Assembly (NCBI GenBank): GCA_965200245.1
Contig: CBDATS010000015.1
Location: 64,001-128,000 of the forward strand
Length of the DNA stretch: 64,000 bases
Source of the DNA: a bacterium
GTDB lineage: Bacteria > UBA8248
Direction: 5' to 3'
In this document: piece by piece, positions 1-64,000 of the stretch
How the letters are laid out: each line of letters starts with the position of its first letter
Position numbering within the stretch: position 1 is the stretch's first letter
Position numbers and translations under genes: made by a program
The notes under the pieces: model-generated
Told to the model about the DNA's origin: nothing
Seen by the model: the letters and a program-made list of their open reading frames with translations, nothing else
Database searches by the model: none

Positions 1-2
1 TC

Positions 3-1001
3 ACTTATCAGGAATTGCTCCAATCGAAGCAATCCGGCGTTCTCGAAAAGTTTCTGAAGCGATTCCCGGAAGGCTGGTTTGATACACCTCCCGATTTGGA
101 CACCCAGAAGAGGGAATACGAAGCCCTGACGGCAAAAGACGAGATCGCACCCTACAGGGTTTTCCTTGAAAAATACAAAAATGCGCGCAGCGAATGGACC
201 GAAGCGGCGACCCAGCGCCTTGAAAGGCTCCTGCTTGATGCGGTGAAAGCCTCGGGTGACGTTCTTCGCCTCGAGAGGTTCGTTTTTGATAATCCCTCCA
301 GCCCCTATCTTGGCGAGGCGAAGAACGCTTTGCGCGCAGCGAGATTCAAACAGGCTTTGGGATCCGGGCAGGAAGTGGAATGGAAGGCTTTTATCCGAAG
401 GTACAAAGGCTCGAAAGAAGCAGGAATTGTTCAGCAGCATATGGAAACGAAGGCGCTGGAAGGAGCCGAACGCTCAGGCCGTGTCGCGGCGCTTGAGCAG
501 TTTCTGGTGCGCTACCCCGGTTCGGTTCACAAAGAACGGATTCTCACCTCGATTCACAGGATAGGGCAGGAGAGGAATCAACAGGCCCATCAGTGGGTGC
601 GCGTAGAAAACGCCGAGGTCGAGGTATTCCGGAAACCCAAATGTAAATCCTGCAGGCCCTATTTGCGCGCCCAGGGCACACTGCGCAATCTGGATCCCGA
701 TTTTTCTTTCGATGTAGGCTTGCAGGTCGAACTCATCCGGAGCGGGCGAAATTTTTGTCGCACCAGACACTGGATAAGAGGACTGAGGCCCGGAGAAACC
801 CGTCCGTTTTCGTTTCACATTCGCGGAAAATCGCCTCCTAGGGGCAGCCCCGCTCCGAGGTATGAACTCGAGGTGATATCCGGTTCCGCTTATCGTGATC
901 CACAAGAGGAGCAAAACATGGAAATCGAAGGTCTGGGCGGAAGGGGCAAGGGTCCTCAAAGTGATCGCTTCGCGCCTTTCCGGGTTCCTGATCTGAATTA
1001 A
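3..1001 (+). CDS. Helical-repeat protein with C-terminal Ig/FxLYD-like domain (5' partial)
   Basis: Frame is open to the window edge; recurring F(L/I)xx(Y/F)PxS-type motifs (FLKRFPEG, FVFDNPSSPY, FIRRYKGS, FLVRYPGSVH); C-terminal GTLRN...LRPGETRPFSF. Confidence 0.6.
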   Translation, partial: TYQELLQSKQSGVLEKFLKRFPEGWFDTPPDLDTQKREYEALTAKDEIAPYRVFLEKYKNARSEWTEAATQRLERLLLDAVKASGDVLRLERFVFDNPSSPYLGEAKNALRAARFKQALGSGQEVEWKAFIRRYKGSKEAGIVQQHMETKALEGAERSGRVAALEQFLVRYPGSVHKERILTSIHRIGQERNQQAHQWVRVENAEVEVFRKPKCKSCRPYLRAQGTLRNLDPDFSFDVGLQVELIRSGRNFCRTRHWIRGLRPGETRPFSFHIRGKSPPRGSPAPRYELEVISGSAYRDPQEEQNMEIEGLGGRGKGPQSDRFAPFRVPDLN

Positions 1002-1071
1002 AACAAGATAAATATCAATATTTTATGATGTTATATTGAAATAGAATAGAGGAATTTCTCGCTTGTGAAGT

Positions 1072-1977
1072 TTACTGGCGGTTCTTGCGCTTGAGTCTGC
1101 GCCGGTTCACTTTCTTGATATGTTTTGCGATGTATTGCACGAGGGCAGGGTTGCCAATGAGCAGAGACTGCCGCCACTTGCGTGCAGCGTCGAGGTCTTT
1201 CGGCGTATTCTCTTCAGAGAAAAACGTATCGAGGGCACGCCATTGGTTCGTACGGTCACGCCTTGCGAGAGTCGTGCCCCCTGCTTCTTTCACGATAACG
1301 GTCCCCGCCGCAACATCCCAGATGCTGGGAACGCCAAAGAGCGTATAGTGCAAGCCTCCACGTGCCACGAGGGCCTGCTCGTAGCACATCGAGCCGGTGG
1401 CGCGTACCTCGCCAAGGTTTTTCTTGAGCGGTCCTGTGGGACGGAATTGCGTCCAGTAGGAACCAGGCAGGGCGGCAATGCGTTTTCCGGTGGGTTTGTC
1501 TTCTGTGGCTACTTCGATTCTGTGCTTGTTGCGAAACGCCCCACCGCCTTCGAATGCGCTGTATATGGTACCTTTCTCCTCGGGCGTGAAAATCGCGCCC
1601 GCAATCGAGCGTCCGCGCTTCAATACACCCACCGAGCAGCCCCAGACGTGCAGGCCGTTCAGAAAATTTTTTGTGCCGTCGAGGGGGTCCAGAACCCAGA
1701 GAAATTCGGGTATTTTACGCGCTCCCTGCGCTTTGGCTTCTTCTTCGTTTTTGGGTTTCTCCTCGCCCAGAACCCCGTGCGCCGGAAAGTTCTCGTTTAT
1801 CACTTTCGTGAGAAACTCCTGGCTCGCGTGGTCGGCTTCGCTCACCGGGTCGGTCTCGGCCTTGTTTTTGTAATCCACTTCGACCTGCTTGCCGAAAAAA
1901 TCCATCAGGATTTCTCCGGCCTCACGGGCGAATCGGGAAGCGGCTTCGGCAAGGTTTCGGGGGGTAGGTTCGCTCAT
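1072..1977 (-). CDS. Inositol monophosphatase family protein (SuhB-like)
   Basis: Motifs GEE, WVLDPLDGTKNF and WDVAAG. Confidence 0.9.
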   Translation of the reverse strand: MSEPTPRNLAEAASRFAREAGEILMDFFGKQVEVDYKNKAETDPVSEADHASQEFLTKVINENFPAHGVLGEEKPKNEEEAKAQGARKIPEFLWVLDPLDGTKNFLNGLHVWGCSVGVLKRGRSIAGAIFTPEEKGTIYSAFEGGGAFRNKHRIEVATEDKPTGKRIAALPGSYWTQFRPTGPLKKNLGEVRATGSMCYEQALVARGGLHYTLFGVPSIWDVAAGTVIVKEAGGTTLARRDRTNQWRALDTFFSEENTPKDLDAARKWRQSLLIGNPALVQYIAKHIKKVNRRRLKRKNRQ

Positions 1978-3023
1978 TCCTCACGCTCCAGCGGAGGCAG
2001 GTCGAGCCTGTCCGCAATTTCATCGAGTTCAGCAAGGCGTTCCGGCGAGAGTTCGAACCCCGTGCGCCTGCGTTTCGTCTCGGACCGGTGCTCGATCTCG
2101 CCGGGTATGAAAATCGTTTCCACACCCGCCGCCTTGGGTGTCGCCTTGATGATGGAGACGAAGGCGTTGGCGGCGGCCTGAAACTGCGATATCGGCAGAA
2201 GCGCCTCGATATTGACGGCTACGAAAACGCTCGTGACCCGGCTTTTTCCGTGAAATTCGTTGATGCCCACGATCTCGTGGCTGTGTCCTCCGCCCGCAAG
2301 GCAGCCGAGTATGGCGTCGATGGCGACAGAAAGCCCGCTGCCTTTGTACCCTGCAATCGGGGAGAGCAGGGAGCTTTCTAGGACTTCTTCGGGGTCCGTG
2401 GTCGGCCTGCCCTCTTTATCCAGTCCCCATCCCTCGGGGATGAGTTCGCCCGCCCGCGCCGCTTCGATGATATAGCCTCGTGCCACGACGGAAAGTGCCA
2501 TGTCCAGCACCATCGGGGGGTCGCTCGGCAGGGCGATGGAAAGGGGATTGTTGCCGATTCTGGGTTCTTTGCCTCCTGCCGGGGGCAGGACGCGCAGGGT
2601 GTTCGTCGTCACGATGCCGATCATGCCCGCTTCGGGTGCCATGGCCGCGTACGTTGCGGCGGCGCCGAAATGGTTGCTCTCTTTGAGTAGAACGGCGCCC
2701 ACATTGTGCTCTCTGGCGCGCGCTATGGCCTCTTCCATCGCGAGTCTGGAAACCACCTGGCCCATGCCGTTGTCGCCGTCTGCGAGCGCGAGTGCGCCTG
2801 CATCCTTGGCGATGTGGAAATTCGGAGTCGGGTTCGCAAGACTGATTTCCAGTCGCTTTGCGTAGTGTGGCATGCGGATCACGCCGTGACTGGTCACGCC
2901 GCGTAGCTCGGCTGTCACGAGTGTCTCTGCCGTCCATGCAGCGTCTTCTGCTGGCATGCCCAGCTTGGTGAAGACCCGATTCAGGAAGGCGTGGAGTTTC
3001 TCGCCCGTCGTGTGTCCGCTCAT
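1974..3023 (-). CDS. Ldh_2 family oxidoreductase (malate/L-lactate/sulfolactate dehydrogenase-like), paralog 1
   Basis: AELRGVTSHG, DGDNGMGQV, SNHFGAA, GNNPL, GYKGSGL, IPGE. Confidence 0.9.
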   Translation of the reverse strand: MSGHTTGEKLHAFLNRVFTKLGMPAEDAAWTAETLVTAELRGVTSHGVIRMPHYAKRLEISLANPTPNFHIAKDAGALALADGDNGMGQVVSRLAMEEAIARAREHNVGAVLLKESNHFGAAATYAAMAPEAGMIGIVTTNTLRVLPPAGGKEPRIGNNPLSIALPSDPPMVLDMALSVVARGYIIEAARAGELIPEGWGLDKEGRPTTDPEEVLESSLLSPIAGYKGSGLSVAIDAILGCLAGGGHSHEIVGINEFHGKSRVTSVFVAVNIEALLPISQFQAAANAFVSIIKATPKAAGVETIFIPGEIEHRSETKRRRTGFELSPERLAELDEIADRLDLPPLEREE

Positions 3024-3596
3024 TCAACCCTCACGCGTGAACAGATAGGCCATACCGTGCCGAACGTGTTCGCCGGAGTCGATTTCGCTCAGAAAATCGG
3101 CCCGAGAGACGGACCAGCGGTTCACTTCGCTCAACTCACGTACTCGCCAGCCGGGAGCGTCCCATAGCGATTCGCTGCCAGCATAGCCGGGCCCTTGCTG
3201 CACGATCGTCAGATACCAGCGGAGGTTTTTCTCGCCAAATACCAGCCTGTCCACGCCTGAATCGAACGGCAGCCAGCAGGAAAACACGAAATCAGGCGTA
3301 TGGACTGTAAGCGCATCACGCGCGTCAAGAGCTTCCACTCCATCTTGTCCGGCCAGGTCCGTGAGTTTCAGATGCACACCGTGCGACTGCAACGCTTTCC
3401 CGATGATGGCGGCGCCGGCCCCCACCTCCAGAGGTCTTTGGGGAGCCAGGGCAACAATTTCCTCCCTGAGCGCGTCCAGCCATTCGATTACGGGAAGCTG
3501 GTAGAGGTTTTTCCCCTCGCAGTACAGGAGCCAGCCTTTTCTCTGCTCTTCTTCTGCAAGCATTTCCATGGCTTCGGCGTAGGGCAGGGGATTCAT
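3024..3596 (-). CDS. Hypothetical protein, SAM-dependent methyltransferase-like fold
   Basis: LEVGAGAA glycine-rich motif; abuts the Ldh_2 gene. Confidence 0.55.
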   Translation of the reverse strand: MNPLPYAEAMEMLAEEEQRKGWLLYCEGKNLYQLPVIEWLDALREEIVALAPQRPLEVGAGAAIIGKALQSHGVHLKLTDLAGQDGVEALDARDALTVHTPDFVFSCWLPFDSGVDRLVFGEKNLRWYLTIVQQGPGYAGSESLWDAPGWRVRELSEVNRWSVSRADFLSEIDSGEHVRHGMAYLFTREG

Positions 3597-3727
3597 CCAG
3601 GGACCCGGGTAAGGAGTATCCGTATCGCCCGTCTCAAAGAAATAAACCGCCCGAAAGGGAAGTTCCCTTGCAACGCCGCGTGAAACAAATCTCCAGAACG
3701 CATCTCCCCGTGCCTCTGGTGAATTTC

Positions 3728-4939
3728 CTAGACGCTTGGTCCATTTCTGTTGATGGCGAAAGCGTTGTCTTCATGCAGTATCTCGGCCTTCGTCATTTTC
3801 CCGCTTGCGACATCGATCACCTCGTCATAGACGCGCCGTCCCGCCACCTCGATGGGCACACCCTCGAAGATGTCCGTCACATCCACATCCGTGGTGTCGG
3901 CCTGCAGCTTCGCAGAGAGCGGGTTGCCCGTAATGCGAATGGTGCTCATCAGGGGGTGGTTGATGGTGTGGCCGCCGCCCGTGGAGAAGATGAGTACCTG
4001 AGAGCCGCCCGCCGCGATACCGGTAATGGATTCGCCCCCGTGGCCCGGTGTATCCATCACGTGGAGGCCGCTTCTGCGGCTCGCACGTTTCGCCCATGGG
4101 ATCACATCCACGATGGGCGCGGAACCTGCCTTCTGGATGGCGCCCAGGGATTTTTCTTCAATGGTGGTCAGGCCGCCCTCCATGTTGTCGCCCGTGGGCT
4201 GGCTGCCCCTGAGGTCGACGCCGCAGGCGAGTATACGTTCTTCCATCTCCTCCACCATCTTCCAGATGCGCTTACCCAAGGCCGGCCTCACACATTTATC
4301 GGCCAACACACCCTCGCCGCCCATCATTTCCGTAGTTTCGGCCAACAGGGCACGTCCACCCAGTTTAACGACTTGGTCTGTCACCCAGCCAGTGGCCTTG
4401 TTGTGCGAGAGGCCCGAAGTGGTGTCCGACGTTCCGCAGTTCAGTCCCAGAAGCAGCTTGCTCACCGGGACTTCCTGACGGCGTTCGTTCGTGAGCTCTC
4501 GAAGCATCTCCATTCCGATCCGCGTGGCCTTTGCGGTAGCGTCTATTGCGCCCCCGTCCTCTCGAATGTTGATTGCCTCCACCCGTTTTTCCGTTTTGGC
4601 TATTTCATGGGCGATTTCATCCGCCGTACAACCTTCTTCGCGATGGTGATCGATGACGATAACGGCGCCCGCATTGGCGTTTTGTCCATGCCCGACGAGG
4701 GTCTCGAACGTGCGCTGGATGTCGGGACCGATCTGGCAGCGGCCCAGTGGGTGAGTGAGTGCGACACTATGTCGCAGCGTTCTGGCGACGCGCTCGCAGG
4801 TTGGGTTGGCGTAGAGCGTGCCGCTAAGCAGAAGCAGGTAGTTTCTTGCGCCTACATCCCCCTTTTCCCTGGGGTATCCCCACCAGGTTTTTCTCAGGCG
4901 TTTCGACGATCCTGCGCCTCTTCCGTTTCTTCTGGCCAT
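3728..4939 (-). CDS. UxaA/GarD-family dehydratase or lyase, large subunit (SuyB-like)
   Basis: GY.R..G.VG.RN, CGTSDTTSG, GNMEGGLTTIEEKSLG, MDTPG, FSTGGG. Confidence 0.9.
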   Translation of the reverse strand: MARRNGRGAGSSKRLRKTWWGYPREKGDVGARNYLLLLSGTLYANPTCERVARTLRHSVALTHPLGRCQIGPDIQRTFETLVGHGQNANAGAVIVIDHHREEGCTADEIAHEIAKTEKRVEAINIREDGGAIDATAKATRIGMEMLRELTNERRQEVPVSKLLLGLNCGTSDTTSGLSHNKATGWVTDQVVKLGGRALLAETTEMMGGEGVLADKCVRPALGKRIWKMVEEMEERILACGVDLRGSQPTGDNMEGGLTTIEEKSLGAIQKAGSAPIVDVIPWAKRASRRSGLHVMDTPGHGGESITGIAAGGSQVLIFSTGGGHTINHPLMSTIRITGNPLSAKLQADTTDVDVTDIFEGVPIEVAGRRVYDEVIDVASGKMTKAEILHEDNAFAINRNGPSV

Positions 4940-4955
4940 GGTGCACCTCCCTTCT

Positions 4956-5249
4956 TTATGCGAGGTCGCCGCGGCCGCGGGCGCTCTCTATGTTATGTAT
5001 GTGAATGTAGTCGCCCACTTTGATGTTCTTGCTCGCCACGCCGATGGACAGGCCGTATTTAATGCAGTGCTCACCTTTTTTCAGTGGTTTGATGCAGATT
5101 TTGTGGATATAGGGAATCGCCTGATTGGCAGTAAGGGTTTCGCCCATCTTGCCGTTGAGCATGAGGCAAACGGAACCTCCCTTTTCCACCTTTTCAAGAC
5201 AGGTGGCAACATTGTCTTCTTCTTCGATAATCATTGCAGTTACCGGCAT
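4956..5249 (-). CDS. UxaA-family SAF-domain small subunit (SuyA-like)
   Basis: DNVAT...IPYIHKI...IKYG..IG.A...I..GDYIHIHNIES; ATG at 5249 with AGGAG RBS. Confidence 0.88.
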   Translation of the reverse strand: MPVTAMIIEEEDNVATCLEKVEKGGSVCLMLNGKMGETLTANQAIPYIHKICIKPLKKGEHCIKYGLSIGVASKNIKVGDYIHIHNIESARGRGDLA

Positions 5250-5372
5250 GTTTTTCTCCTTCCAAAATTCAAGGTCCGAAAACCCATCGTAGCCAGTCAT
5301 GTGATGGATGATTGAGGAATTTCCTTCCAACGAGCCACAAACTATCGCATGGCAGGCGACAATTCTCAACAA

Positions 5373-6013
5373 TGGGGAGTTACATACTTAAATCCGCAAG
5401 TCTCAATCCCTTCATCTTGCGCGCCGGCCCCAACCGCATCCCTGGATATCATGCAGACGAACATCACCGTCATCACCGGAAGTTGTGTACGGGAATCGTC
5501 ATGACTCTTTCCTGCAAGACAGGGAACGTCTTCTGCAGACAAGAGGAGGGGTGATAACAGCCTCATTTTGGAAATATGCTCCTTCGGACGCCGGTTTCCC
5601 GGGAGAAGAGGGGGCATACGGACGAGGTTCCGAGAGTCTGTTTCTCAACAGAAAAACGTCGAAAAATTTCCTGCTTTCCCGTCGGAATGTCCCATATCCT
5701 GCTCATGATGACGATGCAAAAAAACGAAAGCGTCAGGATATCAAACCATACTCATTTCCCCAGGAAAGGAGACCAGGATGAAATCTATTTCCGAGATGCG
5801 CGAGCACCTGATCGGGAAGGCAGGCGACAGTGAGGAGTTCCGTGCCCGTCTGATCTCCGAACCGAGGGCCGTGGTATCCGGGGAATTCGGAATCGCGGTG
5901 CCGGAGACTTTCAACCTGCATGTGATGGAAGACGACGCCGAGAACAGCTATCTCGTCCTCCCGCCTTCGTCCCGGCTCACCGAGGAAGAACTGGAAGCTG
6001 CTGAAGGCGCATA
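5373..6013 (+). repeat. 641-bp duplicated cassette, copy 1 (upstream region plus NHLP precursor leader)
   Basis: Colinear match to the reverse complement of 37343-37983; about 13 mismatches in 236 nt of coding part, more in the upstream part. Confidence 0.95.
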
Positions 6014-6023
6014 CTGGATGTAA
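5778..6023 (+). CDS. NHLP-leader (proteusin-type) RiPP precursor, predicted core YWM
   Basis: LIGKA..EEFRARLISEP...LHVMED...YLVLPP..LTEEELEAAEGA nitrile-hydratase-like leader; AGGAG RBS. Confidence 0.88.
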   Translation: MKSISEMREHLIGKAGDSEEFRARLISEPRAVVSGEFGIAVPETFNLHVMEDDAENSYLVLPPSSRLTEEELEAAEGAYWM

Positions 6024-6174
6024 AGGGAATGATACACGAAAATGCCCATTTTCTTCCCTGAAACCAATAGGATTTGCCTGGGTAATAGTAGCCGTTGCGA
6101 TTTGCAACCATCCGTGGCTTCTAGTCTGTCTTGAGAGGAATGATTTATTGAATACATTATAGAACGTATATTAT

Positions 6175-6210
6175 GGGTGGGAACAAGGCCGGAATATCTG
6201 GTTCCCACCC
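6175..6210. terminator. Stem-loop between the convergent precursor and Ldh_2 genes
   Basis: 10-bp inverted repeat GGGTGGGAAC / GTTCCCACCC. Confidence 0.5.
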
Positions 6211-6286
6211 GTAGCTTAGGCAGAACAGTATATCCGGGTTCAACGCAGGCATATCATCCCCCCAACAATGACAGGGAGCATCACGC

Positions 6287-7336
6287 TCAGCCCCTGGGCA
6301 AGGGCGCAACGCCCACCTCGGCTGCAATCCGGTCGAGATCCTTTGTAAGTGCTTCCTTGATCGTGATGCCCTCGGACAGGGCGGTTTGGTATCTGCGATG
6401 TGCCCCTTCGCCCGGGATCCGGATCTCATCGAAGCCGGGTGCCAGACCAGACGCTTTGATGCGTGTCACGGCTTCGTCTACCACCGCCTTGTAGTCGCCT
6501 CCCAGGCATATCTCCGGGCTTATCGCCATGGCGAACATCGGCAGGCCGAAGGGTTTATCCGTTTCCAGCCAGTCGGGCTGATCGGCGTCAAAGCCGTTGC
6601 CGGAAAGTGCACCCGTCAGGAAAGTGAACATGAGTGCCAGGCCATATCCCTTGTAATCCCCCAGGGGCAACATGGTGCCCTTTGCGGCGAGGCTGGCGTC
6701 TGTAGTCGGCCTGCCTGAGGGGTCAAGTGCCCAACCCTCGGGAATCGGGTCCCCCGTCCTGGCGGCCAGGAGCACGTAGCCTCTCGCCACCTTGGATGTG
6801 GCGATGTCGAAGATAATGGGATAATCCTGATTGGAGGGAATCGCGAAGGCCACCGGATTGTTTCCAACCATTCGCTCGAAACCGCCCCACGGGGCGAGGT
6901 TTCCGACCGCACCGCTGATGACCATGCCAATCATGCCGTGTTCAAGTGCCATGGCGGCGAAATAACCAATGTGGCCCGTGTGGGAGGATTTTCGTATTGC
7001 AGCCGCTCCGATGCCGCAAGTCTTTGCCTTCTCGATGGCGACATCCATGGCGCGCCGCGCGACGACGGCACTCATGCCGTAGTCCCCGTCAAGCAAGGAA
7101 AAAGCGGGCAGATCCGTGATGGTATCAACTTGGGGTCTCGGGTTCGCCGTTCCGTTTCTGAGACGTTCCACAAAAACCCCGAAGCGTACGCAGCCATGTG
7201 AATTCACGCCCCTCAGTTCGGCGTCCACAATTTGGGCGGCACACGCACTGGCGTCAGACTCCGTCATGTCGAGAGCCTGATAGACACGCACAAGATAGGT
7301 GTGAAGGTCTTTCGCATGAACCTTGATGTCCGGCAT
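6287..7336 (-). CDS. Ldh_2 family oxidoreductase, paralog 2
   Basis: AELRGVNSHG, SSHTGHIG, GNNPVAF, DYKGYGL, IPGE; start moved to ATG 7336 (GGGGAG RBS). Confidence 0.9.
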   Translation of the reverse strand: MPDIKVHAKDLHTYLVRVYQALDMTESDASACAAQIVDAELRGVNSHGCVRFGVFVERLRNGTANPRPQVDTITDLPAFSLLDGDYGMSAVVARRAMDVAIEKAKTCGIGAAAIRKSSHTGHIGYFAAMALEHGMIGMVISGAVGNLAPWGGFERMVGNNPVAFAIPSNQDYPIIFDIATSKVARGYVLLAARTGDPIPEGWALDPSGRPTTDASLAAKGTMLPLGDYKGYGLALMFTFLTGALSGNGFDADQPDWLETDKPFGLPMFAMAISPEICLGGDYKAVVDEAVTRIKASGLAPGFDEIRIPGEGAHRRYQTALSEGITIKEALTKDLDRIAAEVGVAPLPRG

Positions 7337-7463
7337 GTTTTCTCCCCGCGAAGTCAGCGAAGCCACGTGCAAACAAATCCCCGATCTTGTCTTGGCGGAC
7401 GGGAAAAAGAGTGTTAAGAGCTAATACGATGAGTTTGCCTTTACATATGGAGGGTCCGCAAGC

Positions 7464-8552
7464 ATGAAAGGATGGCGTTTCTATGCCTTTGGCGATATGA
7501 GGCTTGATGAGGTGCCGGACCCCGAGGTGAAACCCGGTTGGGCCGTGTGCAAGGTGCGGCGGGTGCAGCCAAGCATCACCGACGTGCAGAGATCTTTGGG
7601 TATCGGAACCATAAATTCGGCGCTTTTGAGGGAAATGCTCGAAAAACACGCGCCCGTGCAGTTGCTTGGGCACGAGATGAGCGCTGAAGTCGTGGAGGTG
7701 GGTGGAGGCGTCGAGCATCTGAGTGTGGGTGACAGGGTCTGTACCTCGGGTCACGTACCGTGCCTCAATTGCAGTTTTTGCCGTGAAGGTAGAGAGATGT
7801 ACTGCATCGACAAGCTTCACGTGGGCATAAACACGCCGGGGGCCTTCGCCGAGTACATCGCGTTGCCCGCGCACGGCCTTGTGAGGCCGCCCCAGACGCT
7901 GGACGACGCATCCATCGCCTGTCTCCAGCCGCTTTCCTCTACGGTTGCTGCCATGCGGGACGCGAAGGTTCAGCCAGGCGAGACAGTGGCTATCACGGGA
8001 CAAGGGGTGATGGGCCTCTATGCCCTGCAGGCTGCCCGCACCTGCGGGGCAGGGGCCGTCTACGTGAGCGATGTGAAAGAGGAAGCTCTCGCCTTGAGCC
8101 GCAGGTTCGGGGCGGATGAGATAATCGACGCGAGAGCAGAAGATACCGTTGAAAGGGTGATGGAGATAACGGAGGGCCGGGGTGTCGACCTCGTTTTCGA
8201 ATGCGCAGGCGGAAACGCCGAGCAGGGACTTTCGGGCCACACCACACTGCACCAGTCGACACGCATGGTGCGCATCGGCGGACGCGTCATCCAAATCGCG
8301 GGCCTCATCGGTGATCTGAAATTCGACCCGGTTTTCATGCGTGCACAGGGCATCCAGTGGGTTTTCCCCGAAGGACACGGCGCAGATACTGTGGCCCTGG
8401 GCGGGAAGTGGGTGGCCAGTGGAAGAATCGACGTGCAATCTCTCATCACACACGAGGAGCACGGAATCGAAAACCTTCCCCGAGTGATGGAGATTACCAA
8501 CAAGAAGGCGGAATACCGGGCCACGAACCCTTGCCAACTCGTTCTGGCTTAG
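7464..8552 (+). CDS. Zn-binding MDR dehydrogenase with atypical catalytic site
   Basis: GHE, structural CxxCxxC...C, GQGVMG Rossmann motif; QPSITD replaces GICGTD. Confidence 0.88.
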   Translation: MKGWRFYAFGDMRLDEVPDPEVKPGWAVCKVRRVQPSITDVQRSLGIGTINSALLREMLEKHAPVQLLGHEMSAEVVEVGGGVEHLSVGDRVCTSGHVPCLNCSFCREGREMYCIDKLHVGINTPGAFAEYIALPAHGLVRPPQTLDDASIACLQPLSSTVAAMRDAKVQPGETVAITGQGVMGLYALQAARTCGAGAVYVSDVKEEALALSRRFGADEIIDARAEDTVERVMEITEGRGVDLVFECAGGNAEQGLSGHTTLHQSTRMVRIGGRVIQIAGLIGDLKFDPVFMRAQGIQWVFPEGHGADTVALGGKWVASGRIDVQSLITHEEHGIENLPRVMEITNKKAEYRATNPCQLVLA

Positions 8553-8586
8553 CCTGTGCATACTTTCGTTTTATATTTTTAAGGAG

Positions 8587-9381
8587 ATGAAAATGGACCT
8601 TGGATTGACGGGAAAAATCGCCATCGTAACAGGCGCAAGCCGGGGCATCGGCCGCGAATGCGCGATCGCGCTTGCGAGAGAGGGTGCCCGCGTGTGCGCC
8701 GCGGGGCGGGATGAGACGCTTCTGGCCGAGGTGGTGGAAGCGGTGAACGCCGCAGGAGGAGAAGGCATGTCCGTCTCCTCTGACCTGACTTCGCTCGATG
8801 GATGCAGGAAGGTGGTCGATGAGTGCGTCGCGAACTTCGGTGGCGTGGACATCCTCATCAACAGTGCGGGTGCGGCGAGGGGCGGAGATATCCTGACGCT
8901 CGACGCGGAGTGGATTACCGAGGCGCTCGCTCTCAAGACATATGGATATCTACGTCTCTCCCAGTTGGTGATTCCTCACATGAGGGAGAACGGCTGGGGC
9001 CGCATCGTGAACATCGCGGGTGGGGCGGGCGCGAGTCCCGCACGTGGGAACATACCAACCAGTGCGGCGAATATCACCGTTCTCAACAACACGAGAGCTC
9101 TCTCCGACGCCGTGGCAGGTGAGGGAATTCAGGTGAATACAATCTGTCCGGGTATGACGAACACACAGCGCGCGCGTGACCTTATGCAGGGGCCTGCAGA
9201 CAAAGCGGGCAAGGATGTGGAGGAATTTTTGAAAGAAGTCGGTGCGAGAACACCTGCAGGGAGAATCGCCGAGCCCGAGGAGGTGGCGAACGTCGCCACG
9301 TTCCTGGCTTCCGCTGCGTGTTCTTACCTGAATGGGAGTTCCCTTTATATGGATGGCGGCAGCCGCAGGGCAACGCCCTAG
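8587..9381 (+). CDS. Short-chain dehydrogenase/reductase
   Basis: TGASRGIG, GGVDILINSAG, GRIVNI; the YxxxK position reads TSAAN. Confidence 0.9.
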   Translation: MKMDLGLTGKIAIVTGASRGIGRECAIALAREGARVCAAGRDETLLAEVVEAVNAAGGEGMSVSSDLTSLDGCRKVVDECVANFGGVDILINSAGAARGGDILTLDAEWITEALALKTYGYLRLSQLVIPHMRENGWGRIVNIAGGAGASPARGNIPTSAANITVLNNTRALSDAVAGEGIQVNTICPGMTNTQRARDLMQGPADKAGKDVEEFLKEVGARTPAGRIAEPEEVANVATFLASAACSYLNGSSLYMDGGSRRATP

Positions 9382-9401
9382 GCGAGGCCGAACCCGATTT
9401 T

Positions 9402-9436
9402 TCCTCCGGGCGGTGCGGATCGCCCGGAGGATTTTT
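9402..9436 (+). terminator. Intrinsic terminator-like hairpin
   Basis: TCCTCCGGGCG / CGCCCGGAGGA stem followed by a T-run. Confidence 0.65.
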
Positions 9437-9464
9437 CTTCCGTATTCTAAGAATGAGAGGAAAG

Positions 9465-10538
9465 ATGGCGAAACTTTTCGATTCGTTTTCCCTGCGGGGC
9501 GTCACGCTCAGAAACAGGATTTGCGTGTCTCCGATGTGTCAATACAGTGCGGAAAACGGCAAGCTCACCGACTGGCACCTGGTGCACCTGGGGGCTCGTG
9601 CTGTCGGTGGCGCGGGTCTCGTGATGGTCGAGATGACGAACGTGGAGGCCCGTGGGCGCATCACGCGCGGGTGTTCGGGCATCTGGTCGGATGAGCACGT
9701 CGAGCCACTGGCCAGGATCGCTCGTTTCGTCTCTGGTCAGGGGGCTGTCGCCGGGATCCAGATAGGACATGCAGGCCGCAAGGGTAGTTGCGCGCCCACA
9801 TGGGAGGGCGGGGGGCACCTCTCCGACGAGGAGGATGGCTGGGAGATCGTGGCTCCAAGCGCGATTCCGTTTCATGACAATGCGCGCGTTCCCAAGGCGT
9901 TGAGCGTCAAGGAGATAGCCGTGATTCAGGAGGCGTTCCGCCAGGGTGTGAGAAGAGTCGACGAGGCGGGTTTCGATTGGCTCGAAATCCATGGTGCACA
10001 CGGATATCTCTTCCACAGCTTTCACTCTCCGGTTTCGAATCAAAGGGAAGACAATTACGGAGGGAGCTTTGAGAACCGAATCCGCTTCACGGTGGAGACT
10101 GTCCGAATCGCAAGAGAGCAATGGCCGGAACACAAGCCGCTCGCCATACGCCTCTCGTGTACCGACTACTATGAGGGTGGCTGGATGTTGGATGAAACGA
10201 TAGAACTCGCCAGTATCCTCAAAACCGAAGGAGTAGACCTCATCGATTGTAGCGGGGGTGGAGGAACGCCGCTAGCGAAGATTCCCGTAGGGCCGGGCTA
10301 TCAGGTTCCGCTCTCCCGGGCTGTGCGAGCAGGAGCCGAAATTCCTACCGCCACGGTAGGGATGATCACCCAGGCCTGGCAGGCGGATCAGATAGTCCGA
10401 AACGGCGAGAGCGACCTCGTCTTCATGGCACGCGAAATGCTGCGCGAGCCTTATTGGCCACAGAAAGCGGCCTCTGCGCTCGGCGTGATGGATGAGGCTT
10501 ACGTCTCCGACCAGTACCACCGAGCCCACGGGAGATGA
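9465..10538 (+). CDS. NADH:flavin oxidoreductase (Old Yellow Enzyme, NamA/YqjM-like)
   Basis: NRICVSPMCQYS, HAGRK, EIHGAHGYL, YGGSFENR; start at ATG 9465. Confidence 0.93.
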   Translation: MAKLFDSFSLRGVTLRNRICVSPMCQYSAENGKLTDWHLVHLGARAVGGAGLVMVEMTNVEARGRITRGCSGIWSDEHVEPLARIARFVSGQGAVAGIQIGHAGRKGSCAPTWEGGGHLSDEEDGWEIVAPSAIPFHDNARVPKALSVKEIAVIQEAFRQGVRRVDEAGFDWLEIHGAHGYLFHSFHSPVSNQREDNYGGSFENRIRFTVETVRIAREQWPEHKPLAIRLSCTDYYEGGWMLDETIELASILKTEGVDLIDCSGGGGTPLAKIPVGPGYQVPLSRAVRAGAEIPTATVGMITQAWQADQIVRNGESDLVFMAREMLREPYWPQKAASALGVMDEAYVSDQYHRAHGR

Positions 10539-10699
10539 CCTATGGGCCGCCGATCACCGGGTTTCGGGTGTTCTTGTGCCCTTTGGCCTTGCAGCTTCTC
10601 CCGCCAAAATATTGACAAGGCTTTATGGGCCGTGTTGTAATCTCCGGACTGCCAAACAACTGAATAAATTGAGTTCACATCCACAAGGGAGAAAAGCCG

Positions 10700-11884
10700 A
10701 TGAACCGATGTTTTTCACGCTTTCTGAGACGGTCCACTTTCTGGTTTGCGCTCGTTGTAGCGATGGGTTTGATAGGCGGTCCTCTCGTCGGTGACGCGCG
10801 AGCGCAGAAGAAAAAGCCGCTTCGCTTCGGTGTCGCCGATCCCCTGACCGGGCCTGCCGCGATTTTCGGCAAGGACCAGATGCAGGCGGTCCGCTGGGCG
10901 GTCGAGGACATTAACGCAAAAGGCGGCGTGAACGGCCATCCTCTCGAAGCCATCATACTGGATCATCAAGCGAAACCCGAGGTTGGCATCGCGGTGGTCA
11001 ACCGCTTCGTCCACGTGGAGAAGGTGCCCGTGTTTATCACCGCGTTCAGCAACGTAGTCAAGGCAGTCGCGCCCATCGCCAACCGTGAGAAGGTGCTGAT
11101 GTTGAGCGTGGGCGCAAACGCGCCAGCCATTGCACGGCTGGGTGATTACGTCTATACGACTTTTCCGCTGGCGGATGTGGACATGAACGCCCTGGGCAAA
11201 TACGCCTATGAGAAGATGGGCAAGCGCCGCGCTGCTGTCTTGCACGTGAACCACGAAACAGGCAGGGACGGGGCCAAAGTCTTCAGCAACAGTTTCAAGA
11301 AAGCCGGCGGAAAAATAGTCGTTTATGAGTCCTACGAACAGGAGCGTTCGGACTTCACAGGTCTGGTGCTCAAGGTGAAAGCGGCGAATCCCGACATCAT
11401 CCACATCCACAGCGTGATCCGCGATTTCACGGCCGTTGTCGCGCAGATGCGCCAGCTCGGTGTGAAGGCCCAGATTACCAGCTACCAGACGGCTTTCAAC
11501 CCCAAGATGATCCAGCAGTTGGGCAAGGGTGCAGAAGGCATTATCGTGACTGCACTGGCTCCCAGCGTGGAGGACAACAAGAACTTGCCCGCCTATCTCG
11601 AGCGGTGGAAAAAGGCGTATAAGCGTACACCCATCGGACTGCCCTATACGCAGTACTTCTACGATGCGCCTTACATCGTGGCAGCGCTCTATAAATGGGT
11701 ACTGGACAAGAAGCTACCGATCACTGGCGAGAACATGCGCAAGGCGCTGGTGGCAATAAAGACGTTCGAGCAACCCTTGACCAACACAGTCACTATCAAC
11801 GACGACCACACGGTCAAGAAGCCGGTCTATTTCTGGCAGGTCAAAGGCGGTAAATTTACGCTTATCGGTTCCCGGAAGGATTGA
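10700..11884 (+). CDS. Branched-chain amino acid-type ABC transporter substrate-binding protein
   Basis: Signal peptide; PLTGPAA.FG, INAKGGVNG, DFTGLVLKVKAANPD. Confidence 0.9.
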   Translation: MNRCFSRFLRRSTFWFALVVAMGLIGGPLVGDARAQKKKPLRFGVADPLTGPAAIFGKDQMQAVRWAVEDINAKGGVNGHPLEAIILDHQAKPEVGIAVVNRFVHVEKVPVFITAFSNVVKAVAPIANREKVLMLSVGANAPAIARLGDYVYTTFPLADVDMNALGKYAYEKMGKRRAAVLHVNHETGRDGAKVFSNSFKKAGGKIVVYESYEQERSDFTGLVLKVKAANPDIIHIHSVIRDFTAVVAQMRQLGVKAQITSYQTAFNPKMIQQLGKGAEGIIVTALAPSVEDNKNLPAYLERWKKAYKRTPIGLPYTQYFYDAPYIVAALYKWVLDKKLPITGENMRKALVAIKTFEQPLTNTVTINDDHTVKKPVYFWQVKGGKFTLIGSRKD

Positions 11885-11902
11885 GCCCGTATATTCTCTC
11901 TG

Positions 11903-11930
11903 GGTGGGCGCACCTGTCGGCGCGCCCACC
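11903..11930 (+). promoter_or_regulatory. Intercistronic stem-loop after the binding-protein gene
   Basis: GGTGGGCGC / GCGCCCACC stem; typical position of a mRNA-stabilising hairpin in ABC operons. Confidence 0.5.
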
Positions 11931-11958
11931 GGGATTTTACCGTGTGTGATGTCAAGCC

Positions 11959-12906
11959 ATGCTGACATGGGGGATTTTGGGGCAACTCCTGTGGACCGGG
12001 TTCGCCGCCGCGACCTATTACTGTCTTTTTGCAGTCGCTTTCTCGCTTGTTCTCAAGGTCAACAAGATTTGGAACTTCGCCCAGGCCGGAGTGATGGTGT
12101 TCGCCTATTACTCCTTGCTCGTGGCGTTCCGGTATTGGGATCTCGCGCTGGTTCCCGCACTGGTCTTCGGGTTACTGATAACACTTGGTGTCTCGCTCGC
12201 TCTTGAGCGCTACGCCTTCATGGTGTTCCGTGATCGCAACTCCTCGATTCTGACTCTGTTCATCTTCACGATTGTCTTTTCGGAGTTCTCGGTCTACCTC
12301 ACCGAACTCATATTCGGGACTGAACCCCAGACGCTCTACCCGAGCCTTTTGTGGCCCGTCGACTTATACGCAGGCATTGCGATCAGCCAGTGGGACCTCA
12401 TGGCGATTGCTGTGACGGTGGTGCTGATGCTGCTCCTCTATTTGTTTATCCACCAGAGTCGCTACGGCCAGTATCTGATCGCCGTCGCCGATAACGAGGA
12501 TCTGGCCGAAATATACGGAATCAGCCGAAAGCGCGCCTACGGTATTTCAATCTCTATCGCCGCGGTGCTCATCACGGCGGGCATGTATCTATTTGGGACA
12601 AAGGCGGCATTGTTTCCCTCAACACCTCTGCAGCATTTACTGATATTCGCCGTCATCGCGACGATTCTGGCCGGGATTGGCAACATCTTTCGTGCCGGAA
12701 TCGCTGCAGTTGCGCTGAGTCTCATACAGGCCTTCAGCATTCTCGTCATCGCTTCCAAATGGCAGGCACTGCTCGCTTATATTCTGATATTCGTCGCCAT
12801 CATATTCTTTCCGCGCGGGTTCTCCCTGCCACGCCGGCTGCGCGGGTTGGAGCGAGCCTCAGGACGTTCCACAGCCGTGGCGGTGGCCGACTCATCAGGA
12901 GACTGA
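11959..12906 (+). CDS. LivH-like ABC permease
   Basis: Hydrophobic; WNFAQA, AVADNEDLAEIYGIS. Confidence 0.9.
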   Translation: MLTWGILGQLLWTGFAAATYYCLFAVAFSLVLKVNKIWNFAQAGVMVFAYYSLLVAFRYWDLALVPALVFGLLITLGVSLALERYAFMVFRDRNSSILTLFIFTIVFSEFSVYLTELIFGTEPQTLYPSLLWPVDLYAGIAISQWDLMAIAVTVVLMLLLYLFIHQSRYGQYLIAVADNEDLAEIYGISRKRAYGISISIAAVLITAGMYLFGTKAALFPSTPLQHLLIFAVIATILAGIGNIFRAGIAAVALSLIQAFSILVIASKWQALLAYILIFVAIIFFPRGFSLPRRLRGLERASGRSTAVAVADSSGD

Positions 12907-12913
12907 GCCAGAA

Positions 12914-13828
12914 ATGGAATACATCCTGACAGTGATGGTGCTCATTGGGATCAACGTGATCCTCGCCACGAGTTTCAACCTCATTCTGGGGTACGGTGGG
13001 CTGATGAGCGTCGCCCATCCGATCTTCTACGCCATCGGGGCCTATGGCTCCGGCCTGCTGGCGATTCACCTGCAGATTCCAGTTCCTCTCTCGATCCTGA
13101 TAGGATCAGTAGTCGCGATGGTGCTCTCGTTCGGTGTGTCTCTGCCCTCGCTTCGTGTGTCGGGTGATTACCTCGTCATCGCCAGCATCGGGTTTCAGTT
13201 GGGTATCCTGCACGTTATCAACAACCTGGATTTCACCGGCGCAGCCGGCGGACTCACTAACATTCCGGTGCTGAACGAAGGCCCGTCGCGAAGCCTCGTG
13301 TTCGTCCTGCTCATTGCGGTTGTCGCCGCCGGCGCGGTTCTGCTGGTGGGCTGGATCGTCGAAGGCGATTACGGGCGAGCCATCACCGCCATGCGTAACG
13401 ACGAGGAAGCTTTCAGTGCATTGGGCCGTAACGCGATGAACATCAAGATCGTCCTTTTCGCCATCGGTTCGGGCATGGCCGGCTTGGCGGGCGCACTCTA
13501 TGCACATTACTTCGCCTACGTCACGCCTGAGCAGTTTGGCATATTCACCTCCGCTGCCCTGTTGACAATGGTGGTCGTGGGCGGCGCCGCCACGACCTGG
13601 GGGCCTCTGGTGGGTGCGGTGCTCCTGACAACCCTTCCACAGGCCATCACGTTTCTCGGCTTGCCCGTCTCCATCATGGCGCCGCTTCAAGGTGTTATCT
13701 ATACGACGCTCGTCATATTCTTCCTCTTCGCACGCCCCCAGGGCCTGACGGGAGGCAGCCGCGGCGGCGGCGGGCTCGAGGCCTGGAGCGCGAGTACGAC
13801 TTTCAGGGGGAGGGGGGATACGGAATGA
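12914..13828 (+). CDS. LivM-like ABC permease
   Basis: NLILGYGG, LRVSGDYL, GRAITAMRNDE. Confidence 0.9.
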   Translation: MEYILTVMVLIGINVILATSFNLILGYGGLMSVAHPIFYAIGAYGSGLLAIHLQIPVPLSILIGSVVAMVLSFGVSLPSLRVSGDYLVIASIGFQLGILHVINNLDFTGAAGGLTNIPVLNEGPSRSLVFVLLIAVVAAGAVLLVGWIVEGDYGRAITAMRNDEEAFSALGRNAMNIKIVLFAIGSGMAGLAGALYAHYFAYVTPEQFGIFTSAALLTMVVVGGAATTWGPLVGAVLLTTLPQAITFLGLPVSIMAPLQGVIYTTLVIFFLFARPQGLTGGSRGGGGLEAWSASTTFRGRGDTE

Positions 13829-14595
13829 GTCAGATCGTCCAGATGAAAGGACTGCACAAGAGTTTTGGCGGAATCGTGGTGGCGGATGATGTCAACCTGG
13901 ATTTCGAGGCAGGTGAGATCATCGGCCTCATTGGTCCCAACGGGGCGGGCAAGACGTCTTTGTTCAATCTGATCTCAGGCGTGATTCCCCCCGATGCAGG
14001 TTCGATCATTCTGGAGGGCCATCGCGTGGATCAACTGCCCATGCACCACCGCGCACGGATCGGTTTGGCCAGGACATGGCAGAACACCCGCATGTTTCAC
14101 TCGATGTCCGTGATCGATAACCTGCTGATAGCGACGCGGCGCTACCCGGGAGAGTCACTGGCGCGCATTCTTTTTCGTCGCCGCTCGATCAACGCCTTCC
14201 GCCGGGAAGCAACGAAAAAAGCCATGGCGCTTCTCGAACGAGTGGGACTCGCCGACAAGATGCACGAGATGGCGATAGAACTCTCCTACGGCCAGCAGAA
14301 GCGGATTGGACTCGCCCGTGCGTTGATGAGCGACGCGGCGTGCCTGTTGCTGGATGAACCCATGGCGGGCGTGGAAGGACAGGCGTACGAAACGATCATT
14401 CGCGTTATCCGCGAAGAGGCCCAGGCCGGGCGTGCCGTCTGTGTTGTGGAGCACAACATTTCATTCATCCGCGACATCAGCGATCGCACGGTTTTCATGT
14501 TCAACGGATGTGTTCTGGCCAGCGGATCCGTCGATGAACTCACACGCGATACGCAACTTACGCACCTGTATTTTGGCGGCGAACACCCGCACTGA
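13825..14595 (+). CDS. LivG-like ABC ATPase
   Basis: GPNGAGKT, LSYGQQK, LLLDEP. Confidence 0.92.
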   Translation: MSQIVQMKGLHKSFGGIVVADDVNLDFEAGEIIGLIGPNGAGKTSLFNLISGVIPPDAGSIILEGHRVDQLPMHHRARIGLARTWQNTRMFHSMSVIDNLLIATRRYPGESLARILFRRRSINAFRREATKKAMALLERVGLADKMHEMAIELSYGQQKRIGLARALMSDAACLLLDEPMAGVEGQAYETIIRVIREEAQAGRAVCVVEHNISFIRDISDRTVFMFNGCVLASGSVDELTRDTQLTHLYFGGEHPH

Positions 14596-14608
14596 TCAAG
14601 AGAGAAAG

Positions 14609-15292
14609 ATGTTCGAAGTCCAAAACCTCACGGCCCGCTACGGGCCACTTATCGCCGTGAACGACGTGTCGCTGTCTTTCGATACAGGTGTGCGGATGGG
14701 AATTTTCGGTCACAACGGCTCAGGCAAGTCGACGTTTCTCAAGTGTCTGGTGGGTGGCGTCAGGGATATTTCCGGTGCCGTGGCTTTCGATGGTTCGCCC
14801 ATCGTGCCGGATCAGGTTCACCGCAACGTCATGCTGGGAATCGGCTTCGTGCCGCAGGTCCAGAACGTCTTTCCAAACCTCACGGTTGAACAGAACCTCC
14901 ACATCGCCGGCTCGAAATCCGACCTCTCGTTTCTCAAAGAGGCTTATGCCCTTTTCCCCTTGCTGGAAGAACGCCAGAACCAGCTTGCAGGAGACATGAG
15001 CGGTGGAGAGCAGCAGATGCTCGCGGTTGCACTGGCCTTGATGACGAGGCCGCAAGTCCTCCTGCTCGACGAACCGACTGCCGGTCTTGCTCCAGCAATC
15101 GTGAAAAACGTGCTGAACTCGCTCTCGCGTATCAACTCAGAGCTCGGCACAGGGCTGATCCTCGTCGAGCAGAACGTGCTCGCCGCCCTGGATGTCGTCG
15201 AGCGCGCAATCGTGCTCAAAGGCGGACGCGTGGTGTTCGACGGTGCGAGCGAAGAACTCCGCGCAAAGGAAGATTTGTGGGCTTGGTTCTGA
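14609..15292 (+). CDS. LivF-like ABC ATPase
   Basis: GHNGSGKS, MSGGEQQM, LLLDEP; start at ATG 14609. Confidence 0.92.
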   Translation: MFEVQNLTARYGPLIAVNDVSLSFDTGVRMGIFGHNGSGKSTFLKCLVGGVRDISGAVAFDGSPIVPDQVHRNVMLGIGFVPQVQNVFPNLTVEQNLHIAGSKSDLSFLKEAYALFPLLEERQNQLAGDMSGGEQQMLAVALALMTRPQVLLLDEPTAGLAPAIVKNVLNSLSRINSELGTGLILVEQNVLAALDVVERAIVLKGGRVVFDGASEELRAKEDLWAWF

Positions 15293-15313
15293 CCCTGTAA
15301 ATCGTCGGCGCGA

Positions 15314-16683
15314 CTATTTCACCCCGACGGCATCGATCTGCACAAGCGCTTCCGCCACTGGTCCGGGGCCGTGCACGATCACGCATTCGAATGCAGGCAA
15401 GTCCTCGTTGATGAAGGTCTCGCGTACCGCCTCGTAGACTGCAAGGTCCGCTGGATTGGAGAGATACACCCTGGTCATAGCGATGTCCGCCAGTTCCATT
15501 CCTGCCCCTGCCGCGCTGGCGCGCAACTGTTTCCACGCCATCCAGCATTGCGCGGCGATGCCCGGTTGCCGTTCCACTTCTTCAAGTGCAAGCACGGTGC
15601 GGTGCCCTGTCTCCGGAAGGGAATCTGCACCCCGGACGAGTGTTCCTGCCTCGTCGACGCCCACCATACCCGAGAAGAAACAGATCGGTCCCGCTTGCGT
15701 GACGGAGGGAGACGCAAAGGGCGCTGTCCCCGGCCAGGGGTACGATTGGCGAGTGAGTCCACTGCGTCTGTCCATAGCGGTTATTTCGATCTCGATGCGC
15801 GTGCCTCGGTGGCCCACTTCGTCGAATCCCACAACGCAAAGCGATGGCTGGGTGTCAGGGAAGAAATGGGTGTGCACCCGATGGAAAGTCGAGAAATCAC
15901 GTATGTCGCCCAGGAAAATACTCACGTTCACGACGTCTTCCATATCCATGCCGTGGCCCGTGAGTGTGCGGCGCAATTCGTTGTATACATACCAGGTTTG
16001 GGATGCGATAGGGCCGTGCCGGCTGTCGGGATGGCTGCGTCCCGTCGAGAGGAAACGACCCTCCTCTGGCACGTCGTCATAAGAGTTGACCAGCGGTTTG
16101 CCGGGTTCTGCTGTCTTGATCGGAATGTGACCGGCAAAAAAGCGAAAGGGCCGGAGCGTATGGCCTGGCAGTAGTGTGAAGCCGCGGGAAGGTCCGGGTT
16201 GTAGACGTCGGTCATGACTTGTCGTTCGCCGAACACACCGCCGGCTTGTGTGCATGCAGCGATGGCGTCGACCCCGATCCAGTGCCTGCCGCATCCGACG
16301 ACATCCGTTATGCCCAGTCCACTGCTTGGAGCAGGCGTGGGTTGCCAATGCACCCGGACGTGTTCGTAGCTGGGGAAATAACGCTTGTCGCGCTGCCAGA
16401 TATGCTGGCGCAGCACCTGGTCGCGATTCGTGCCCGCTGCGACAAGGATTTTCTCTAGGCTGTCGTGAACCGCCCAGGAATCGGCGACAACCCTCTCTTC
16501 GGTGAGGTCGGCAAGTGGATAGCCCTGCATCTGCCCGCGTCCTTCCTCGGGCAGGTCCGCGAAACCCGCAGGGCCGGCTGGTCTCAATCCGGAGACGAAT
16601 AAAAGTTCGCCAGCCCTGACCGCTACCGGATAGGGTGGGAAAGCAGGGGCGACATCCTCGCAAACGATCGGGGTTTTCTTCAT
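15314..16683 (-). pseudogene. Multi-domain RidA/YjgF-family protein, frameshifted
   Basis: N-part (AVRAGELLFVSG) and C-part (FAGHIP...RIEIE...LVQIDAVG) lie in different frames, joined at the A6 run 16136-16141; one extra T on the coding strand restores GPFAFFAGH. Confidence 0.8.
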
Positions 16684-16764
16684 CGCTCGATCAACCTCCG
16701 TGGGTTGGCATATCCAGGCGCCTCGTGCGGGGTAGGGAGGAAATCTCCCGGCGGTTGCATTTGT

Positions 16765-17526
16765 CTACATCGCCAAGGTGCCGCCATCGCACGATATAAA
16801 GGCTCCGTTCATGAAATCGTTCTCGTCCGAGACCATAAAGAGCGATACCTCAGCCATCTCTTCTGGGCTTGCAAATCGATTCACGGGTATGCGGGGGAGC
16901 TTCGCTTGTGCGCGTTCGGGATTGTCGATGTGAATCTGCTTTACGCGCTCGCTTTCAGTGGTTCCCGGCATGAGGCAATTCACGCGCAACCCCAGGGGGC
17001 CGAGTTCCACTGCGAGGGCGCGTGTCAAATTGTGCATGGAAGTCTTGGTCGCGCAGTAGAGTGCATTGCCGGGCACGCCGCGCTCGCCGTCGATGGACCC
17101 GATCATGAGAACCTTGCCCTTGCCCTGGGGTGCCATGAGCTTGGCCGCCTCGCGTGTGGCGATGAAAACGGATTTTGCGTTCACCTCGTAGAGCTCGTCA
17201 ATTTCCTCATCCGTAAACTCGAGAAAACTCCTGTGGGCCCGCATGGCGGCGCAGTTTACCATGATGTCGAGACCGCCCAGGAATCGCGCGCCGTCGCTCA
17301 TGATCTCGTTTGCCTTTCGCGCGTCTCTTAAGTCGTAACATCGCCCGTCGATCTTCGTGTTCGCCGCGCCACAATCGGCGATGACTTTGTCCAGACGCTC
17401 CTGATTGAAGCCGCCCGCAGCCCAGATAGCTGCGCCCTCCTCGCTGAACTTGCGCGCAATGGCCGCCCCGATACCCGATGAGGCACCGGTAACGATGACT
17501 CTTTTCCCTGCCAGCTTGCCCTGCAT
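16765..17526 (-). CDS. Short-chain dehydrogenase/reductase
   Basis: TGASSGIG, YCATK catalytic motif, RVNCLMPG. Confidence 0.92.
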   Translation of the reverse strand: MQGKLAGKRVIVTGASSGIGAAIARKFSEEGAAIWAAGGFNQERLDKVIADCGAANTKIDGRCYDLRDARKANEIMSDGARFLGGLDIMVNCAAMRAHRSFLEFTDEEIDELYEVNAKSVFIATREAAKLMAPQGKGKVLMIGSIDGERGVPGNALYCATKTSMHNLTRALAVELGPLGLRVNCLMPGTTESERVKQIHIDNPERAQAKLPRIPVNRFASPEEMAEVSLFMVSDENDFMNGAFISCDGGTLAM

Positions 17527-17547
17527 ATCTTCTCCTTAAGGTGAAAA

Positions 17548-18432
17548 CTATTCTTCATCGGGCAGTAATGCGGATTCTCCCATCGAGAGCGGGTCGCGCG
17601 TCGGCCAGCGACCGGCGTCCACCTCGGTGATGAATTCGAGAACGACGCGATTGAACATAGCGGGTTCTTCGAGATTGATGAGGTGGCCGGCATTCGGGAA
17701 GGTAACGAGAGCGGCCGTCTGGATGTTGCGCTTCATGAACAGCCCGGGTTCCAGACAGGGGTAGTCCTCATCCCCCGTAAGGACGAGCGTCGGCACAGAG
17801 CATTTCTCCATCTGCTCTCCAAGTTCATAAACCGAGGGTCTTGCACTTTGCACCCCGCGCATCGTGTTGGCGCAGCCCAGAGGAGAGTGGCTCATGAAGT
17901 GGTCGATGAATTTCTGATAGCCGATGGCGTCTTTCCGTTTCAGTTGCATGCGCGTCGGACCGGCGGTGTAGACAGGGCCGAACTTCTCCATCCCATCGTT
18001 CAGAAACCTGTCGGCTACAGCTTCGGCATCTTTCTGGAATCGTTCGCGCTGATCCATGTCGGATCCGTAACCGCATCCGGCCACGACGATGGAGCGGGTG
18101 AGTTCAGGGTGGCGCAGGCCGAGATGCAGGGTCGCATAGCCGCCCATCGAAAGCCCCGCAACGTGGGCGGGCGCGAGATTCAATTCTTGGATCAGGCCTG
18201 CCAGGTCATTCACGGCGATGTTCTGGCTGTATAGGGATGTGTCTTCGGGCACTTCGGAGGGGGGGAACCCTCTCGCGTTGTAAGTGATTACCCGATACCT
18301 GCGATTGAAATAGCGAACCTGATCCTCCCAACTGCGGCAATCGCCCGCGAATTCGTGAACGAACACGATGGGCGTGCCCTCGCCACTGTCTTCGTAGTAC
18401 AGACTGACGCCGTTTGTTCTCACTTCGGGCAT
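17548..18432 (-). CDS. Alpha/beta hydrolase
   Basis: FVHEFAG, GLSMGG nucleophile elbow, GDED, AGHLINLE; start at ATG 18432. Confidence 0.9.
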   Translation of the reverse strand: MPEVRTNGVSLYYEDSGEGTPIVFVHEFAGDCRSWEDQVRYFNRRYRVITYNARGFPPSEVPEDTSLYSQNIAVNDLAGLIQELNLAPAHVAGLSMGGYATLHLGLRHPELTRSIVVAGCGYGSDMDQRERFQKDAEAVADRFLNDGMEKFGPVYTAGPTRMQLKRKDAIGYQKFIDHFMSHSPLGCANTMRGVQSARPSVYELGEQMEKCSVPTLVLTGDEDYPCLEPGLFMKRNIQTAALVTFPNAGHLINLEEPAMFNRVVLEFITEVDAGRWPTRDPLSMGESALLPDEE

Positions 18433-18765
18433 GGTGTTCTCCTCGCAAGTTGACGATGGGATATGAAATACGCTTCTTACGGGAGAATCGGCAAAATAAC
18501 AACGCGAAAGAGGGAATTCCCGCATGTTTTCACGTGACCGTGCCCGAATGGCAGGAGTGAATATAGAGTCGGGAAAGATTCGACTCCCGGGGCTGATTTC
18601 CATTCGGGGACTTGCTTTCTATATTTGCTTGGCCCAAGATAAATACGCATCACGACATGGTTTGAGTTTGACGGTAATTTGACTTGGTGCATCACCGCAT
18701 CGCCCATTCATGCATGGAACAAAACTCCAGGAAGCCCTTTAGGTTTGAAAATTGGGGGAAAGAAC

Positions 18766-20175
18766 TTGTCTACGGCCCCGGAGAAACGCAGCCTCGCAAT
18801 TCACAGGAAAGCCGAAAGAAAGCTCCAGTGGGAGACGATCTTCATCATTGGGGTGATCCATTTGCTCGCCTTGATGGCTTTTGATCTGGACTATTTCAGT
18901 GTATCCGGCCTCGTGGTGGGAATCGTGATGTATTTCGTCGCCGGAATGATAGGTGTGACAGTCGCCTACCACAGGCTCCTTACTCACAGGAGTTTCCGTA
19001 CGTATAAGCCGGTGGAGTATTTTCTGACGTTTTGCGCCTGCCAGGCGCTTCAGAGCGGGCCCATCGAGTGGGTGGCGATGCACCGCATTCACCACAAGGA
19101 ATCGGATGAGGAACCCGATCCCCATTCCCCGCTCGTGAACTTTCTGTGGGCGCACGCCGGATGGCTGTTCGTCAGCTTGCCGGACGCACATACCTGCAAG
19201 GAATATTCGCGCTTTGCGAAGGATTTGCACCGCGACAGGTGGCAGCGTTTTTTCGACATGTTCTTTTTCCCCATCTATGTAATGACTGCGGTGGCGATCT
19301 ACTTCGCCGGGGAATGGTACGGCGGCCTTGGAATGTCCTGGCTCGTCTGGGGGGTATTCGTGCGCACGGTCGTCTTGTGGCATTGCACTTGGGCGGTCAA
19401 TTCAGTGACGCATACCTTCGGCTATCGCAATTACAACACGGACGAGGAGAGTACGAACAACTGGCTGGTCGCCATCTTGTCCTTCGGCGAGGGGTGGCAC
19501 AACAACCACCATTCGGATCAGCGCTCGGCCGCTCACGGTCAAAGGTGGTTTGAGGTGGACATAACATACCGGTTCATCAAGATGATGGAACTCCTGGGTC
19601 TGGCTTGGGAGGTGAGGGAACCGAGCAAGCGCATCGTGGCGAAGAGGCTTGATATCATGGTGGACGACGAGGGTTTGCGCGCTGCGGAGGCAAGAAGGCA
19701 CGGGCCGGCGGAAGTGCGTGCCGAAGTGCTCCACACGATGACAGATCCGACGACGCCGCTGGAAGTCCCCAGAATGCCTTCGCTGGCCGAAGCGAGCGAG
19801 GCGGCGACAAATTCGGCCCGAAAAGCTATGGAATCCGTCAATACGGCGCTTGCGCACGCCTCTCATGCGCTTCGGTACAAAAAAGAAGATAAAGCGGACC
19901 AGTCAGTTCGCCAGATGCTGGAAAGGGGTAAGGACATGGCAATGGCGGATGTTGAGCAGGCCAAATACGCTGCGGCGGAAGCCGCCGAGTTCTCCGCCCA
20001 AGCGAGTGCCTACCTGGCGGATGCGAAGGACAGGACGACAGAATCCGCCCGTCAGGCGGTGGAGAAAGCGAAGGCGCTCGCGCAGGAAGCAGCTGATGCA
20101 GCCTCGAAAGCGGCCGATGAGATTGCGGTTGCTTTCAAGGGAATCGACAGACCTGTTATTACCTCTACGGTCTAG
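18766..20175 (+). CDS. Delta-9-type fatty acid desaturase with long Ala-rich C-terminal extension
   Basis: His boxes HRLLTH, HRIHH, GEGWHNNHH; probable TTG start at 18766. Confidence 0.9.
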   Translation: MSTAPEKRSLAIHRKAERKLQWETIFIIGVIHLLALMAFDLDYFSVSGLVVGIVMYFVAGMIGVTVAYHRLLTHRSFRTYKPVEYFLTFCACQALQSGPIEWVAMHRIHHKESDEEPDPHSPLVNFLWAHAGWLFVSLPDAHTCKEYSRFAKDLHRDRWQRFFDMFFFPIYVMTAVAIYFAGEWYGGLGMSWLVWGVFVRTVVLWHCTWAVNSVTHTFGYRNYNTDEESTNNWLVAILSFGEGWHNNHHSDQRSAAHGQRWFEVDITYRFIKMMELLGLAWEVREPSKRIVAKRLDIMVDDEGLRAAEARRHGPAEVRAEVLHTMTDPTTPLEVPRMPSLAEASEAATNSARKAMESVNTALAHASHALRYKKEDKADQSVRQMLERGKDMAMADVEQAKYAAAEAAEFSAQASAYLADAKDRTTESARQAVEKAKALAQEAADAASKAADEIAVAFKGIDRPVITSTV

Positions 20176-20185
20176 AAGGGAACTC

Positions 20186-20220
20186 AAAAAAAGCCGGAGC
20201 GTATTGCTTCGGCTTTTTTT
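20186..20220 (+). terminator. Intrinsic terminator
   Basis: AAAAAAAGCCGGAGC-loop-GCTTCGGCTTTTTTT. Confidence 0.85.
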
Positions 20221-20506
20221 GTGTCTCCTTGGGTATTGTGCGTGATAGAGCGTTTCACGTTACAGAGGCAACGACTGTACTCACAAGAGGTTTTTTGCCA
20301 GGTGATTGCGGGAGAAGCACAAGGCATTTTGAATATGCATCCCGATGCCCTGAGTGCCTTGACGCTCCAGTTCCCGGCTCTTAGATTATGGTCTCTTTTT
20401 CAGCGGTTTCCCCCAAGAAGCCGATTTGTTTTCGGGTGGCGGGTGTTTTCGAGCCATGTGAATCGTTTTTGACGGCGCGGCAGAGGCCGCGAATCCTGGA
20501 GGGCCA

Positions 20507-21550
20507 ATGGCCATGAGCGGAGTGAATGAAGAACAGTTGTTGAAAGACCTGAAAATTTACTATGACGCCGACGCGGACCTGAATCTGTTGCAGAACAGGA
20601 AAATCGCCGTCATTGGCTACGGAAGTCAGGGGCGCGCCCATGCGCTGAATGCGCAGGACAGCGGTGCGGACGTCGTTGTAGGTTTGAGGAAATCCTCTCC
20701 CCGCTGGAAACAGGCCGAAGAGGACGGTCTCGAGGTGATGGAGACGGCCGAGGCGGCCGAGGCGGGAGACATTGTGGTCATTCTCACCCAGGACCATCTC
20801 CAGCCTGCCATCTGGAAAGCGGATATCGAGCCCAATATGAAAGACGGCGATGCACTGGTGGTCGCCCACGGCTTCAACCTCAATTACGGACAGATTATTC
20901 CTCCGGACAATATCGACGTTGTGATGATCGCGCCGAAAAGCCCGGGCCATACCATGCGGTTTCAGTACGAAGACGGGCGCGGCGTGCCGGGTTTGGTGGC
21001 TGTCTTCCAGGACGCCACGGGCAAGGCGAAGGAATATGCGCTGGCTTATGGTAAGGCGGTGGGCTGCGCCCGCGCCGGCATCATCGAAACGACCATCGAG
21101 GAGGAGACCGAGACGGACCTCTTCGGCGAGCAGGCTGTGTTGTGCGGCGGTATCACCGAGTTGATCCGCGTCGCGTTCGAAACGCTTGTAGAGGCGGGCT
21201 ATCAACCTGCGCTGGCGTATTTTGAGTGCCTCCACGAGGTGAAACTGATTACGGATCTCATCTATCAGGGCGGCATCACCATGATGCGCTATTCGGTCTC
21301 GGACACCGCCGAGTATGGTGACATCACGCGGGGCAAGGTCGTCATCGACGAGGCAACGCGCGAGCGTATGCGCGGTATCCTGCGAGACATCCAGACGGGA
21401 AGATTCGCCAGTGAATGGATCAACGAGAACATGGTGAACCGGCCCACGTTCAATACGGTGGTGCGCAAGGAGAAAGAACACGACATTGAGGTAGTCGGCC
21501 GCCGGCTGCGCGCAATGATGCCCTGGATTGAGGAACGCGAGGTGAAATAA
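20507..21550 (+). CDS. ilvC: Ketol-acid reductoisomerase
   Basis: [42 protein letters not shown]. Confidence 0.97.
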
Positions 21551-23092
21551 AGACCCATCTCTTCATGGGCAGAGTGCCGATAGACGGTGAGGGTGTCACG
21601 TAATGCCGGGGCCCATATGAGGTCGGCCAGGTGAGCGCGGGTGTGCACAGGGCGAACCGTCTTCCAGACAATGCTTCGCGGAAGCCCGTGCGCAGGGCTG
21701 GCGCGTGACGGCGAAGGGCGGCCAGCGATCACGAAACGCCGAAACCGACATGCCGTCCCCTGTGCTCGTGAAGGCGCATGCCAGTGTGCTCGCCGCGCGC
21801 GGGCAAAGGAAGTCGCGTGGCGGAACTCGGCCGCGGGTTCAAGTGCCTCTGTTGGGAAAACGCGGGCATCGTGCGTGAGGAGGGTCTGCCCGGGTAAAAT
21901 GTGCTCTTGCCTCGTGCGAGAGAGGCGAGTTCGCGTGACTGGTCAAGGCGGACCGAGAGCCGGGGCGCGAACTACCGGGTGGATTGTCCGTAAGCCGATG
22001 ACCCGCGCGGCGGGTGAATATTTTTCTGAAAATCGCCGAGTGCTCAATTGTGACCCAGGAACACCCCATAGGAGCCTGTTTGTGGGGAAATCCCGGAAAA
22101 GTCGTTATTTTTCGAAAAGATGATTATACGTGCTCGCCATCAGAGCGTCCGCTGGATGCCATCTTGCCACAGCTTTGACTCCGTGGCGTTGTAGTCACAC
22201 GAAACATATTCAAAGACACAGAAATAAATCCGTCCTTCCGTCAATGATGCGACGAACCACGTCAACGAATGAGAACTACCTGTATTTCATAGAGTATACT
22301 TTCCCGTTACCTTTTCGTTTCCCGTGGAATTTCGCTATGTTTATGGTTCGGGATGCCAGGCTCGGACAAGCCGGGTTTTCGGCTTCCTGCCGCGCCCCTT
22401 ACAGGGCAAACATCGGCTCGTCATCGCCCCAATACCGCTGGCAGCACATTTGACAAGCATTAAAACTCATCACTCAACTACTGATTCCACAGGAACAGTC
22501 GGTACCAGGAGAACACCGACACTCGTATGAGAGTTGTGAGCATTCTTGACTGCGCCCCGACCACCGTCCACGGCCGTTCGATCAGAGTGACCGTTCCATG
22601 GCTTCGATACAGAAGGCCGTAGTCAATGATTCCGAGGCGAAGCCGCGACGCGGCCCCCCCTCGTCGTCGCGCAGCGCGACGACGGTACGCAACGCAGAGA
22701 TGTCCACATCTGTCATTGGCGTTTCGTCCGAGTCCTGTGCTGAACATTGTACACTGCGCCGCTGGGCGTAGACTTCGAAAACGTCGGTTGCGCCAGCACC
22801 GGCATGTGCCAGTGTCCCGAATCATAAATTCGCATCATGATGCTTTCTTTTTCTTGAGGCAGAACCTTTTGACATTCTGGATTATTTGATTGTCATCCTT
22901 GCCCCACTTGAAAGGTTTCGGAGCATTATTGTGCTTTTCATAAGGTGCGATTATCAATTCGTCCCCTGGTGTGACACTGGTGGCCGATTCTGAAACGAAA
23001 CGACACCGAGGGGAACGAAAACCATGGTGACACGATGAATCCGCGCCTCAGCGAGTCTCCGAGAGAAGACGGGCGTTCCGGTGGAATCGCGC

Positions 23093-23956
23093 CTATTGCC
23101 GCAGGCCGCCGAATACCCCGGAGATACCAGATCGCTCGAAAATGCCGGCAACCTCTTCTTGCGCCGGGCCGAAGAACTGGCCCGTGATCGTATCGTCCTC
23201 GGCGACGCGGCGGGCGAAGCCGCCCTCCATGACCGGCAGATCGCTCCACGCTATGTCATCATAGCTGCGCTGCGTGTGGCTACCGGTGAGATTCATGAAG
23301 ACGATGTTGGCCCGCAGGGTTTGCGGCGAACCAAGCTCGACGAAGACGTTCGCTTCTCCCTCGACGACCGCCTCGATGTCTTGCGTCACGCTATCGTCCC
23401 GACCCACGACGAAGCCTTGCCACGAAGCGCCGCCCGCTGGCACGGTCGGATTCTCTACCGTGGTGAACCCGAAAATATCGGTATGGACCCTGACGGCTCC
23501 CCGTCTCGGATCGGCTTCCCTCGTCAAGCGATCGACTTGTGAAACAAACAGACTGTGTTCCATCCATCCGCCGAGCACATGGACATCTGTGTCGTCTCCG
23601 CCGAAGCGCTCCACCACCTTGCGAACGCCGTTTGGCCCCGAAAGCACCTCCAATTCCACATCTTCAAGGTTGAAATCCTTCGAAGTATAAGCTTTCGTAA
23701 AGTCGTAGTAGCAAGTATTCTCATGACACTCATATCCCCGGAGACGCTGGGGTGTCGTCTCTCCCGCAGCGTATCCCAAAAGATCACCGCTGATCAGGAA
23801 ATTGGCTTGATCGGTAATCCGAGCGTAGTCGGTACGCGCGGTTTCCTCGGGCGTTGGCGATGTCTGTTCCGCGGACCTGCCGCCCCCGCTTCAAAGAGAG
23901 CATGCCGCCAACGTCAGGCACGCGAGTGCCAATCCCATCGCTTGTAAAATCTTCAT
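23093..23956 (-). pseudogene. Surface lipoprotein with TbpB-like C-terminal barrel, interrupted by an in-frame TGA
   Basis: ATG 23956 MKILQAMGLALACLTLAAC (lipobox), TGA at codon 22 (23891-23893), then the same frame continues to ITGQFFGPAQEEVAGIF...GVFGG. Confidence 0.75.
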
Positions 23957-24159
23957 GTCAATTGCCCCCAATGAAAGATATCCTTGCCTTTGTTCTTTGC
24001 TGTTTTTCTTTCTTGATACTTTGAATCCGCCATGCATAGCTCACCATTATCTTTTCATATTTCTGGTGTATATCCTAATTTTTTTTCGGATTTGGTTGAA
24101 AGAAGTCAAAGGGCGTCGTATCCTTTGAAACGATGTTTTGGGCCGCCGAGAGGTAGTGG

Positions 24160-24636
24160 ATGAACGTTCAGAAAATCAAATTTCTTATCGCGGGTATTGT
24201 GATTCTAAGTGCATTCGCCTATTTGGCTGTCTCGGGATTTCAAAGTGAGAATCTGGTGTATTTCCTCACGGTGGATGAGGTAGCCGAGAAAGCGCCGGCC
24301 CTGCGTAGTCGTGGAATAAGGGTGCAGGGAAAGATTGTGCCCAGGACGCTTCGGAAAAATCCCGACGCCATGCAACTCGCCTTCCATATCCAGGGCGAAA
24401 AGGGAACATTGCCCGTGAGTTACAAAGGTGTTCCCCCTGATTTGCTCGAAAACGGATTTCCTGTTATTGCCGAAGGGAAACTTGACGGCAAGGGGGTTTT
24501 GGTGGCGAAGAATCTGATGGTCGCGTGCCCCTCGAAATTCGAGGAAATGAAAGAGGCGGGGGAAAGCATACCAACGAATCACGAGGCTTTGATGAAAGAA
24601 GCCGAGAAGCGAAAGCTGACGACAGAAGCCAGATAG
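24160..24636 (+). CDS. ccmE: Cytochrome c maturation heme chaperone CcmE (Cys-type)
   Basis: VYFLTVDE, IRVQG, V.YKGVPPDL, VIAEG, ACPSKF. Confidence 0.9.
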   Translation: MNVQKIKFLIAGIVILSAFAYLAVSGFQSENLVYFLTVDEVAEKAPALRSRGIRVQGKIVPRTLRKNPDAMQLAFHIQGEKGTLPVSYKGVPPDLLENGFPVIAEGKLDGKGVLVAKNLMVACPSKFEEMKEAGESIPTNHEALMKEAEKRKLTTEAR

Positions 24637-24709
24637 CTCGACTGCCAACAACACGACCCTAGTCTCTCGTGCAAGTTTGAAAATCCGATCCACCCCCGGG
24701 AGTTTTCCG

Positions 24710-26674
24710 TTGCTCGCCATTCAGTTCGGACACTACAGCTTGCTGGCTTCGCTCGTTCTGGCGGTGTTCGGGATCGCGGCGTCCATATTTGGGGCTCAAA
24801 GACGCAGGGCCGACCTCATCGCTTCGGGCCGTAACGCCGCCGTCGGTGTGTACTGGCTGGTGAGCGGTGCGAGCGCGTGCCTTGTCTACCTGCTTATGGT
24901 GCGTGACTACCGGGTGGAATATGTGGCCGGACACGTCAACAACACCCTGAACGGGTTTTATCGCTTCAGCGCGTTTTGGGGTGGGCAGGAGGGTAGTCTG
25001 CTGCTTTGGCTTCTGCTCCTTTGCGTCTATGCGTTCGTCGTCATCCGCCAGAACCGCGACAGAAACCTGGAACTGATGCCTTACGTGACGGCCACTCTCA
25101 TGGCGACGGCACTTTTTTTCCTGGTGATTCTCAATTTCGTCACTCCGCCTTTCGATACGCTTGCTACCCCTCCCGCGGACGGACGTGGCCTGAACCCGCT
25201 ATTGCAGGACTGGGGGATGGTAATCCATCCGCCCAATCTGTATCTGGGCTACGTGGGTTTCGCCGTGCCCTTCGCGTTTTGCATCGGCGCCTTGGCGAGC
25301 GGGAAGCTTGATACCGACTGGATTACCTCGACGCGCCGCTGGACGTTGTTCGCCTGGTTTTTCAACGGGGTGGGCATTCTGCTCGGCGGCGCGTGGGCCT
25401 ACAAGGAGTTGGGTTGGGGTGGATACTGGGCGTGGGACCCGGTGGAGAATGCGAGCCTGATGCCCTGGCTCGTGGGAACCGCCTTCCTTCATTCGGTGAT
25501 GATCCAGGAGAAGCGAGGAATGCTCAAGGTCTGGAACGTCTCGCTTATCATCATCACCTACGCCCTCACAATATTCGGCACTTTCCTGACGAGAAGCGGT
25601 ATTATTTCAAGCGTGCACGCCTTTGCGAACTCGTCGTTCGGCTGGGCGTTTCTGGTCTATCTCCTGGTGGCACTCGTTATCGCCTTCGGGCTGATGATAT
25701 GGCGCTTGCCCCGGCTTCAAAGTGAACACGAGATGGAAAGTTTCTTCTCTCGCGAGGCGAGTTTTCTCCTCAATAACGTCGTGCTCGTGGGCATTACGTT
25801 CGCTGTCTTCTGGGGAACGATTTTCCCGGTCGTCTCCGAAGCGGTGAAGGGGATCAAGGTCACCGTCGGGCCGCCGTTCTTCAATCAGGTGAACGTGCCG
25901 ATTGGTCTTTTGCTCATATTGCTTTGCGGTGCGGGTCCGCTTTTCGCATGGCGCAGGACATCGCGAAAACAGATGAACAAAAGCTTCGTCTACCCTTCGG
26001 TGGTGGCGGTGGGAGCTCTTCTCGTTCTGGTGCTCTTCGGCGTCCGCCACGTATATGCAGTGCTCACGTTCGGTCTGTGCGCGTTTGTTGCGGGAACGAT
26101 TGTTCTTGAGTATTGGCGGGGAATCACCTCGCGCGTGCGCCACCAGGGAGAGCGTTTCACCCTGGCCGCGTGGGAACTCACCATGCGGAACAAAAGGCGT
26201 TTCGGGGGTTACATCGTCCATCTCGGGATGGCGATACTGTTTGTGGGCGTGGCGGCGTCTTCCGCCTACCAGGAAGTGGGTGAAGTGCGTCTTCGTCTGG
26301 GTGAGAGTTTCGCGCTCGACGGCGTGCGGATGCGCTTTGAGGGGATTCGCGAAAGTACGACCCCGCAATACAGCTCCGCTTTCGCGCGACTGGGCGTTTA
26401 CCGGGCGGGGTATCGCATCGGAGAGGTGGAACCCGAAAAAAGGCTCTATTTCACACCGCCGCAACCGACGACGGAACCCGGCATCCGCCGGGGTGCGCGG
26501 TCGGACATCTACGCCGTCTTCGCCGAGGCGGACCCAGACGGCGCGGCCACGTTCAAGTTCATGGTAAATCCGCTCGTGAACTGGGTTTGGGCAGGAGGTG
26601 TGGTCTTTGCGCTCGGATCCATTGTTTGCTTCCTGCCTGAACGCTGGGGCAGGCGCAGGAAGAGGCGAACTTGA
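24710..26674 (+). CDS. ccmF: Heme lyase CcmF
   Basis: WGGQEGSLL, GLNPLLQ, HPP, WGGYWAWDPVEN, SVHAF; probable TTG start. Confidence 0.96.
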   Translation: MLAIQFGHYSLLASLVLAVFGIAASIFGAQRRRADLIASGRNAAVGVYWLVSGASACLVYLLMVRDYRVEYVAGHVNNTLNGFYRFSAFWGGQEGSLLLWLLLLCVYAFVVIRQNRDRNLELMPYVTATLMATALFFLVILNFVTPPFDTLATPPADGRGLNPLLQDWGMVIHPPNLYLGYVGFAVPFAFCIGALASGKLDTDWITSTRRWTLFAWFFNGVGILLGGAWAYKELGWGGYWAWDPVENASLMPWLVGTAFLHSVMIQEKRGMLKVWNVSLIIITYALTIFGTFLTRSGIISSVHAFANSSFGWAFLVYLLVALVIAFGLMIWRLPRLQSEHEMESFFSREASFLLNNVVLVGITFAVFWGTIFPVVSEAVKGIKVTVGPPFFNQVNVPIGLLLILLCGAGPLFAWRRTSRKQMNKSFVYPSVVAVGALLVLVLFGVRHVYAVLTFGLCAFVAGTIVLEYWRGITSRVRHQGERFTLAAWELTMRNKRRFGGYIVHLGMAILFVGVAASSAYQEVGEVRLRLGESFALDGVRMRFEGIRESTTPQYSSAFARLGVYRAGYRIGEVEPEKRLYFTPPQPTTEPGIRRGARSDIYAVFAEADPDGAATFKFMVNPLVNWVWAGGVVFALGSIVCFLPERWGRRRKRRT

Positions 26675-27280
26675 ATGACGGAGATTCTGGGCGCCCTAAT
26701 CACATCGGGAGCCGTAGGTGTTGCTTTTTTCTACACGATCCTGCCCCTCATGCGACCGGAGACTGCGAAAGGTGTGTTGCCCCATGAAGAAAACGCACAA
26801 CCGCTTTCGAATCGCGAGTTGACGCGTTTGTTGATGGAGCGTGAGCAGGCTTACAAGAACATCCTGGACATTGAGTTTGACAGGGAGATGGGCAAACTCT
26901 CCGATGAAGATTATGCTCAGATGATTGCGTCCGCCCGCGCCCGGGCGGTGGAGGTGCTGAGACACCTCGAAGCCAGAGGGGTGAAGGAGGGTATGGCGCC
27001 TGTCCAGATGACCGAGCGAGAGGCGGCCGAGGCAGTGGCCCGGATCGACACGGCCAGTTCCGCATCCTCGAAAGTCGTAACCGGGAAATCACTCGATGAA
27101 CGGTTGGAGGATGAGGTTCTGCGCTACAGGAAAGTCGTGGGCGAATCGCAGGACGAATTCCCCGATTCGTCATCGGGTGGACAGGTGAAAAATGTGAAGC
27201 CCCGGTTTTGCGCCTCATGCGGAAACACCGTGGAAAAAGCGGATAATTTCTGCTCTGCCTGTGGGCGAAAGCTAAATTGA
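26675..27280 (+). CDS. Membrane-anchored protein with CcmI-like N-terminus and C-terminal zinc ribbon
   Basis: TM helix, ILDIEFDREMGKLSDEDY, FCASCG...NFCSACG; lies within the ccm operon. Confidence 0.7.
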   Translation: MTEILGALITSGAVGVAFFYTILPLMRPETAKGVLPHEENAQPLSNRELTRLLMEREQAYKNILDIEFDREMGKLSDEDYAQMIASARARAVEVLRHLEARGVKEGMAPVQMTEREAAEAVARIDTASSASSKVVTGKSLDERLEDEVLRYRKVVGESQDEFPDSSSGGQVKNVKPRFCASCGNTVEKADNFCSACGRKLN

Positions 27281-28179
27281 AGCGCATCCCTGCCGTAAGC
27301 AGACTGATCGCCTTGGGCTTGTTTCTGAAATGTTCTTTGATCGCCCCGTCATATGCGGCTCCTGCGAAGCTGCAGGCTGCTCCTCCCAAGACGAAAACCG
27401 CAGTCACGGGTCCCACGACGACGGATCTCTCCCGGCTCAAGCTAAGGCGCAACATCCTTGCCATCCGACTTGAGAAGGGGTTTTTCGAGATGGTGGAGAT
27501 GATGGATTTCGAAAACGAGGGAAGTGCCACCATCGTATCCAGGGGAGGCGCTCCTACGCTGCGGTTCGTCTTGCCGAGAAGCAGCAATGTCAGAAACCCC
27601 AGGGCACGGTGGGGAGCGGCGCCTGCAGGAGTGGATCCCAAATTTCTCACTTCAATCGGGGATGAAATTCAGACGAGCGAGCCTATCCCACCAGGCCGAA
27701 AGTTCATTGTCCTGCTATATCGCCTGGAAGATGAATTCGGCGGCATCAGGGTGGAGAAGCCCATGCTCTACGACACACCGAGTTTGACCGTCCTGCCGGA
27801 GAAGGACCGCGTACAGGCTCAGGCTATCGGTCTTGCTGCACAACCCGCAGTCGAATTTCAGAACCGTGAATACAACCGTTTCGTGGGCACCGCCAGCGCA
27901 GGTACGGTGGTGCAGATCGACATGCAGGCGCCCGATTCGATGGGCGGCCTGGGCGTTTTTTACGTCGTGGGTAGCGTTGTCGTCGTGCTGAGTCTGGGGC
28001 TTGGGTTGTACATCCGGAAAAAGAGGAACACGGCCTATTCGGTCCAGGTGGAGCGCGAAGAGATATTGCGCGTCATCGCCCTGCTGGACGACAGGCTCGA
28101 GGCGGGAGAAATGTCCTCGGAGGAGCACGCCCGCGAACGCGCCCCGCGTTTTGAACGCCTGAAAGAACTCTCGGAATAA
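27277..28179 (+). CDS. Hypothetical exported/membrane protein in the ccm operon
   Basis: Signal peptide, beta-rich domain, C-terminal TM plus IALLDDRLEAGEMS; overlaps upstream stop. Confidence 0.7.
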   Translation: MKRIPAVSRLIALGLFLKCSLIAPSYAAPAKLQAAPPKTKTAVTGPTTTDLSRLKLRRNILAIRLEKGFFEMVEMMDFENEGSATIVSRGGAPTLRFVLPRSSNVRNPRARWGAAPAGVDPKFLTSIGDEIQTSEPIPPGRKFIVLLYRLEDEFGGIRVEKPMLYDTPSLTVLPEKDRVQAQAIGLAAQPAVEFQNREYNRFVGTASAGTVVQIDMQAPDSMGGLGVFYVVGSVVVVLSLGLGLYIRKKRNTAYSVQVEREEILRVIALLDDRLEAGEMSSEEHARERAPRFERLKELSE

Positions 28180-28192
28180 GAGGTCGGATGCC

Positions 28193-28894
28193 ATGCTGGA
28201 GGCTCTGGGCGTATCCAGGCGATACGGATGGAGATGGGCGCTCAGGGATTTGGACCTCACTCTCTTCCCGGGAGAGACGGTCGCTCTTTTGGGCAAAAAC
28301 GGATCCGGTAAGACCACTCTCATCAAGACACTGGCTGGCTTGCTGAGGCCTACTAAAGGAGAGGTGCGCATGGCCGGCAAGCCGATCTCGCGTGTGGCGA
28401 AAAAGAGAATCGGCCTGCTCTCACACGAACCCATGCTCTATGAGGGGCTGACGATACGTGAAAACCTCAGGTACTTCGCCAGACTTTATGGCGTGGAGAA
28501 TGCAGATATATCGGGTCGCGTGGAGTCTTTGGCGAAAATGCTCGGCATCCCGGAGCGCCTTGATGAGCCCGTGCGTATCCTGAGCCAGGGCCTCAGGCAA
28601 CGCGCGGCTCTTGCGCGAGCGCTTTTGCACGAACCCGAAATCGTGCTGCTAGATGAACCTTTCTCCGGTCTCGACCCCGAGGCGGCCGAACGTCTCGGGA
28701 ATGTAGTCCGCGCGCTTGGTGAAAGAGGGGAGCGCATCGTGGTGTTCACGACGCACGACCTCTCAAAAGCCTTCGGGATAGGTGATAGAATCGTTGTTTT
28801 GGCCGAGGGCAGGATCGCATATGCAGAAAATGCCGCGAATTCACGGGAAGAGGAAATTATGGCCGCATTCGATGCATCCCCTGGAGATGCATGA
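28193..28894 (+). CDS. ccmA: Heme exporter ATPase CcmA
   Basis: GKNGSGKTT, LSQGLRQR, LLDEPF; upstream of ccmB. Confidence 0.88.
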   Translation: MLEALGVSRRYGWRWALRDLDLTLFPGETVALLGKNGSGKTTLIKTLAGLLRPTKGEVRMAGKPISRVAKKRIGLLSHEPMLYEGLTIRENLRYFARLYGVENADISGRVESLAKMLGIPERLDEPVRILSQGLRQRAALARALLHEPEIVLLDEPFSGLDPEAAERLGNVVRALGERGERIVVFTTHDLSKAFGIGDRIVVLAEGRIAYAENAANSREEEIMAAFDASPGDA

Positions 28895-29577
28895 TGAGGC
28901 GATTTTTCTCCGTCTTCCTTGCGGTGGTGGAAAAGGATATGCGCCTGGAATGGCGGACGAGGGAGAGCCTCCTCATAATGGTGGTTTTCGCGCTGCTCGT
29001 ACTCACGCTTTTCAGCTTTGCCTTCGGTCCTGGAGGGGGAAGCGGGGAGGACGCCCCCGCCTTGCAAGCTGGAATCTTGTGGATATCGTTCCTTTTCGCC
29101 AGTGTCATCGGGCTGTCACGTACCGTGAGCGTCGAGCGCGAGAGCGCGGGTTTTTCGGCCATGTATGCAAGCCCTGCCGATCCTTCCGCACTGTATCTGG
29201 GCAAAGTGACTTCGGCGGCCGTTTTGATGGGGATCATGGAGTTGTTCGGTTTCGCCGTCTTGGCCGTTCTCTACCAAGCGGACGTGTGGAAATCGGCAGG
29301 CGCGCTTGCGATCATCGCCGCTTGCGCAACCCTCGGAATCGCTGCCGCCGGCGCCCTTTTCTCCGCTATGAGCGCGCACACGCGCGAGGTATTGCTGCCC
29401 ATCTTGATGTTTCCCGTTCTCGTGCCCGTTTTAATCGCCGCCGTCAAGGGGACCGAAGCCCATCTCGGCGGAGGGGGATGGGCGGATTCGAGGGATTGGA
29501 TTCGATTGATGTTGGTGTATGATGTGGTATTCTTGGTGGCCGCCTCTATGGTTTATGAATACATATTAGAAGAATAA
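28891..29577 (+). CDS. ccmB: Heme exporter permease CcmB
   Basis: KDMRLEWR, GILWI, YLGK, REVLLPILMFP. Confidence 0.92.
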   Translation: MMRRFFSVFLAVVEKDMRLEWRTRESLLIMVVFALLVLTLFSFAFGPGGGSGEDAPALQAGILWISFLFASVIGLSRTVSVERESAGFSAMYASPADPSALYLGKVTSAAVLMGIMELFGFAVLAVLYQADVWKSAGALAIIAACATLGIAAAGALFSAMSAHTREVLLPILMFPVLVPVLIAAVKGTEAHLGGGGWADSRDWIRLMLVYDVVFLVAASMVYEYILEE

Positions 29578-29660
29578 TGTCAGTAGTTTATGATGATATA
29601 TCTGTTAAATCACTTTATATCCGAAAGCCGCCGTTTCCGCCTCACTGGAAGGAATGTCTG

Positions 29661-30356
29661 ATGGATCGAAAAGAACGGGGCGTGTTCGGCTGGCTGCCGG
29701 TTTTCACCCTGATTGTTCTCGCTTTCGCCATATATGCGGATTTGTTTATTGCAGGGACCGACAGGCTCCAGGGTACGCCTCAGCGAATTTTCTATATCCA
29801 TGTGCCGTCGGCCTGGGTAGCGTTTTTCGCCTTTTTTCTTGTGTTCATCTTCTCGATCAAGTATCTCGTCACGCGAAACCACGACGATGACATCCGGGCG
29901 CATGCCTGCGCGGAGGCGGGGGTCGTCTTTTGCACGTTGGTGCTGATCACGGGGCCCATCTGGGCACGACCGGTTTGGGGCATATGGTGGACATGGGACG
30001 CAAGGCTAACCACCACGCTCATCCTGTGGATGATATACGTGGGATATCTCATGTTGCGTGCCTACATGACGGAACCTGAACAAAGGGCGCGCTTTGCCGC
30101 CGTAATGGGAATCGTCGGTTTTTTGAACGTGCCCATCGTCCACATGTCGGTTGAATGGTGGCGCACGTTACATCCCAAGCCTGTGGTGATGCGCTCGGGC
30201 GGATTGCGGGACTTGCCCGACTCCATGCACATCGCCTTGTGGAGTTCCTTGCTCGCCTTTACGCTCCTTTTCGTTTGCTTCGCCAGAAAGCGCGCGCAAA
30301 TCGAGCTTCTGAAGTCGCGGGTGGAAGAGGCGCGCGCCATACAGGAGGGAACATGA
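29661..30356 (+). CDS. ccmC: Heme exporter CcmC
   Basis: RIFYIHVP, TGPIWARPVWGIWWTWDARLT, WWRTLHP; start at ATG 29661. Confidence 0.95.
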   Translation: MDRKERGVFGWLPVFTLIVLAFAIYADLFIAGTDRLQGTPQRIFYIHVPSAWVAFFAFFLVFIFSIKYLVTRNHDDDIRAHACAEAGVVFCTLVLITGPIWARPVWGIWWTWDARLTTTLILWMIYVGYLMLRAYMTEPEQRARFAAVMGIVGFLNVPIVHMSVEWWRTLHPKPVVMRSGGLRDLPDSMHIALWSSLLAFTLLFVCFARKRAQIELLKSRVEEARAIQEGT

Positions 30357-30487
30357 TGGGCTACGTTACGGCAGCGTACATCGTCGTTTTGGGCGGGTTT
30401 GCGATTTATTGGTGGACTCTCAAGGCGCGAATGGATAATTTGGTCGAGGAGGAGAAACAACAAAAGTCTCAGAGGGATTCCCCATGA
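30353..30487 (+). CDS. ccmD: CcmD-like small membrane protein
   Basis: 44 aa MMGYVTAAYIVV...Y, single TM, overlaps the ccmC stop, GGAGG RBS. Confidence 0.75.
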   Translation: MMGYVTAAYIVVLGGFAIYWWTLKARMDNLVEEEKQQKSQRDSP

Positions 30488-30972
30488 TGCGCTTTTGTCT
30501 CGCCTTGTGCCTGGTGCTTGCATTCTGCGCGCTTTCGGAGGCGAAGGTCGCCACGCCGGGAGCCAAGACGACTTTCTCCGAAGTGGCGGGGGAGCTCATG
30601 AGTCCCGTCTGCCCGGGAAAACTGCTCCACGATTGCCCGAGCAGCGAGGGCGCCCAACTCCGCGAACTCGTTCGCCGCAAGATATTCGCCGGGGAAACGA
30701 AAGAGCAAATCGTCCGGTATTTTGTCGAGGTATACGGCCGGGAAGTCCTTCCGAAACCACCGGCGCAAGGATTCTATCTCACTGCCTGGCTTCTTCCATT
30801 CGGGGGCGTGTTGGCGGGGTTCGGCGTGGTGTTCGTGCTTGTCAGAACCTGGACGAGACGTCCCGAAGAGGTCGAACAAAGCGAGGGGAACTCCGGAGTT
30901 GCGCCACACGCCACGACGGAAGATCTCCTGGAGAGTCGCCTCAGGCGCGAACTGGGGGATTTCGAAGGTTGA
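30484..30972 (+). CDS. ccmH: CcmH-like protein
   Basis: ELMSPVCPG...DCPS, I..YFVEVYG.EVLP.PP..G...AWLLP. Confidence 0.85.
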   Translation: MMRFCLALCLVLAFCALSEAKVATPGAKTTFSEVAGELMSPVCPGKLLHDCPSSEGAQLRELVRRKIFAGETKEQIVRYFVEVYGREVLPKPPAQGFYLTAWLLPFGGVLAGFGVVFVLVRTWTRRPEEVEQSEGNSGVAPHATTEDLLESRLRRELGDFEG

Positions 30973-31006
30973 GCCGCCACGTACTCCGCACGATGGGAGT
31001 CAGTAA

Positions 31007-31690
31007 ATGAAATACAATCCCAAAGCCGAATTCGCCAGAAATCTGGATGGACTCTCAGCACCTCGCCGGAGCATCACGTGGCGGCTCATCGGAATGTGTG
31101 TCAGCCTCGTTCTTGTCGTCTGGGTAATGGTGTATTTCGGCTCTCAGGGAGAGACGCCGACGCGTTCGGTGGTGAAGAAACAGGAACAGGCCAGACAGGC
31201 GAATCTCATGGGGGATGACGCCTCCCTGTACCGCGACATGAGCTTTCTCAAACAGGCGAAGCGTTCCGTGGCCCCGGACGTGATACTGAAAACACTGGAC
31301 GGGCAGAATCATTCTCTGAAACAGCACGCGGGCAAGCTCGTTCTGGTGAATTTCTGGGCGACCTGGTGCCAGCCCTGTATCCGGGAAATGCCCTCGATGG
31401 AGAGGCTGTATGCGCGGCACAAGCCACACGGTTTCGAGATCGTGGCGATATCGCTGGACCAAGGCAATGAGCAGGAAGTGCGCGAATTCGCTTCGAAGCT
31501 AAATCTGACGTTCCCCATCATCCTCGATCCCGATCACAAGGCCAAAGCACTCTATAAGGTGCGGGGCCTGCCGACGACCTATCTCCTGGACAGAAAAGGC
31601 CAGGTGGCCGGCTACGGCGTGGGACCCCGCGAATGGGACAGCGAGGCGGCCTTCGCCTTGGTGGGACATCTGCTTGATGAGAAAATCTGA
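31007..31690 (+). CDS. TlpA/ResA-like thiol:disulfide oxidoreductase
   Basis: N-terminal TM, VNFWATWCQPCIREMP, GLPTTY. Confidence 0.92.
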   Translation: MKYNPKAEFARNLDGLSAPRRSITWRLIGMCVSLVLVVWVMVYFGSQGETPTRSVVKKQEQARQANLMGDDASLYRDMSFLKQAKRSVAPDVILKTLDGQNHSLKQHAGKLVLVNFWATWCQPCIREMPSMERLYARHKPHGFEIVAISLDQGNEQEVREFASKLNLTFPIILDPDHKAKALYKVRGLPTTYLLDRKGQVAGYGVGPREWDSEAAFALVGHLLDEKI

Positions 31691-31694
31691 GCAT

Positions 31695-32282
31695 ATGGAA
31701 GTCTCCAAAAGCCCGGGTTCCGATCAGAGAAACGCGAAGCGTTTGGCCATATCGTTCATTCTGGCGCCTTTGCTGTTGACGCTGCTGTGGGCGGTGGGCG
31801 AGCGGCTTATGACCGAACGTGTGCAGGAGGCGCCTGCGCCCAATCTGGAAATCGGCGGTCGGGCACCCGATTTCGAATTTCCGGTTCTGGGCGGGGGACG
31901 CGTCTCTCTTTCAGGCCAAAAGAAAAAAGTGGTGCTCATCAACGTGTGGGCCACGTGGTGCGTCCCTTGTCTGGACGAGATGCCGGATTTGCAGCGACTC
32001 TATGAACGGATGAAAAGAAACGGCGCGCCGTTCGAGATACTGGCGGTGAGCATTGATGCCCTGGGAGCGGACGCGGTTGAGAGATTCGTTGATCGCTTCG
32101 GCCTCACGTTTCCGGTTCTTCTCGACCCGCGGGGGAGCATCAAGAAGCTCTACCGCACGACCGGTGTGCCGGAGACCTTCATTGTGGACGGTCAGGGTCG
32201 CCTTCAGCAGGAGATCATCGGCGTCCGCAAGTGGGACGCTCCCACGGTCGTCGACTATCTCGAACGAATGGCGCGGTCCTGA
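31695..32282 (+). CDS. TlpA/ResA-like thiol:disulfide oxidoreductase
   Basis: TM, INVWATWCVPCLDEMP, GVPETF. Confidence 0.92.
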   Translation: MEVSKSPGSDQRNAKRLAISFILAPLLLTLLWAVGERLMTERVQEAPAPNLEIGGRAPDFEFPVLGGGRVSLSGQKKKVVLINVWATWCVPCLDEMPDLQRLYERMKRNGAPFEILAVSIDALGADAVERFVDRFGLTFPVLLDPRGSIKKLYRTTGVPETFIVDGQGRLQQEIIGVRKWDAPTVVDYLERMARS

Positions 32283-32297
32283 AAGAACCTGCAAAAT

Positions 32298-33395
32298 CTA
32301 CAGTTCAAAGCCGAGTTCCAGTTCCTCGTTCAGCTTCTGCATCTGTTCGAGGACGGCGGGTGTGATGGGAATGCCGATGCGCCTGTTTTCCTCCTCGGCG
32401 ATGGCCTCGGGCTCACCGTGAATGTAGATGCGATCATGGCCCGGCGCCTTTTTCGCCCCCCGGATGGTGTCAAAGAGTTTTCCCATATCGACAAACATGG
32501 CGGAGAGTTCCCGGAAACCCGACATCTTGATCGCACCCATAAAATGGCCCGTGGCAGATTTCGCCGTTCCTGATGCGCCCGCCATGCGGCTTTCCAGCCC
32601 TGCGCCCGAGAGCACGCCACAGAGAAGTTCTATCATGAGTTGCAGGCCGTACCCCTTGTGGCCTCCATTCTCGTCACCCTCGCCGCCCAGGGGTGCGAGA
32701 GGTACCTCGTAGTTCAGAATGCTCTTCTCGTTGAGCGTGGGCGTTCCCATCGAGGAGAGAACCCAGCCCTTGGGGATTTCACGTCCCTCGCGCAGGGCCG
32801 TCTCAATCTTGCCGACAGCTGTTACGGCGGTGGCCATATCGAGGTGAAAATCAGTTCCTCCCGGACCGCTTGGTATCGCCACGCTCATCGGATTGGTGCC
32901 GAAAAGTGCCTCTCCCCCGAAAGTGGGGGCGGTGCGGCGTCCGCCGTTCGTCATGCTGATGCCGATGTAGCCCGCCTCCATCGCTTTTTTCGCCCAATAG
33001 CCGGCATACCCGAAATGGCTGCTGTTTCGGACGGTCACGAAACCCGAACCATGCTTTTCCGCCATGGCGAGGGCCTCGTCCATCGCACGGTTTGAAGCGA
33101 CGATGCCGATGGCGTCGTCCGCATCGAGAAGGCCGGTCGTGTCGCTACCCTTGTGAAATTTCATGTCTGGCCTGCTGTTGAGTACACCGTTTTCGAGGCG
33201 AACCATAAAGAAGGTCAGTCGTGCCGCACCGTGGCTGCGGATGCCTCTTAAATCGGCGCTGACCAATACTTTCGCCACCAGGCGGGCGTCGTCCTCGGGC
33301 ACATCCTTGCTGCGGAATATGGTGTAGACGAACTCTTCGATGACTTCGGCTGGGAACCGCACCGTACCTTCGGGCAGGGGACCGGACTCGACCAT
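32298..33395 (-). CDS. Ldh_2 family oxidoreductase, paralog 3
   Basis: ADLRGIRSHG, NSSHFGYAG, GTNPMS, GHKGYGL, IHGE. Confidence 0.9.
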   Translation of the reverse strand: MVESGPLPEGTVRFPAEVIEEFVYTIFRSKDVPEDDARLVAKVLVSADLRGIRSHGAARLTFFMVRLENGVLNSRPDMKFHKGSDTTGLLDADDAIGIVASNRAMDEALAMAEKHGSGFVTVRNSSHFGYAGYWAKKAMEAGYIGISMTNGGRRTAPTFGGEALFGTNPMSVAIPSGPGGTDFHLDMATAVTAVGKIETALREGREIPKGWVLSSMGTPTLNEKSILNYEVPLAPLGGEGDENGGHKGYGLQLMIELLCGVLSGAGLESRMAGASGTAKSATGHFMGAIKMSGFRELSAMFVDMGKLFDTIRGAKKAPGHDRIYIHGEPEAIAEEENRRIGIPITPAVLEQMQKLNEELELGFEL

Positions 33396-33571
33396 GAAAA
33401 CCTCCTCGGAAAAAAGTTGATTATTGATGATGCCTTGAATGCCGCGGCATCTTAGCCTGTATTTGCGTTTTTCGGGAAGCCTTGCACGGCATCGCCGCGC
33501 CTTGCGAGTAGCCCCTGCCTTTTGTCAAAATGCGTTTCTTTTCGGGATGTGTACTCTGAGACGGGGGAGAG

Positions 33572-34642
33572 GTGGAAGTGGCTCGCATTGCGGTGGTGCG
33601 CGGAGACGGAATAGCGAACGAGGTGATGCCCGAGGCGGAGGAGACACTCAAGGCGGCGGCCGATGCAGCCTCGTTTCAGGTGGAATTCGAATACTTCGAC
33701 TGGGGAAGCGATCGCTATCTGGAGCAGGGGAGGGGGATGCCCGAAGACGGCTGTGATACCTTGCGGGAGGGCTTCGACGCCGTGTTTCAGGGTGCCATCG
33801 GCGACCCGAGGGTCCCCGGATCCATTGTACAGGAACAGGTGATTCTCGGAGTCCGTTTCGGGCTGGATCTCTACGCCAACATCCGTCCTTGCAGGCTCTA
33901 CCATGAGGATCTGACACCGCTCAAGAACATGGGGGCAGGTGACATCGATCACGTCGTGGTACGTGAAAACACTGAGGGTCTTTTCGTGAACGTGGGAGGG
34001 TTTTTCAAGCAGGGCACGAAAGACGAAGTAGCCCTGCAGGAAGAGGTGCATACCTACAAAGGGGTGGAGCGCGTTATTCGGGCATCGTTCGGGTTTGCAA
34101 GGCGGCATAAGCGCAGAAAAGTCACCATGGCGGACAAGGCGAGCGGGCTGCGCTACGCGGGCGGAATTTGGCGGCGCGTGTTCGATGAAGTACGGGCAGA
34201 TTTCGAAGATATTGAATCTGAGGCGATGCACATCGACGCCGTGGCGATGGAGGTGATCCAGCACCCGTCGGAATTCGACGTTATCGTGACCAACAACATG
34301 TTCGGGGACATTCTGAGCGACATTACTTCGGGCTTGGTGGGCGGGCTGGGACTGGCACCTTCCGCGAACGTGAACCTGGAAGGCGTCTCGATGTTCGAGC
34401 CTGTCCACGGCACGGCGCCCGATATCTACGGACGCGGCATCGCAAACCCCATGGCGGCTATATTGACGGGCGCTCTCTTGCTGGAGCATCTAGGCTGCGG
34501 AGCGGGCGGAACCGCCATGCGGCGAGCGGTGGAGGAAGCCATAGCGCATGGCGAGCGCACGGCGGACATCGGAGGTCGTCTGAACACGAAAGAATGTGGC
34601 GATGCTATAAGAAATAGACTAGGAAATGATAGCTCAAAATAA
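33572..34642 (+). CDS. Isocitrate/isopropylmalate dehydrogenase family (LeuB or tartrate dehydrogenase-like)
   Basis: GDGIANEV, YANIRP, VRENTEG, NMFGDILSD, FEPVHGTAPDI. Confidence 0.88.
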   Translation: MEVARIAVVRGDGIANEVMPEAEETLKAAADAASFQVEFEYFDWGSDRYLEQGRGMPEDGCDTLREGFDAVFQGAIGDPRVPGSIVQEQVILGVRFGLDLYANIRPCRLYHEDLTPLKNMGAGDIDHVVVRENTEGLFVNVGGFFKQGTKDEVALQEEVHTYKGVERVIRASFGFARRHKRRKVTMADKASGLRYAGGIWRRVFDEVRADFEDIESEAMHIDAVAMEVIQHPSEFDVIVTNNMFGDILSDITSGLVGGLGLAPSANVNLEGVSMFEPVHGTAPDIYGRGIANPMAAILTGALLLEHLGCGAGGTAMRRAVEEAIAHGERTADIGGRLNTKECGDAIRNRLGNDSSK

Positions 34643-35047
34643 TCCACTGTTGTTGCGATGGCTGAGAAACAGGTCGACACTCATTCTGTGCCACAACAGA
34701 GGAGGCGACGACCCGACAGCCAGTGAGCACATTGCGGAGCCGTCGGAATCGGCAGGCAACGAATCCCAGTATTTCCAGACACCCGGGTAGAGTATCGTCT
34801 TGCAAAGGTGCTGGCGCGTCCTTTCCACGATATCTTGTGCGCTAGAGTCGTCAATCTCCGACAATAAAAGAACGCCCGCCATTGCGAAAAAAGGGCTCTC
34901 CTCGTGCAACAGAACATGCCCGTCAGGTAACTGCACTACATAGAAAGGCCAGCACCCGTCATCATCAACGAATGAGTTGAGAAACGTCAGGCCCTTGTCG
35001 ATTGCACTGCGCATGCAACGCAGTGTGTGAGAAGGGAGGTTCATCAC
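34634..35047 (-). pseudogene. Truncated class II terpene cyclase / prenyltransferase-squalene oxidase repeat-like protein
   Basis: AIDKGLTFL...DDDGCW QW-like motif; WKYW..LPADSDGSA at the DxDD position; ends after 137 aa at the leuB-like stop. Confidence 0.6.
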
Positions 35048-35059
35048 ACTCGGCTTTTC

Positions 35060-36196
35060 TCAAAACAGGAATTGCGCACCGGTATAAGCTTTTACCAACA
35101 CTTTTTGGTCTTGAACCACGAGTTTGAAGTGGTTCAGGCCCGACAGGAACGGGACAAACTCACCTTCATGGATGAAATATTCCCAGCGCGCCATTTTTTT
35201 GAGACCCTTGGCCTTGGAAGGCACACACCATCCCTCTGCCACACAAAGATCGATGAAATCGTGCTCGATATCGTATACCAGAGTCCGCCACGGCCGAGCG
35301 AAGTGCAATTCGAAACCGATACGCGGAGAAATGCTACTGCCGGTGACATCCAGGGCCACCGTCAGTCTTTCGAAGCCGAGGGAAGCCAACAACAATACAT
35401 CGGTGACAGTATCACATGGTCCTTCCCATCCAATACGGCCGAGATAATCTGCGACCTCACCGGGTGGCATGGGGAACAAAAAGCGAATTGCCCTGAATTT
35501 CCGGGCGGGTAGCACTCCGATATGGGTAATTCGAGCTCCGGCGGGCAATTCGTCTACGATGCGGAACGCCGTGCGGAACTCTTCCTTGTCTTCCTGCCAG
35601 TTCGCAGCGGCGCACGCAACCGCAACAATCACGCCGGAATTGGCGATCTGGTATGGTGGCACGTGGTCCGGCAAATCTTCCCTTTCGTCCACTGCGGGAG
35701 TCAGGAACAGGCCCGGAAGGAACTGATCACTGTCATTGCTGTCGATGATATCCCATTCCAGAAGGACTCTATCGAACCAGCGGGACAGGAAACTGTCGCG
35801 CCTCTGCAACTCATGCAACAGCCTGCCCAGGCTTCGATCGGTCGCGCAGGCCTCGTTGGACTGGCCGTGCTTGACCGGCCAGGCGGCGATCGGCGAATCG
35901 GGTGGCACATTCATAAAAAAGTCGCAGAGCGGTAGCGGGTCGTCCAGGCGCATCTCGAAACCGAACATCGAATGCGCAGCACAGGCAGGTAGCGTCGCCC
36001 CGCAAAGCGCAAGCCGTTCGAGGGCTTGCGAGCCAATCAGTTCGTCGGGCATGCACGATGCGGCACAACGGAGTGCCGCATCAAATGATCGAGTCTCATG
36101 GCTATCCTGCGCCGATGCCTTCCCTGTTTCCTTGCTGCTTATCGTCCGTCTTTCGCAAGGCACCGGGATACCTGACTTAGCCGGAGGCATACCCAT
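35060..36196 (-). CDS. Hypothetical protein, putative (ABBA-like) peptide prenyltransferase
   Basis: Intact ~378-aa ORF (start uncertain); FGFEMRL, LLEWD, LDV...PRIGFEL, NHFKL...VKAY; lies between NHLP precursor and cyclase-like gene. Confidence 0.55.
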   Translation of the reverse strand: MGMPPAKSGIPVPCERRTISSKETGKASAQDSHETRSFDAALRCAASCMPDELIGSQALERLALCGATLPACAAHSMFGFEMRLDDPLPLCDFFMNVPPDSPIAAWPVKHGQSNEACATDRSLGRLLHELQRRDSFLSRWFDRVLLEWDIIDSNDSDQFLPGLFLTPAVDEREDLPDHVPPYQIANSGVIVAVACAAANWQEDKEEFRTAFRIVDELPAGARITHIGVLPARKFRAIRFLFPMPPGEVADYLGRIGWEGPCDTVTDVLLLASLGFERLTVALDVTGSSISPRIGFELHFARPWRTLVYDIEHDFIDLCVAEGWCVPSKAKGLKKMARWEYFIHEGEFVPFLSGLNHFKLVVQDQKVLVKAYTGAQFLF

Positions 36197-36384
36197 TTGA
36201 GTCCGCACTGAAGTGGAAACGATCCGGTGACGCGGGCAGCATTTGGTTATATAGTATGTACATCGACAGATGTCGATGTTGCTTCTGGGTGAGCGACCAC
36301 ACGGAACTTGATCCAATCACAATGGATGAATTCATTCTTTCTCTTGGTAAGGGGAAGAATTGAACTGGAATACCCACCCTCGGT

Positions 36385-36537
36385 CTAGTAGATTCCTTCT
36401 CCGCCGCCGTATCCACCTGTAAGCTGCTCCATATCCTCATCTATTTCGGTCAACTTTATGGGGAAAGTTCTTGTCTGTGAATTCCATGAAACGGGAGACT
36501 GGTTCTGCCTTGCGTTTGATCAGGGATTCTCATTCAT
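36385..36537 (-). pseudogene. Decayed RiPP precursor remnant (double-glycine end, core YGGGEGIY)
   Basis: Reads PIKLTEIDEDMEQLTGG-YGGGEGIY*; upstream part broken by an in-frame TGA. Confidence 0.45.
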
Positions 36538-37059
36538 TTTCCAACCCTGCCCTTCTTCCCTTCCAGGGCTTCTCCACTGATAAACGGAGTTCTCATCAGG
36601 CTGACCGGTGAACGCGCCCAATAACCTTCAATTGCAGCAATACGGCTTCCAGGGCTCATACGTGTGTCTGCCATTCGTTCCCCTGTTCGCTTTATCTCGT
36701 TTTGAACCTCTCGAATATCTCCCTCATTCAGGTATGAATAAAGACTGTCAGGGCTATCCCTATACCTGTGAGAGTAAGTATATCCATACTCTCATCCCCA
36801 ATTTATTGAGGCGTTTGGTGTAGGCAATATATGAGAAGACGAGCGACTAGGTCAATCTCCGCGTCGGAATCAAGGCGCGGAGGTACAAGATTTGCGCAAA
36901 TGGCCGGTAGCGTTGATGCGCGACCCATTGTCCAGTTGTCTCGCACTGAACAGCTGCATGTCGTTCGGATGGACCGCCTCTGCCGATCCGGCCCGGAGAT
37001 AGTCCGGATTCAAGTGCTGGCAACGGATCTCATCGCCATGGAAGATACCGGATTGAGGC

Positions 37060-37241
37060 TGCGTGACAGCGGAGTCGATGAACCTTTCCGCGGCGTTCAG
37101 ACGACCCTGACGATGGCCACCCTGGCTGGGCTTCGCCCTGTGCCCGTCGTACTTCCGACCGGGAGTGTCACGGCTCTCCGCCTTCAACGCTTCTTCCACG
37201 ACCCGCACGCCTGCGAGGGACATGTGTGCGGGTTTGTTCAT
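37060..37241 (-). mobile_element. IS256-family transposase N-terminal remnant
   Basis: VVEEALKAESRDTPGRKYDGH...GHRQGRLNAAERFIDSAVTQ resembles the IS256 EEALEAE...GR.YY.H...RNG.R.GRLKTAEG.I motif; no DDE domain. Confidence 0.55.
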
Positions 37242-37323
37242 CGTTAATACCCCGGCCAGTCATAAAATCCGCCGTGGACGGACGTTAGCTGTTTTTCATC
37301 ATACAGGTAAGACCTGCGGAGAA

Positions 37324-37578
37324 TCAAAAAATATCGAGACGATATGCGCCATGAGCGCCTTCCAGCTCTTCCTCGGTGAGCCGGGGCGAAGGCGGAAGGA
37401 CGAGATAGCTGTTTTCGGCGTCGTCTTCCATCACATGCAGGTTGAAAGTCTCCGGCACCGCGATTCCGAACTCCCCGGATACCACGGCCCTCGGTTCGGA
37501 GATAAGACGGGCACGGAACTCCTCACTGTCGCCTGCCTTCCCGATCAGGTGCTCGCGCATCCCGGAAAGAGATTTCAC
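37324..37578 (-). CDS. NHLP-leader RiPP precursor, predicted core YRLDIF
   Basis: Leader differs from 5778-6023 at only 5 residues; GTG start, AGGAG RBS. Confidence 0.88.
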   Translation of the reverse strand: MKSLSGMREHLIGKAGDSEEFRARLISEPRAVVSGEFGIAVPETFNLHVMEDDAENSYLVLPPSPRLTEEELEGAHGAYRLDIF

Positions 37579-37983
37579 TTGGGTCTCCTGTCCTGGAGTA
37601 ACGAGTATGGTTTGATGCCCCGACGCTTTCGCCTTTTTGCATCGTCATCATGAACAGCGTATGGGATGTCCCGATGGGAAAGCAGGTAATTTTTGACGTT
37701 TTTCTGTTGAGAAACAGACTCTCGGAACCCTGTCCATAGTCCCCCTCTTCTCCCGGGAAACCGGCGGCCGAAGTAGCCATATTTCCAGAATGATGCCGTT
37801 ATGACCCCTCCTCCTGTGTGCAAAAGACGTTCCCTGTCTTGCAGGAAAGAGTCATGACGACTTCCGCACACAAATTCCGGAAGTGACGGTGATGTCCGTC
37901 TGCATGATGTTCAAAGGGTGATTGGGGCCGGTACGCAATATAAAGGGATTGGGACTTGCGGATTCAAGTGTGTAATTCCCCCA
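37343..37983 (-). repeat. 641-bp duplicated cassette, copy 2
   Basis: Reverse-complement match to 5373-6013. Confidence 0.95.
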
Positions 37984-38100
37984 AAACATCCCGATCAAAT
38001 CGCTCGGTTCATTTACGAAATCGAATATGCATATGAGGACGACTTCGAATGGATTAAGGTAGAATAGCCATGTGGAATTGTTCAAATATAAATTCAGGAG

Positions 38101-38466
38101 ATGAACATGCCGGAGAAATCAGTTGTGGACGTTGCAAAAGCGGACTTCAAGTCCGTGGCCTGGGGGCAGACAAAAATTCTGGTCAGCCCTGTAGTAAACG
38201 GTTCCGAACATGTGCGCGTTGGGCTGACGGAGTACGACCCTGCTACCCCGCATGAGCCACATGCGCACCCGGGTCAGGAGGAAGTTATCTGGGTGTTGAG
38301 TGGGCAGGGCTATACGGAGACGCATGGTGAGAAAATCGACCTGTATCCGGGGGCAGTGGCGTTCATCCCCGCAGGTATGGAGCACAAGACGGCGGCTGTC
38401 GGCGGAAAGATGCAGGCCATCATTATCAAGGGGCCGGTTCGGGACGCCGATGGTGTCTTGAGTTAG
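38101..38466 (+). CDS. Cupin domain protein
   Basis: HAHPGQEEVIWVLSGQG, FIPAGMEH. Confidence 0.9.
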   Translation: MNMPEKSVVDVAKADFKSVAWGQTKILVSPVVNGSEHVRVGLTEYDPATPHEPHAHPGQEEVIWVLSGQGYTETHGEKIDLYPGAVAFIPAGMEHKTAAVGGKMQAIIIKGPVRDADGVLS

Positions 38467-38525
38467 AAGGTACTGAAGAGAAGAGTGCCGCCCGCTTGGG
38501 AAGGTCGATGTCCCGGGGCGAGTTT

Positions 38526-39572
38526 TCAGGGAGCGGAAATCAAAACCCGATCGTCCTGGACTTCCAGTTTCGTTCCGAAAGGCTCGTTCAACGCGTTCAT
38601 GACGTCTACGATCCTGCGACCTGCGCCCCGGTTGGGAGAGTGAAGCCTGGGCCTGGAGAATACGCCGGCAGTCACGGGGATCAGATACGGTTCTTTCACC
38701 CCCGTTTTCGTCAGGGTACAACCGAACAGTAAGGTGTCGTGCGTTTCGTCGGTGAAGAAGGCGATGTCGAAGTCGAATATCAGATTTCCCATGCTGTAGA
38801 TGATGGGCACACCCTTGTAGAATTCAACAGCCTGGAGAACGTGCGGGTGACCGCCTAGAACCAGGTTCGCGCCTGCGGCGATGCTGGCGTGGGCGATTTC
38901 TCTCTCGAAGGCCATCACCTCGTGCGTCATGCTTGTTCCCCAGTGGTGGTTCACGATCACCAAGTCCGTATTTTTCCTTGAATTCCTGATGTCGCGCTTC
39001 ATGCGTGTCAGGTGAGCGGGTTCCGCCCAGGTGTCGATTCGCGGCGGGGTGCCCGGATATTCGGAAAGGTCGCGCCACGGACGGTAGGCCGTGTGTGCAC
39101 GGACAGGATTTACGCCCGGGCCGGCTGCCGTGGCCTCGAAACCTCTCGGGATGACGGAGGAATACGCAAGAAAGCTTATCCTGAGGCCCCCGCGCTCAAT
39201 CATAACTGGCTTTCTCGCCTGCGCCAGATTCATGCCGCCGCCCACAAGTTCGACGCCCAGGGAATTCATGAGCGACATGGTTTGCGCAAAGGCTTCTTCT
39301 CCATAGTCGAGAACATGATTGTTCGCAAAGGCCATGACGTCGAAACCGGCCTCTGTGAGGGCGTGGGCCATGTCCGGCGCGCCGCGGAGGAGAATTTTCT
39401 CTGGCGCTGGTTTCCCGTCACGGGAGAGGGGCAGTTCCAGGTTGGCGAATGTGACGTCCGCATTGCGGAGGAGGGGAATCAGATTACCGAAAGCACCTTT
39501 CGGATCCGCACGGTTTATCGCAATGTCTCCTCCCGCAGTAAGTGTGGGACCTGCTTGAGAGCGGGGGGACAT
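38526..39572 (-). CDS. CapA (PGA_cap) family metallophosphatase-like protein
   Basis: GGDI, ANLE, ANNHVLDYG, HHWG, GGHPHVLQ, YSMGN. Confidence 0.92.
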   Translation of the reverse strand: MSPRSQAGPTLTAGGDIAINRADPKGAFGNLIPLLRNADVTFANLELPLSRDGKPAPEKILLRGAPDMAHALTEAGFDVMAFANNHVLDYGEEAFAQTMSLMNSLGVELVGGGMNLAQARKPVMIERGGLRISFLAYSSVIPRGFEATAAGPGVNPVRAHTAYRPWRDLSEYPGTPPRIDTWAEPAHLTRMKRDIRNSRKNTDLVIVNHHWGTSMTHEVMAFEREIAHASIAAGANLVLGGHPHVLQAVEFYKGVPIIYSMGNLIFDFDIAFFTDETHDTLLFGCTLTKTGVKEPYLIPVTAGVFSRPRLHSPNRGAGRRIVDVMNALNEPFGTKLEVQDDRVLISAP

Positions 39573-39576
39573 ATAT

Positions 39577-40674
39577 CTATTCGGTGAGGCAAAGACCGTG
39601 GTCGGGCGTAAAGGAGAGATATACCTTCTGGCCGGTGTTCAGTTCCTCGAAGTGGTCGATTTGCACGCCCACCTCGTGTGGACCAACCTGGACCTGGCAG
39701 TCGAGAAAGTTACCCAGATATACGGTGTCGATAACCTCGCCTTCAATAAGGTTTATCGCATCGGCCGGTTTTTCGAGATGAAGCAGAAGGTCCTCGGGAC
39801 GGATACTCAGAATAATCCTGGCGCCTGCTGATGCGCCTTCTGCGCCGGTAGCCCTCAAGCGGACAGGAGCATTCCCCTCGCCGAGAGAAACTGCGACGTC
39901 CGTCAGGTTACCGTCGTGGCCGAGGAGTTCCCCTTCCAGAAGATTCGCCACACCGATGAAATTCGCCACGAACGCGTTCGTGGGTTCAGCGTAGATGGTC
40001 TCTGGATCGCCGATTTGCTGAATCACTCCCTTGTCCATTACCACGACCCTGTCGCTCATGACGAGCGCCTCTGTCTGGTCGTGTGTCACGTAGATTGAGG
40101 TAATGCCCACGTCGTGCTGCAGCCGCGTGAGTTCGATGCGCATCTGTTCGCGGAGTTTGGCGTCGAGGTTGCTCAACGGTTCGTCGAAAAGGACCACCTT
40201 GGGGTTGTAGACAATGGCGCGAGCCAGGGCGACGCGCTGGCGTTGCCCGCCGGAGAGTTTGGTAGCGTATCGCTCGGCGAGATGGCCAAGGCCCACAAGA
40301 TCGAGAGCCTTTGTCGTTTTCTCCTTGATTGAGGCCCTGGTTTCACGGCGGATTCTCAGGCCGTAGGCCACGTTGTCAAAGACCGTCATATGCGGCCAAA
40401 CAGCGTAGCTCTGGAACACCATGCCGAGGTTCCTTTCCTCAGGCGTGAGAAAAACCTCGTTCGCTACGGAAGTGACATAGTCGTCCTCGATTTGAATATC
40501 GCCGCTGTCGGGGTGTTCGAGGCCTGCGATGCACCTGAGTGTCGTCGTTTTCCCGCAGCCCGAAGGCCCAAGGAGCGTGACGAACTCACCCTGTTCGACG
40601 GACAAATCGATTCCCGCCACGGCCACTTCGGGCCCGAATGATTTCACCAGCTTTGTGATTTGGACGAATGACAC
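39577..40674 (-). CDS. ABC ATPase (FbpC/PotA-like, TOBE domain)
   Basis: GPSGCGKTT, LSGGQRQR, LFDEPLSNLD. Confidence 0.93.
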   Translation of the reverse strand: MSFVQITKLVKSFGPEVAVAGIDLSVEQGEFVTLLGPSGCGKTTTLRCIAGLEHPDSGDIQIEDDYVTSVANEVFLTPEERNLGMVFQSYAVWPHMTVFDNVAYGLRIRRETRASIKEKTTKALDLVGLGHLAERYATKLSGGQRQRVALARAIVYNPKVVLFDEPLSNLDAKLREQMRIELTRLQHDVGITSIYVTHDQTEALVMSDRVVVMDKGVIQQIGDPETIYAEPTNAFVANFIGVANLLEGELLGHDGNLTDVAVSLGEGNAPVRLRATGAEGASAGARIILSIRPEDLLLHLEKPADAINLIEGEVIDTVYLGNFLDCQVQVGPHEVGVQIDHFEELNTGQKVYLSFTPDHGLCLTE

Positions 40675-40686
40675 GCTATGTATCCT

Positions 40687-41784
40687 CTAGGGTCTGACGG
40701 CCAGTGTATGATCCGGGTCGGGACGCACGTATACCTTTTCACCCACGCGCAGTCGTTCTCTGGAGTGGGCCAGAACCTTCCACTCGAATGTTCCCCACTT
40801 CACACGGCAATCGAGACAGTTGCCCAGAAATACGGACTGGATCACTTCACCCTCGATCCGCGGACCGTCCATCGGTTCGCGCGAGGCGTCCACATTCTCG
40901 GGTCGAACGGAGAGATAGGCATCGTCGCCCTCCGAGAGGCCGCTGGCGAGCAGACAAGGCAGTTGAACGATCTCGCCTTCCTGGGATATCTCGATGGTTC
41001 CCGATCCCTCGCCGCCGTTGGAAACGATGCGACCCTCGGTCAGGTTCGCCACCCCGATGAAATCGCTCACGAACTTGTTTACGGGCCGCGCGTAGATGGA
41101 ATGGGGGCCGCCGGTTTGCTCGATGCGACCCTTACTCATCACGATGATCTCATCGCTCATCACGAGGGCTTCCGCCTGATCGTGCGTCACATAGATGGAA
41201 GTAATGCCGATTTCGTGCTGAATGCGCTTGAGTTCCACACGCATCTGCTCTCTGAGTTTGAGATCCAGGTTGCTGAGCGGCTCGTCGAAGAGCAGGAGGC
41301 GTGGCCGGAAGACCATCGCGCGCGCAAGCGCCGCTCTTTGCTGCTGGCCGCCCGAGAGCTGCGTGGCGTTTTTGTCTGCCATGTCGGAGAGACCGACGAT
41401 CCTGAGCACCTCGGCGACGCGATCATCGATTTCTGACTGCGCGACGTCACGAATTTCGAGCGGATAGGCCACGTTCTGGGTTACGTTCATGTGTGGCCAG
41501 ATGGCGTAACTCTGGAACACCATGCCGATGTTGCGCTTCTCGGGTGCGAGGTTGACGCGTTTTTGTATCGAGGTGACAGGGTCTGCCCCGATGCGTATCT
41601 CGCCTGCGTCGGGTTTGTGGAGGCCCGCGATGCACATGAGCGTCGTGGTCTTCCCGCAGCCCGAGGGGCCCAGCAGGGTGAGAAATTTTCCCTCCTCGAT
41701 GCCAAAGGAAATGCCGTCCACGGCGCGGTCGTCGCCGAAGTATTTGACGAGGTGATCTACCTGGAGATAGTTGTTTTCGCTCAT
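40687..41784 (-). CDS. ABC ATPase (FbpC/PotA-like), second paralog
   Basis: GPSGCGKTT, LSGGQQQR, LFDEPLSNLD. Confidence 0.93.
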   Translation of the reverse strand: MSENNYLQVDHLVKYFGDDRAVDGISFGIEEGKFLTLLGPSGCGKTTTLMCIAGLHKPDAGEIRIGADPVTSIQKRVNLAPEKRNIGMVFQSYAIWPHMNVTQNVAYPLEIRDVAQSEIDDRVAEVLRIVGLSDMADKNATQLSGGQQQRAALARAMVFRPRLLLFDEPLSNLDLKLREQMRVELKRIQHEIGITSIYVTHDQAEALVMSDEIIVMSKGRIEQTGGPHSIYARPVNKFVSDFIGVANLTEGRIVSNGGEGSGTIEISQEGEIVQLPCLLASGLSEGDDAYLSVRPENVDASREPMDGPRIEGEVIQSVFLGNCLDCRVKWGTFEWKVLAHSRERLRVGEKVYVRPDPDHTLAVRP

Positions 41785-41788
41785 TGTC

Positions 41789-43537
41789 TTACGCGGTCAG
41801 TGCCTCTTTGCCGGCGACTTTCCTGAAGATGACGACGCAGATCAGGAGCGCGACGGTCTGTGCGATGGAAAGGGCAGACGTCATGGGTTCGTTTTCGAAG
41901 TTCGAAAGATAGTACACGCCGACGGAGAGCGTCTCCGTGCCGGCGGAGTAGAGTATGATGGAGATGGAAAGTTCCCTGAGGAATATGACAAACAGGAGAA
42001 TCCATCCGGCGAAGATGCCCGGCTTGAGCAGCGGGATGGTGATTCTCCTGAGCGTGGTGAGCCACGTAGCGCCCGCCATGCGCGAACTCTGGTCGAGTTC
42101 TTCCGATACGGCCATCATAATAGAGGATATGTTTCGTTGCCCGTACGGGAAAAAGCGCGTGATGTAGCCGAGCAGGAGAATCCACAGCGTGGCGTAGATG
42201 GGTGTTTTGATGTAGGTGACGAGAACGCCCATTGCCAGCACGATGCCGGGGAAGCCGATGGGAATGACGCTCAGGAAGTCAAGCACCCGCGCGCCATAGC
42301 CCTTGGTGCGGTGGATCATGTAGCTCACGATGATGGCCACCACCATGGCGATGGAAGCGCCGCCGAACGCGAGGATGAAGCTGTTGATGATGCCGTTGGT
42401 GGCTGCCTGGATGCTCTCGGGCCACCAGAAAAAGAGCACCTTCTGGTAGTTCCAGAACGTGAGTTCCGACCAGATGATTCTTCCCGACCAGATTTTGTGC
42501 AGGCTCACGAAGAAAAGGCAGATAGTCGGGAAAATCACGGCCACGCTCACGTAGAACATGTTGTAGGCAAAAGCGAGCCACTTCCATCCGCCCAGGTCGA
42601 TGAGATTCGGCCGGAAACCTTTGCCGGTCACCGTCGTATAAGAGCGCGGTGCAATGATTCTGTGCTGAATCCAGATAAAGAACGCCGTCACCACGCCCAC
42701 CACCATGCTCATGGCGGCGCCGAGGTAGTGGTTCGCGTCGTCTCCCACTGCTTTCGTGAATATCTGCGTGGTCAGCGTCTCCCACCCGAAGGGGGCAGAA
42801 AGCTTGAAAGGAACGCCGAACTCGCCCGCCGTCGTCACGAACACGATGATGGCGCCAGAGAGGATCGCGGGCGTCACGAGGGGCAGGGTGATAGTCATGG
42901 TTGTGCGGAACAGGCCCGCTCCCGTCGTCCGCGCGCTGTCCTCCAGAGAGGGGTCCATGCGTCTGAGCGAGCCGACCACGAACAGGTACACGAGCGGGGC
43001 GAAGAAGATGCCCGTCACCCAGATGACGCCCCACAGGTTGTTCACGTTGAACAGCGGAAAGGAGATGCCGAAAATGCTTTTCGCCATGTTGTTCAGCAGA
43101 CCCACTTTCGGGGAAGCCAGGTTGTGCCAGGCGATGGCGCCCACGAAAGGACTCAGGAAGAAGGGGATGAGGTTGAATGGTTCGAGTTGTTCCCTGAACG
43201 GGCAGTTGGTTCTCGCGTTGATCCATGCGAGCGATACGCCCAGGAATGTGGCTAGGATGGTGCAGCCCGTGCTGATGATGGCGGTGTTGACGAGAGCTTT
43301 CCGGATCACCCGGCCCTGGAAAACTTCCCTGTAGTTCTGGAGTCCCCACTCGGTGTCGAACCCCAGGTCGTCGAGCACCAGAAAACTGTTGATGACCAGC
43401 GCGACAAGCGGCACGACCACCGCCACCGCCACGATGAGACCGACGACGGTCGTGATGAGGTTTTCCTGTGTGAACCAGGTGCGCCAGCCGCTTGGGGGAG
43501 CGACGTCGATTTGGTGTGTTGCGGTGTCCGTAGCCAT
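41789..43537 (-). CDS. FbpB-like fused ABC permease
   Basis: Two EAA-type loops (SLEDSARTTGA, ELDQSSRMAGA); start at ATG 43537. Confidence 0.92.
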   Translation of the reverse strand: MATDTATHQIDVAPPSGWRTWFTQENLITTVVGLIVAVAVVVPLVALVINSFLVLDDLGFDTEWGLQNYREVFQGRVIRKALVNTAIISTGCTILATFLGVSLAWINARTNCPFREQLEPFNLIPFFLSPFVGAIAWHNLASPKVGLLNNMAKSIFGISFPLFNVNNLWGVIWVTGIFFAPLVYLFVVGSLRRMDPSLEDSARTTGAGLFRTTMTITLPLVTPAILSGAIIVFVTTAGEFGVPFKLSAPFGWETLTTQIFTKAVGDDANHYLGAAMSMVVGVVTAFFIWIQHRIIAPRSYTTVTGKGFRPNLIDLGGWKWLAFAYNMFYVSVAVIFPTICLFFVSLHKIWSGRIIWSELTFWNYQKVLFFWWPESIQAATNGIINSFILAFGGASIAMVVAIIVSYMIHRTKGYGARVLDFLSVIPIGFPGIVLAMGVLVTYIKTPIYATLWILLLGYITRFFPYGQRNISSIMMAVSEELDQSSRMAGATWLTTLRRITIPLLKPGIFAGWILLFVIFLRELSISIILYSAGTETLSVGVYYLSNFENEPMTSALSIAQTVALLICVVIFRKVAGKEALTA

Positions 43538-43791
43538 AATATTGTTGATGCAGCCTTTCCTGCGAACGCAAGTCTTCTCGGGATACGAAGTATCAAATAT
43601 AAAGAACGCCGTTACCAAAAGCAACACACCCCGCAAGTCGTCACGCCGATTCGCGGAGATAGTTCAGTCTATGCAAAACACAGCGCTCGCTACATCGCCT
43701 GGGTTGCGTGTCACCTGTGCCAGAATGGTGCCCTCTTGCGGAATCTTCGCGGCATGGCTCGCCGGCGGTTTTTCCCGTTTCTATTTCTAAA

Positions 43792-43829
43792 GGAAGGGCG
43801 GGAGCCCATCTTGGAACTCCCGCCCTTCC
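43792..43829 (-). terminator. Stem-loop downstream of the binding-protein gene
   Basis: 13-bp perfect stem GGAAGGGCGGGAG / CTCCCGCCCTTCC. Confidence 0.7.
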
Positions 43830-43851
43830 GATCAGCTATCGAAAATGCGTC

Positions 43852-44958
43852 CTACTTGAAGCGCTTGATGAATTCGCCGCGCGTCGCCTTGAACTTTTTC
43901 TGTGCGCCGACCCAGTCCTTGAGACCCAGCAGTTTATGCTTGCTCAGGTCGAGGAGGTAGGGTTGCACGGCCTTGGGAGGCTGGTAGCCGGCGCGGAAAC
44001 TGTAGACGGCCTCGCCTTCCACGTACACGTCGGTGCCTGCCTTGGTGAGAAGGAATTCAACCAGCAGTTTGCCGGCGTTGGGATTTGGTGCGCCATTCAG
44101 AACGGCGGCCTGGTTGCCCAGCATGACCTGCCCTTCCTTGTAGTAGCCGATCCTGATGATCTTCGAGAGGTCGGGTTTCTTGATGACGTTCTGCCAGACA
44201 CGGCCGGAAATGTTCCAGGGGTCGAGGCCACGCTCGCAGTTGATGAGCGCCTGCATCTTGGGCTCGGTGCGGAACATGACGACGGGCTTCGTGGCCTTAA
44301 GAGCGTCCCAGTACTTGTTCATGTCCATGCCATTCTCGATGAGCGAGATGACGGTATTGGTGTAGGTGAAGCTCTTGGTGATGTCGCCGGCAATGGTTTT
44401 GCCCATGACGTTCTTCGCGATGGTGTCGGCGTACGACGTGACGTTGATGTCCTTCATGCCCGGGCAGGCGCTGTTCCATACGGGCTGGAATGTGTAGGCC
44501 AGGGGCGTCACGACGTAGGGGTAGTTCGCGTACTGACCGGCTTTCTTGATCACCGCCGCGAAATGCTTGTTCCATTCGGCGCTGTCGAGCTTGTGGTACG
44601 CGCCGCGTTTCTGGGCCGCTGCAAAGAAGCCGGGCGCGCTCACCACGTGAACATCGACGGTGAACTTCTTGGCTCGCATCTCCTGGCGAACCTGTGAGAC
44701 GGTAGCGCCGGTGCCTTTACGCAGGTTGCGGAACTTGAAGCCGTCGCCGAGGCCGTAGTGTTTGGCGAAGGCCGGGCCCATTCGCTTGGCCGTGCGGTCG
44801 CTGAACAGAGGGTTGATGATTGTGACTGCGCCCTCTTTTTTCGCCGCGCGAACGAGTTCTTTCTGGTTTTTCATCATCGCTTCGGATACGGTTGCACCCG
44901 ATGCGAAGATGGCCAGAGCCGCGACGGCGGCGACGAAGTAACGGATACGGGGTTTCAT
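43852..44958 (-). CDS. Extracellular solute-binding protein (FbpA/AfuA-like)
   Basis: Signal peptide, AAKKEGAV, APNPNAGKLLVEFLLT; AGGAG RBS before ATG 44958. Confidence 0.88.
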   Translation of the reverse strand: MKPRIRYFVAAVAALAIFASGATVSEAMMKNQKELVRAAKKEGAVTIINPLFSDRTAKRMGPAFAKHYGLGDGFKFRNLRKGTGATVSQVRQEMRAKKFTVDVHVVSAPGFFAAAQKRGAYHKLDSAEWNKHFAAVIKKAGQYANYPYVVTPLAYTFQPVWNSACPGMKDINVTSYADTIAKNVMGKTIAGDITKSFTYTNTVISLIENGMDMNKYWDALKATKPVVMFRTEPKMQALINCERGLDPWNISGRVWQNVIKKPDLSKIIRIGYYKEGQVMLGNQAAVLNGAPNPNAGKLLVEFLLTKAGTDVYVEGEAVYSFRAGYQPPKAVQPYLLDLSKHKLLGLKDWVGAQKKFKATRGEFIKRFK

Positions 44959-45318
44959 CGAGAATCTCCTCAAATGCTTGAATGGAATGGGGGCCATGCC
45001 CCCGGTTGAATAAGTTGCTCATACATTTTTCACGATGGAATCCGGACAGAACGAGAAAACACCGGGCATCAGGCTTGTTTTCTTTACTGTCTGCGAATTT
45101 TTGTGGTAGTGAAGATAACAGATTTTTCGTATCTGTCAATGTTGCTTTTGGGGCCGTGACAATCTAGACCGGGGATTTTGCGAAGCTTCGATAGGGACGC
45201 AGGGCAGGAGGCGTCTTTCTCGCAGATGACAAGCGAATGATGACTTCTGCAGTTCATCGAGTTGACGACCCTGAGAATTCCTTTTTGCGCCAGATGAAAT
45301 TCCAGACGAGGATGTTTC

Positions 45319-46149
45319 TTGAACGTGAAATCGACCGGTTTTCCCCTCATCCAGAGCCACCGACTGAAAGCTCCACACGGTTCGTTCATGGATCACGTAG
45401 AGGTGATTCTGATCGGGGATGGGCCTTATGTTCTCTTCGATACAGGCTACCGCGAGTGCATTCCCGAGATGCTCTCCTGGGTGGGCTCGCGCGCCGGGAA
45501 TGAACTGGACAAGATCGTCCTGACCCATCACCACTTCGATCACTCGGGCGGTGCGAAGGCGGCCTGCGAGCGATTCGGCGTTCCGGTCTATCTCCACCCT
45601 TTGGAGATGGGTTATTTGGGGGAAGAGCATCCAGACCTTGCGGTCTTGCCAATCAGGGAAGGGGAGTTCATCGAACTGGGAGAGATGCGTTTTGAAGTCA
45701 TTCTCACACCGGGTCATTCGCCCGGGCATCTTTCCTTCTGGTGGGCCGAGGAAAGGATTTTGCTGGGAGGCGACAACATTCTTCTCCCTTCGACGACGGC
45801 GGTGGTGGCTCCCAAGGGGAATCTGGGCGATTACCTGGAATCACTCGAACAGGTGAAGAAGTTGGCACCCCGTCTGATCTATCCTGGCCATGGGCCGGTG
45901 GTCGAAGATCCGATCAAGAGAATCGACGAACTCATCGAACACCGAAAAATGCGCGATGCACAGTATCTCGAAGCCTTGGGCAAAGGGTATGATACGCCGG
46001 TCAGGATAGCGAACCTCATCTATCAGGATTTGTCCAAGCGGCATAGAGACCTGGGTGCTCGTGTGATAGAGCTGCATTTGGAGAGGTTCGTGGAATCAGG
46101 AGAAGTCGCGTGTGCCGGTGGGCGCTATTCTCTATCGGGGTCACTTTAG
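45319..46149 (+). CDS. Metallo-beta-lactamase fold hydrolase (LACTB2-like)
   Basis: THHHFDHSGG, TPGHSPGH, GGD, PGHG. Confidence 0.9.
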   Translation: MNVKSTGFPLIQSHRLKAPHGSFMDHVEVILIGDGPYVLFDTGYRECIPEMLSWVGSRAGNELDKIVLTHHHFDHSGGAKAACERFGVPVYLHPLEMGYLGEEHPDLAVLPIREGEFIELGEMRFEVILTPGHSPGHLSFWWAEERILLGGDNILLPSTTAVVAPKGNLGDYLESLEQVKKLAPRLIYPGHGPVVEDPIKRIDELIEHRKMRDAQYLEALGKGYDTPVRIANLIYQDLSKRHRDLGARVIELHLERFVESGEVACAGGRYSLSGSL

Positions 46150-46162
46150 GGAGTTTGGACTT

Positions 46163-46972
46163 TTGCTCACCAATTGCCATACTTTGGTTTTGAGGGAATT
46201 GCTGGAGCGGCACCCAGAGGTGCCCCATCCCGGAAATGATGCCTATATCTATAATGTAGCACCCGATTCCCTACCTCTCTCCGGGGAATTCAAACCCAGA
46301 GATACCCACCGCTTTGCTCCTCCGGAAGGCGTGATGGAACAATTCCCGAAGCTCTTGTGGGTGAAATGTCACCTGGTCGTCGACAACATCTGCCACTACG
46401 GAAACATCGCCAAGGTGGCAAGAGGGCTGACTCCTTCTCAAAAACAGGGCTACACCTACCGCAAGGGAGCCACGCTGATCCCCCTGATGCTCGAGTTTAC
46501 GCAAATGATGGGTGTGCCTACCGATGATGCGACGCTTCACTACCTTGCGCACGTGCTGGTCGAAATCGCGGTGGATTACGCTATCTATCTCGATGACAAA
46601 ACCGTGGGGGAACAACTCCGGGACGCCCAGGACGCGATGACTGTCGCGCAGGAGCGTGAATATGCTGAGGGCCTGGGTGCTTTATACGGCTGCGAGCCCG
46701 AGAAAGTGGCGCGGGCTCGCGGCGCACCCCGCAGGTTTTATGGAGATATGCACGATGTCGACCAACTCTTTGTGGGCGGACGGACGAAAATTGTTCTCCG
46801 AAAACTCAGACTGCCCTTCAGCGAGGAAAACACGGAGAAGACGTGTCGACTCATCGAAGAGGGGGCGCGGATGACGGACGATTATATGGATTTTATTGAC
46901 GAATCTGTGGAAGCGCTCTCTGATTGGGAGGTATGGGCAGGAGAGAGCGCCATTGAAGGCGAGACCAACTGA
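46163..46972 (+). CDS. Hypothetical protein, Zn-dependent phospholipase C-like helical fold
   Basis: N-terminal H, PD, TH, CHLVVDNICH, HVLVEIAVD pattern; probable TTG start after GGAG. Confidence 0.55.
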   Translation: MLTNCHTLVLRELLERHPEVPHPGNDAYIYNVAPDSLPLSGEFKPRDTHRFAPPEGVMEQFPKLLWVKCHLVVDNICHYGNIAKVARGLTPSQKQGYTYRKGATLIPLMLEFTQMMGVPTDDATLHYLAHVLVEIAVDYAIYLDDKTVGEQLRDAQDAMTVAQEREYAEGLGALYGCEPEKVARARGAPRRFYGDMHDVDQLFVGGRTKIVLRKLRLPFSEENTEKTCRLIEEGARMTDDYMDFIDESVEALSDWEVWAGESAIEGETN

Positions 46973-47109
46973 GCAGTAGTGCTGACACACTACTACACAC
47001 ACCCAACCCCTGAAGGTAATTCCCGCACTTTTCAGCGCAGGATTACCCCTTGGGTTTCAAGGTTTATGTCTCGTTGGGCCGGATGTTCCGGCTGCCGGCA
47101 TTGCGTGTT

Positions 47110-47382
47110 CTAGTTTACGGAGGCTTTCAGGCCGGCTCCCGCCTTGAACTTCGGCACGGTGGTGGCCGCCACCATAATCTCCTCGCCCGTTTTCGGGTTG
47201 CGAGCCTTGCGGGCTGCGCGTTGGGAGACGCTGAAGGTTCCGAAGCCCGTGAGCGTGACCTTGTCCCCGTTCTGGAGTGCTGAGGTCACGGCGTCAGCGA
47301 ATGCGTCGACTACGCCCTGGGCGTTCGATTTGCTCATGTTCGCCTGAGTGGCGATGGCTTCAGCGAGTTCGCCTTTGTTCAT
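47110..47382 (-). CDS. hup: DNA-binding protein HU
   Basis: MNKGEL..AIA, VTLTGFGTF, RAARKARNPKTGE, PKFKAG. Confidence 0.97.
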   Translation of the reverse strand: MNKGELAEAIATQANMSKSNAQGVVDAFADAVTSALQNGDKVTLTGFGTFSVSQRAARKARNPKTGEEIMVAATTVPKFKAGAGLKASVN

Positions 47383-47601
47383 GTTGGTCCTCTCCTTTTT
47401 CGCCCTGAGCGGCGCGCGGGCGATACGTGAGCGCTCATGTCTTGGGTAGCGGTAAGACCGCTTGCAATGAAAAAACCTGAAAATACGGTTGGGCGAAGGT
47501 GATACAAGGGCGGGAAATCACTTTGCTACAAGTAATTATAGCTATCGACGGAGTTTCATGCAAGCCCCGAACGCCTGCCCGCCAATGGCTAGCGAGAAGG
47601 G

Positions 47602-48846
47602 TCAAGGAGTCGGGAATGCCCAAATCGCGTCGTTTCCGACCATCTGATCGTATGAGAAGAGCGCAATGCCATCCGCCCCGGCCTCTCTTGCGGCGCGCCA
47701 TTCGCGCCATATGCCCGCCGGGTGCGCGGTAAACAGATATGCCCCCAGGCCGATGACGATCTCGGGTGTGCGCGCATTCGGGGTCGTCACCCGTTTGGCG
47801 GCGAGTGCGCTTCGACTGATTTGAGAGGCCAGGCGTTCATCCCTGGAATAGTTCATTACCACGGCCTTATCCAGAAACCCGCTCTCCAGCCAACCACGCC
47901 AGTCCTGAAACGCCGAGAGGTAAGCCCGCTCGGCCCAGGGCAGAACTGCAGCAGAAACAATTATTTTCCGCCTTAAACCTTTCGTCGTTTCATAAACGCC
48001 GCGAACCGCTGACGTAACTTGTGCGCGCCGCCAGTCGTCCCACGCCGCCGCATCCACACGCTTCACCTTTGCGCCTGCGCGCGGAGCGGTTTTTCGGGTC
48101 TTTCGCTCGAAACGGACGACAGACGCCTCGTTGTAGCCGAAATCAAGACGCGGAGAAAAAGACGAACCAGGCGATATGGGCAGTGCATAGGGGTAGCGAA
48201 TGAAATCGAGATGGATCCCCGCAAGGCGCGGGTAGTGCCGCACCAGATGTGCAGAGACGTCGATGATACGTTGGCGCACCCGAGGATTGCCCGGATCCAG
48301 AAAAATGCCCGGTGTTCCCATCCCGAAGTTTTTCGCCCATGCGGGTTTTCCCGAGCGGGGGTATTCGAGGAGTGAACGCCTGTATTGATCCCGGAGTACT
48401 GCTTCTTTCCCCATTTCCCGGATGATGGGCGCATTCCTGTTTCTTGCCAGCGAGAATGCGTTGATCCATGCATGGATCCGGATAGTGCAGTTGTATTTGT
48501 CCCTGCGGGAAGCGAGTTCGAGCAGGAACGCAAGCGGGTCTTGCCCGGTGCGCTTCGAGGGGGAATCATCGGCCAGCTTCGTTGGGAACCACGCGCGGCC
48601 CGAGCGGTAAACCTGAGCGTATATGTCCGTTACACCTGTTGCGCACGCGCGTTTCACCAGTGCCATGATTTTCCCGGCGCTGTCCAGGGTTTTGTTTGCG
48701 CCCTCCGCCTGCACCCAAAGGCCGATTTCGAAGGATTTGGGTGCCAGGAAGCGCTCAAGAAAATCCTTGTGAAGGGCAGCACACCCCGAAAACAGGAACG
48801 CGGCGAGCAAGAGCCAAGGCGCACCTGCGGGCGAAAGTCGCTTCAT
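47602..48846 (-). CDS. GHL10/UPF0748 glycosyl hydrolase-like lipoprotein
   Basis: FSGC lipobox, IHAWIN, FLDPGNP, GIHLDFIRYP, QDWRGWL. Confidence 0.85.
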   Translation of the reverse strand: MKRLSPAGAPWLLLAAFLFSGCAALHKDFLERFLAPKSFEIGLWVQAEGANKTLDSAGKIMALVKRACATGVTDIYAQVYRSGRAWFPTKLADDSPSKRTGQDPLAFLLELASRRDKYNCTIRIHAWINAFSLARNRNAPIIREMGKEAVLRDQYRRSLLEYPRSGKPAWAKNFGMGTPGIFLDPGNPRVRQRIIDVSAHLVRHYPRLAGIHLDFIRYPYALPISPGSSFSPRLDFGYNEASVVRFERKTRKTAPRAGAKVKRVDAAAWDDWRRAQVTSAVRGVYETTKGLRRKIIVSAAVLPWAERAYLSAFQDWRGWLESGFLDKAVVMNYSRDERLASQISRSALAAKRVTTPNARTPEIVIGLGAYLFTAHPAGIWREWRAAREAGADGIALFSYDQMVGNDAIWAFPTP

Positions 48847-48988
48847 CCAGCGAATCCGTGGGCGGGTGTGGCCGGCGATATGCCGCTGCTTGACCCCGGG
48901 CGGAGGTCGATGCGCATAAACTACACGTTGTGCCGTGGGACGGTCAACGCAAGGCACCAGGATAATGGGGTAGAACGCTCCTGCCGCG

Positions 48989-49552
48989 TTAATCAGCGCA
49001 CAGTGCGCTTCTCACCATCAAGGCGGCCTTGGCCAGGGTCTTCTCGCCCGCCTCTCCCATGGACTCGCCCGTAATTTCCAGGTGTGCCTCGATGATGTCT
49101 CGATCGGAAATACCTCCGGCCAGTTCTTCCCAGGCAGCCAGCGCCGCACCGAGATGTGCTGCCCGGGGCGATGCGGCGCGCTCCGAGGCGATGGTGTCCA
49201 AGTCCACCGAGGCAATGCGGATATCGCTGCACTGCGTGGCGCTTTGCGTGTTCAGGACGAGGATGCTTTCCGGGCCTTTCAGGGCGTTTCCCATCGGAGG
49301 TACGACGGCGAGGAGGGGGTCGCAGACAATTTCCAGGTCATAGTCCGCCGGTATGGCGAGATCCGGGAGTTGGGTTCTTGAAATTTTCACCACCGCCCTG
49401 TCCGGTGAGCCAGGTGGGGAGGGGAAACCCGGCGTACGCACCTGCGCGGAGAACGCCGCAAGGTTCGCCGCGCCTGCGAAGATGCGTGCGGTGCTCAGAA
49501 AAAGGCCCTCTCCGCCGATTTCGCGTCTTCCATGAAAACAAATCGCGCGCAT
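48989..49552 (-). CDS. 2-oxoacid:ferredoxin oxidoreductase gamma-subunit-like protein (divergent)
   Basis: I.FHGR...GG.G, LK...ILVLNT, SVDLDTIA, AAHLGA. Confidence 0.55.
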   Translation of the reverse strand: MRAICFHGRREIGGEGLFLSTARIFAGAANLAAFSAQVRTPGFPSPPGSPDRAVVKISRTQLPDLAIPADYDLEIVCDPLLAVVPPMGNALKGPESILVLNTQSATQCSDIRIASVDLDTIASERAASPRAAHLGAALAAWEELAGGISDRDIIEAHLEITGESMGEAGEKTLAKAALMVRSALCAD

Positions 49553-49758
49553 GTCGTATTCCCGGTCTTTGAAAGAATGACAGCGTAAACCCCCGACAGC
49601 TTTAGCAAATGGGGCGCCTCTTTTCCATCTTTCAGGTTGTCAAGTTGACATCGAATACGTGCCCTCGCAATATGGCCCGGAGAATTTCAGGAGTGGCGTG
49701 TCAAGACATGCCCCTAAATTGAGAATCGCCGGAATCTGAAAACACGCAGGAGCGCGCC

Positions 49759-51156
49759 TTGAGCAAGAAGTTCAGGATATTCACCTATGGCTGCCAGATG
49801 AACCGGTACGATACGGAAACCGTCACCGGGTATCTGGAGGCCGAAGGGTATGAGGAGACCGAAGCGAATGAAGAGGCCGACCTCATTCTTCTGAACACCT
49901 GTTCGATCCGCGACAAGGCGGAGCAGAAGGTCTATAGCCAGCTCGGGCGCCTCGACAAGCTCAAGAAGAAAAATCCCGCCCTCAAGATAGGCGTGTGCGG
50001 GTGTTTCGCTACGCGTGACGGGGAAGCTATTGCGAAGCGCGGCAAAACGGTCGACCTTGTCTTCGGCACCCAGAACATTGCCAAGCTGCCGATGCTGCTC
50101 GAACAGATGAAGGAACGTCGGGTGGTTGACACCGCACCGGTAGCGCCCGATTTCACAGAACTCGCCCCGATGGCTCGGGGAGGCGGCCTGAACGCCTTCG
50201 TGAGCATCGCGCGCGGATGCGACAATTTCTGCACATTCTGTGTCGTGCCCTACACGCGCGGACCCGAGTGGAGCAAGCCGAGCGAACTCATCGTGGAAGA
50301 GGTCGAGCGGACGGTGGAAGAGGGTTTCCGGGAGGTCACTCTCCTCGGTCAGAACGTGAACTCCTACGGCCGGAAGTCGCCGGGTGAACTCACCTTCGGC
50401 GGGCTGCTCAGGCGCCTGAACGAGGTGGCAGGTCTCGAACGCATCCGCTTCATCACGTCGCACCCCAAGGATTGTGACGAGGACATGATCGACGCCATGG
50501 AGGAATCCTCCAGGGTATGCGAGCACCTCCACCTCCCGGTACAGTCGGGAGCGGACGCGGTACTCGCGCGCATGGAGCGGGGCTACACGGCGGATGAATA
50601 TCTCGAAAAGGTTTCCCTGTTCAGGGATCGCGTGAAGAACGGCGTGTTGACCTCGGACGTCATCATCGGTTTTCCCGGTGAGCGGGACGAGGATTTCGAG
50701 GGTACGCTGCATGTCCTGCGAGAAGCGTGCTACGACAACATCTACATGTTCAAATACTCTCCCCGGCCTAGAACGCCCGCGTTCGACATGGAAGATACCC
50801 TGCCCGGAGAGGTGGTTTCCGAGCGCTTCGAGGAGGCCAGCCGGGTGCAGCGCGAGATGACGGAGAAACTGCACGCGGAACTCGTGGGCGGTGTTCAGGA
50901 AGTGATGGTCGAGGGAGTGGTGACACGTGGGCGTGCGCCCGCAGGCTGCGCGGGATGCCCTGATTTTGCGGATGAATCGGATTCGAACTGGTTCGCGGGT
51001 CGCAGTCGGGGCAATCACAGGGTACAATTTCACGCAGAAGGTTTCACGCCCGATGCGGGAGACGTGGTTGAGGTCAGGATCATGCAGGGCGGCATCCACT
51101 CTCTGGCTGGAGTTTCGCCGCCAGGCACCGTGGTGATGGAGGAAGAAAGAGCATGA
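49759..51156 (+). CDS. miaB: tRNA methylthiotransferase MiaB
   Basis: TYGCQMN..D, LNTCSIRDKAE, CDNFCTFC, LLGQNVNSY, HLPVQSG, TRAM domain. Confidence 0.96.
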   Translation: MSKKFRIFTYGCQMNRYDTETVTGYLEAEGYEETEANEEADLILLNTCSIRDKAEQKVYSQLGRLDKLKKKNPALKIGVCGCFATRDGEAIAKRGKTVDLVFGTQNIAKLPMLLEQMKERRVVDTAPVAPDFTELAPMARGGGLNAFVSIARGCDNFCTFCVVPYTRGPEWSKPSELIVEEVERTVEEGFREVTLLGQNVNSYGRKSPGELTFGGLLRRLNEVAGLERIRFITSHPKDCDEDMIDAMEESSRVCEHLHLPVQSGADAVLARMERGYTADEYLEKVSLFRDRVKNGVLTSDVIIGFPGERDEDFEGTLHVLREACYDNIYMFKYSPRPRTPAFDMEDTLPGEVVSERFEEASRVQREMTEKLHAELVGGVQEVMVEGVVTRGRAPAGCAGCPDFADESDSNWFAGRSRGNHRVQFHAEGFTPDAGDVVEVRIMQGGIHSLAGVSPPGTVVMEEERA

Positions 51157-51716
51157 TGATCGAGATGAAAGTCAAGGGTCTCACGCTTGACCCGCACACC
51201 AACGTGCCGATTGTGGTGTTGCGCGAGACCGAAGGAGATCGGGCGCTGCCTATCTGGGTGGGTATTTTCGAGGCGCACGCCATTGCGCGCGAGATTGAGA
51301 ACTTCGAGACACCGCGCCCGATGACCCACGATCTAATCAAGAACATGATCAACGATCTCAATGGCCGGGTGGACAAGATTCTCATCAACGATCTGCGGGA
51401 TAACACTTTTTTCGCCGAAATTCATCTCTCCCTGAACACATCGGAAGTCGTCGTTGACTCGAGGCCATCTGACGCCATCGCCGTGGCCCTGCGCATGAGG
51501 AGCCCGATTTACGTCGAGGAGAAGGTGCTCGAGGAAGCGAAGAGTATTCAGTTCAACGAAGAGGAAATGAAAGAAGGCGTCTCCGGCGTGGAGGTTGGTA
51601 GTGGGGAAGACGCTCCCCCCGAACAGGAAAAATCGCTCGAGGACGAACCCGAGGACATCAAGGAATGGCTCAAGGACTTGAGGCCCGACGATTTCCTCAA
51701 AGAGGATAACAACTAA
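51153..51716 (+). CDS. Bifunctional nuclease (DUF151) family
   Basis: LPIWVGIFEA, PRPMTHDL, DSRPSDAIA. Confidence 0.93.
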   Translation: MMIEMKVKGLTLDPHTNVPIVVLRETEGDRALPIWVGIFEAHAIAREIENFETPRPMTHDLIKNMINDLNGRVDKILINDLRDNTFFAEIHLSLNTSEVVVDSRPSDAIAVALRMRSPIYVEEKVLEEAKSIQFNEEEMKEGVSGVEVGSGEDAPPEQEKSLEDEPEDIKEWLKDLRPDDFLKEDNN

Positions 51717-51750
51717 GGAGACGCTCGCCCGGGCGTCGGCCCACCGGAGT

Positions 51751-52407
51751 TTGACCGCTTTGCTTCTCTATCTCTTGCGACACGGCGAGACGGACTGGAA
51801 CGTCGAGCAGCGCATACAGGGTGTATCCGACACCGCGCTCAACGAAGTGGGTGTCGCTCAGGCCGAGGCGCTCGCGTGCGCGTTGCGTGGACGTCCCATC
51901 GTCTGCGTCTACACGAGTCCACTGAAGCGTGCCAGGCGCACTGCCGAGTTTGTCGCGCAAGCCGTGGACGCGCAACTCCGCGAGGAGGCGGGCATCGCCG
52001 AGTTGAACCAGGGCGAACTGGAGGGAGAACCCTTTCGCCGCCTTCCCGAGACGCATCCGGATTTCATGTATCTGTGGCGGAACCATCCCGCCCGTGTGCG
52101 CATGCCGGGTGGCGAGACTCTCTCGGAACTGCAGGATAGGGCATGGGCCGCAATGGAACGTCTCCTTGCGGCCCATGATGAAGAAGTCATCGCCGCGGTG
52201 AGCCACAATCTGGCGATCATCATGATCCTGTGCAGGATTCTGGGCGTGGACCTCGACGGCTTCCGGCGGATACGGCAGCATAACGCCGCCATGAATATAA
52301 TTGAGCATACGCCTGAGAGGGGCTGGAGCGTCGTGACGATGAACTCCCTGGCGCATCTGCAGGACGCGCCCGTATCAGAGCGGAATCCGTATCAGCCCTA
52401 TATTTAG
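51751..52407 (+). CDS. Histidine phosphatase family protein
   Basis: LRHGETDWN, SPLKRARRTA, GGET, VSH. Confidence 0.92.
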   Translation: MTALLLYLLRHGETDWNVEQRIQGVSDTALNEVGVAQAEALACALRGRPIVCVYTSPLKRARRTAEFVAQAVDAQLREEAGIAELNQGELEGEPFRRLPETHPDFMYLWRNHPARVRMPGGETLSELQDRAWAAMERLLAAHDEEVIAAVSHNLAIIMILCRILGVDLDGFRRIRQHNAAMNIIEHTPERGWSVVTMNSLAHLQDAPVSERNPYQPYI

Positions 52408-52435
52408 TATTGAGGTCATGCAGGGGACGATCGGC

Positions 52436-52627
52436 TCAGTCGTAATCCTTGCCTTCGGAGTCCGAGACATTGCGGTAGTAGTCCTGAATGTCGTCAACGA
52501 GGTGGTCGACCTCGGTTTTTGGTTTTTCCTGCTTCGATGCCATATAGCGGTGCAGTAGATAGAAGGCGATGAAGCCCAGAAAAAAGCCCGGTGCCGCTCC
52601 GTCGACAAATGTCTGGTATCCGCCCAT
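52436..52627 (-). CDS. Small single-TM hypothetical protein
   Basis: Hydrophobic FFLGFIAFYLL followed by a charged tail; fills an intergenic gap. Confidence 0.4.
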   Translation of the reverse strand: MGGYQTFVDGAAPGFFLGFIAFYLLHRYMASKQEKPKTEVDHLVDDIQDYYRNVSDSEGKDYD

Positions 52628-52784
52628 CAGAACGCTCCAGATTGGGATGTCCGTGTATGCTTCACCATATCGTTACGCGCGTTCGCATGTCAACCGAATT
52701 AGTTGTTGGGCCGTTTCGTCAGGAAGCGTTAAGGTGTGGAAATGCAGCGATGATGAAGAACCTCATCCGAAGTGAGGATTATCC

Positions 52785-54917
52785 ATGAGCGAAAAAAAGC
52801 CCAGGACGTACACTCTCGAGAGGCCCTTACCTTCGCCCGCGCGGCGCAAGGCGTATGAGGAGAAGTTAAACCCCCGGCAATTGGAGGTTGTGATGGTGGG
52901 TGGGGGGCCGCTGCTGGTGATCGCGGGCGCTGGAAGCGGGAAGACGCACACCATTACCTATCGCCTTGCGCGCCTGGTGGAAGAGGGTATCGCACCCGAA
53001 TCCATCCTCCTTGTAACTTTCACGAACAAGGCCGCGCGCGAGATGCTTCACCGGGCCGCCTCGCTCATACAGATAGACGCGCGGCGCGTCTGGGGCGGCA
53101 CGTTCCACCACGTGGGGAATTTAATCTTGCGGCGGTACAGTAATCTCATCGGATATGATCCTGCCTTCACTATTCTGGACAGGGAGGACTCGGCCGATCT
53201 CGTGACCGAGTGTATCCGTCTCGCCGGACTCGACCCGAAAGAGAAGTATTTCCCGACGGGCCGCGTTCTCGAGTCGATTTTCTCCCTCGCTGCCGATATT
53301 AACAGAAGTGTCGCGGATACGGTGCTGCACCGCTATTCATACCTGGCGGATCGCCTGGGAGAAATAGAAGCAATCGCTGTCCAGTACGAGAAGCGCAAGA
53401 AAGAACTTCAGGCGGTGGATTTCTCGGGTCTTCTCTCACTCACGCGGAATCTGCTCGCTGAAAACGAGGAGGTGCGCAGGGAACTCCAGGCGCGGTTTCG
53501 CTACGTCCTTGTGGATGAATACCAGGACACGAACAAGGTGCAGGCCGACCTTGTTGACTTCCTGGCGGGAGATCGGAAAAACGTCATGGTGGTAGGCGAC
53601 GATGCGCAGAGTATCTACAGCTTCCGGGGGGCGCATTTCGAGAACATCATAACTTTTCCCGAACGCTATCCGGATGCCAGACTCTTTCGTCTGGAAGAGA
53701 ACTACAGGAGCACGGTCAACATCCTGGCGCTTGCCAACGCTTCCATCTCCCACAACAAGCGCCAGTTTGAAAAAAATCTAAGGACTTCTCGCGGTGAGGG
53801 GATGAAGCCCGCCCTCGTGGCCGCGCGCGACGCCATGCAGCAGGCGGACTTCGTGGTCGACCGAACGCTCGCGCTGCGCGATGAGGATGAGGTTCCACTC
53901 TCTCAAATTGCAGTGCTCTACCGTGCACATTATCACTCGATGGAGCTTCAGATGGAACTCACCCGTCGGGGAATTCCCTTCGAGATCAGGAGCGGACTGC
54001 GCTTTTTCGAGCAGCGCCACATCAAGGACGTGACGGCTTTCTTGAGACTCGTGAGTTCCCCTGCGGACGAGTTGGCCTGGAAGCGCGCGTTGAAGCTTCT
54101 GCCCGGCGTGGGGGACGTTACGGCACGCCGGGTGTGGGAGCAGGTGAGGATGTATGAAGAGCCATTCTCTTTTCTCGCGAGCAGTGAGGTGGATTTCATC
54201 CCCGGAACCGCGCGCAAGGGTTTTGAGACTTTCAGAAAGCTGATTGTCGATCTCACGGGTACGCCCTGTGCCGCCGGGGATGAAAAATCCGCCGTCCCAC
54301 CAACGGAAATGATAAATCTCGTGCTGGATAGGTTCTATCAGGACTATGTCGAGAACACCCTGGAGGATGCGCCGGCGCGCATCGAGGATGTGCGCCAACT
54401 CGCGGAATACGCGATGCAGTACGACGGGGCGACGGCGTTTCTCTCGGAGCTGGCGCTTATGGGAACAGCCGCTGCAGCAGGCCCCGTGACCCCGGGCGAG
54501 CAGGACGAGCCGGATGAGGCAATGATCCTGACCTCGGTTCACCAGGCGAAGGGTCTGGAGTGGAAGGTGGTTTTTCTTATCTGGCTCACCGACACGCATT
54601 TCCCCTTGACGCGGGCCCTGAAGGACCCCGAGGGCGAGGAAGAGGAAAGGAGGCTTTTCTATGTCGCTCTCACGCGGGCGAAGGATGAACTCTACATGTG
54701 CCAGCCCATGCTCGAGAGCGAGAAATGGAATATGGGGGCGTTCTCCCGGCTTTCGAGATACGTGGAGGAATTGCCGGACGAGCTTTATGAGCGCTGGCTA
54801 CTGGAAGAGGAAACGATAGAGACGCCGCAGGATGAAAGAGCCCCCGAGCCTGCTTCTCGCCTCGCAGATCCTGATGAGCCAGACGGACTGCGTTATGAAT
54901 ATGACGAGAGCGTTTGA
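52785..54917 (+). CDS. UvrD/PcrA-family ATP-dependent helicase
   Basis: AGAGSGKT, TFTNKAA, VDEYQD, VGDDAQSIY, NYRST, HQAKGLEW, EERRLFYVALTRA. Confidence 0.95.
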   Translation: MSEKKPRTYTLERPLPSPARRKAYEEKLNPRQLEVVMVGGGPLLVIAGAGSGKTHTITYRLARLVEEGIAPESILLVTFTNKAAREMLHRAASLIQIDARRVWGGTFHHVGNLILRRYSNLIGYDPAFTILDREDSADLVTECIRLAGLDPKEKYFPTGRVLESIFSLAADINRSVADTVLHRYSYLADRLGEIEAIAVQYEKRKKELQAVDFSGLLSLTRNLLAENEEVRRELQARFRYVLVDEYQDTNKVQADLVDFLAGDRKNVMVVGDDAQSIYSFRGAHFENIITFPERYPDARLFRLEENYRSTVNILALANASISHNKRQFEKNLRTSRGEGMKPALVAARDAMQQADFVVDRTLALRDEDEVPLSQIAVLYRAHYHSMELQMELTRRGIPFEIRSGLRFFEQRHIKDVTAFLRLVSSPADELAWKRALKLLPGVGDVTARRVWEQVRMYEEPFSFLASSEVDFIPGTARKGFETFRKLIVDLTGTPCAAGDEKSAVPPTEMINLVLDRFYQDYVENTLEDAPARIEDVRQLAEYAMQYDGATAFLSELALMGTAAAAGPVTPGEQDEPDEAMILTSVHQAKGLEWKVVFLIWLTDTHFPLTRALKDPEGEEEERRLFYVALTRAKDELYMCQPMLESEKWNMGAFSRLSRYVEELPDELYERWLLEEETIETPQDERAPEPASRLADPDEPDGLRYEYDESV

Positions 54918-55050
54918 GCGCTTGTTCGCCGCCGCCCCTTCGCGCTATGATTTTTCGGTGAATTCCATGAAGTTGTAGAGGTTCTTCCATGAGGGAGTCT
55001 TTTGTGAAAGGCCTCGTACCGGATTGTGATTCACCATAATCAATGGAGGT

Positions 55051-55863
55051 ATGAAATACGTGCCCGAAATAAAACAATATGCCCCGGGGAGTTTCTGCTG
55101 GGCTGACTTGGTGGCAAAAGAGTTGGGCGTCGCCAGGGATTTCTACACCTCGCTGTTCGATTGGACGTTTGAGGATCGACCCATGACGGACGAGTCGGTC
55201 TACACCATATTCTCGAAAGACAGAAACCAGGTCTGTGCCATGTTCGAGATGTTTCCAGGCATGCTCGAGAGTGGCCACCCATCCTTCTGGCAAAGCTACG
55301 TGGCGGTCGAGAGCGTGGATGAGACCGTGAAAAAAACTGTGGAACTCGGCGGCCAAATCCCCCATGAACCGTGCGACGTGTTCGATGCGGGCCGCATGGC
55401 GATGATTCGCGACCCGGGAGAGGCTTTCCTTTGTCTCTGGCAGCCGAAAGCGCACAAGGGGGCCGACGTCATGGGCGAGCCGGGCGCGCTCATCTGGAAC
55501 GAACTCATCACCAAGGATGTAGATCGCACGGGCGCCTTCTACGGCGAACTGTTCGGCTGGAAGAGTGTCGTTACGCCGAGTCCCTCGGGTGGGGATTACA
55601 CAGTGTTCATGAGTGGGGAGGAGCCGCGCGCGGGCATGCTCGAACTCACTCCCGACATGGGCGGAATGCCCCCACACTGGGGGGTGTATTTTCAGGTTGA
55701 AAGCCTCGACGCCGCGCTCGATAAGGCGAAGCGCCTGGGCGGGCAGGACACGTTCCCGCCGATGGAGGTTCCCGACGTGGGGAGATTCGGCGGAATCATG
55801 GACCCGCAGGGGGCGTGTTTCACGGCGATGGAACCGATGGGTTCTGGAGATTGTTCCCTTTGA
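55051..55863 (+). CDS. VOC/glyoxalase family protein (two-domain)
   Basis: GSFCWADL, FYTSLFDW, GRMAMIRDP; duplicated module. Confidence 0.92.
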   Translation: MKYVPEIKQYAPGSFCWADLVAKELGVARDFYTSLFDWTFEDRPMTDESVYTIFSKDRNQVCAMFEMFPGMLESGHPSFWQSYVAVESVDETVKKTVELGGQIPHEPCDVFDAGRMAMIRDPGEAFLCLWQPKAHKGADVMGEPGALIWNELITKDVDRTGAFYGELFGWKSVVTPSPSGGDYTVFMSGEEPRAGMLELTPDMGGMPPHWGVYFQVESLDAALDKAKRLGGQDTFPPMEVPDVGRFGGIMDPQGACFTAMEPMGSGDCSL

Positions 55864-55902
55864 AGCCGTTTTCGGCTTGTTTCGACAGGAGCATGGATAC
55901 GT

Positions 55903-56547
55903 ATGAAATACAAAACCATCGACCCCGCCGATAACCACTGGCGACAGAACTACCGCTTGCTCGTCGGCTCCGTTGTGCCGAGGCCCATCGCTTGGGTGAG
56001 CACCATCAGCGCGGACGGCTACGCCAACCTTGCGCCCTTCAGCTTCTTCACCTGCGTGGGTCACGACCCACCCCTGCTCTCGATATCGGTGGGCGTGCGC
56101 GAGAAGTCCTATAAGGATACGGCACGCAACATCATGGAGACGCAAGGTTACGTCATCCACACGGTGGTGGATGGGCTGGAGGAGCAGATGAACATCTGCG
56201 CGGACGACTTCCCCTTTGAGGTGAGCGAGTTCGAGGAAGCGGGCTTGACGCCGATAGTCTCGGACCTCGTGAAGGCGCCTCGTATCGCCGAAGCCCCCGT
56301 AGCCATGGAGTGTCAGTTCCGCCACCTCATCACGAACGGGCGCGAACACCTGACGAACGTCATCATCGGCGAGGTGGTGCGCTGGCACGTGCGCGAGGAC
56401 GTGATGATTGAGGAGGGGAAATACATCGACCCCGTACTGCTCCGGCCCGTGGGCAGGCTCGCGGGCAACGGATACTGCCGTTCGCACGACGTGTTCGATA
56501 TGCAGCGGCCCGATAGGAAGGCGACACAGTTCAGCCCGAAAGGATGA
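55903..56547 (+). CDS. Flavin reductase-like protein
   Basis: VVPRPIAWVST, NLAPFSFF, KDTARNI, VGRLAG. Confidence 0.92.
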   Translation: MKYKTIDPADNHWRQNYRLLVGSVVPRPIAWVSTISADGYANLAPFSFFTCVGHDPPLLSISVGVREKSYKDTARNIMETQGYVIHTVVDGLEEQMNICADDFPFEVSEFEEAGLTPIVSDLVKAPRIAEAPVAMECQFRHLITNGREHLTNVIIGEVVRWHVREDVMIEEGKYIDPVLLRPVGRLAGNGYCRSHDVFDMQRPDRKATQFSPKG

Positions 56548-56591
56548 ACCGGAATGATATTATATCCTCTTAAGCGAAGGAGAGGAATCAG

Positions 56592-57662
56592 ATGAGTGAT
56601 ATTCCTGAAACCATGAAGGCCGCCGTGACCCACGGCGCGCACGAAGTGCGGATCGAACAGATTCCCGTGCCCGACTACGAACCCGGCCAGGTGCTGGTGA
56701 AGGTAGCCGCTTGCGGCATCTGCGGCACGGATATCCATATCTACGAGGGACATATGCGTCCCATGTGGCCGCCCTATTATCCTTTCGTCTAGGGACATGA
56801 ATGGGCGGGGGAGGTGGCCGCTATCGGGAGCGGAGTGCGAACTGACCTGGAAGTGGGCGATCGCGTCATCATGGAGCCGACCATCGGCTGCGGGTCATGC
56901 ACCACCTGCGTCCGGGGCGACTACCACATATGTGAGAACGCTGCGAAGCCCGACGGTGGCTACAAGCTCCTTGGCCACACGGCGAATGGCGCGTTCAGCG
57001 AGTACGGCGTTGCACCTCCGAACAACCTCCACCAGATGCCCGATTCCCTGAAATGGGAGGATGCGGTGATAGTGAACCAGGTTGTCATCGCGCTCCATGC
57101 CATCGAGCGCGCGGGCATCGAACCCGCCGACACCGTGGCGATCCTAGGACCCGGCTTGCTGGGCCTCTCCGTGCTGCAACTCGTGAAGATGATGGGCGCA
57201 TCCAGGATATTCATCACTGGGCGCGGCTACCGGCTCGCAATTGCGGAGGATTTGGGCGCCGACCGCACCATCGACATTACGAAAGAAGATCCCGTCGAAG
57301 TCGTACGGAGCGAAACGGACGGCCGCGGGGTGGATCTCGTCATCGAGTGCGCAGGACCGCCCGAGACGATGCGGCAGGCAGTGGACATGGCCCGGAGAGG
57401 CGGGCGCGTGGTGCTGGAGGGTATCAACGGCGGTCAGGAGGTGTCCTTGAACACGGATCGCATCGTGTTGGATGAGATAGCCATTTTCGGTGGTCGCGGG
57501 TCGCCCAACTGCTATCCGAGAGCGATCCAGATTATCGCCGACGGTCACATCGCCACCGACAAGATGCTCACGCACTCGTTTGCGCTCGATGACTTCAATG
57601 AGGCGATGCGCATGTTCAAGGCGAGAGAGGACGGCGTGATGCGCGTGATGCTCATGCCCTAG
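56592..57662 (+). pseudogene. Zn-dependent dehydrogenase interrupted by one in-frame TAG
   Basis: GICGTD...YPFV-TAG(56790-56792)-GHEWAGEV; both ORFs share one frame. Confidence 0.85.
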
Positions 57663-57735
57663 CATTGTTGAGGAATTCGCAGCAGCGCTTGATACGCTCG
57701 GAGCCAAGCCCGGCTTCGGCGAGGGGGAAATTCCG

Positions 57736-58785
57736 ATGTCCCGAAAACTCCTGCCTACCACCGTCGTGGGCAGCTACACACAGCCGGAATGGCTCATCGA
57801 CCGGGAGAACCTCAACACACGTCTCCCTCCGCGCGTGCGCGTGCAGGAGTTGTGGCGCATCGCGTCCGAGTTCCTTGAAGCCGCGCAGGATGACGCCACC
57901 CTCCTTGCCATACGTGACATGGAGCGAGCGGGAATCGATATCATTTCGGACGGCGAGGTGCGCCGTGAGAGTTATTCGAATCGCGTCGCCACGGCCTTGG
58001 GGGGCATCGACACCGAGAACCATGGCTATGCGAAAGACCGCTCGGGTCGGGATAATCCCGTCCCCCGGGTGATTGGCAAAATTCATCGTCCGAGGCCCAT
58101 TGAGGTGAGCGACGTGGAGTTTCTGCGCGCCAACACCGACAGGCAGATCAAGATCACTCTGCCAGGTCCATTTACCATGACGCAGCAGGCGCAGGATGAT
58201 TATTACGGCGGAGATCAGCGCGCAATGGCGCTCGACTACGCCCGAGCGGTGAACGAGGAGGTGAAGGACATGTTCACCGCAGGTGCGGACGTGGTGCAGA
58301 TAGACGAGCCCTATATGCAGGCGCGCGCGGAGATTGCCAGGGAGTTCGCCCTGGAAGTGCTCTCCGAGGCGCTGAAGGGCGTCGAGGGCACGACCGCACT
58401 TCACATGTGTTTCGGCTACGCAGCTATCCACGCCTGGCAGGGATTGGGCAAGCCCGACGCCTATTCCTTCCTGCCGGAATTGAACGAGAGCGACATCGAC
58501 CAGATATCCATCGAGGCGGCCCAGCCGGACATCGACCTCGCTGTGCTGAAGAAGCTACCGAACAAGACTATCATCTTGGGTGTCATCGACAACGGTGACA
58601 ATGAAATTGAATCCCCCGAAACGGTTGCCTCTCGCATCCGGGCGGCGCTTGAGCACGTATCGCCCGAGCGGCTCATCCTCGCGCCTGATTGCGGGATGAA
58701 ATACATGGACCGCGATGTCGCCTTCGGCAAGCTCAAGTCCATGGCCGAGGGTGCGGCTATCGTACGCGAGGAAATTGAGGGATAG
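57736..58785 (+). CDS. Cobalamin-independent methionine synthase II (MetE C-terminal-like) protein
   Basis: TTVVGSY, DGEVRR, QIDEP, HMCFG, APDCG. Confidence 0.9.
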   Translation: MSRKLLPTTVVGSYTQPEWLIDRENLNTRLPPRVRVQELWRIASEFLEAAQDDATLLAIRDMERAGIDIISDGEVRRESYSNRVATALGGIDTENHGYAKDRSGRDNPVPRVIGKIHRPRPIEVSDVEFLRANTDRQIKITLPGPFTMTQQAQDDYYGGDQRAMALDYARAVNEEVKDMFTAGADVVQIDEPYMQARAEIAREFALEVLSEALKGVEGTTALHMCFGYAAIHAWQGLGKPDAYSFLPELNESDIDQISIEAAQPDIDLAVLKKLPNKTIILGVIDNGDNEIESPETVASRIRAALEHVSPERLILAPDCGMKYMDRDVAFGKLKSMAEGAAIVREEIEG

Positions 58786-58879
58786 GGAACAGCAGTATTC
58801 TGGTGGCCTGAGCAACCGGTTTTGGTATCGTGTCCGCAACATCCGCCCATTTGTTGTTATCAGTTCCTCATGACAGCGG

Positions 58880-59737
58880 ATGGCCATGAGCATGAAAGCG
58901 GACGCTCTCAAAGCGAAGCACAATGCCTTTGACAAGAAACCCGGACCGCCGCTCAAATGGGCCGGCGGCAAACGGTGGCTCGTCCCGCGCATACGGGCCT
59001 ATTGGGACCACAACCGCGAGTGCCGCCTCGTCGAACCTTTCTGCGGCGGGCTGGCGGTCGCGCTCGGTCTTTGTCCGGTGCGGGCGCTCTTGAACGATAT
59101 CAACGCCCCACTCATGAATTTTTACGCTTGGCTCAAGAAGGGCCTCTCAAGAGTCCGACTCGACATGCGAAACGACTCTGATCTCTACTACGCCCACAGG
59201 GAGCGGTTCAACGCGCTGCTCATGAGTGGACGAGGACGCAGCAAGGAGGCGGCGGGGTTATTCTATTACTTGAACCGCACGGGCTACAACGGGCTTTGCC
59301 GTTTCAACTCCAGGGGCGAGTTCAATGTCCCCTCCGGACGCTACAGCCATATCAACTACGTGCGGGATTTCACAGTCTACCGGGAGATTTTTGCAGGCTG
59401 GGAGTTTCTGTGTCAGGATTTCGAGACGCTCCCCATCGAGCCTGATGATTTCATCTACGCGGACCCTCCCTATGACGTCGAATTCACCCGATACGCCAAA
59501 GAGGATTTCTCTTGGGCGGACCAGTTGCGACTCGCGGAATTTCTGGCTGCGCACAAAGGCCCCGTGGTGCTCTCGAACCAGGCGACGCCGAGAATCGTGG
59601 CGCTTTATGAGAAAAACGGCTTCATACTTCACTTTCTTGAAGGCCCGCGCCGTATCAGTTGCACGGGTGATCGATCCCCTGCTATGGAGGTATTGGCTGT
59701 GCGGGGGATGGAAAACGAAAAGCTTCGAATCAGTTAG
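58880..59737 (+). CDS. Dam-family (D12 class) N6-adenine DNA methyltransferase
   Basis: LKWAGGK, EPFCGG, LNDIN, YLNRTGYNGL.R.N, YADPPY. Confidence 0.92.
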   Translation: MAMSMKADALKAKHNAFDKKPGPPLKWAGGKRWLVPRIRAYWDHNRECRLVEPFCGGLAVALGLCPVRALLNDINAPLMNFYAWLKKGLSRVRLDMRNDSDLYYAHRERFNALLMSGRGRSKEAAGLFYYLNRTGYNGLCRFNSRGEFNVPSGRYSHINYVRDFTVYREIFAGWEFLCQDFETLPIEPDDFIYADPPYDVEFTRYAKEDFSWADQLRLAEFLAAHKGPVVLSNQATPRIVALYEKNGFILHFLEGPRRISCTGDRSPAMEVLAVRGMENEKLRIS

Positions 59738-59759
59738 TGACTGGTACCCTATATTGGGG

Positions 59760-59954
59760 GGCGGCGGGTCCGGGGAGGGCAAGGTTGTCACCATCACCGG
59801 TGGTTGCGAGACCTGTGACGGCGGGTCGTTCGAACTGGTGTTTCGTGGACCGGTGGTGGATGCACAACAGGTTCGCGAGTGCCGCCGCCTAAGTATCGGC
59901 CACGGCGGAGGTGAAAGTCTAGGTGGCGCGGCTGGAGGGAATGTGGCAAACTGA
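59760..59954 (+). pseudogene. Probable remnant of a DUF499-type ATPase C-terminus
   Basis: KVVTITGGCET.DGGSFELVFRGPVVDAQQVRE resembles recalled DUF499 C-termini; supported by context. Confidence 0.35.
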
Positions 59955-60405
59955 AACGCCCACTTTTGTACCTTGCCAGGAGTTACGAGTGAGGCGTCAT
60001 GGGTCAGCAGATACCGCATACGAAATCTGGGAACTACCTGCGGCTGCCTCACCGCGTGTGATCTGCGCGCAGCGCGTCGCCGGGTTGCAGGGCCATAATC
60101 ACGAACTAGTGGAGCATAGGGTGCTCTGAAGGTTCTCGCAAGCCGGGATAAAACCTGTATAGCGCGTCGATGGGACGAAGCGAGGCCATGCACTGATCGA
60201 GGACCTTGCGCTAGTGTCGGGACTTCTGTTCCGCACACTGGCCCACGATAATATAAGGGTGGTAGCGGAAGGAATCGAGGTGATGACTTGCGAGAAGGCC
60301 GCTTACTGGATCGGCATGGCGACGCACCGTAAGCATCCCCGCTGGGTGCTGACCGTATTGCGGGTTCTCCTCACGGAGCCGAGAGCGAAGGAGTTTCGCT
60401 CGTGA
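59941..60405 (+). pseudogene. Small accessory gene of DUF499/DUF1156 operons, with two in-frame stops
   Basis: One frame: ELRVRRHG...YEIWELP...VEHRVL*(60127)...*(60160)...EDLALVSGLLFRTLA...AAYWIGMATHRKHPR. Confidence 0.6.
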
Positions 60406-61709
60406 AATTGAAATCTGTACACATCGAAAATTTCCGCGCGATCGAGGAATTGCGGCTGTCGCTCGATTCGCAACTGACGGTTCTTCACGGCGACAATGCC
60501 CATGGCAAGACAAGCGTTCTACGCGCGATTGCGCTCGGTTTGGGTGCGGTACCGATGTTGCTACCCGATGTATCGGGAATCGGCTTCTCGAAAAAGGACC
60601 AGCGTGAGGGAAAAGGTACCAGAGTTTCGCTGACCACAACTGAAGAGATTTGTTGGGAACGAACTTCCGGATTAAAACGAAAAACGGGATGGTTTTTGAG
60701 GAAGGACAAGAACGAGGAACCACCCCGTCACCCCTTGAGAGTTCTCAAGCAATGGCTGGAAAGCAATGCGCTGAAAGCCTGGGGCACCCCGGTAGATATT
60801 CCGATCTTGACCTTCTATGACACGGAAAGGGCTGTTTCAAACCTGACAAAACCGCGTGGTCTCCCGAAGAGCTCGCCGTCACGCTATGCCGCGCTTGCGG
60901 GTGCACTCTCCGCAAGGACCAGCTTCCGAGAACTGTTCGAATGGTTCTATTCAAAGGAAAATGAAGAACTGAGGGAGCAGCGGGAACGGCGAGACCATGA
61001 TTACCGAATAAAGGAACTGTCTGTCGTCCGTACAGCGATTTCATCGATGATCCAAGGCGTTACTGAGCCGCATGTCGAACTTCGTCCACTTCGATTTGTG
61101 GTGTCCGAAAGGCTGAATGGAGAATCTCCTGTGAAGCGGACTCTCGATCAGCTAAGTGGCGGCTATCAGGCCGTGCTTGCACTGGCCGCGGATCTTGCCT
61201 GGAGAATGGCGCAAGGCAACCCGGATCGAGAAAATCCGCTCGAATCCGAGGCGATCGCTTTAATCGACGAGATTGAGTTGCATCTGCATCCATCCTGGCA
61301 GCAACGGATTTTGGGAGACTTGGTGCGTACCTTTCCGAATACCCAGTTTATTGTCTCGACACATAGCCCTCAGATATTGACGACTGTTCAGCCGCACCAG
61401 ATCGTGGAATTGTATAGGGAAAATAATCGTATATTTACGCGGCAAGTGACGGAGGCAACCTTTGGAGCTATGGCCGGTGGTGTCCTGTCGACTGTAATGG
61501 GCGTCCAGGAACGTCCTAGTGCCAACACATTCGTAAAGACTTTGGAATGTTACACAAGTTTTGTGCGTGATGGCCGTGGTGAGTGCGAGGAGGCCCTGTT
61601 GTTGCGGCGGAAACTTGAAGACCTGTCTCCCCGTGACCCAGCACTTGACAGAGCCGATATTGAAATCAGGCGGCAACAGCTCATGAGGAAGATGGGAAAA
61701 CAGGAGTGA
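60402..61709 (+). CDS. AAA/ABC-type ATPase, PtuA-like (Septu / retron I-A effector type)
   Basis: IENFRAI, GDNAHGKT, QLSGGYQ, LIDEIELHLHPSWQQRI, FPNTQFIVSTHSPQ. Confidence 0.88.
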   Translation: MKLKSVHIENFRAIEELRLSLDSQLTVLHGDNAHGKTSVLRAIALGLGAVPMLLPDVSGIGFSKKDQREGKGTRVSLTTTEEICWERTSGLKRKTGWFLRKDKNEEPPRHPLRVLKQWLESNALKAWGTPVDIPILTFYDTERAVSNLTKPRGLPKSSPSRYAALAGALSARTSFRELFEWFYSKENEELREQRERRDHDYRIKELSVVRTAISSMIQGVTEPHVELRPLRFVVSERLNGESPVKRTLDQLSGGYQAVLALAADLAWRMAQGNPDRENPLESEAIALIDEIELHLHPSWQQRILGDLVRTFPNTQFIVSTHSPQILTTVQPHQIVELYRENNRIFTRQVTEATFGAMAGGVLSTVMGVQERPSANTFVKTLECYTSFVRDGRGECEEALLLRRKLEDLSPRDPALDRADIEIRRQQLMRKMGKQE

Positions 61710-62458
61710 AGCGTATCCGATCTTTGGATCGATGTCCTCCAGGTCTCGACACCTATCTCTTTGAGGGCCTTGAGGATACCAGGAACTGGGATGGTTTCCG
61801 AAGCCAGGAGGCGGGAGAATCGTATCTGGAATTGATCGAGAGATTGATCGATAGGCAACATGGGCTTTGTGGTTACTGCGAAATTAACATTCGAGAAACA
61901 GATAGACAGGTCGAACATGTAGTTCCTCAAAGCGACCCACAGCATGGCACCGCGCTGTTACTTGATTACCGCAATATGATTGCCTGCTGCAAGGGAGGAA
62001 CGTTACAGACCTCAGACAAGGTAAAGTGCCTTGATCCAGTAAGGTGCAATCTCAGTTGCGGTGAAGCCAAAGGCGATCTGGTGAGCGCAGATTTTATTGA
62101 TCCCCGCACGTTGCCCGATTTGCCCTCACTGACTCGGGTGAACTTCGACGGCCGAATGGAAGCTGACGCGAATTCGTGCAAAATACGGGGTGTTGACACC
62201 GGAAGGGTTGAAAGGACTATCAAGATACTTGGGTTGAATGTGGAACGTCTCCGGCGGGCAAGGGAAGACCGCTGGAACGCGCTTAGCGAAACCTGGAACT
62301 CTGATATCGAAGATCCCGAGATCATGAAAGCTGCTGCGCGAGAAGAGTTGCTTCCAGACAAGGACAATCGCTTGGCCCAATTTTTCACTACAAGACGAAG
62401 CTATTTTGATGTCTACGCAGAGAGTGTCCTCTCAGGAGAGCCTCGGGATTGGATTTGA
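61706..62458 (+). CDS. HNH endonuclease, PtuB/TIGR02646-like
   Basis: QHGLCGYCE, VEHVVPQS, LDYRNMIACC, SCGEAKG, TIKILGLN; overlaps the ATPase stop. Confidence 0.88.
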   Translation: MKRIRSLDRCPPGLDTYLFEGLEDTRNWDGFRSQEAGESYLELIERLIDRQHGLCGYCEINIRETDRQVEHVVPQSDPQHGTALLLDYRNMIACCKGGTLQTSDKVKCLDPVRCNLSCGEAKGDLVSADFIDPRTLPDLPSLTRVNFDGRMEADANSCKIRGVDTGRVERTIKILGLNVERLRRAREDRWNALSETWNSDIEDPEIMKAAAREELLPDKDNRLAQFFTTRRSYFDVYAESVLSGEPRDWI

Positions 62459-62461
62459 AGA

Positions 62462-62620
62462 ATGGCTAGCACCCGCTAGCTCGAACGCCGGTTGCCGATT
62501 GCGGCCGCGTCATCGAAGGCGAGGAGATCAAGCGGCAGGTACAGACCAACGGGATTGATGAGCAGCTTTATGCCGTCGTCTAGAAGAAGCGCGTGGACAG
62601 CATCCTGAAATTCGGCAGGC
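62462..62620 (+). pseudogene. Internally deleted DUF1156-type adenine methylase remnant
   Basis: MASTR*LERRLPIAA (N-terminal RLIERWLPIAA-like) fused to DCGRVIEGEEIKRQVQ..G..EQLYAVV*KKRV. Confidence 0.55.
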
Positions 62621-62795
62621 ACACAAAGACGGATACTTCTTGTTGGTGTTAACATTGGGGAATTATATCTAATAATCACATTTCCGGTAGTTCCTCAGAT
62701 TGAAAATGGGCTTATGCGTTACGCATTTCGTCCAGGCAATCGCGGCCTTTCTGCGTCAATCTACTTGTCCTGCAAGCGACTAATATGAAAGAAAA

Positions 62796-62978
62796 ATGGG
62801 TAAATTCAAAAGGAATGAAGAAGTGACAAGGAAGCAATTTGAAGATGCGGCAAAGGATATACTGCTACGCGAAGTTCGGAAAGAGAATCTGGAAAAGCGC
62901 ATGCCTACCCGCGTGGAACTGAACCAGAAATGGAAGCTGGAAGGTAGTGCGCAAGGATGGGAATTGAAGAAAATGTAG
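62796..62978 (+). CDS. Small hypothetical protein
   Basis: 60-aa charged ORF in an AT-rich stretch. Confidence 0.35.
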   Translation: MGKFKRNEEVTRKQFEDAAKDILLREVRKENLEKRMPTRVELNQKWKLEGSAQGWELKKM

Positions 62979-63256
62979 GGCCTTTGCAGACTTTTGTATA
63001 TAAATCTCTCAAGATTTCCCGTGGGCTGCCTAGTATTGGAGCGGTCATCCTCTACCTCACTAGCAACCGACTGGTTGTTGTTCCGATCAAACGCAAAGAT
63101 AACTTCTCCGCCAATTTCAAATCGATCCATTATTATCGGGTATCGCGCTTCAGTTATGTGTGAACCTTGGCAAGGTCGGGCGATAAATTGTTGAAATTAA
63201 AACATTTTCTGTCGCTCACTCGCAACTTGCTAGAAACATGCGTAGGTGCGAATGCA

Positions 63257-64000
63257 TCAGTCACCGAAGAAGAATTTCACGCCGAGCACAAGGGACCAGT
63301 GATCCATGCCGCTGATTTTGGTGAAATTCGCCAGATTGGGAACCGGATGACGGATATAGCTGCCCCTGGCTTCCATGTCGTCCACCATGGAGTAGGTGAG
63401 CTTGAGGCCGAGCAGCACCCGCTTGTTCAGGCGGTAATCGAGGCCGGCGTGGAAGTGCGCGGAAAAGACGGCGTCGGTGATGTCCTCGTGCTGGACACTG
63501 TCGTACGTTGTGATGTCTGGCAAACCACGCAGGCCTGTGCAGTCCGGCGCGGTAAAGTCCCTGCACCTGTAGTGACCCAAGAAAATCAAGTCCGAGAGTT
63601 CGACGAAGGAAACGCCCGCTCCTGCACCCAGGTAAGGCGTGAAGCGAGTACCCTGTAGCGGGAAGTCGTAATAGGCGTTAAGCGAGAGAGTGCGGGTCGT
63701 CAATTCATCGACATGGCATAGACAAAGCTTTGATGAACATTGACCTCGCTCTCCGGACGGGGAATGATAGGTTCGCCGCCCCAGTAGGTGATACCGGTGA
63801 ATTCCTGCTTGACGTCATTTGCTCGCTGGGTGAAGGCCAGTTCCAGGCGGAACGCGCCGAAAGCGTGGCCAATGGAAACGTCGAACGCAGTGCCGTCATC
63901 CGCCAGGAGATCATAGTACCATCGGTAGCCATCGGGCGCGCCGCCGACCAGATGGCTGCAGTCATCCTCAGGGTAGCAGATGTTGTCGCGGTTACGGCCC
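63257..64000 (-). pseudogene. Outer-membrane beta-barrel protein (OmpW/Opa-like), 5' partial and frameshifted
   Basis: Upstream frame GHAFGAFRLELAF shifts near 63705-63720 into NAYYDF...FTPYLGAGAG...LGVKFFF. Confidence 0.7.

Follow-up and report, generated by a model that had tools for sequence, protein, structure and literature searches.

A probable, partly eroded RiPP cassette pairing an NHLP precursor with an ABBA-fold prenyltransferase and a truncated class II terpene cyclase

Prochlorosins illustrate how one enzyme can serve many precursors that share a conserved leader and carry hypervariable cores. Prenyltransferase-cyclase maturases of the NctPC type, which modify proteusins, were reportedly presented by Hubrich and colleagues in Chem in 2024. 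In NctPC, an ABBA prenyltransferase is fused to an MstE-like cyclase, and a geranylgeranyl group is transferred onto tryptophan (Trp) and then cyclised (PMC13290415, available portion). MppC, an ABBA prenyltransferase that depends on a leader, modifies the Nif11 precursor of a lanthipeptide (Wakeel et al., 2025, PMC12715784), and tyrosine (Tyr) is a known acceptor of cyanobactin prenyltransferases (PMC12715784; PMC13290415, available portion). The srp (sponge-derived RiPP proteusin) clusters comprise the precursor SrpE with core LCCCW, the YcaO protein SrpC and the brominase SrpI (PMC10858898, PMC10286304 and a bioRxiv preprint, available portions). Within these portions, the word 'prenyl' is absent from the main text of the preprint and occurs in PMC10286304 only within a reference title, and 'prenyltransferase' is not mentioned in PMC10858898.

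[quoted passage not shown] The product of such a cassette would be a prenylated (lipid-tagged) ribosomal peptide. Folds, gene order, cyclase truncation and co-occurrence with precursors are what the analysis shows; the entire chemistry, the donor, the acceptor residue and the role of YRLDIF as substrate are what we infer. The window locus retains an intact prenyltransferase and one intact precursor, together with a cyclase gene lacking its 3' 57%. The features are as follows.

5778..6023, plus strand: second precursor of the same leader family, 81 aa, core YWM (ORF)
33572-34642, plus strand: Iso_dh (dehydrogenase) gene, convergent, ending at the junction (profile positions 2-348 of 348)
34634..34642: deletion or rearrangement junction (blastn; bridged by DNA contigs of two studies)
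34634..35047, minus strand: N-terminal part of a class II terpene cyclase gene, 137 aa, starting 12 nt past the prenyltransferase stop codon
35060..36196, minus strand: intact 378-aa protein, predicted ABBA-fold prenyltransferase (AF2 model, Foldseek, VIA-align)
36385..36456, minus strand: possible relic of an older precursor, 23 codons, leader end KLTEIDEDMEQLTGG followed by YGGGEGIY (translation)
37059..37223, minus strand: N-terminal remnant of a transposase (Mutator/IS256 family), within ORF 36870-37241
37324..37578, minus strand: NHLP (proteusin-type) precursor, 84 aa, intact ORF with a GTG start preceded by AGGAG
37327..37344, minus strand: predicted core YRLDIF (position of the G[GAS] site in an alignment of 31 genome copies)
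37341..37980: 640-bp module of 5' region, leader and Tyr codon (blastn, base-by-base comparison)

The locus is not an assembly artefact: in two DNA runs, from two studies, contigs extend across 33400-35948 with 0 differences and across 33400-36825 with 2; the source sample may be among these runs. Contamination of the assembly stands at 8%, and redundant contig ends occur in it. In two metatranscriptomic libraries of a single study, contigs agree exactly with 35930-36802 and with further pieces of the locus, a weak hint in favour of the cassette that carried-over DNA could also explain.

The predicted prenyltransferase and the truncated cyclase

A sequence-only reading of this DNA had proposed that an intact ORF of about 378 codons encodes a prenyltransferase, and had expected an ABBA barrel. 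The ORF is uninterrupted, aligns end to end with its homologues and ends in NHFKLVVQDQKVLVKAYTGAQFLF; its family counts 4091 representatives. The protein matched no Pfam or NCBIfam model and no prenyltransferase family model at E<=0.1, and its family profile matched no solved structure by sequence, so the assignment rests on the predicted fold. The AF2 model (pLDDT 82.8, pTM 0.82) consists of five alpha-alpha-beta-beta repeats and gave 93 Foldseek matches at E<=1e-3; among the matches listed, all are aromatic prenyltransferases, headed by AmbP1 (E 7.6e-7), AmbP3, EpzP, NphB/Orf2, FunA and DMATS1, and including the peptide prenyltransferases LimF (E 6.3e-5) and PagF (E 1.1e-4). Structural alignment with VIA-align (Z 16.9, rmsd 4.5, 297-300 residues aligned) returned Z>=8 for 133 of 998 chains, and the 50 matches listed are likewise all aromatic prenyltransferases. 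The invariant residues E81, D92, E147, D149, R232, H356, K358, K369 and Y371, as well as the nearly invariant R238 and D283, lie on or beside predicted barrel strands. On this modelled fold the protein is an ABBA aromatic prenyltransferase barrel, as anticipated, and it would prenylate an aromatic residue.

The neighbouring ORF 34634-35047 had been read as a class II cyclase-like gene. Both motifs singled out at the time, a QW-like stretch (DKGLTFLNSFVDDDGCW) and PADSDGSA, are present, and the central Asp of the latter is invariant in 8/8 aligned homologues; the motif is DSDGSA in the window versus DADDTA in an intact relative, L031. The proposed fold is upheld by an intact paralogue, but the ORF is no whole gene: its 137 aa correspond to the first 43% of a 317-318-aa protein and share 60% identity with residues 1-135 of L001:5755-6711 and L031:10081-11034, both of them intact. 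The intact paralogue matched the monodomain cyclase 8pak (titled squalene-hopene cyclase) in Foldseek (E 5.4e-6), and in structural alignment it reached Z 18.8 with drimenyl-diphosphate synthase and, with 278 residues aligned, Z 18.4 with MstE, versus Z<=14.5 at most for generic alpha/alpha barrels. The cyclase sequence profile also matched drimenol synthase (E 4.1e-5). [quoted passage not shown] Nucleotide similarity to the intact cyclase copy ends at 34637 (blastn), and because the gene is cut at its junction with the dehydrogenase gene, cyclisation at the window locus is lost.

Precursors, cores and gene neighbourhoods

The NHLP precursor announced by the sequence-only reading is borne out by a match to TIGR03793 leader_NHLP (63.4 bits, cut-off 50.9; E 1.3e-17), a model without matches in any of 14 control genomes, and the protein also matches Pfam NHase_alpha (E 4.2e-10). 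The AGGAG before its start is kept in 20 unique copies. The leader ends in LTEEELEGAHGA, with an LxxxxL motif (LTEEEL) followed by GA, and cleavage after GA would release YRLDIF as the core. The 640-bp module is 100% identical to G000:C5:328952-329591 and has sharp borders on both sides, the 3' border lying one base past the Tyr codon. This repeated module, and the precursor it carries next to the prenyltransferase, may be a recent arrival, and the substrate of the enzyme could be another precursor.

The core YWM belongs to the 81-aa precursor, which has no enzyme gene next to it and is 94% identical to the 84-aa precursor over 68 residues (91% in a whole-protein alignment). The genome contains 38 NHLP matches, versus 1-9 per sister genome, and from these come 24 unique cores, all short, with an excess of Tyr and Trp (W 9.3% versus 1.1% background; Y 13% versus 2.1%). 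With this enrichment, and with W or Y among the first four residues of all 24, the cores are not random read-through. That every core begins with Tyr holds for YWM and YRLDIF but not genome-wide (9/24), where Tyr or Trp within the first four positions is the rule; the suggested length of 3-8 aa gives way to a range of 3 to 15 aa. Trp is found in 15 of the 24 unique cores.

Between precursor and prenyltransferase the locus bears signs of decay. ORF 36870-37241 (minus strand) has no Pfam or NCBIfam family of its own, but over 55-58 aa its residues 7-61 show 55% identity to G000:C15:151860-152384, a segment of the same contig that is itself a Pfam Transposase_mut match (E 1.4e-17); this resemblance makes the IS remnant previously suspected here a real one. 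The decayed precursor end proposed at 36385-36456 fared less well: its best match, the leader end of the L032 precursor, reaches E 0.03 in a very small database, which is weak, and nothing NHLP-like lies in frame upstream.

Co-occurrence of prenyltransferase and precursor extends well beyond the window. In 15 sister genomes a homologue of the enzyme lies <=1.5 kb from an NHLP precursor at 26 of 27 places, and homologues adjoin NHLP precursors in two distant MAGs too, as had been expected of homologue neighbourhoods; at least five paralogue loci of this genome lie equally close to one. The adjacency spans three different precursor families and, ABC proteins aside, the prenyltransferase family is the only neighbour recurring at the 38 NHLP loci. 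An intact trio exists in L031, a Nitrospirales MAG: a precursor with core GHGGTYP, a prenyltransferase 60% identical to that of the window and, 15 nt later, the start of a 317-aa cyclase with DADDTA. At the L032 locus, the prenyltransferase is 52% identical to the window's, the precursor has the core YYNRLFD and the cyclase is reduced to debris. At all three loci of this prenyltransferase subfamily with readable context, the cores (YRLDIF, GHGGTYP, YYNRLFD) contain Tyr and no Trp. In sister genomes, genes for NHLP exporters and YcaO proteins surround the cyclase, which is fused there to an NHLP-like domain, and one cluster combines an LCCCW/LSCCW precursor, a fused YcaO, a prenyltransferase family member and a cyclase. 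A single TIGR03796 C39-ABC exporter scores above cut-off in the genome (902 bits), on contig C8 beside the intact cyclase.

Proposed mechanism and alternatives

In the proposed pathway, the long NHLP leader would be bound by the prenyltransferase, which would use a prenyl diphosphate to prenylate the side chain of an aromatic residue among the early positions of the short core, most likely Tyr in the subfamily of the window enzyme. Given that intact cassettes include a cyclase, this donor probably has a C15 or C20 chain; no prenyl-diphosphate synthase gene adjoins the locus. In intact cassettes, a DxD(D)TA-type aspartate of the cyclase would then protonate the terminal double bond, so that the chain folds into rings, and cleavage after GG/GA and export of the peptide would fall to the C39-peptidase ABC exporter, whose gene lies elsewhere in the genome. 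If the window locus yields a product, we would expect a prenylated mini-peptide that stays linear, barring action in trans by the intact cyclase paralogue on C8.

Since 3/7 prenyltransferase paralogues in the genome are broken by a TAG stop or a frameshift, an inactive relic is a real possibility, albeit in our estimation an unlikely one. The prenyltransferase ORF would then be open only through the recency of its decay, the precursor would be a stray copy of the module, and no product would be made. The transposase remnant, the cyclase cut to 43%, a possible older precursor reduced to 23 codons, the interrupted paralogues and the cyclase debris in L032 would all fit. Against such a history, the 378-aa ORF retains, without truncation, all 19 invariant columns of an alignment reaching down to 23% identity, and the precursor is intact including its start codon and AGGAG; RNA-library contigs over the 5' part of the prenyltransferase gene weigh weakly on the same side. 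The survival of the prenyltransferase in both L032 and the window despite cyclase decay suggests that it is retained for its own sake.

Rather improbable, in our view, is a real enzyme with another substrate or chemistry, which would modify Trp-containing precursors encoded elsewhere instead of the neighbouring Tyr core, work on a peptide already freed of its leader, or attach something other than a long prenyl chain. The abundance of Trp-containing cores (15/24), the mobile look of the adjacent module, the leader-free action of cyanobactin prenyltransferases (PMC12715784) and the Trp specificity of all characterised prenyltransferase-cyclase maturases in the available portion of PMC13290415 speak for it, but the subfamily's three readable loci have Trp-free, Tyr-containing cores, and Tyr-accepting ABBA peptide prenyltransferases are known (PMC12715784; PMC13290415, same portion). 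We would be surprised if no peptide system were involved at all and the two enzymes made a small-molecule meroterpenoid, as MstE does from a prenylated benzoate, with precursors adjoining by chance. It is true that the best structural matches of the cyclase (MstE, drimenyl-diphosphate synthases) use small molecules and that the top prenyltransferase matches are small-molecule indole prenyltransferases. However, NHLP precursors from three families adjoin the enzyme, at 26/27 sister-genome places, a sister-genome cyclase is fused to an NHLP-like domain among exporter and YcaO genes, and neither the window locus nor L031 has adjoining genes for making an aromatic small-molecule acceptor. We favour the eroded peptide cassette.

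Comparison with described systems

The 378-aa protein shares its fold with the cyanobactin prenyltransferases PagF, PirF and LimF (Foldseek: LimF, PagF) but does not match their sequence models, and those enzymes, unlike what is proposed for the window system, are leader-independent, take macrocycle substrates and short donors, and have no cyclase. As in the MppC system, a soluble ABBA prenyltransferase gene lies beside a long-leader precursor with LxxxxL in its leader (LTEEEL in the window), whereas MppC geranylates Trp in a lanthionine-cyclised core, and here there is no LanM, the linear cores are almost devoid of Cys and a cyclase is the partner. The intact cyclase paralogue resembles MstE in size class (~320-350 aa), in its single alpha/alpha domain (Z 18.4 over 278 residues) and in a conserved Asp (D103, versus D109 in PDB titles, a similar position by each protein's own numbering only), but is only 13-14% identical to MstE, which uses a prenylated benzoate and no peptide. 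With the srp clusters, as far as the available portions describe them, sister genomes share the LCCCW/LSCCW precursor and fused YcaO; in contrast, the window locus has neither a Cys core nor a YcaO, and the 18-kb sister locus contains no halogenase.

The prochlorosin comparison, which also draws on part of PMC10783134, lies in near-identical leader modules with unrelated short cores and in many orphan precursor genes per genome; prenylation is presumed here instead of lanthionine formation, leader class and lineage differ, and a one-enzyme-many-substrates relation is only presumed. The closest parallel is NctPC as described in the available portion of PMC13290415. Like it, the present system combines an ABBA barrel of low similarity to cyanobactin enzymes with an MstE-like class II cyclase and an NHLP/proteusin precursor, and its prenyltransferase-then-cyclase gene order reproduces the P-C domain order. 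Unlike in the fused, Trp-geranylgeranylating NctPC systems, the two genes are separate and 12-15 nt apart, the cores of the window enzyme's subfamily have Tyr and no Trp, and the window locus has no heterocyclase and a truncated cyclase. Likened to NctPC by that description, we regard the system as a split variant, lacking Trp, of the NctPC-type prenyltransferase-cyclase proteusin maturases.

Gene order and state of the locus

The putative prenylation locus lies on the minus strand at 34634-37983 and is flanked by genes of ordinary metabolism (Ldh_2, cupin, PGA_cap and ABC ATPases in the ORF list and Pfam searches). Read along that strand, and followed by the convergent neighbour, it comprises:

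37324-37578, minus strand: NHLP precursor ORF of 84 aa, ending ...LTEEELEGAHGA YRLDIF
36870-37241, minus strand: ORF of 123 aa with a transposase remnant (ORF list and raw sequence)
36385-36519, minus strand: stop-to-stop frame of 44 codons, ending KLTEIDEDMEQLTGG YGGGEGIY
35060-36316, minus strand: long ORF, giving 378 aa from its first ATG (35060-36196)
34634-35047, minus strand: cyclase-like ORF of 137 aa, beginning 12 bases past the stop of the 378-aa ORF
33572-34642, convergent: complete Iso_dh gene (Pfam profile positions 2-348 of 348)

The precursor scored 63.4 bits against TIGR03793 (cut-off 50.9), in agreement with the sequence-only reading of an NHLP peptide, and also matched NHase_alpha; none of the 14 control genomes matched the TIGR03793 model. 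The insertion-sequence remnant noticed in the same reading is real: the 123-aa ORF has no family of its own, and over residues 7-61 it shares 55% identity with G000:C15:151860-152384, a segment of the same genome that matches Pfam Transposase_mut (E 1.4e-17). The 44-codon frame had been taken for a decayed precursor end. It does resemble the end of a leader, but no in-frame NHLP-like sequence lies upstream and its sole match, a weak one, is to the precursor of a related locus, L032 (E 0.03); as a possible precursor relic it is unconfirmed.

The end of the cyclase-like ORF overlaps the 3' end of the Iso_dh gene for nine bases. This junction is bridged by DNA contigs from the runs of two studies, with no difference over 33400-35948 and two over 33400-36825; the source sample may be one of these two. 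Among the DNA runs, those labelled sponge metagenome contain 0.81-0.97 of the sampled words; one sponge-metagenome DNA run (X3) was compared base-wise with the locus, and X8 (0.07 of words) was left out. Two metatranscriptomic libraries of one study gave contigs without differences from the locus, run X6 at 35150-35434, 35930-36802 and 37014-37273, run X7 at 34644-34860, 35926-36409, 36446-36798 and 37059-37269. These contigs show neither strand nor level, and stretches uncovered in both runs (e.g. 33400-34617) are given no weight; the contigs offer a weak hint of expression, with DNA carry-over possible. Rfam searches of 34000-39000 returned one sub-threshold sRNA match and nothing else.

Fold and family of the two enzymes

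An ABBA barrel had been expected for the product of 35060-36196, and the structural model bears this out. The 378-aa protein matched no Pfam or NCBIfam model at E≤0.1 (PTase_Orf2, Trp_DMAT and DUF5838 included), and the eight other proteins returned by a word-based search all lack both a name and a Pfam domain. Its AlphaFold2 model (pLDDT 82.8, pTM 0.82) has a disordered N-terminus of 34 residues followed by five alpha-alpha-beta-beta units, whose ten antiparallel strands form the predicted barrel typical of the ABBA superfamily. Foldseek found 93 PDB matches at E≤1e-3, with aromatic prenyltransferases throughout among the matches listed, including AmbP1 (7.6e-7), AmbP3, EpzP, NphB/Orf2, FunA, DMATS1, FamD1, CymD and FgaPT2, together with the peptide prenyltransferases LimF (6.3e-5) and PagF (1.1e-4). 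With VIA-align, 133 of 998 chains reached Z≥8, the best 50 of the 133 were all aromatic prenyltransferases, and MpnD and FunA scored Z 16.9 (rmsd 4.5, 297-300 residues aligned). The family profile retrieved nothing meaningful from PDB sequences (E 0.78), and in a language-model atlas the nearest clusters were unnamed (0.95), those of Trp_DMAT, DUF5838 and PTase_Orf2 lying at 0.88-0.89. A complex predicted from prenyltransferase residues 35-378 (alignment A3) and the precursor (alignment A4) gave a score of 0.20 (mark 0.32), which counts neither for nor against the pairing.

In an alignment of eleven sequences (A1), the polar residues E81, D92, E147, D149, R232, H356, K358, K369 and Y371 are invariant. 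Together with the nearly invariant R238 and D283 they lie on or beside predicted strands, several as i/i+2 pairs, a pattern that would be expected of an active site in a barrel lumen. Scored against 1.84 billion representatives, the A1 profile retrieved 4091 proteins at E≤1e-3, of which 1170 reached E≤1e-30. By these profile scores the family is large and lacks a database model, and its size, 4091 representative clusters, adds to the importance of the locus. Three of its proteins (P0080, P0092 and P0108; 679-718 aa, no Pfam domain) look like tandem prenyltransferase-prenyltransferase fusions because the profile matches each of them in two stretches; P0080, the one compared with the cyclase profile, showed no similarity to it. 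No fused prenyltransferase-cyclase was found, with nothing at 740-2110 aa and no fusion at 194-739 aa.

The neighbouring 137-aa ORF had been proposed to encode a class II cyclase, which holds for the fold, as judged from an intact paralogue, and fails for the gene as a whole. The ORF itself gave only faint squalene-cyclase matches (TIGR01787, E 0.004). A 318-aa protein on contig C8 of the same genome (L001:5755-6711) shares 60% identity with it across 135 residues and then runs on for 180 more, a 317-aa protein of the related locus L031 likewise extends beyond it, and the nucleotide similarity between the window and C8 genes ends at 34637, the stop codon. The window ORF is therefore a fragment, the first 43% of a gene (137 of 317-318 residues) cut at the Iso_dh junction. 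The window copy does not span a complete class II cyclase domain, and the cyclase cannot work.

The intact C8 paralogue yielded a moderate model (pLDDT 66.3, pTM 0.71). Its Foldseek matches were 8pak (titled squalene-hopene cyclase, Cystobacter, 345 aa; E 5.4e-6), drimenol and drimenyl-diphosphate synthases, and MstE (2.9e-4, TM 0.61), and VIA-align placed AsDMS at Z 18.8 and MstE at 18.4 (278 residues, rmsd 4.2). Drimenyl-diphosphate synthases, MstE and monodomain cyclases spanned Z 17.5-18.8, whereas alpha/alpha sugar enzymes reached at most 14.5; apart from an unnamed Actinoplanes protein, the best 29 entries were all terpene, squalene or oxidosqualene cyclases. These structural matches are clear, and the model predicts an (alpha/alpha)6 toroid nearer to class II cyclases than to generic toroids. 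The sequence profile likewise matched drimenol synthase (4.1e-5) and squalene-hopene cyclase (1e-3). In squalene-hopene cyclases the general-acid Asp is carried by a DxDD(T/S)A-type motif, and QW motifs are a further defined element. An Asp of this kind is present here in the motif LPxDxD(S/G/D)(T/S)A, whose central Asp does not vary among the 8 aligned sequences (DADDTA in L031, DSDGSA in the window), and a QW-like G-x-x-F-L...G-x-W stretch is invariant in the same alignment.

Precursors, cores and paralogues within the genome

The genome holding the window (G000; 3.68 Mb, 15 contigs, 95.8% complete, 8.1% contaminated) contains 39 TIGR03793 matches, 34 of them over the cut-off. When all genomes of the genus were scored at one threshold, this one had 38 matches and the other 22 had 1-9 apiece. 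One match here is a second precursor in the window:

5778-6023: precursor ORF, core YWM; identity to the first precursor 94% over 68 residues and 91% when the whole proteins are aligned

Some stretches are duplicated between contigs, at the starts of two (C15:1-5000 and C2:1-5500) and within two others (C4:571k and C8:199k). Because of this duplication and the contamination, copy counts are upper bounds, and unique cores were therefore counted. Pattern matching placed a G[GAS] cleavage site in 31 of 38 segments; seven were truncated or frameshifted. There were 26 distinct tails, namely 24 unique cores, one 45-aa read-through tail and one empty, the last two of which were left out. Cleavage after this site is predicted from the pattern and from a cognate exporter in the genome, a TIGR03796 C39-ABC protein (G000:C8:222528-224672; 902 bits), the only one above cut-off. 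Next to it lie an ABC2-type partner and the intact cyclase, along with a precursor that has decayed and a prenyltransferase that is broken.

The 24 cores are 3-15 aa long (215 residues in total) and, compared with long genome frames, are rich in Trp (9.3% vs 1.1%, p 3e-13), Tyr (13% vs 2.1%, p 2e-14) and Asp (13% vs 5.1%, p 6e-6). Each of them carries a Trp or Tyr at one of its first four positions; Cys occurs in one. From this enrichment and the early aromatic residue, the cores are selected sequences rather than random read-through. The early aromatic residue is also compatible with aromatic prenylation, without proving it. A Tyr at the first position, noted in the sequence-only reading for the three cores of the window, occurs in 9/24; the common feature is the aromatic residue within the first four. 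The core YYNRIFD occurs twice in the genome and is nearly identical to YYNRLFD of L032.

The leader and about 230 nt upstream are present in more than 25 copies at 78-100% identity. A 640-bp block (37341-37980) is 100% identical to C5:328952-329591, with both borders sharp and the 3' border one base past the first core codon (Tyr). The cores diversify while the leader module stays identical. The conserved region upstream of family-A precursors (37579-37810 in the window and 19 other unique copies) contains CGGCCGCCGGTTTCCCGGGA and carries AGGAG before the start codon; it may be a shared promoter or regulatory region. It matched no Rfam model, and its Alifold energy of -6.7 corresponds to z ~0 against a mononucleotide-shuffle control, so no signal of RNA structure was seen.

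About seven prenyltransferase paralogues, plus fragments, were found in the genome:

Uninterrupted: the window copy, C2:5675-6748, C2:7329-8597 and C8:325395-326591
Broken: C8:216-217k and C4:1315k (TAG stops); C5:367k (C-terminal frameshift)
C2: adjoining precursor with core NLYY, with a P450
C8:326k: two adjoining precursors in tandem
C5:368k: adjoining precursor with core EWVWH
C4:1314k: two adjoining precursors

Among the uninterrupted prenyltransferase genes, that of the window alone lies next to a member of the expanded precursor leader family. Clustering of every ORF lying up to 4 kb from the 38 NHLP segments left only two recurrent neighbour families, the prenyltransferase (12 segments) and ABC proteins. 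Radical-SAM cyclophane formation was considered as the main core chemistry and rejected, since the prenyltransferase was the one enzyme family recurring near the NHLP segments in this clustering. Cross-linking by P450 was likewise rejected as the main chemistry, since a P450 accompanies only the NLYY/IYY family. In that family (L002:3836-8597 on contig C2; L030 and L040 in the sister genome G002, where the core is IYY) a prenyltransferase paralogue lies directly downstream of the precursor, and in the G000 copy the P450 lies upstream. There, the Tyr-Tyr core end next to a P450 suggests an additional cross-link.

Relatives in other genomes and known maturases

Related loci came only from the A3 profile search of genome contigs; neither the single 378-aa query against genome contigs nor A3 against metagenome contigs returned a relative. 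The prenyltransferase family is present in 15/22 other genus genomes and in 0/28 other phylum genomes examined, and the cyclase in 10/22 of the former. That prenyltransferase homologues should keep company with NHLP precursors proved correct: 26/27 prenyltransferase places in 15 sister genomes have one within 1.5-kb flanks, the exception being L007. In 10/10 sister genomes having the cyclase, its gene and that of the prenyltransferase lie about 5 kb apart. By core, the sister-genome places form three ortholog groups, LCCCW/LSCCW, about 18 residues of TQTWQDFANAWNSLNQNS type, and IYY.

The window enzyme is 28% identical to the prenyltransferase of L028, a locus of the LCCCW group, and its own subfamily consists of P0002 to P0005 (53-60% identity), with two readable loci:

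L031 (OZ241337.1, labelled Nitrospirales MAG): intact trio of a divergent precursor with core GHGGTYP after GG, the prenyltransferase, and the cyclase 15 nt later
L032 (CBDATU010000017.1): prenyltransferase with remains of a cyclase gene; precursor core YYNRLFD

Immediately upstream of the L031 trio are a 1098-aa ORF and two small ones (L031:3314-7856), which from their N-termini look like cas9, cas1 and cas2.

Prenyltransferases of the family also occur inside clusters resembling the sponge-derived RiPP proteusin (srp) type:

L028 (G002:C1:3142000-3160000), and also L008-L015, L041, L049 and L051: srp-type cluster with LCCCW/LSCCW NHLP precursor

L028 encodes a HlyD fragment, an NHLP exporter pair, a 433-aa protein, a fatty-acid-desaturase/GlnE-like protein, a fused E1-like/YcaO cyclodehydratase, the prenyltransferase and a convergent precursor; no halogenase was found within 18 kb. 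The 433-aa protein has an NHLP-like N-terminus (42.6 bits) and the cyclase as its C-terminus. Such fusions of the cyclase to an N-terminal NHLP-leader-like domain were seen at 11 loci in 10 genomes (L028:6831-8132 and ten further loci in L017-L027), scoring 42.6-49.2 bits against TIGR03793, below cut-off, in open frames of 435-533 aa. Between the fusion and YcaO, L028:8215-10611 encodes a 798-aa protein with a fatty-acid desaturase domain (E 8.6e-27) and a GlnE-like nucleotidyltransferase region. The srp peptides have been reported to occur throughout sponge microbiomes and to be highly transcribed there. The string 'prenyl' is absent from the main text of the srp preprint, and in PMC10286304 it occurs only within a reference title. 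The prenyltransferase family inside these clusters suggests a step missing from the description of the srp peptide family.

Fold and genomic context support the interpretation of the locus as a predicted prenylation cassette, and the sequence-only reading largely stands once the cyclase is taken as a fragment and the Tyr-first rule is dropped. In intact cassettes the prenyl donor would be farnesyl or geranylgeranyl diphosphate-derived, because the structural matches of the cyclase act on C15/C20 chains (PDB titles). Without trans complementation by the C8 paralogue, the window would yield a linear prenyl-peptide. Together with its intact relatives, the locus appears to represent such a system in minimal, split form: precursor, prenyltransferase and cyclase are encoded separately, and the cores, 6-7 residues long, contain Tyr and lack Trp. 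A broader scenario is, in our judgement, rather unlikely. Here the window enzyme may serve at least 17 hypervariable Tyr/Trp mini-cores (24 unique over all leader families) on near-identical leader modules, prochlorosin-like but for prenylation; the ancestral cyclase, intact in L031 and C8, would build rings on the Tyr-linked prenyl chain; and the widespread sponge srp peptides would also carry a cyclised prenyl group on the terminal Trp.

In the window the cassette is eroded, and this degradation lowers the value of the copy itself; intact relatives (the L031 trio, the C8 cyclase) are more useful material. Of greater interest are the un-modelled prenyltransferase family, the intact minimal trio, the aromatic mini-core library and the srp-type presence. 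A three-gene cassette with a very short core would be easy to express heterologously and to use in engineering lipidated mini-peptides, and the G000-specific burst of precursors, with modules identical up to the first core codon, is a natural promiscuity test of a leader-guided prenyltransferase.

The first peptides carrying cyclised terpene groups were reportedly described by Hubrich in 2024, from fused enzymes acting on Trp. According to a 2026 review (PMC13290415), NctPC is an ABBA-barrel prenyltransferase fused to an MstE-like cyclase, which attaches geranylgeranyl to Trp and then cyclises it; the characterised prenyltransferase-cyclase maturases covered there act on Trp, as do all characterised trans-IDS-like peptide enzymes, and the papers considered here describe no Tyr-linked ring system. 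Tyr is among the acceptors of cyanobactin prenyltransferases, and MppC, also of the ABBA fold, requires the whole Nif11 leader, LxxxxL motif included (Wakeel et al., PMC12715784). PalQ is a prenyltransferase of different fold, reported to act on an NHLP precursor. As in NctPC systems, an ABBA prenyltransferase, an MstE-like cyclase and a proteusin precursor occur together, intact in L031 and eroded in the window and L032. Whereas NctPC is a single fused enzyme acting on Trp, the window and L031 have separate ORFs 12 nt and 15 nt apart, and the three cores seen in the window subfamily contain no Trp. By analogy, the window locus would work like a split NctPC system.
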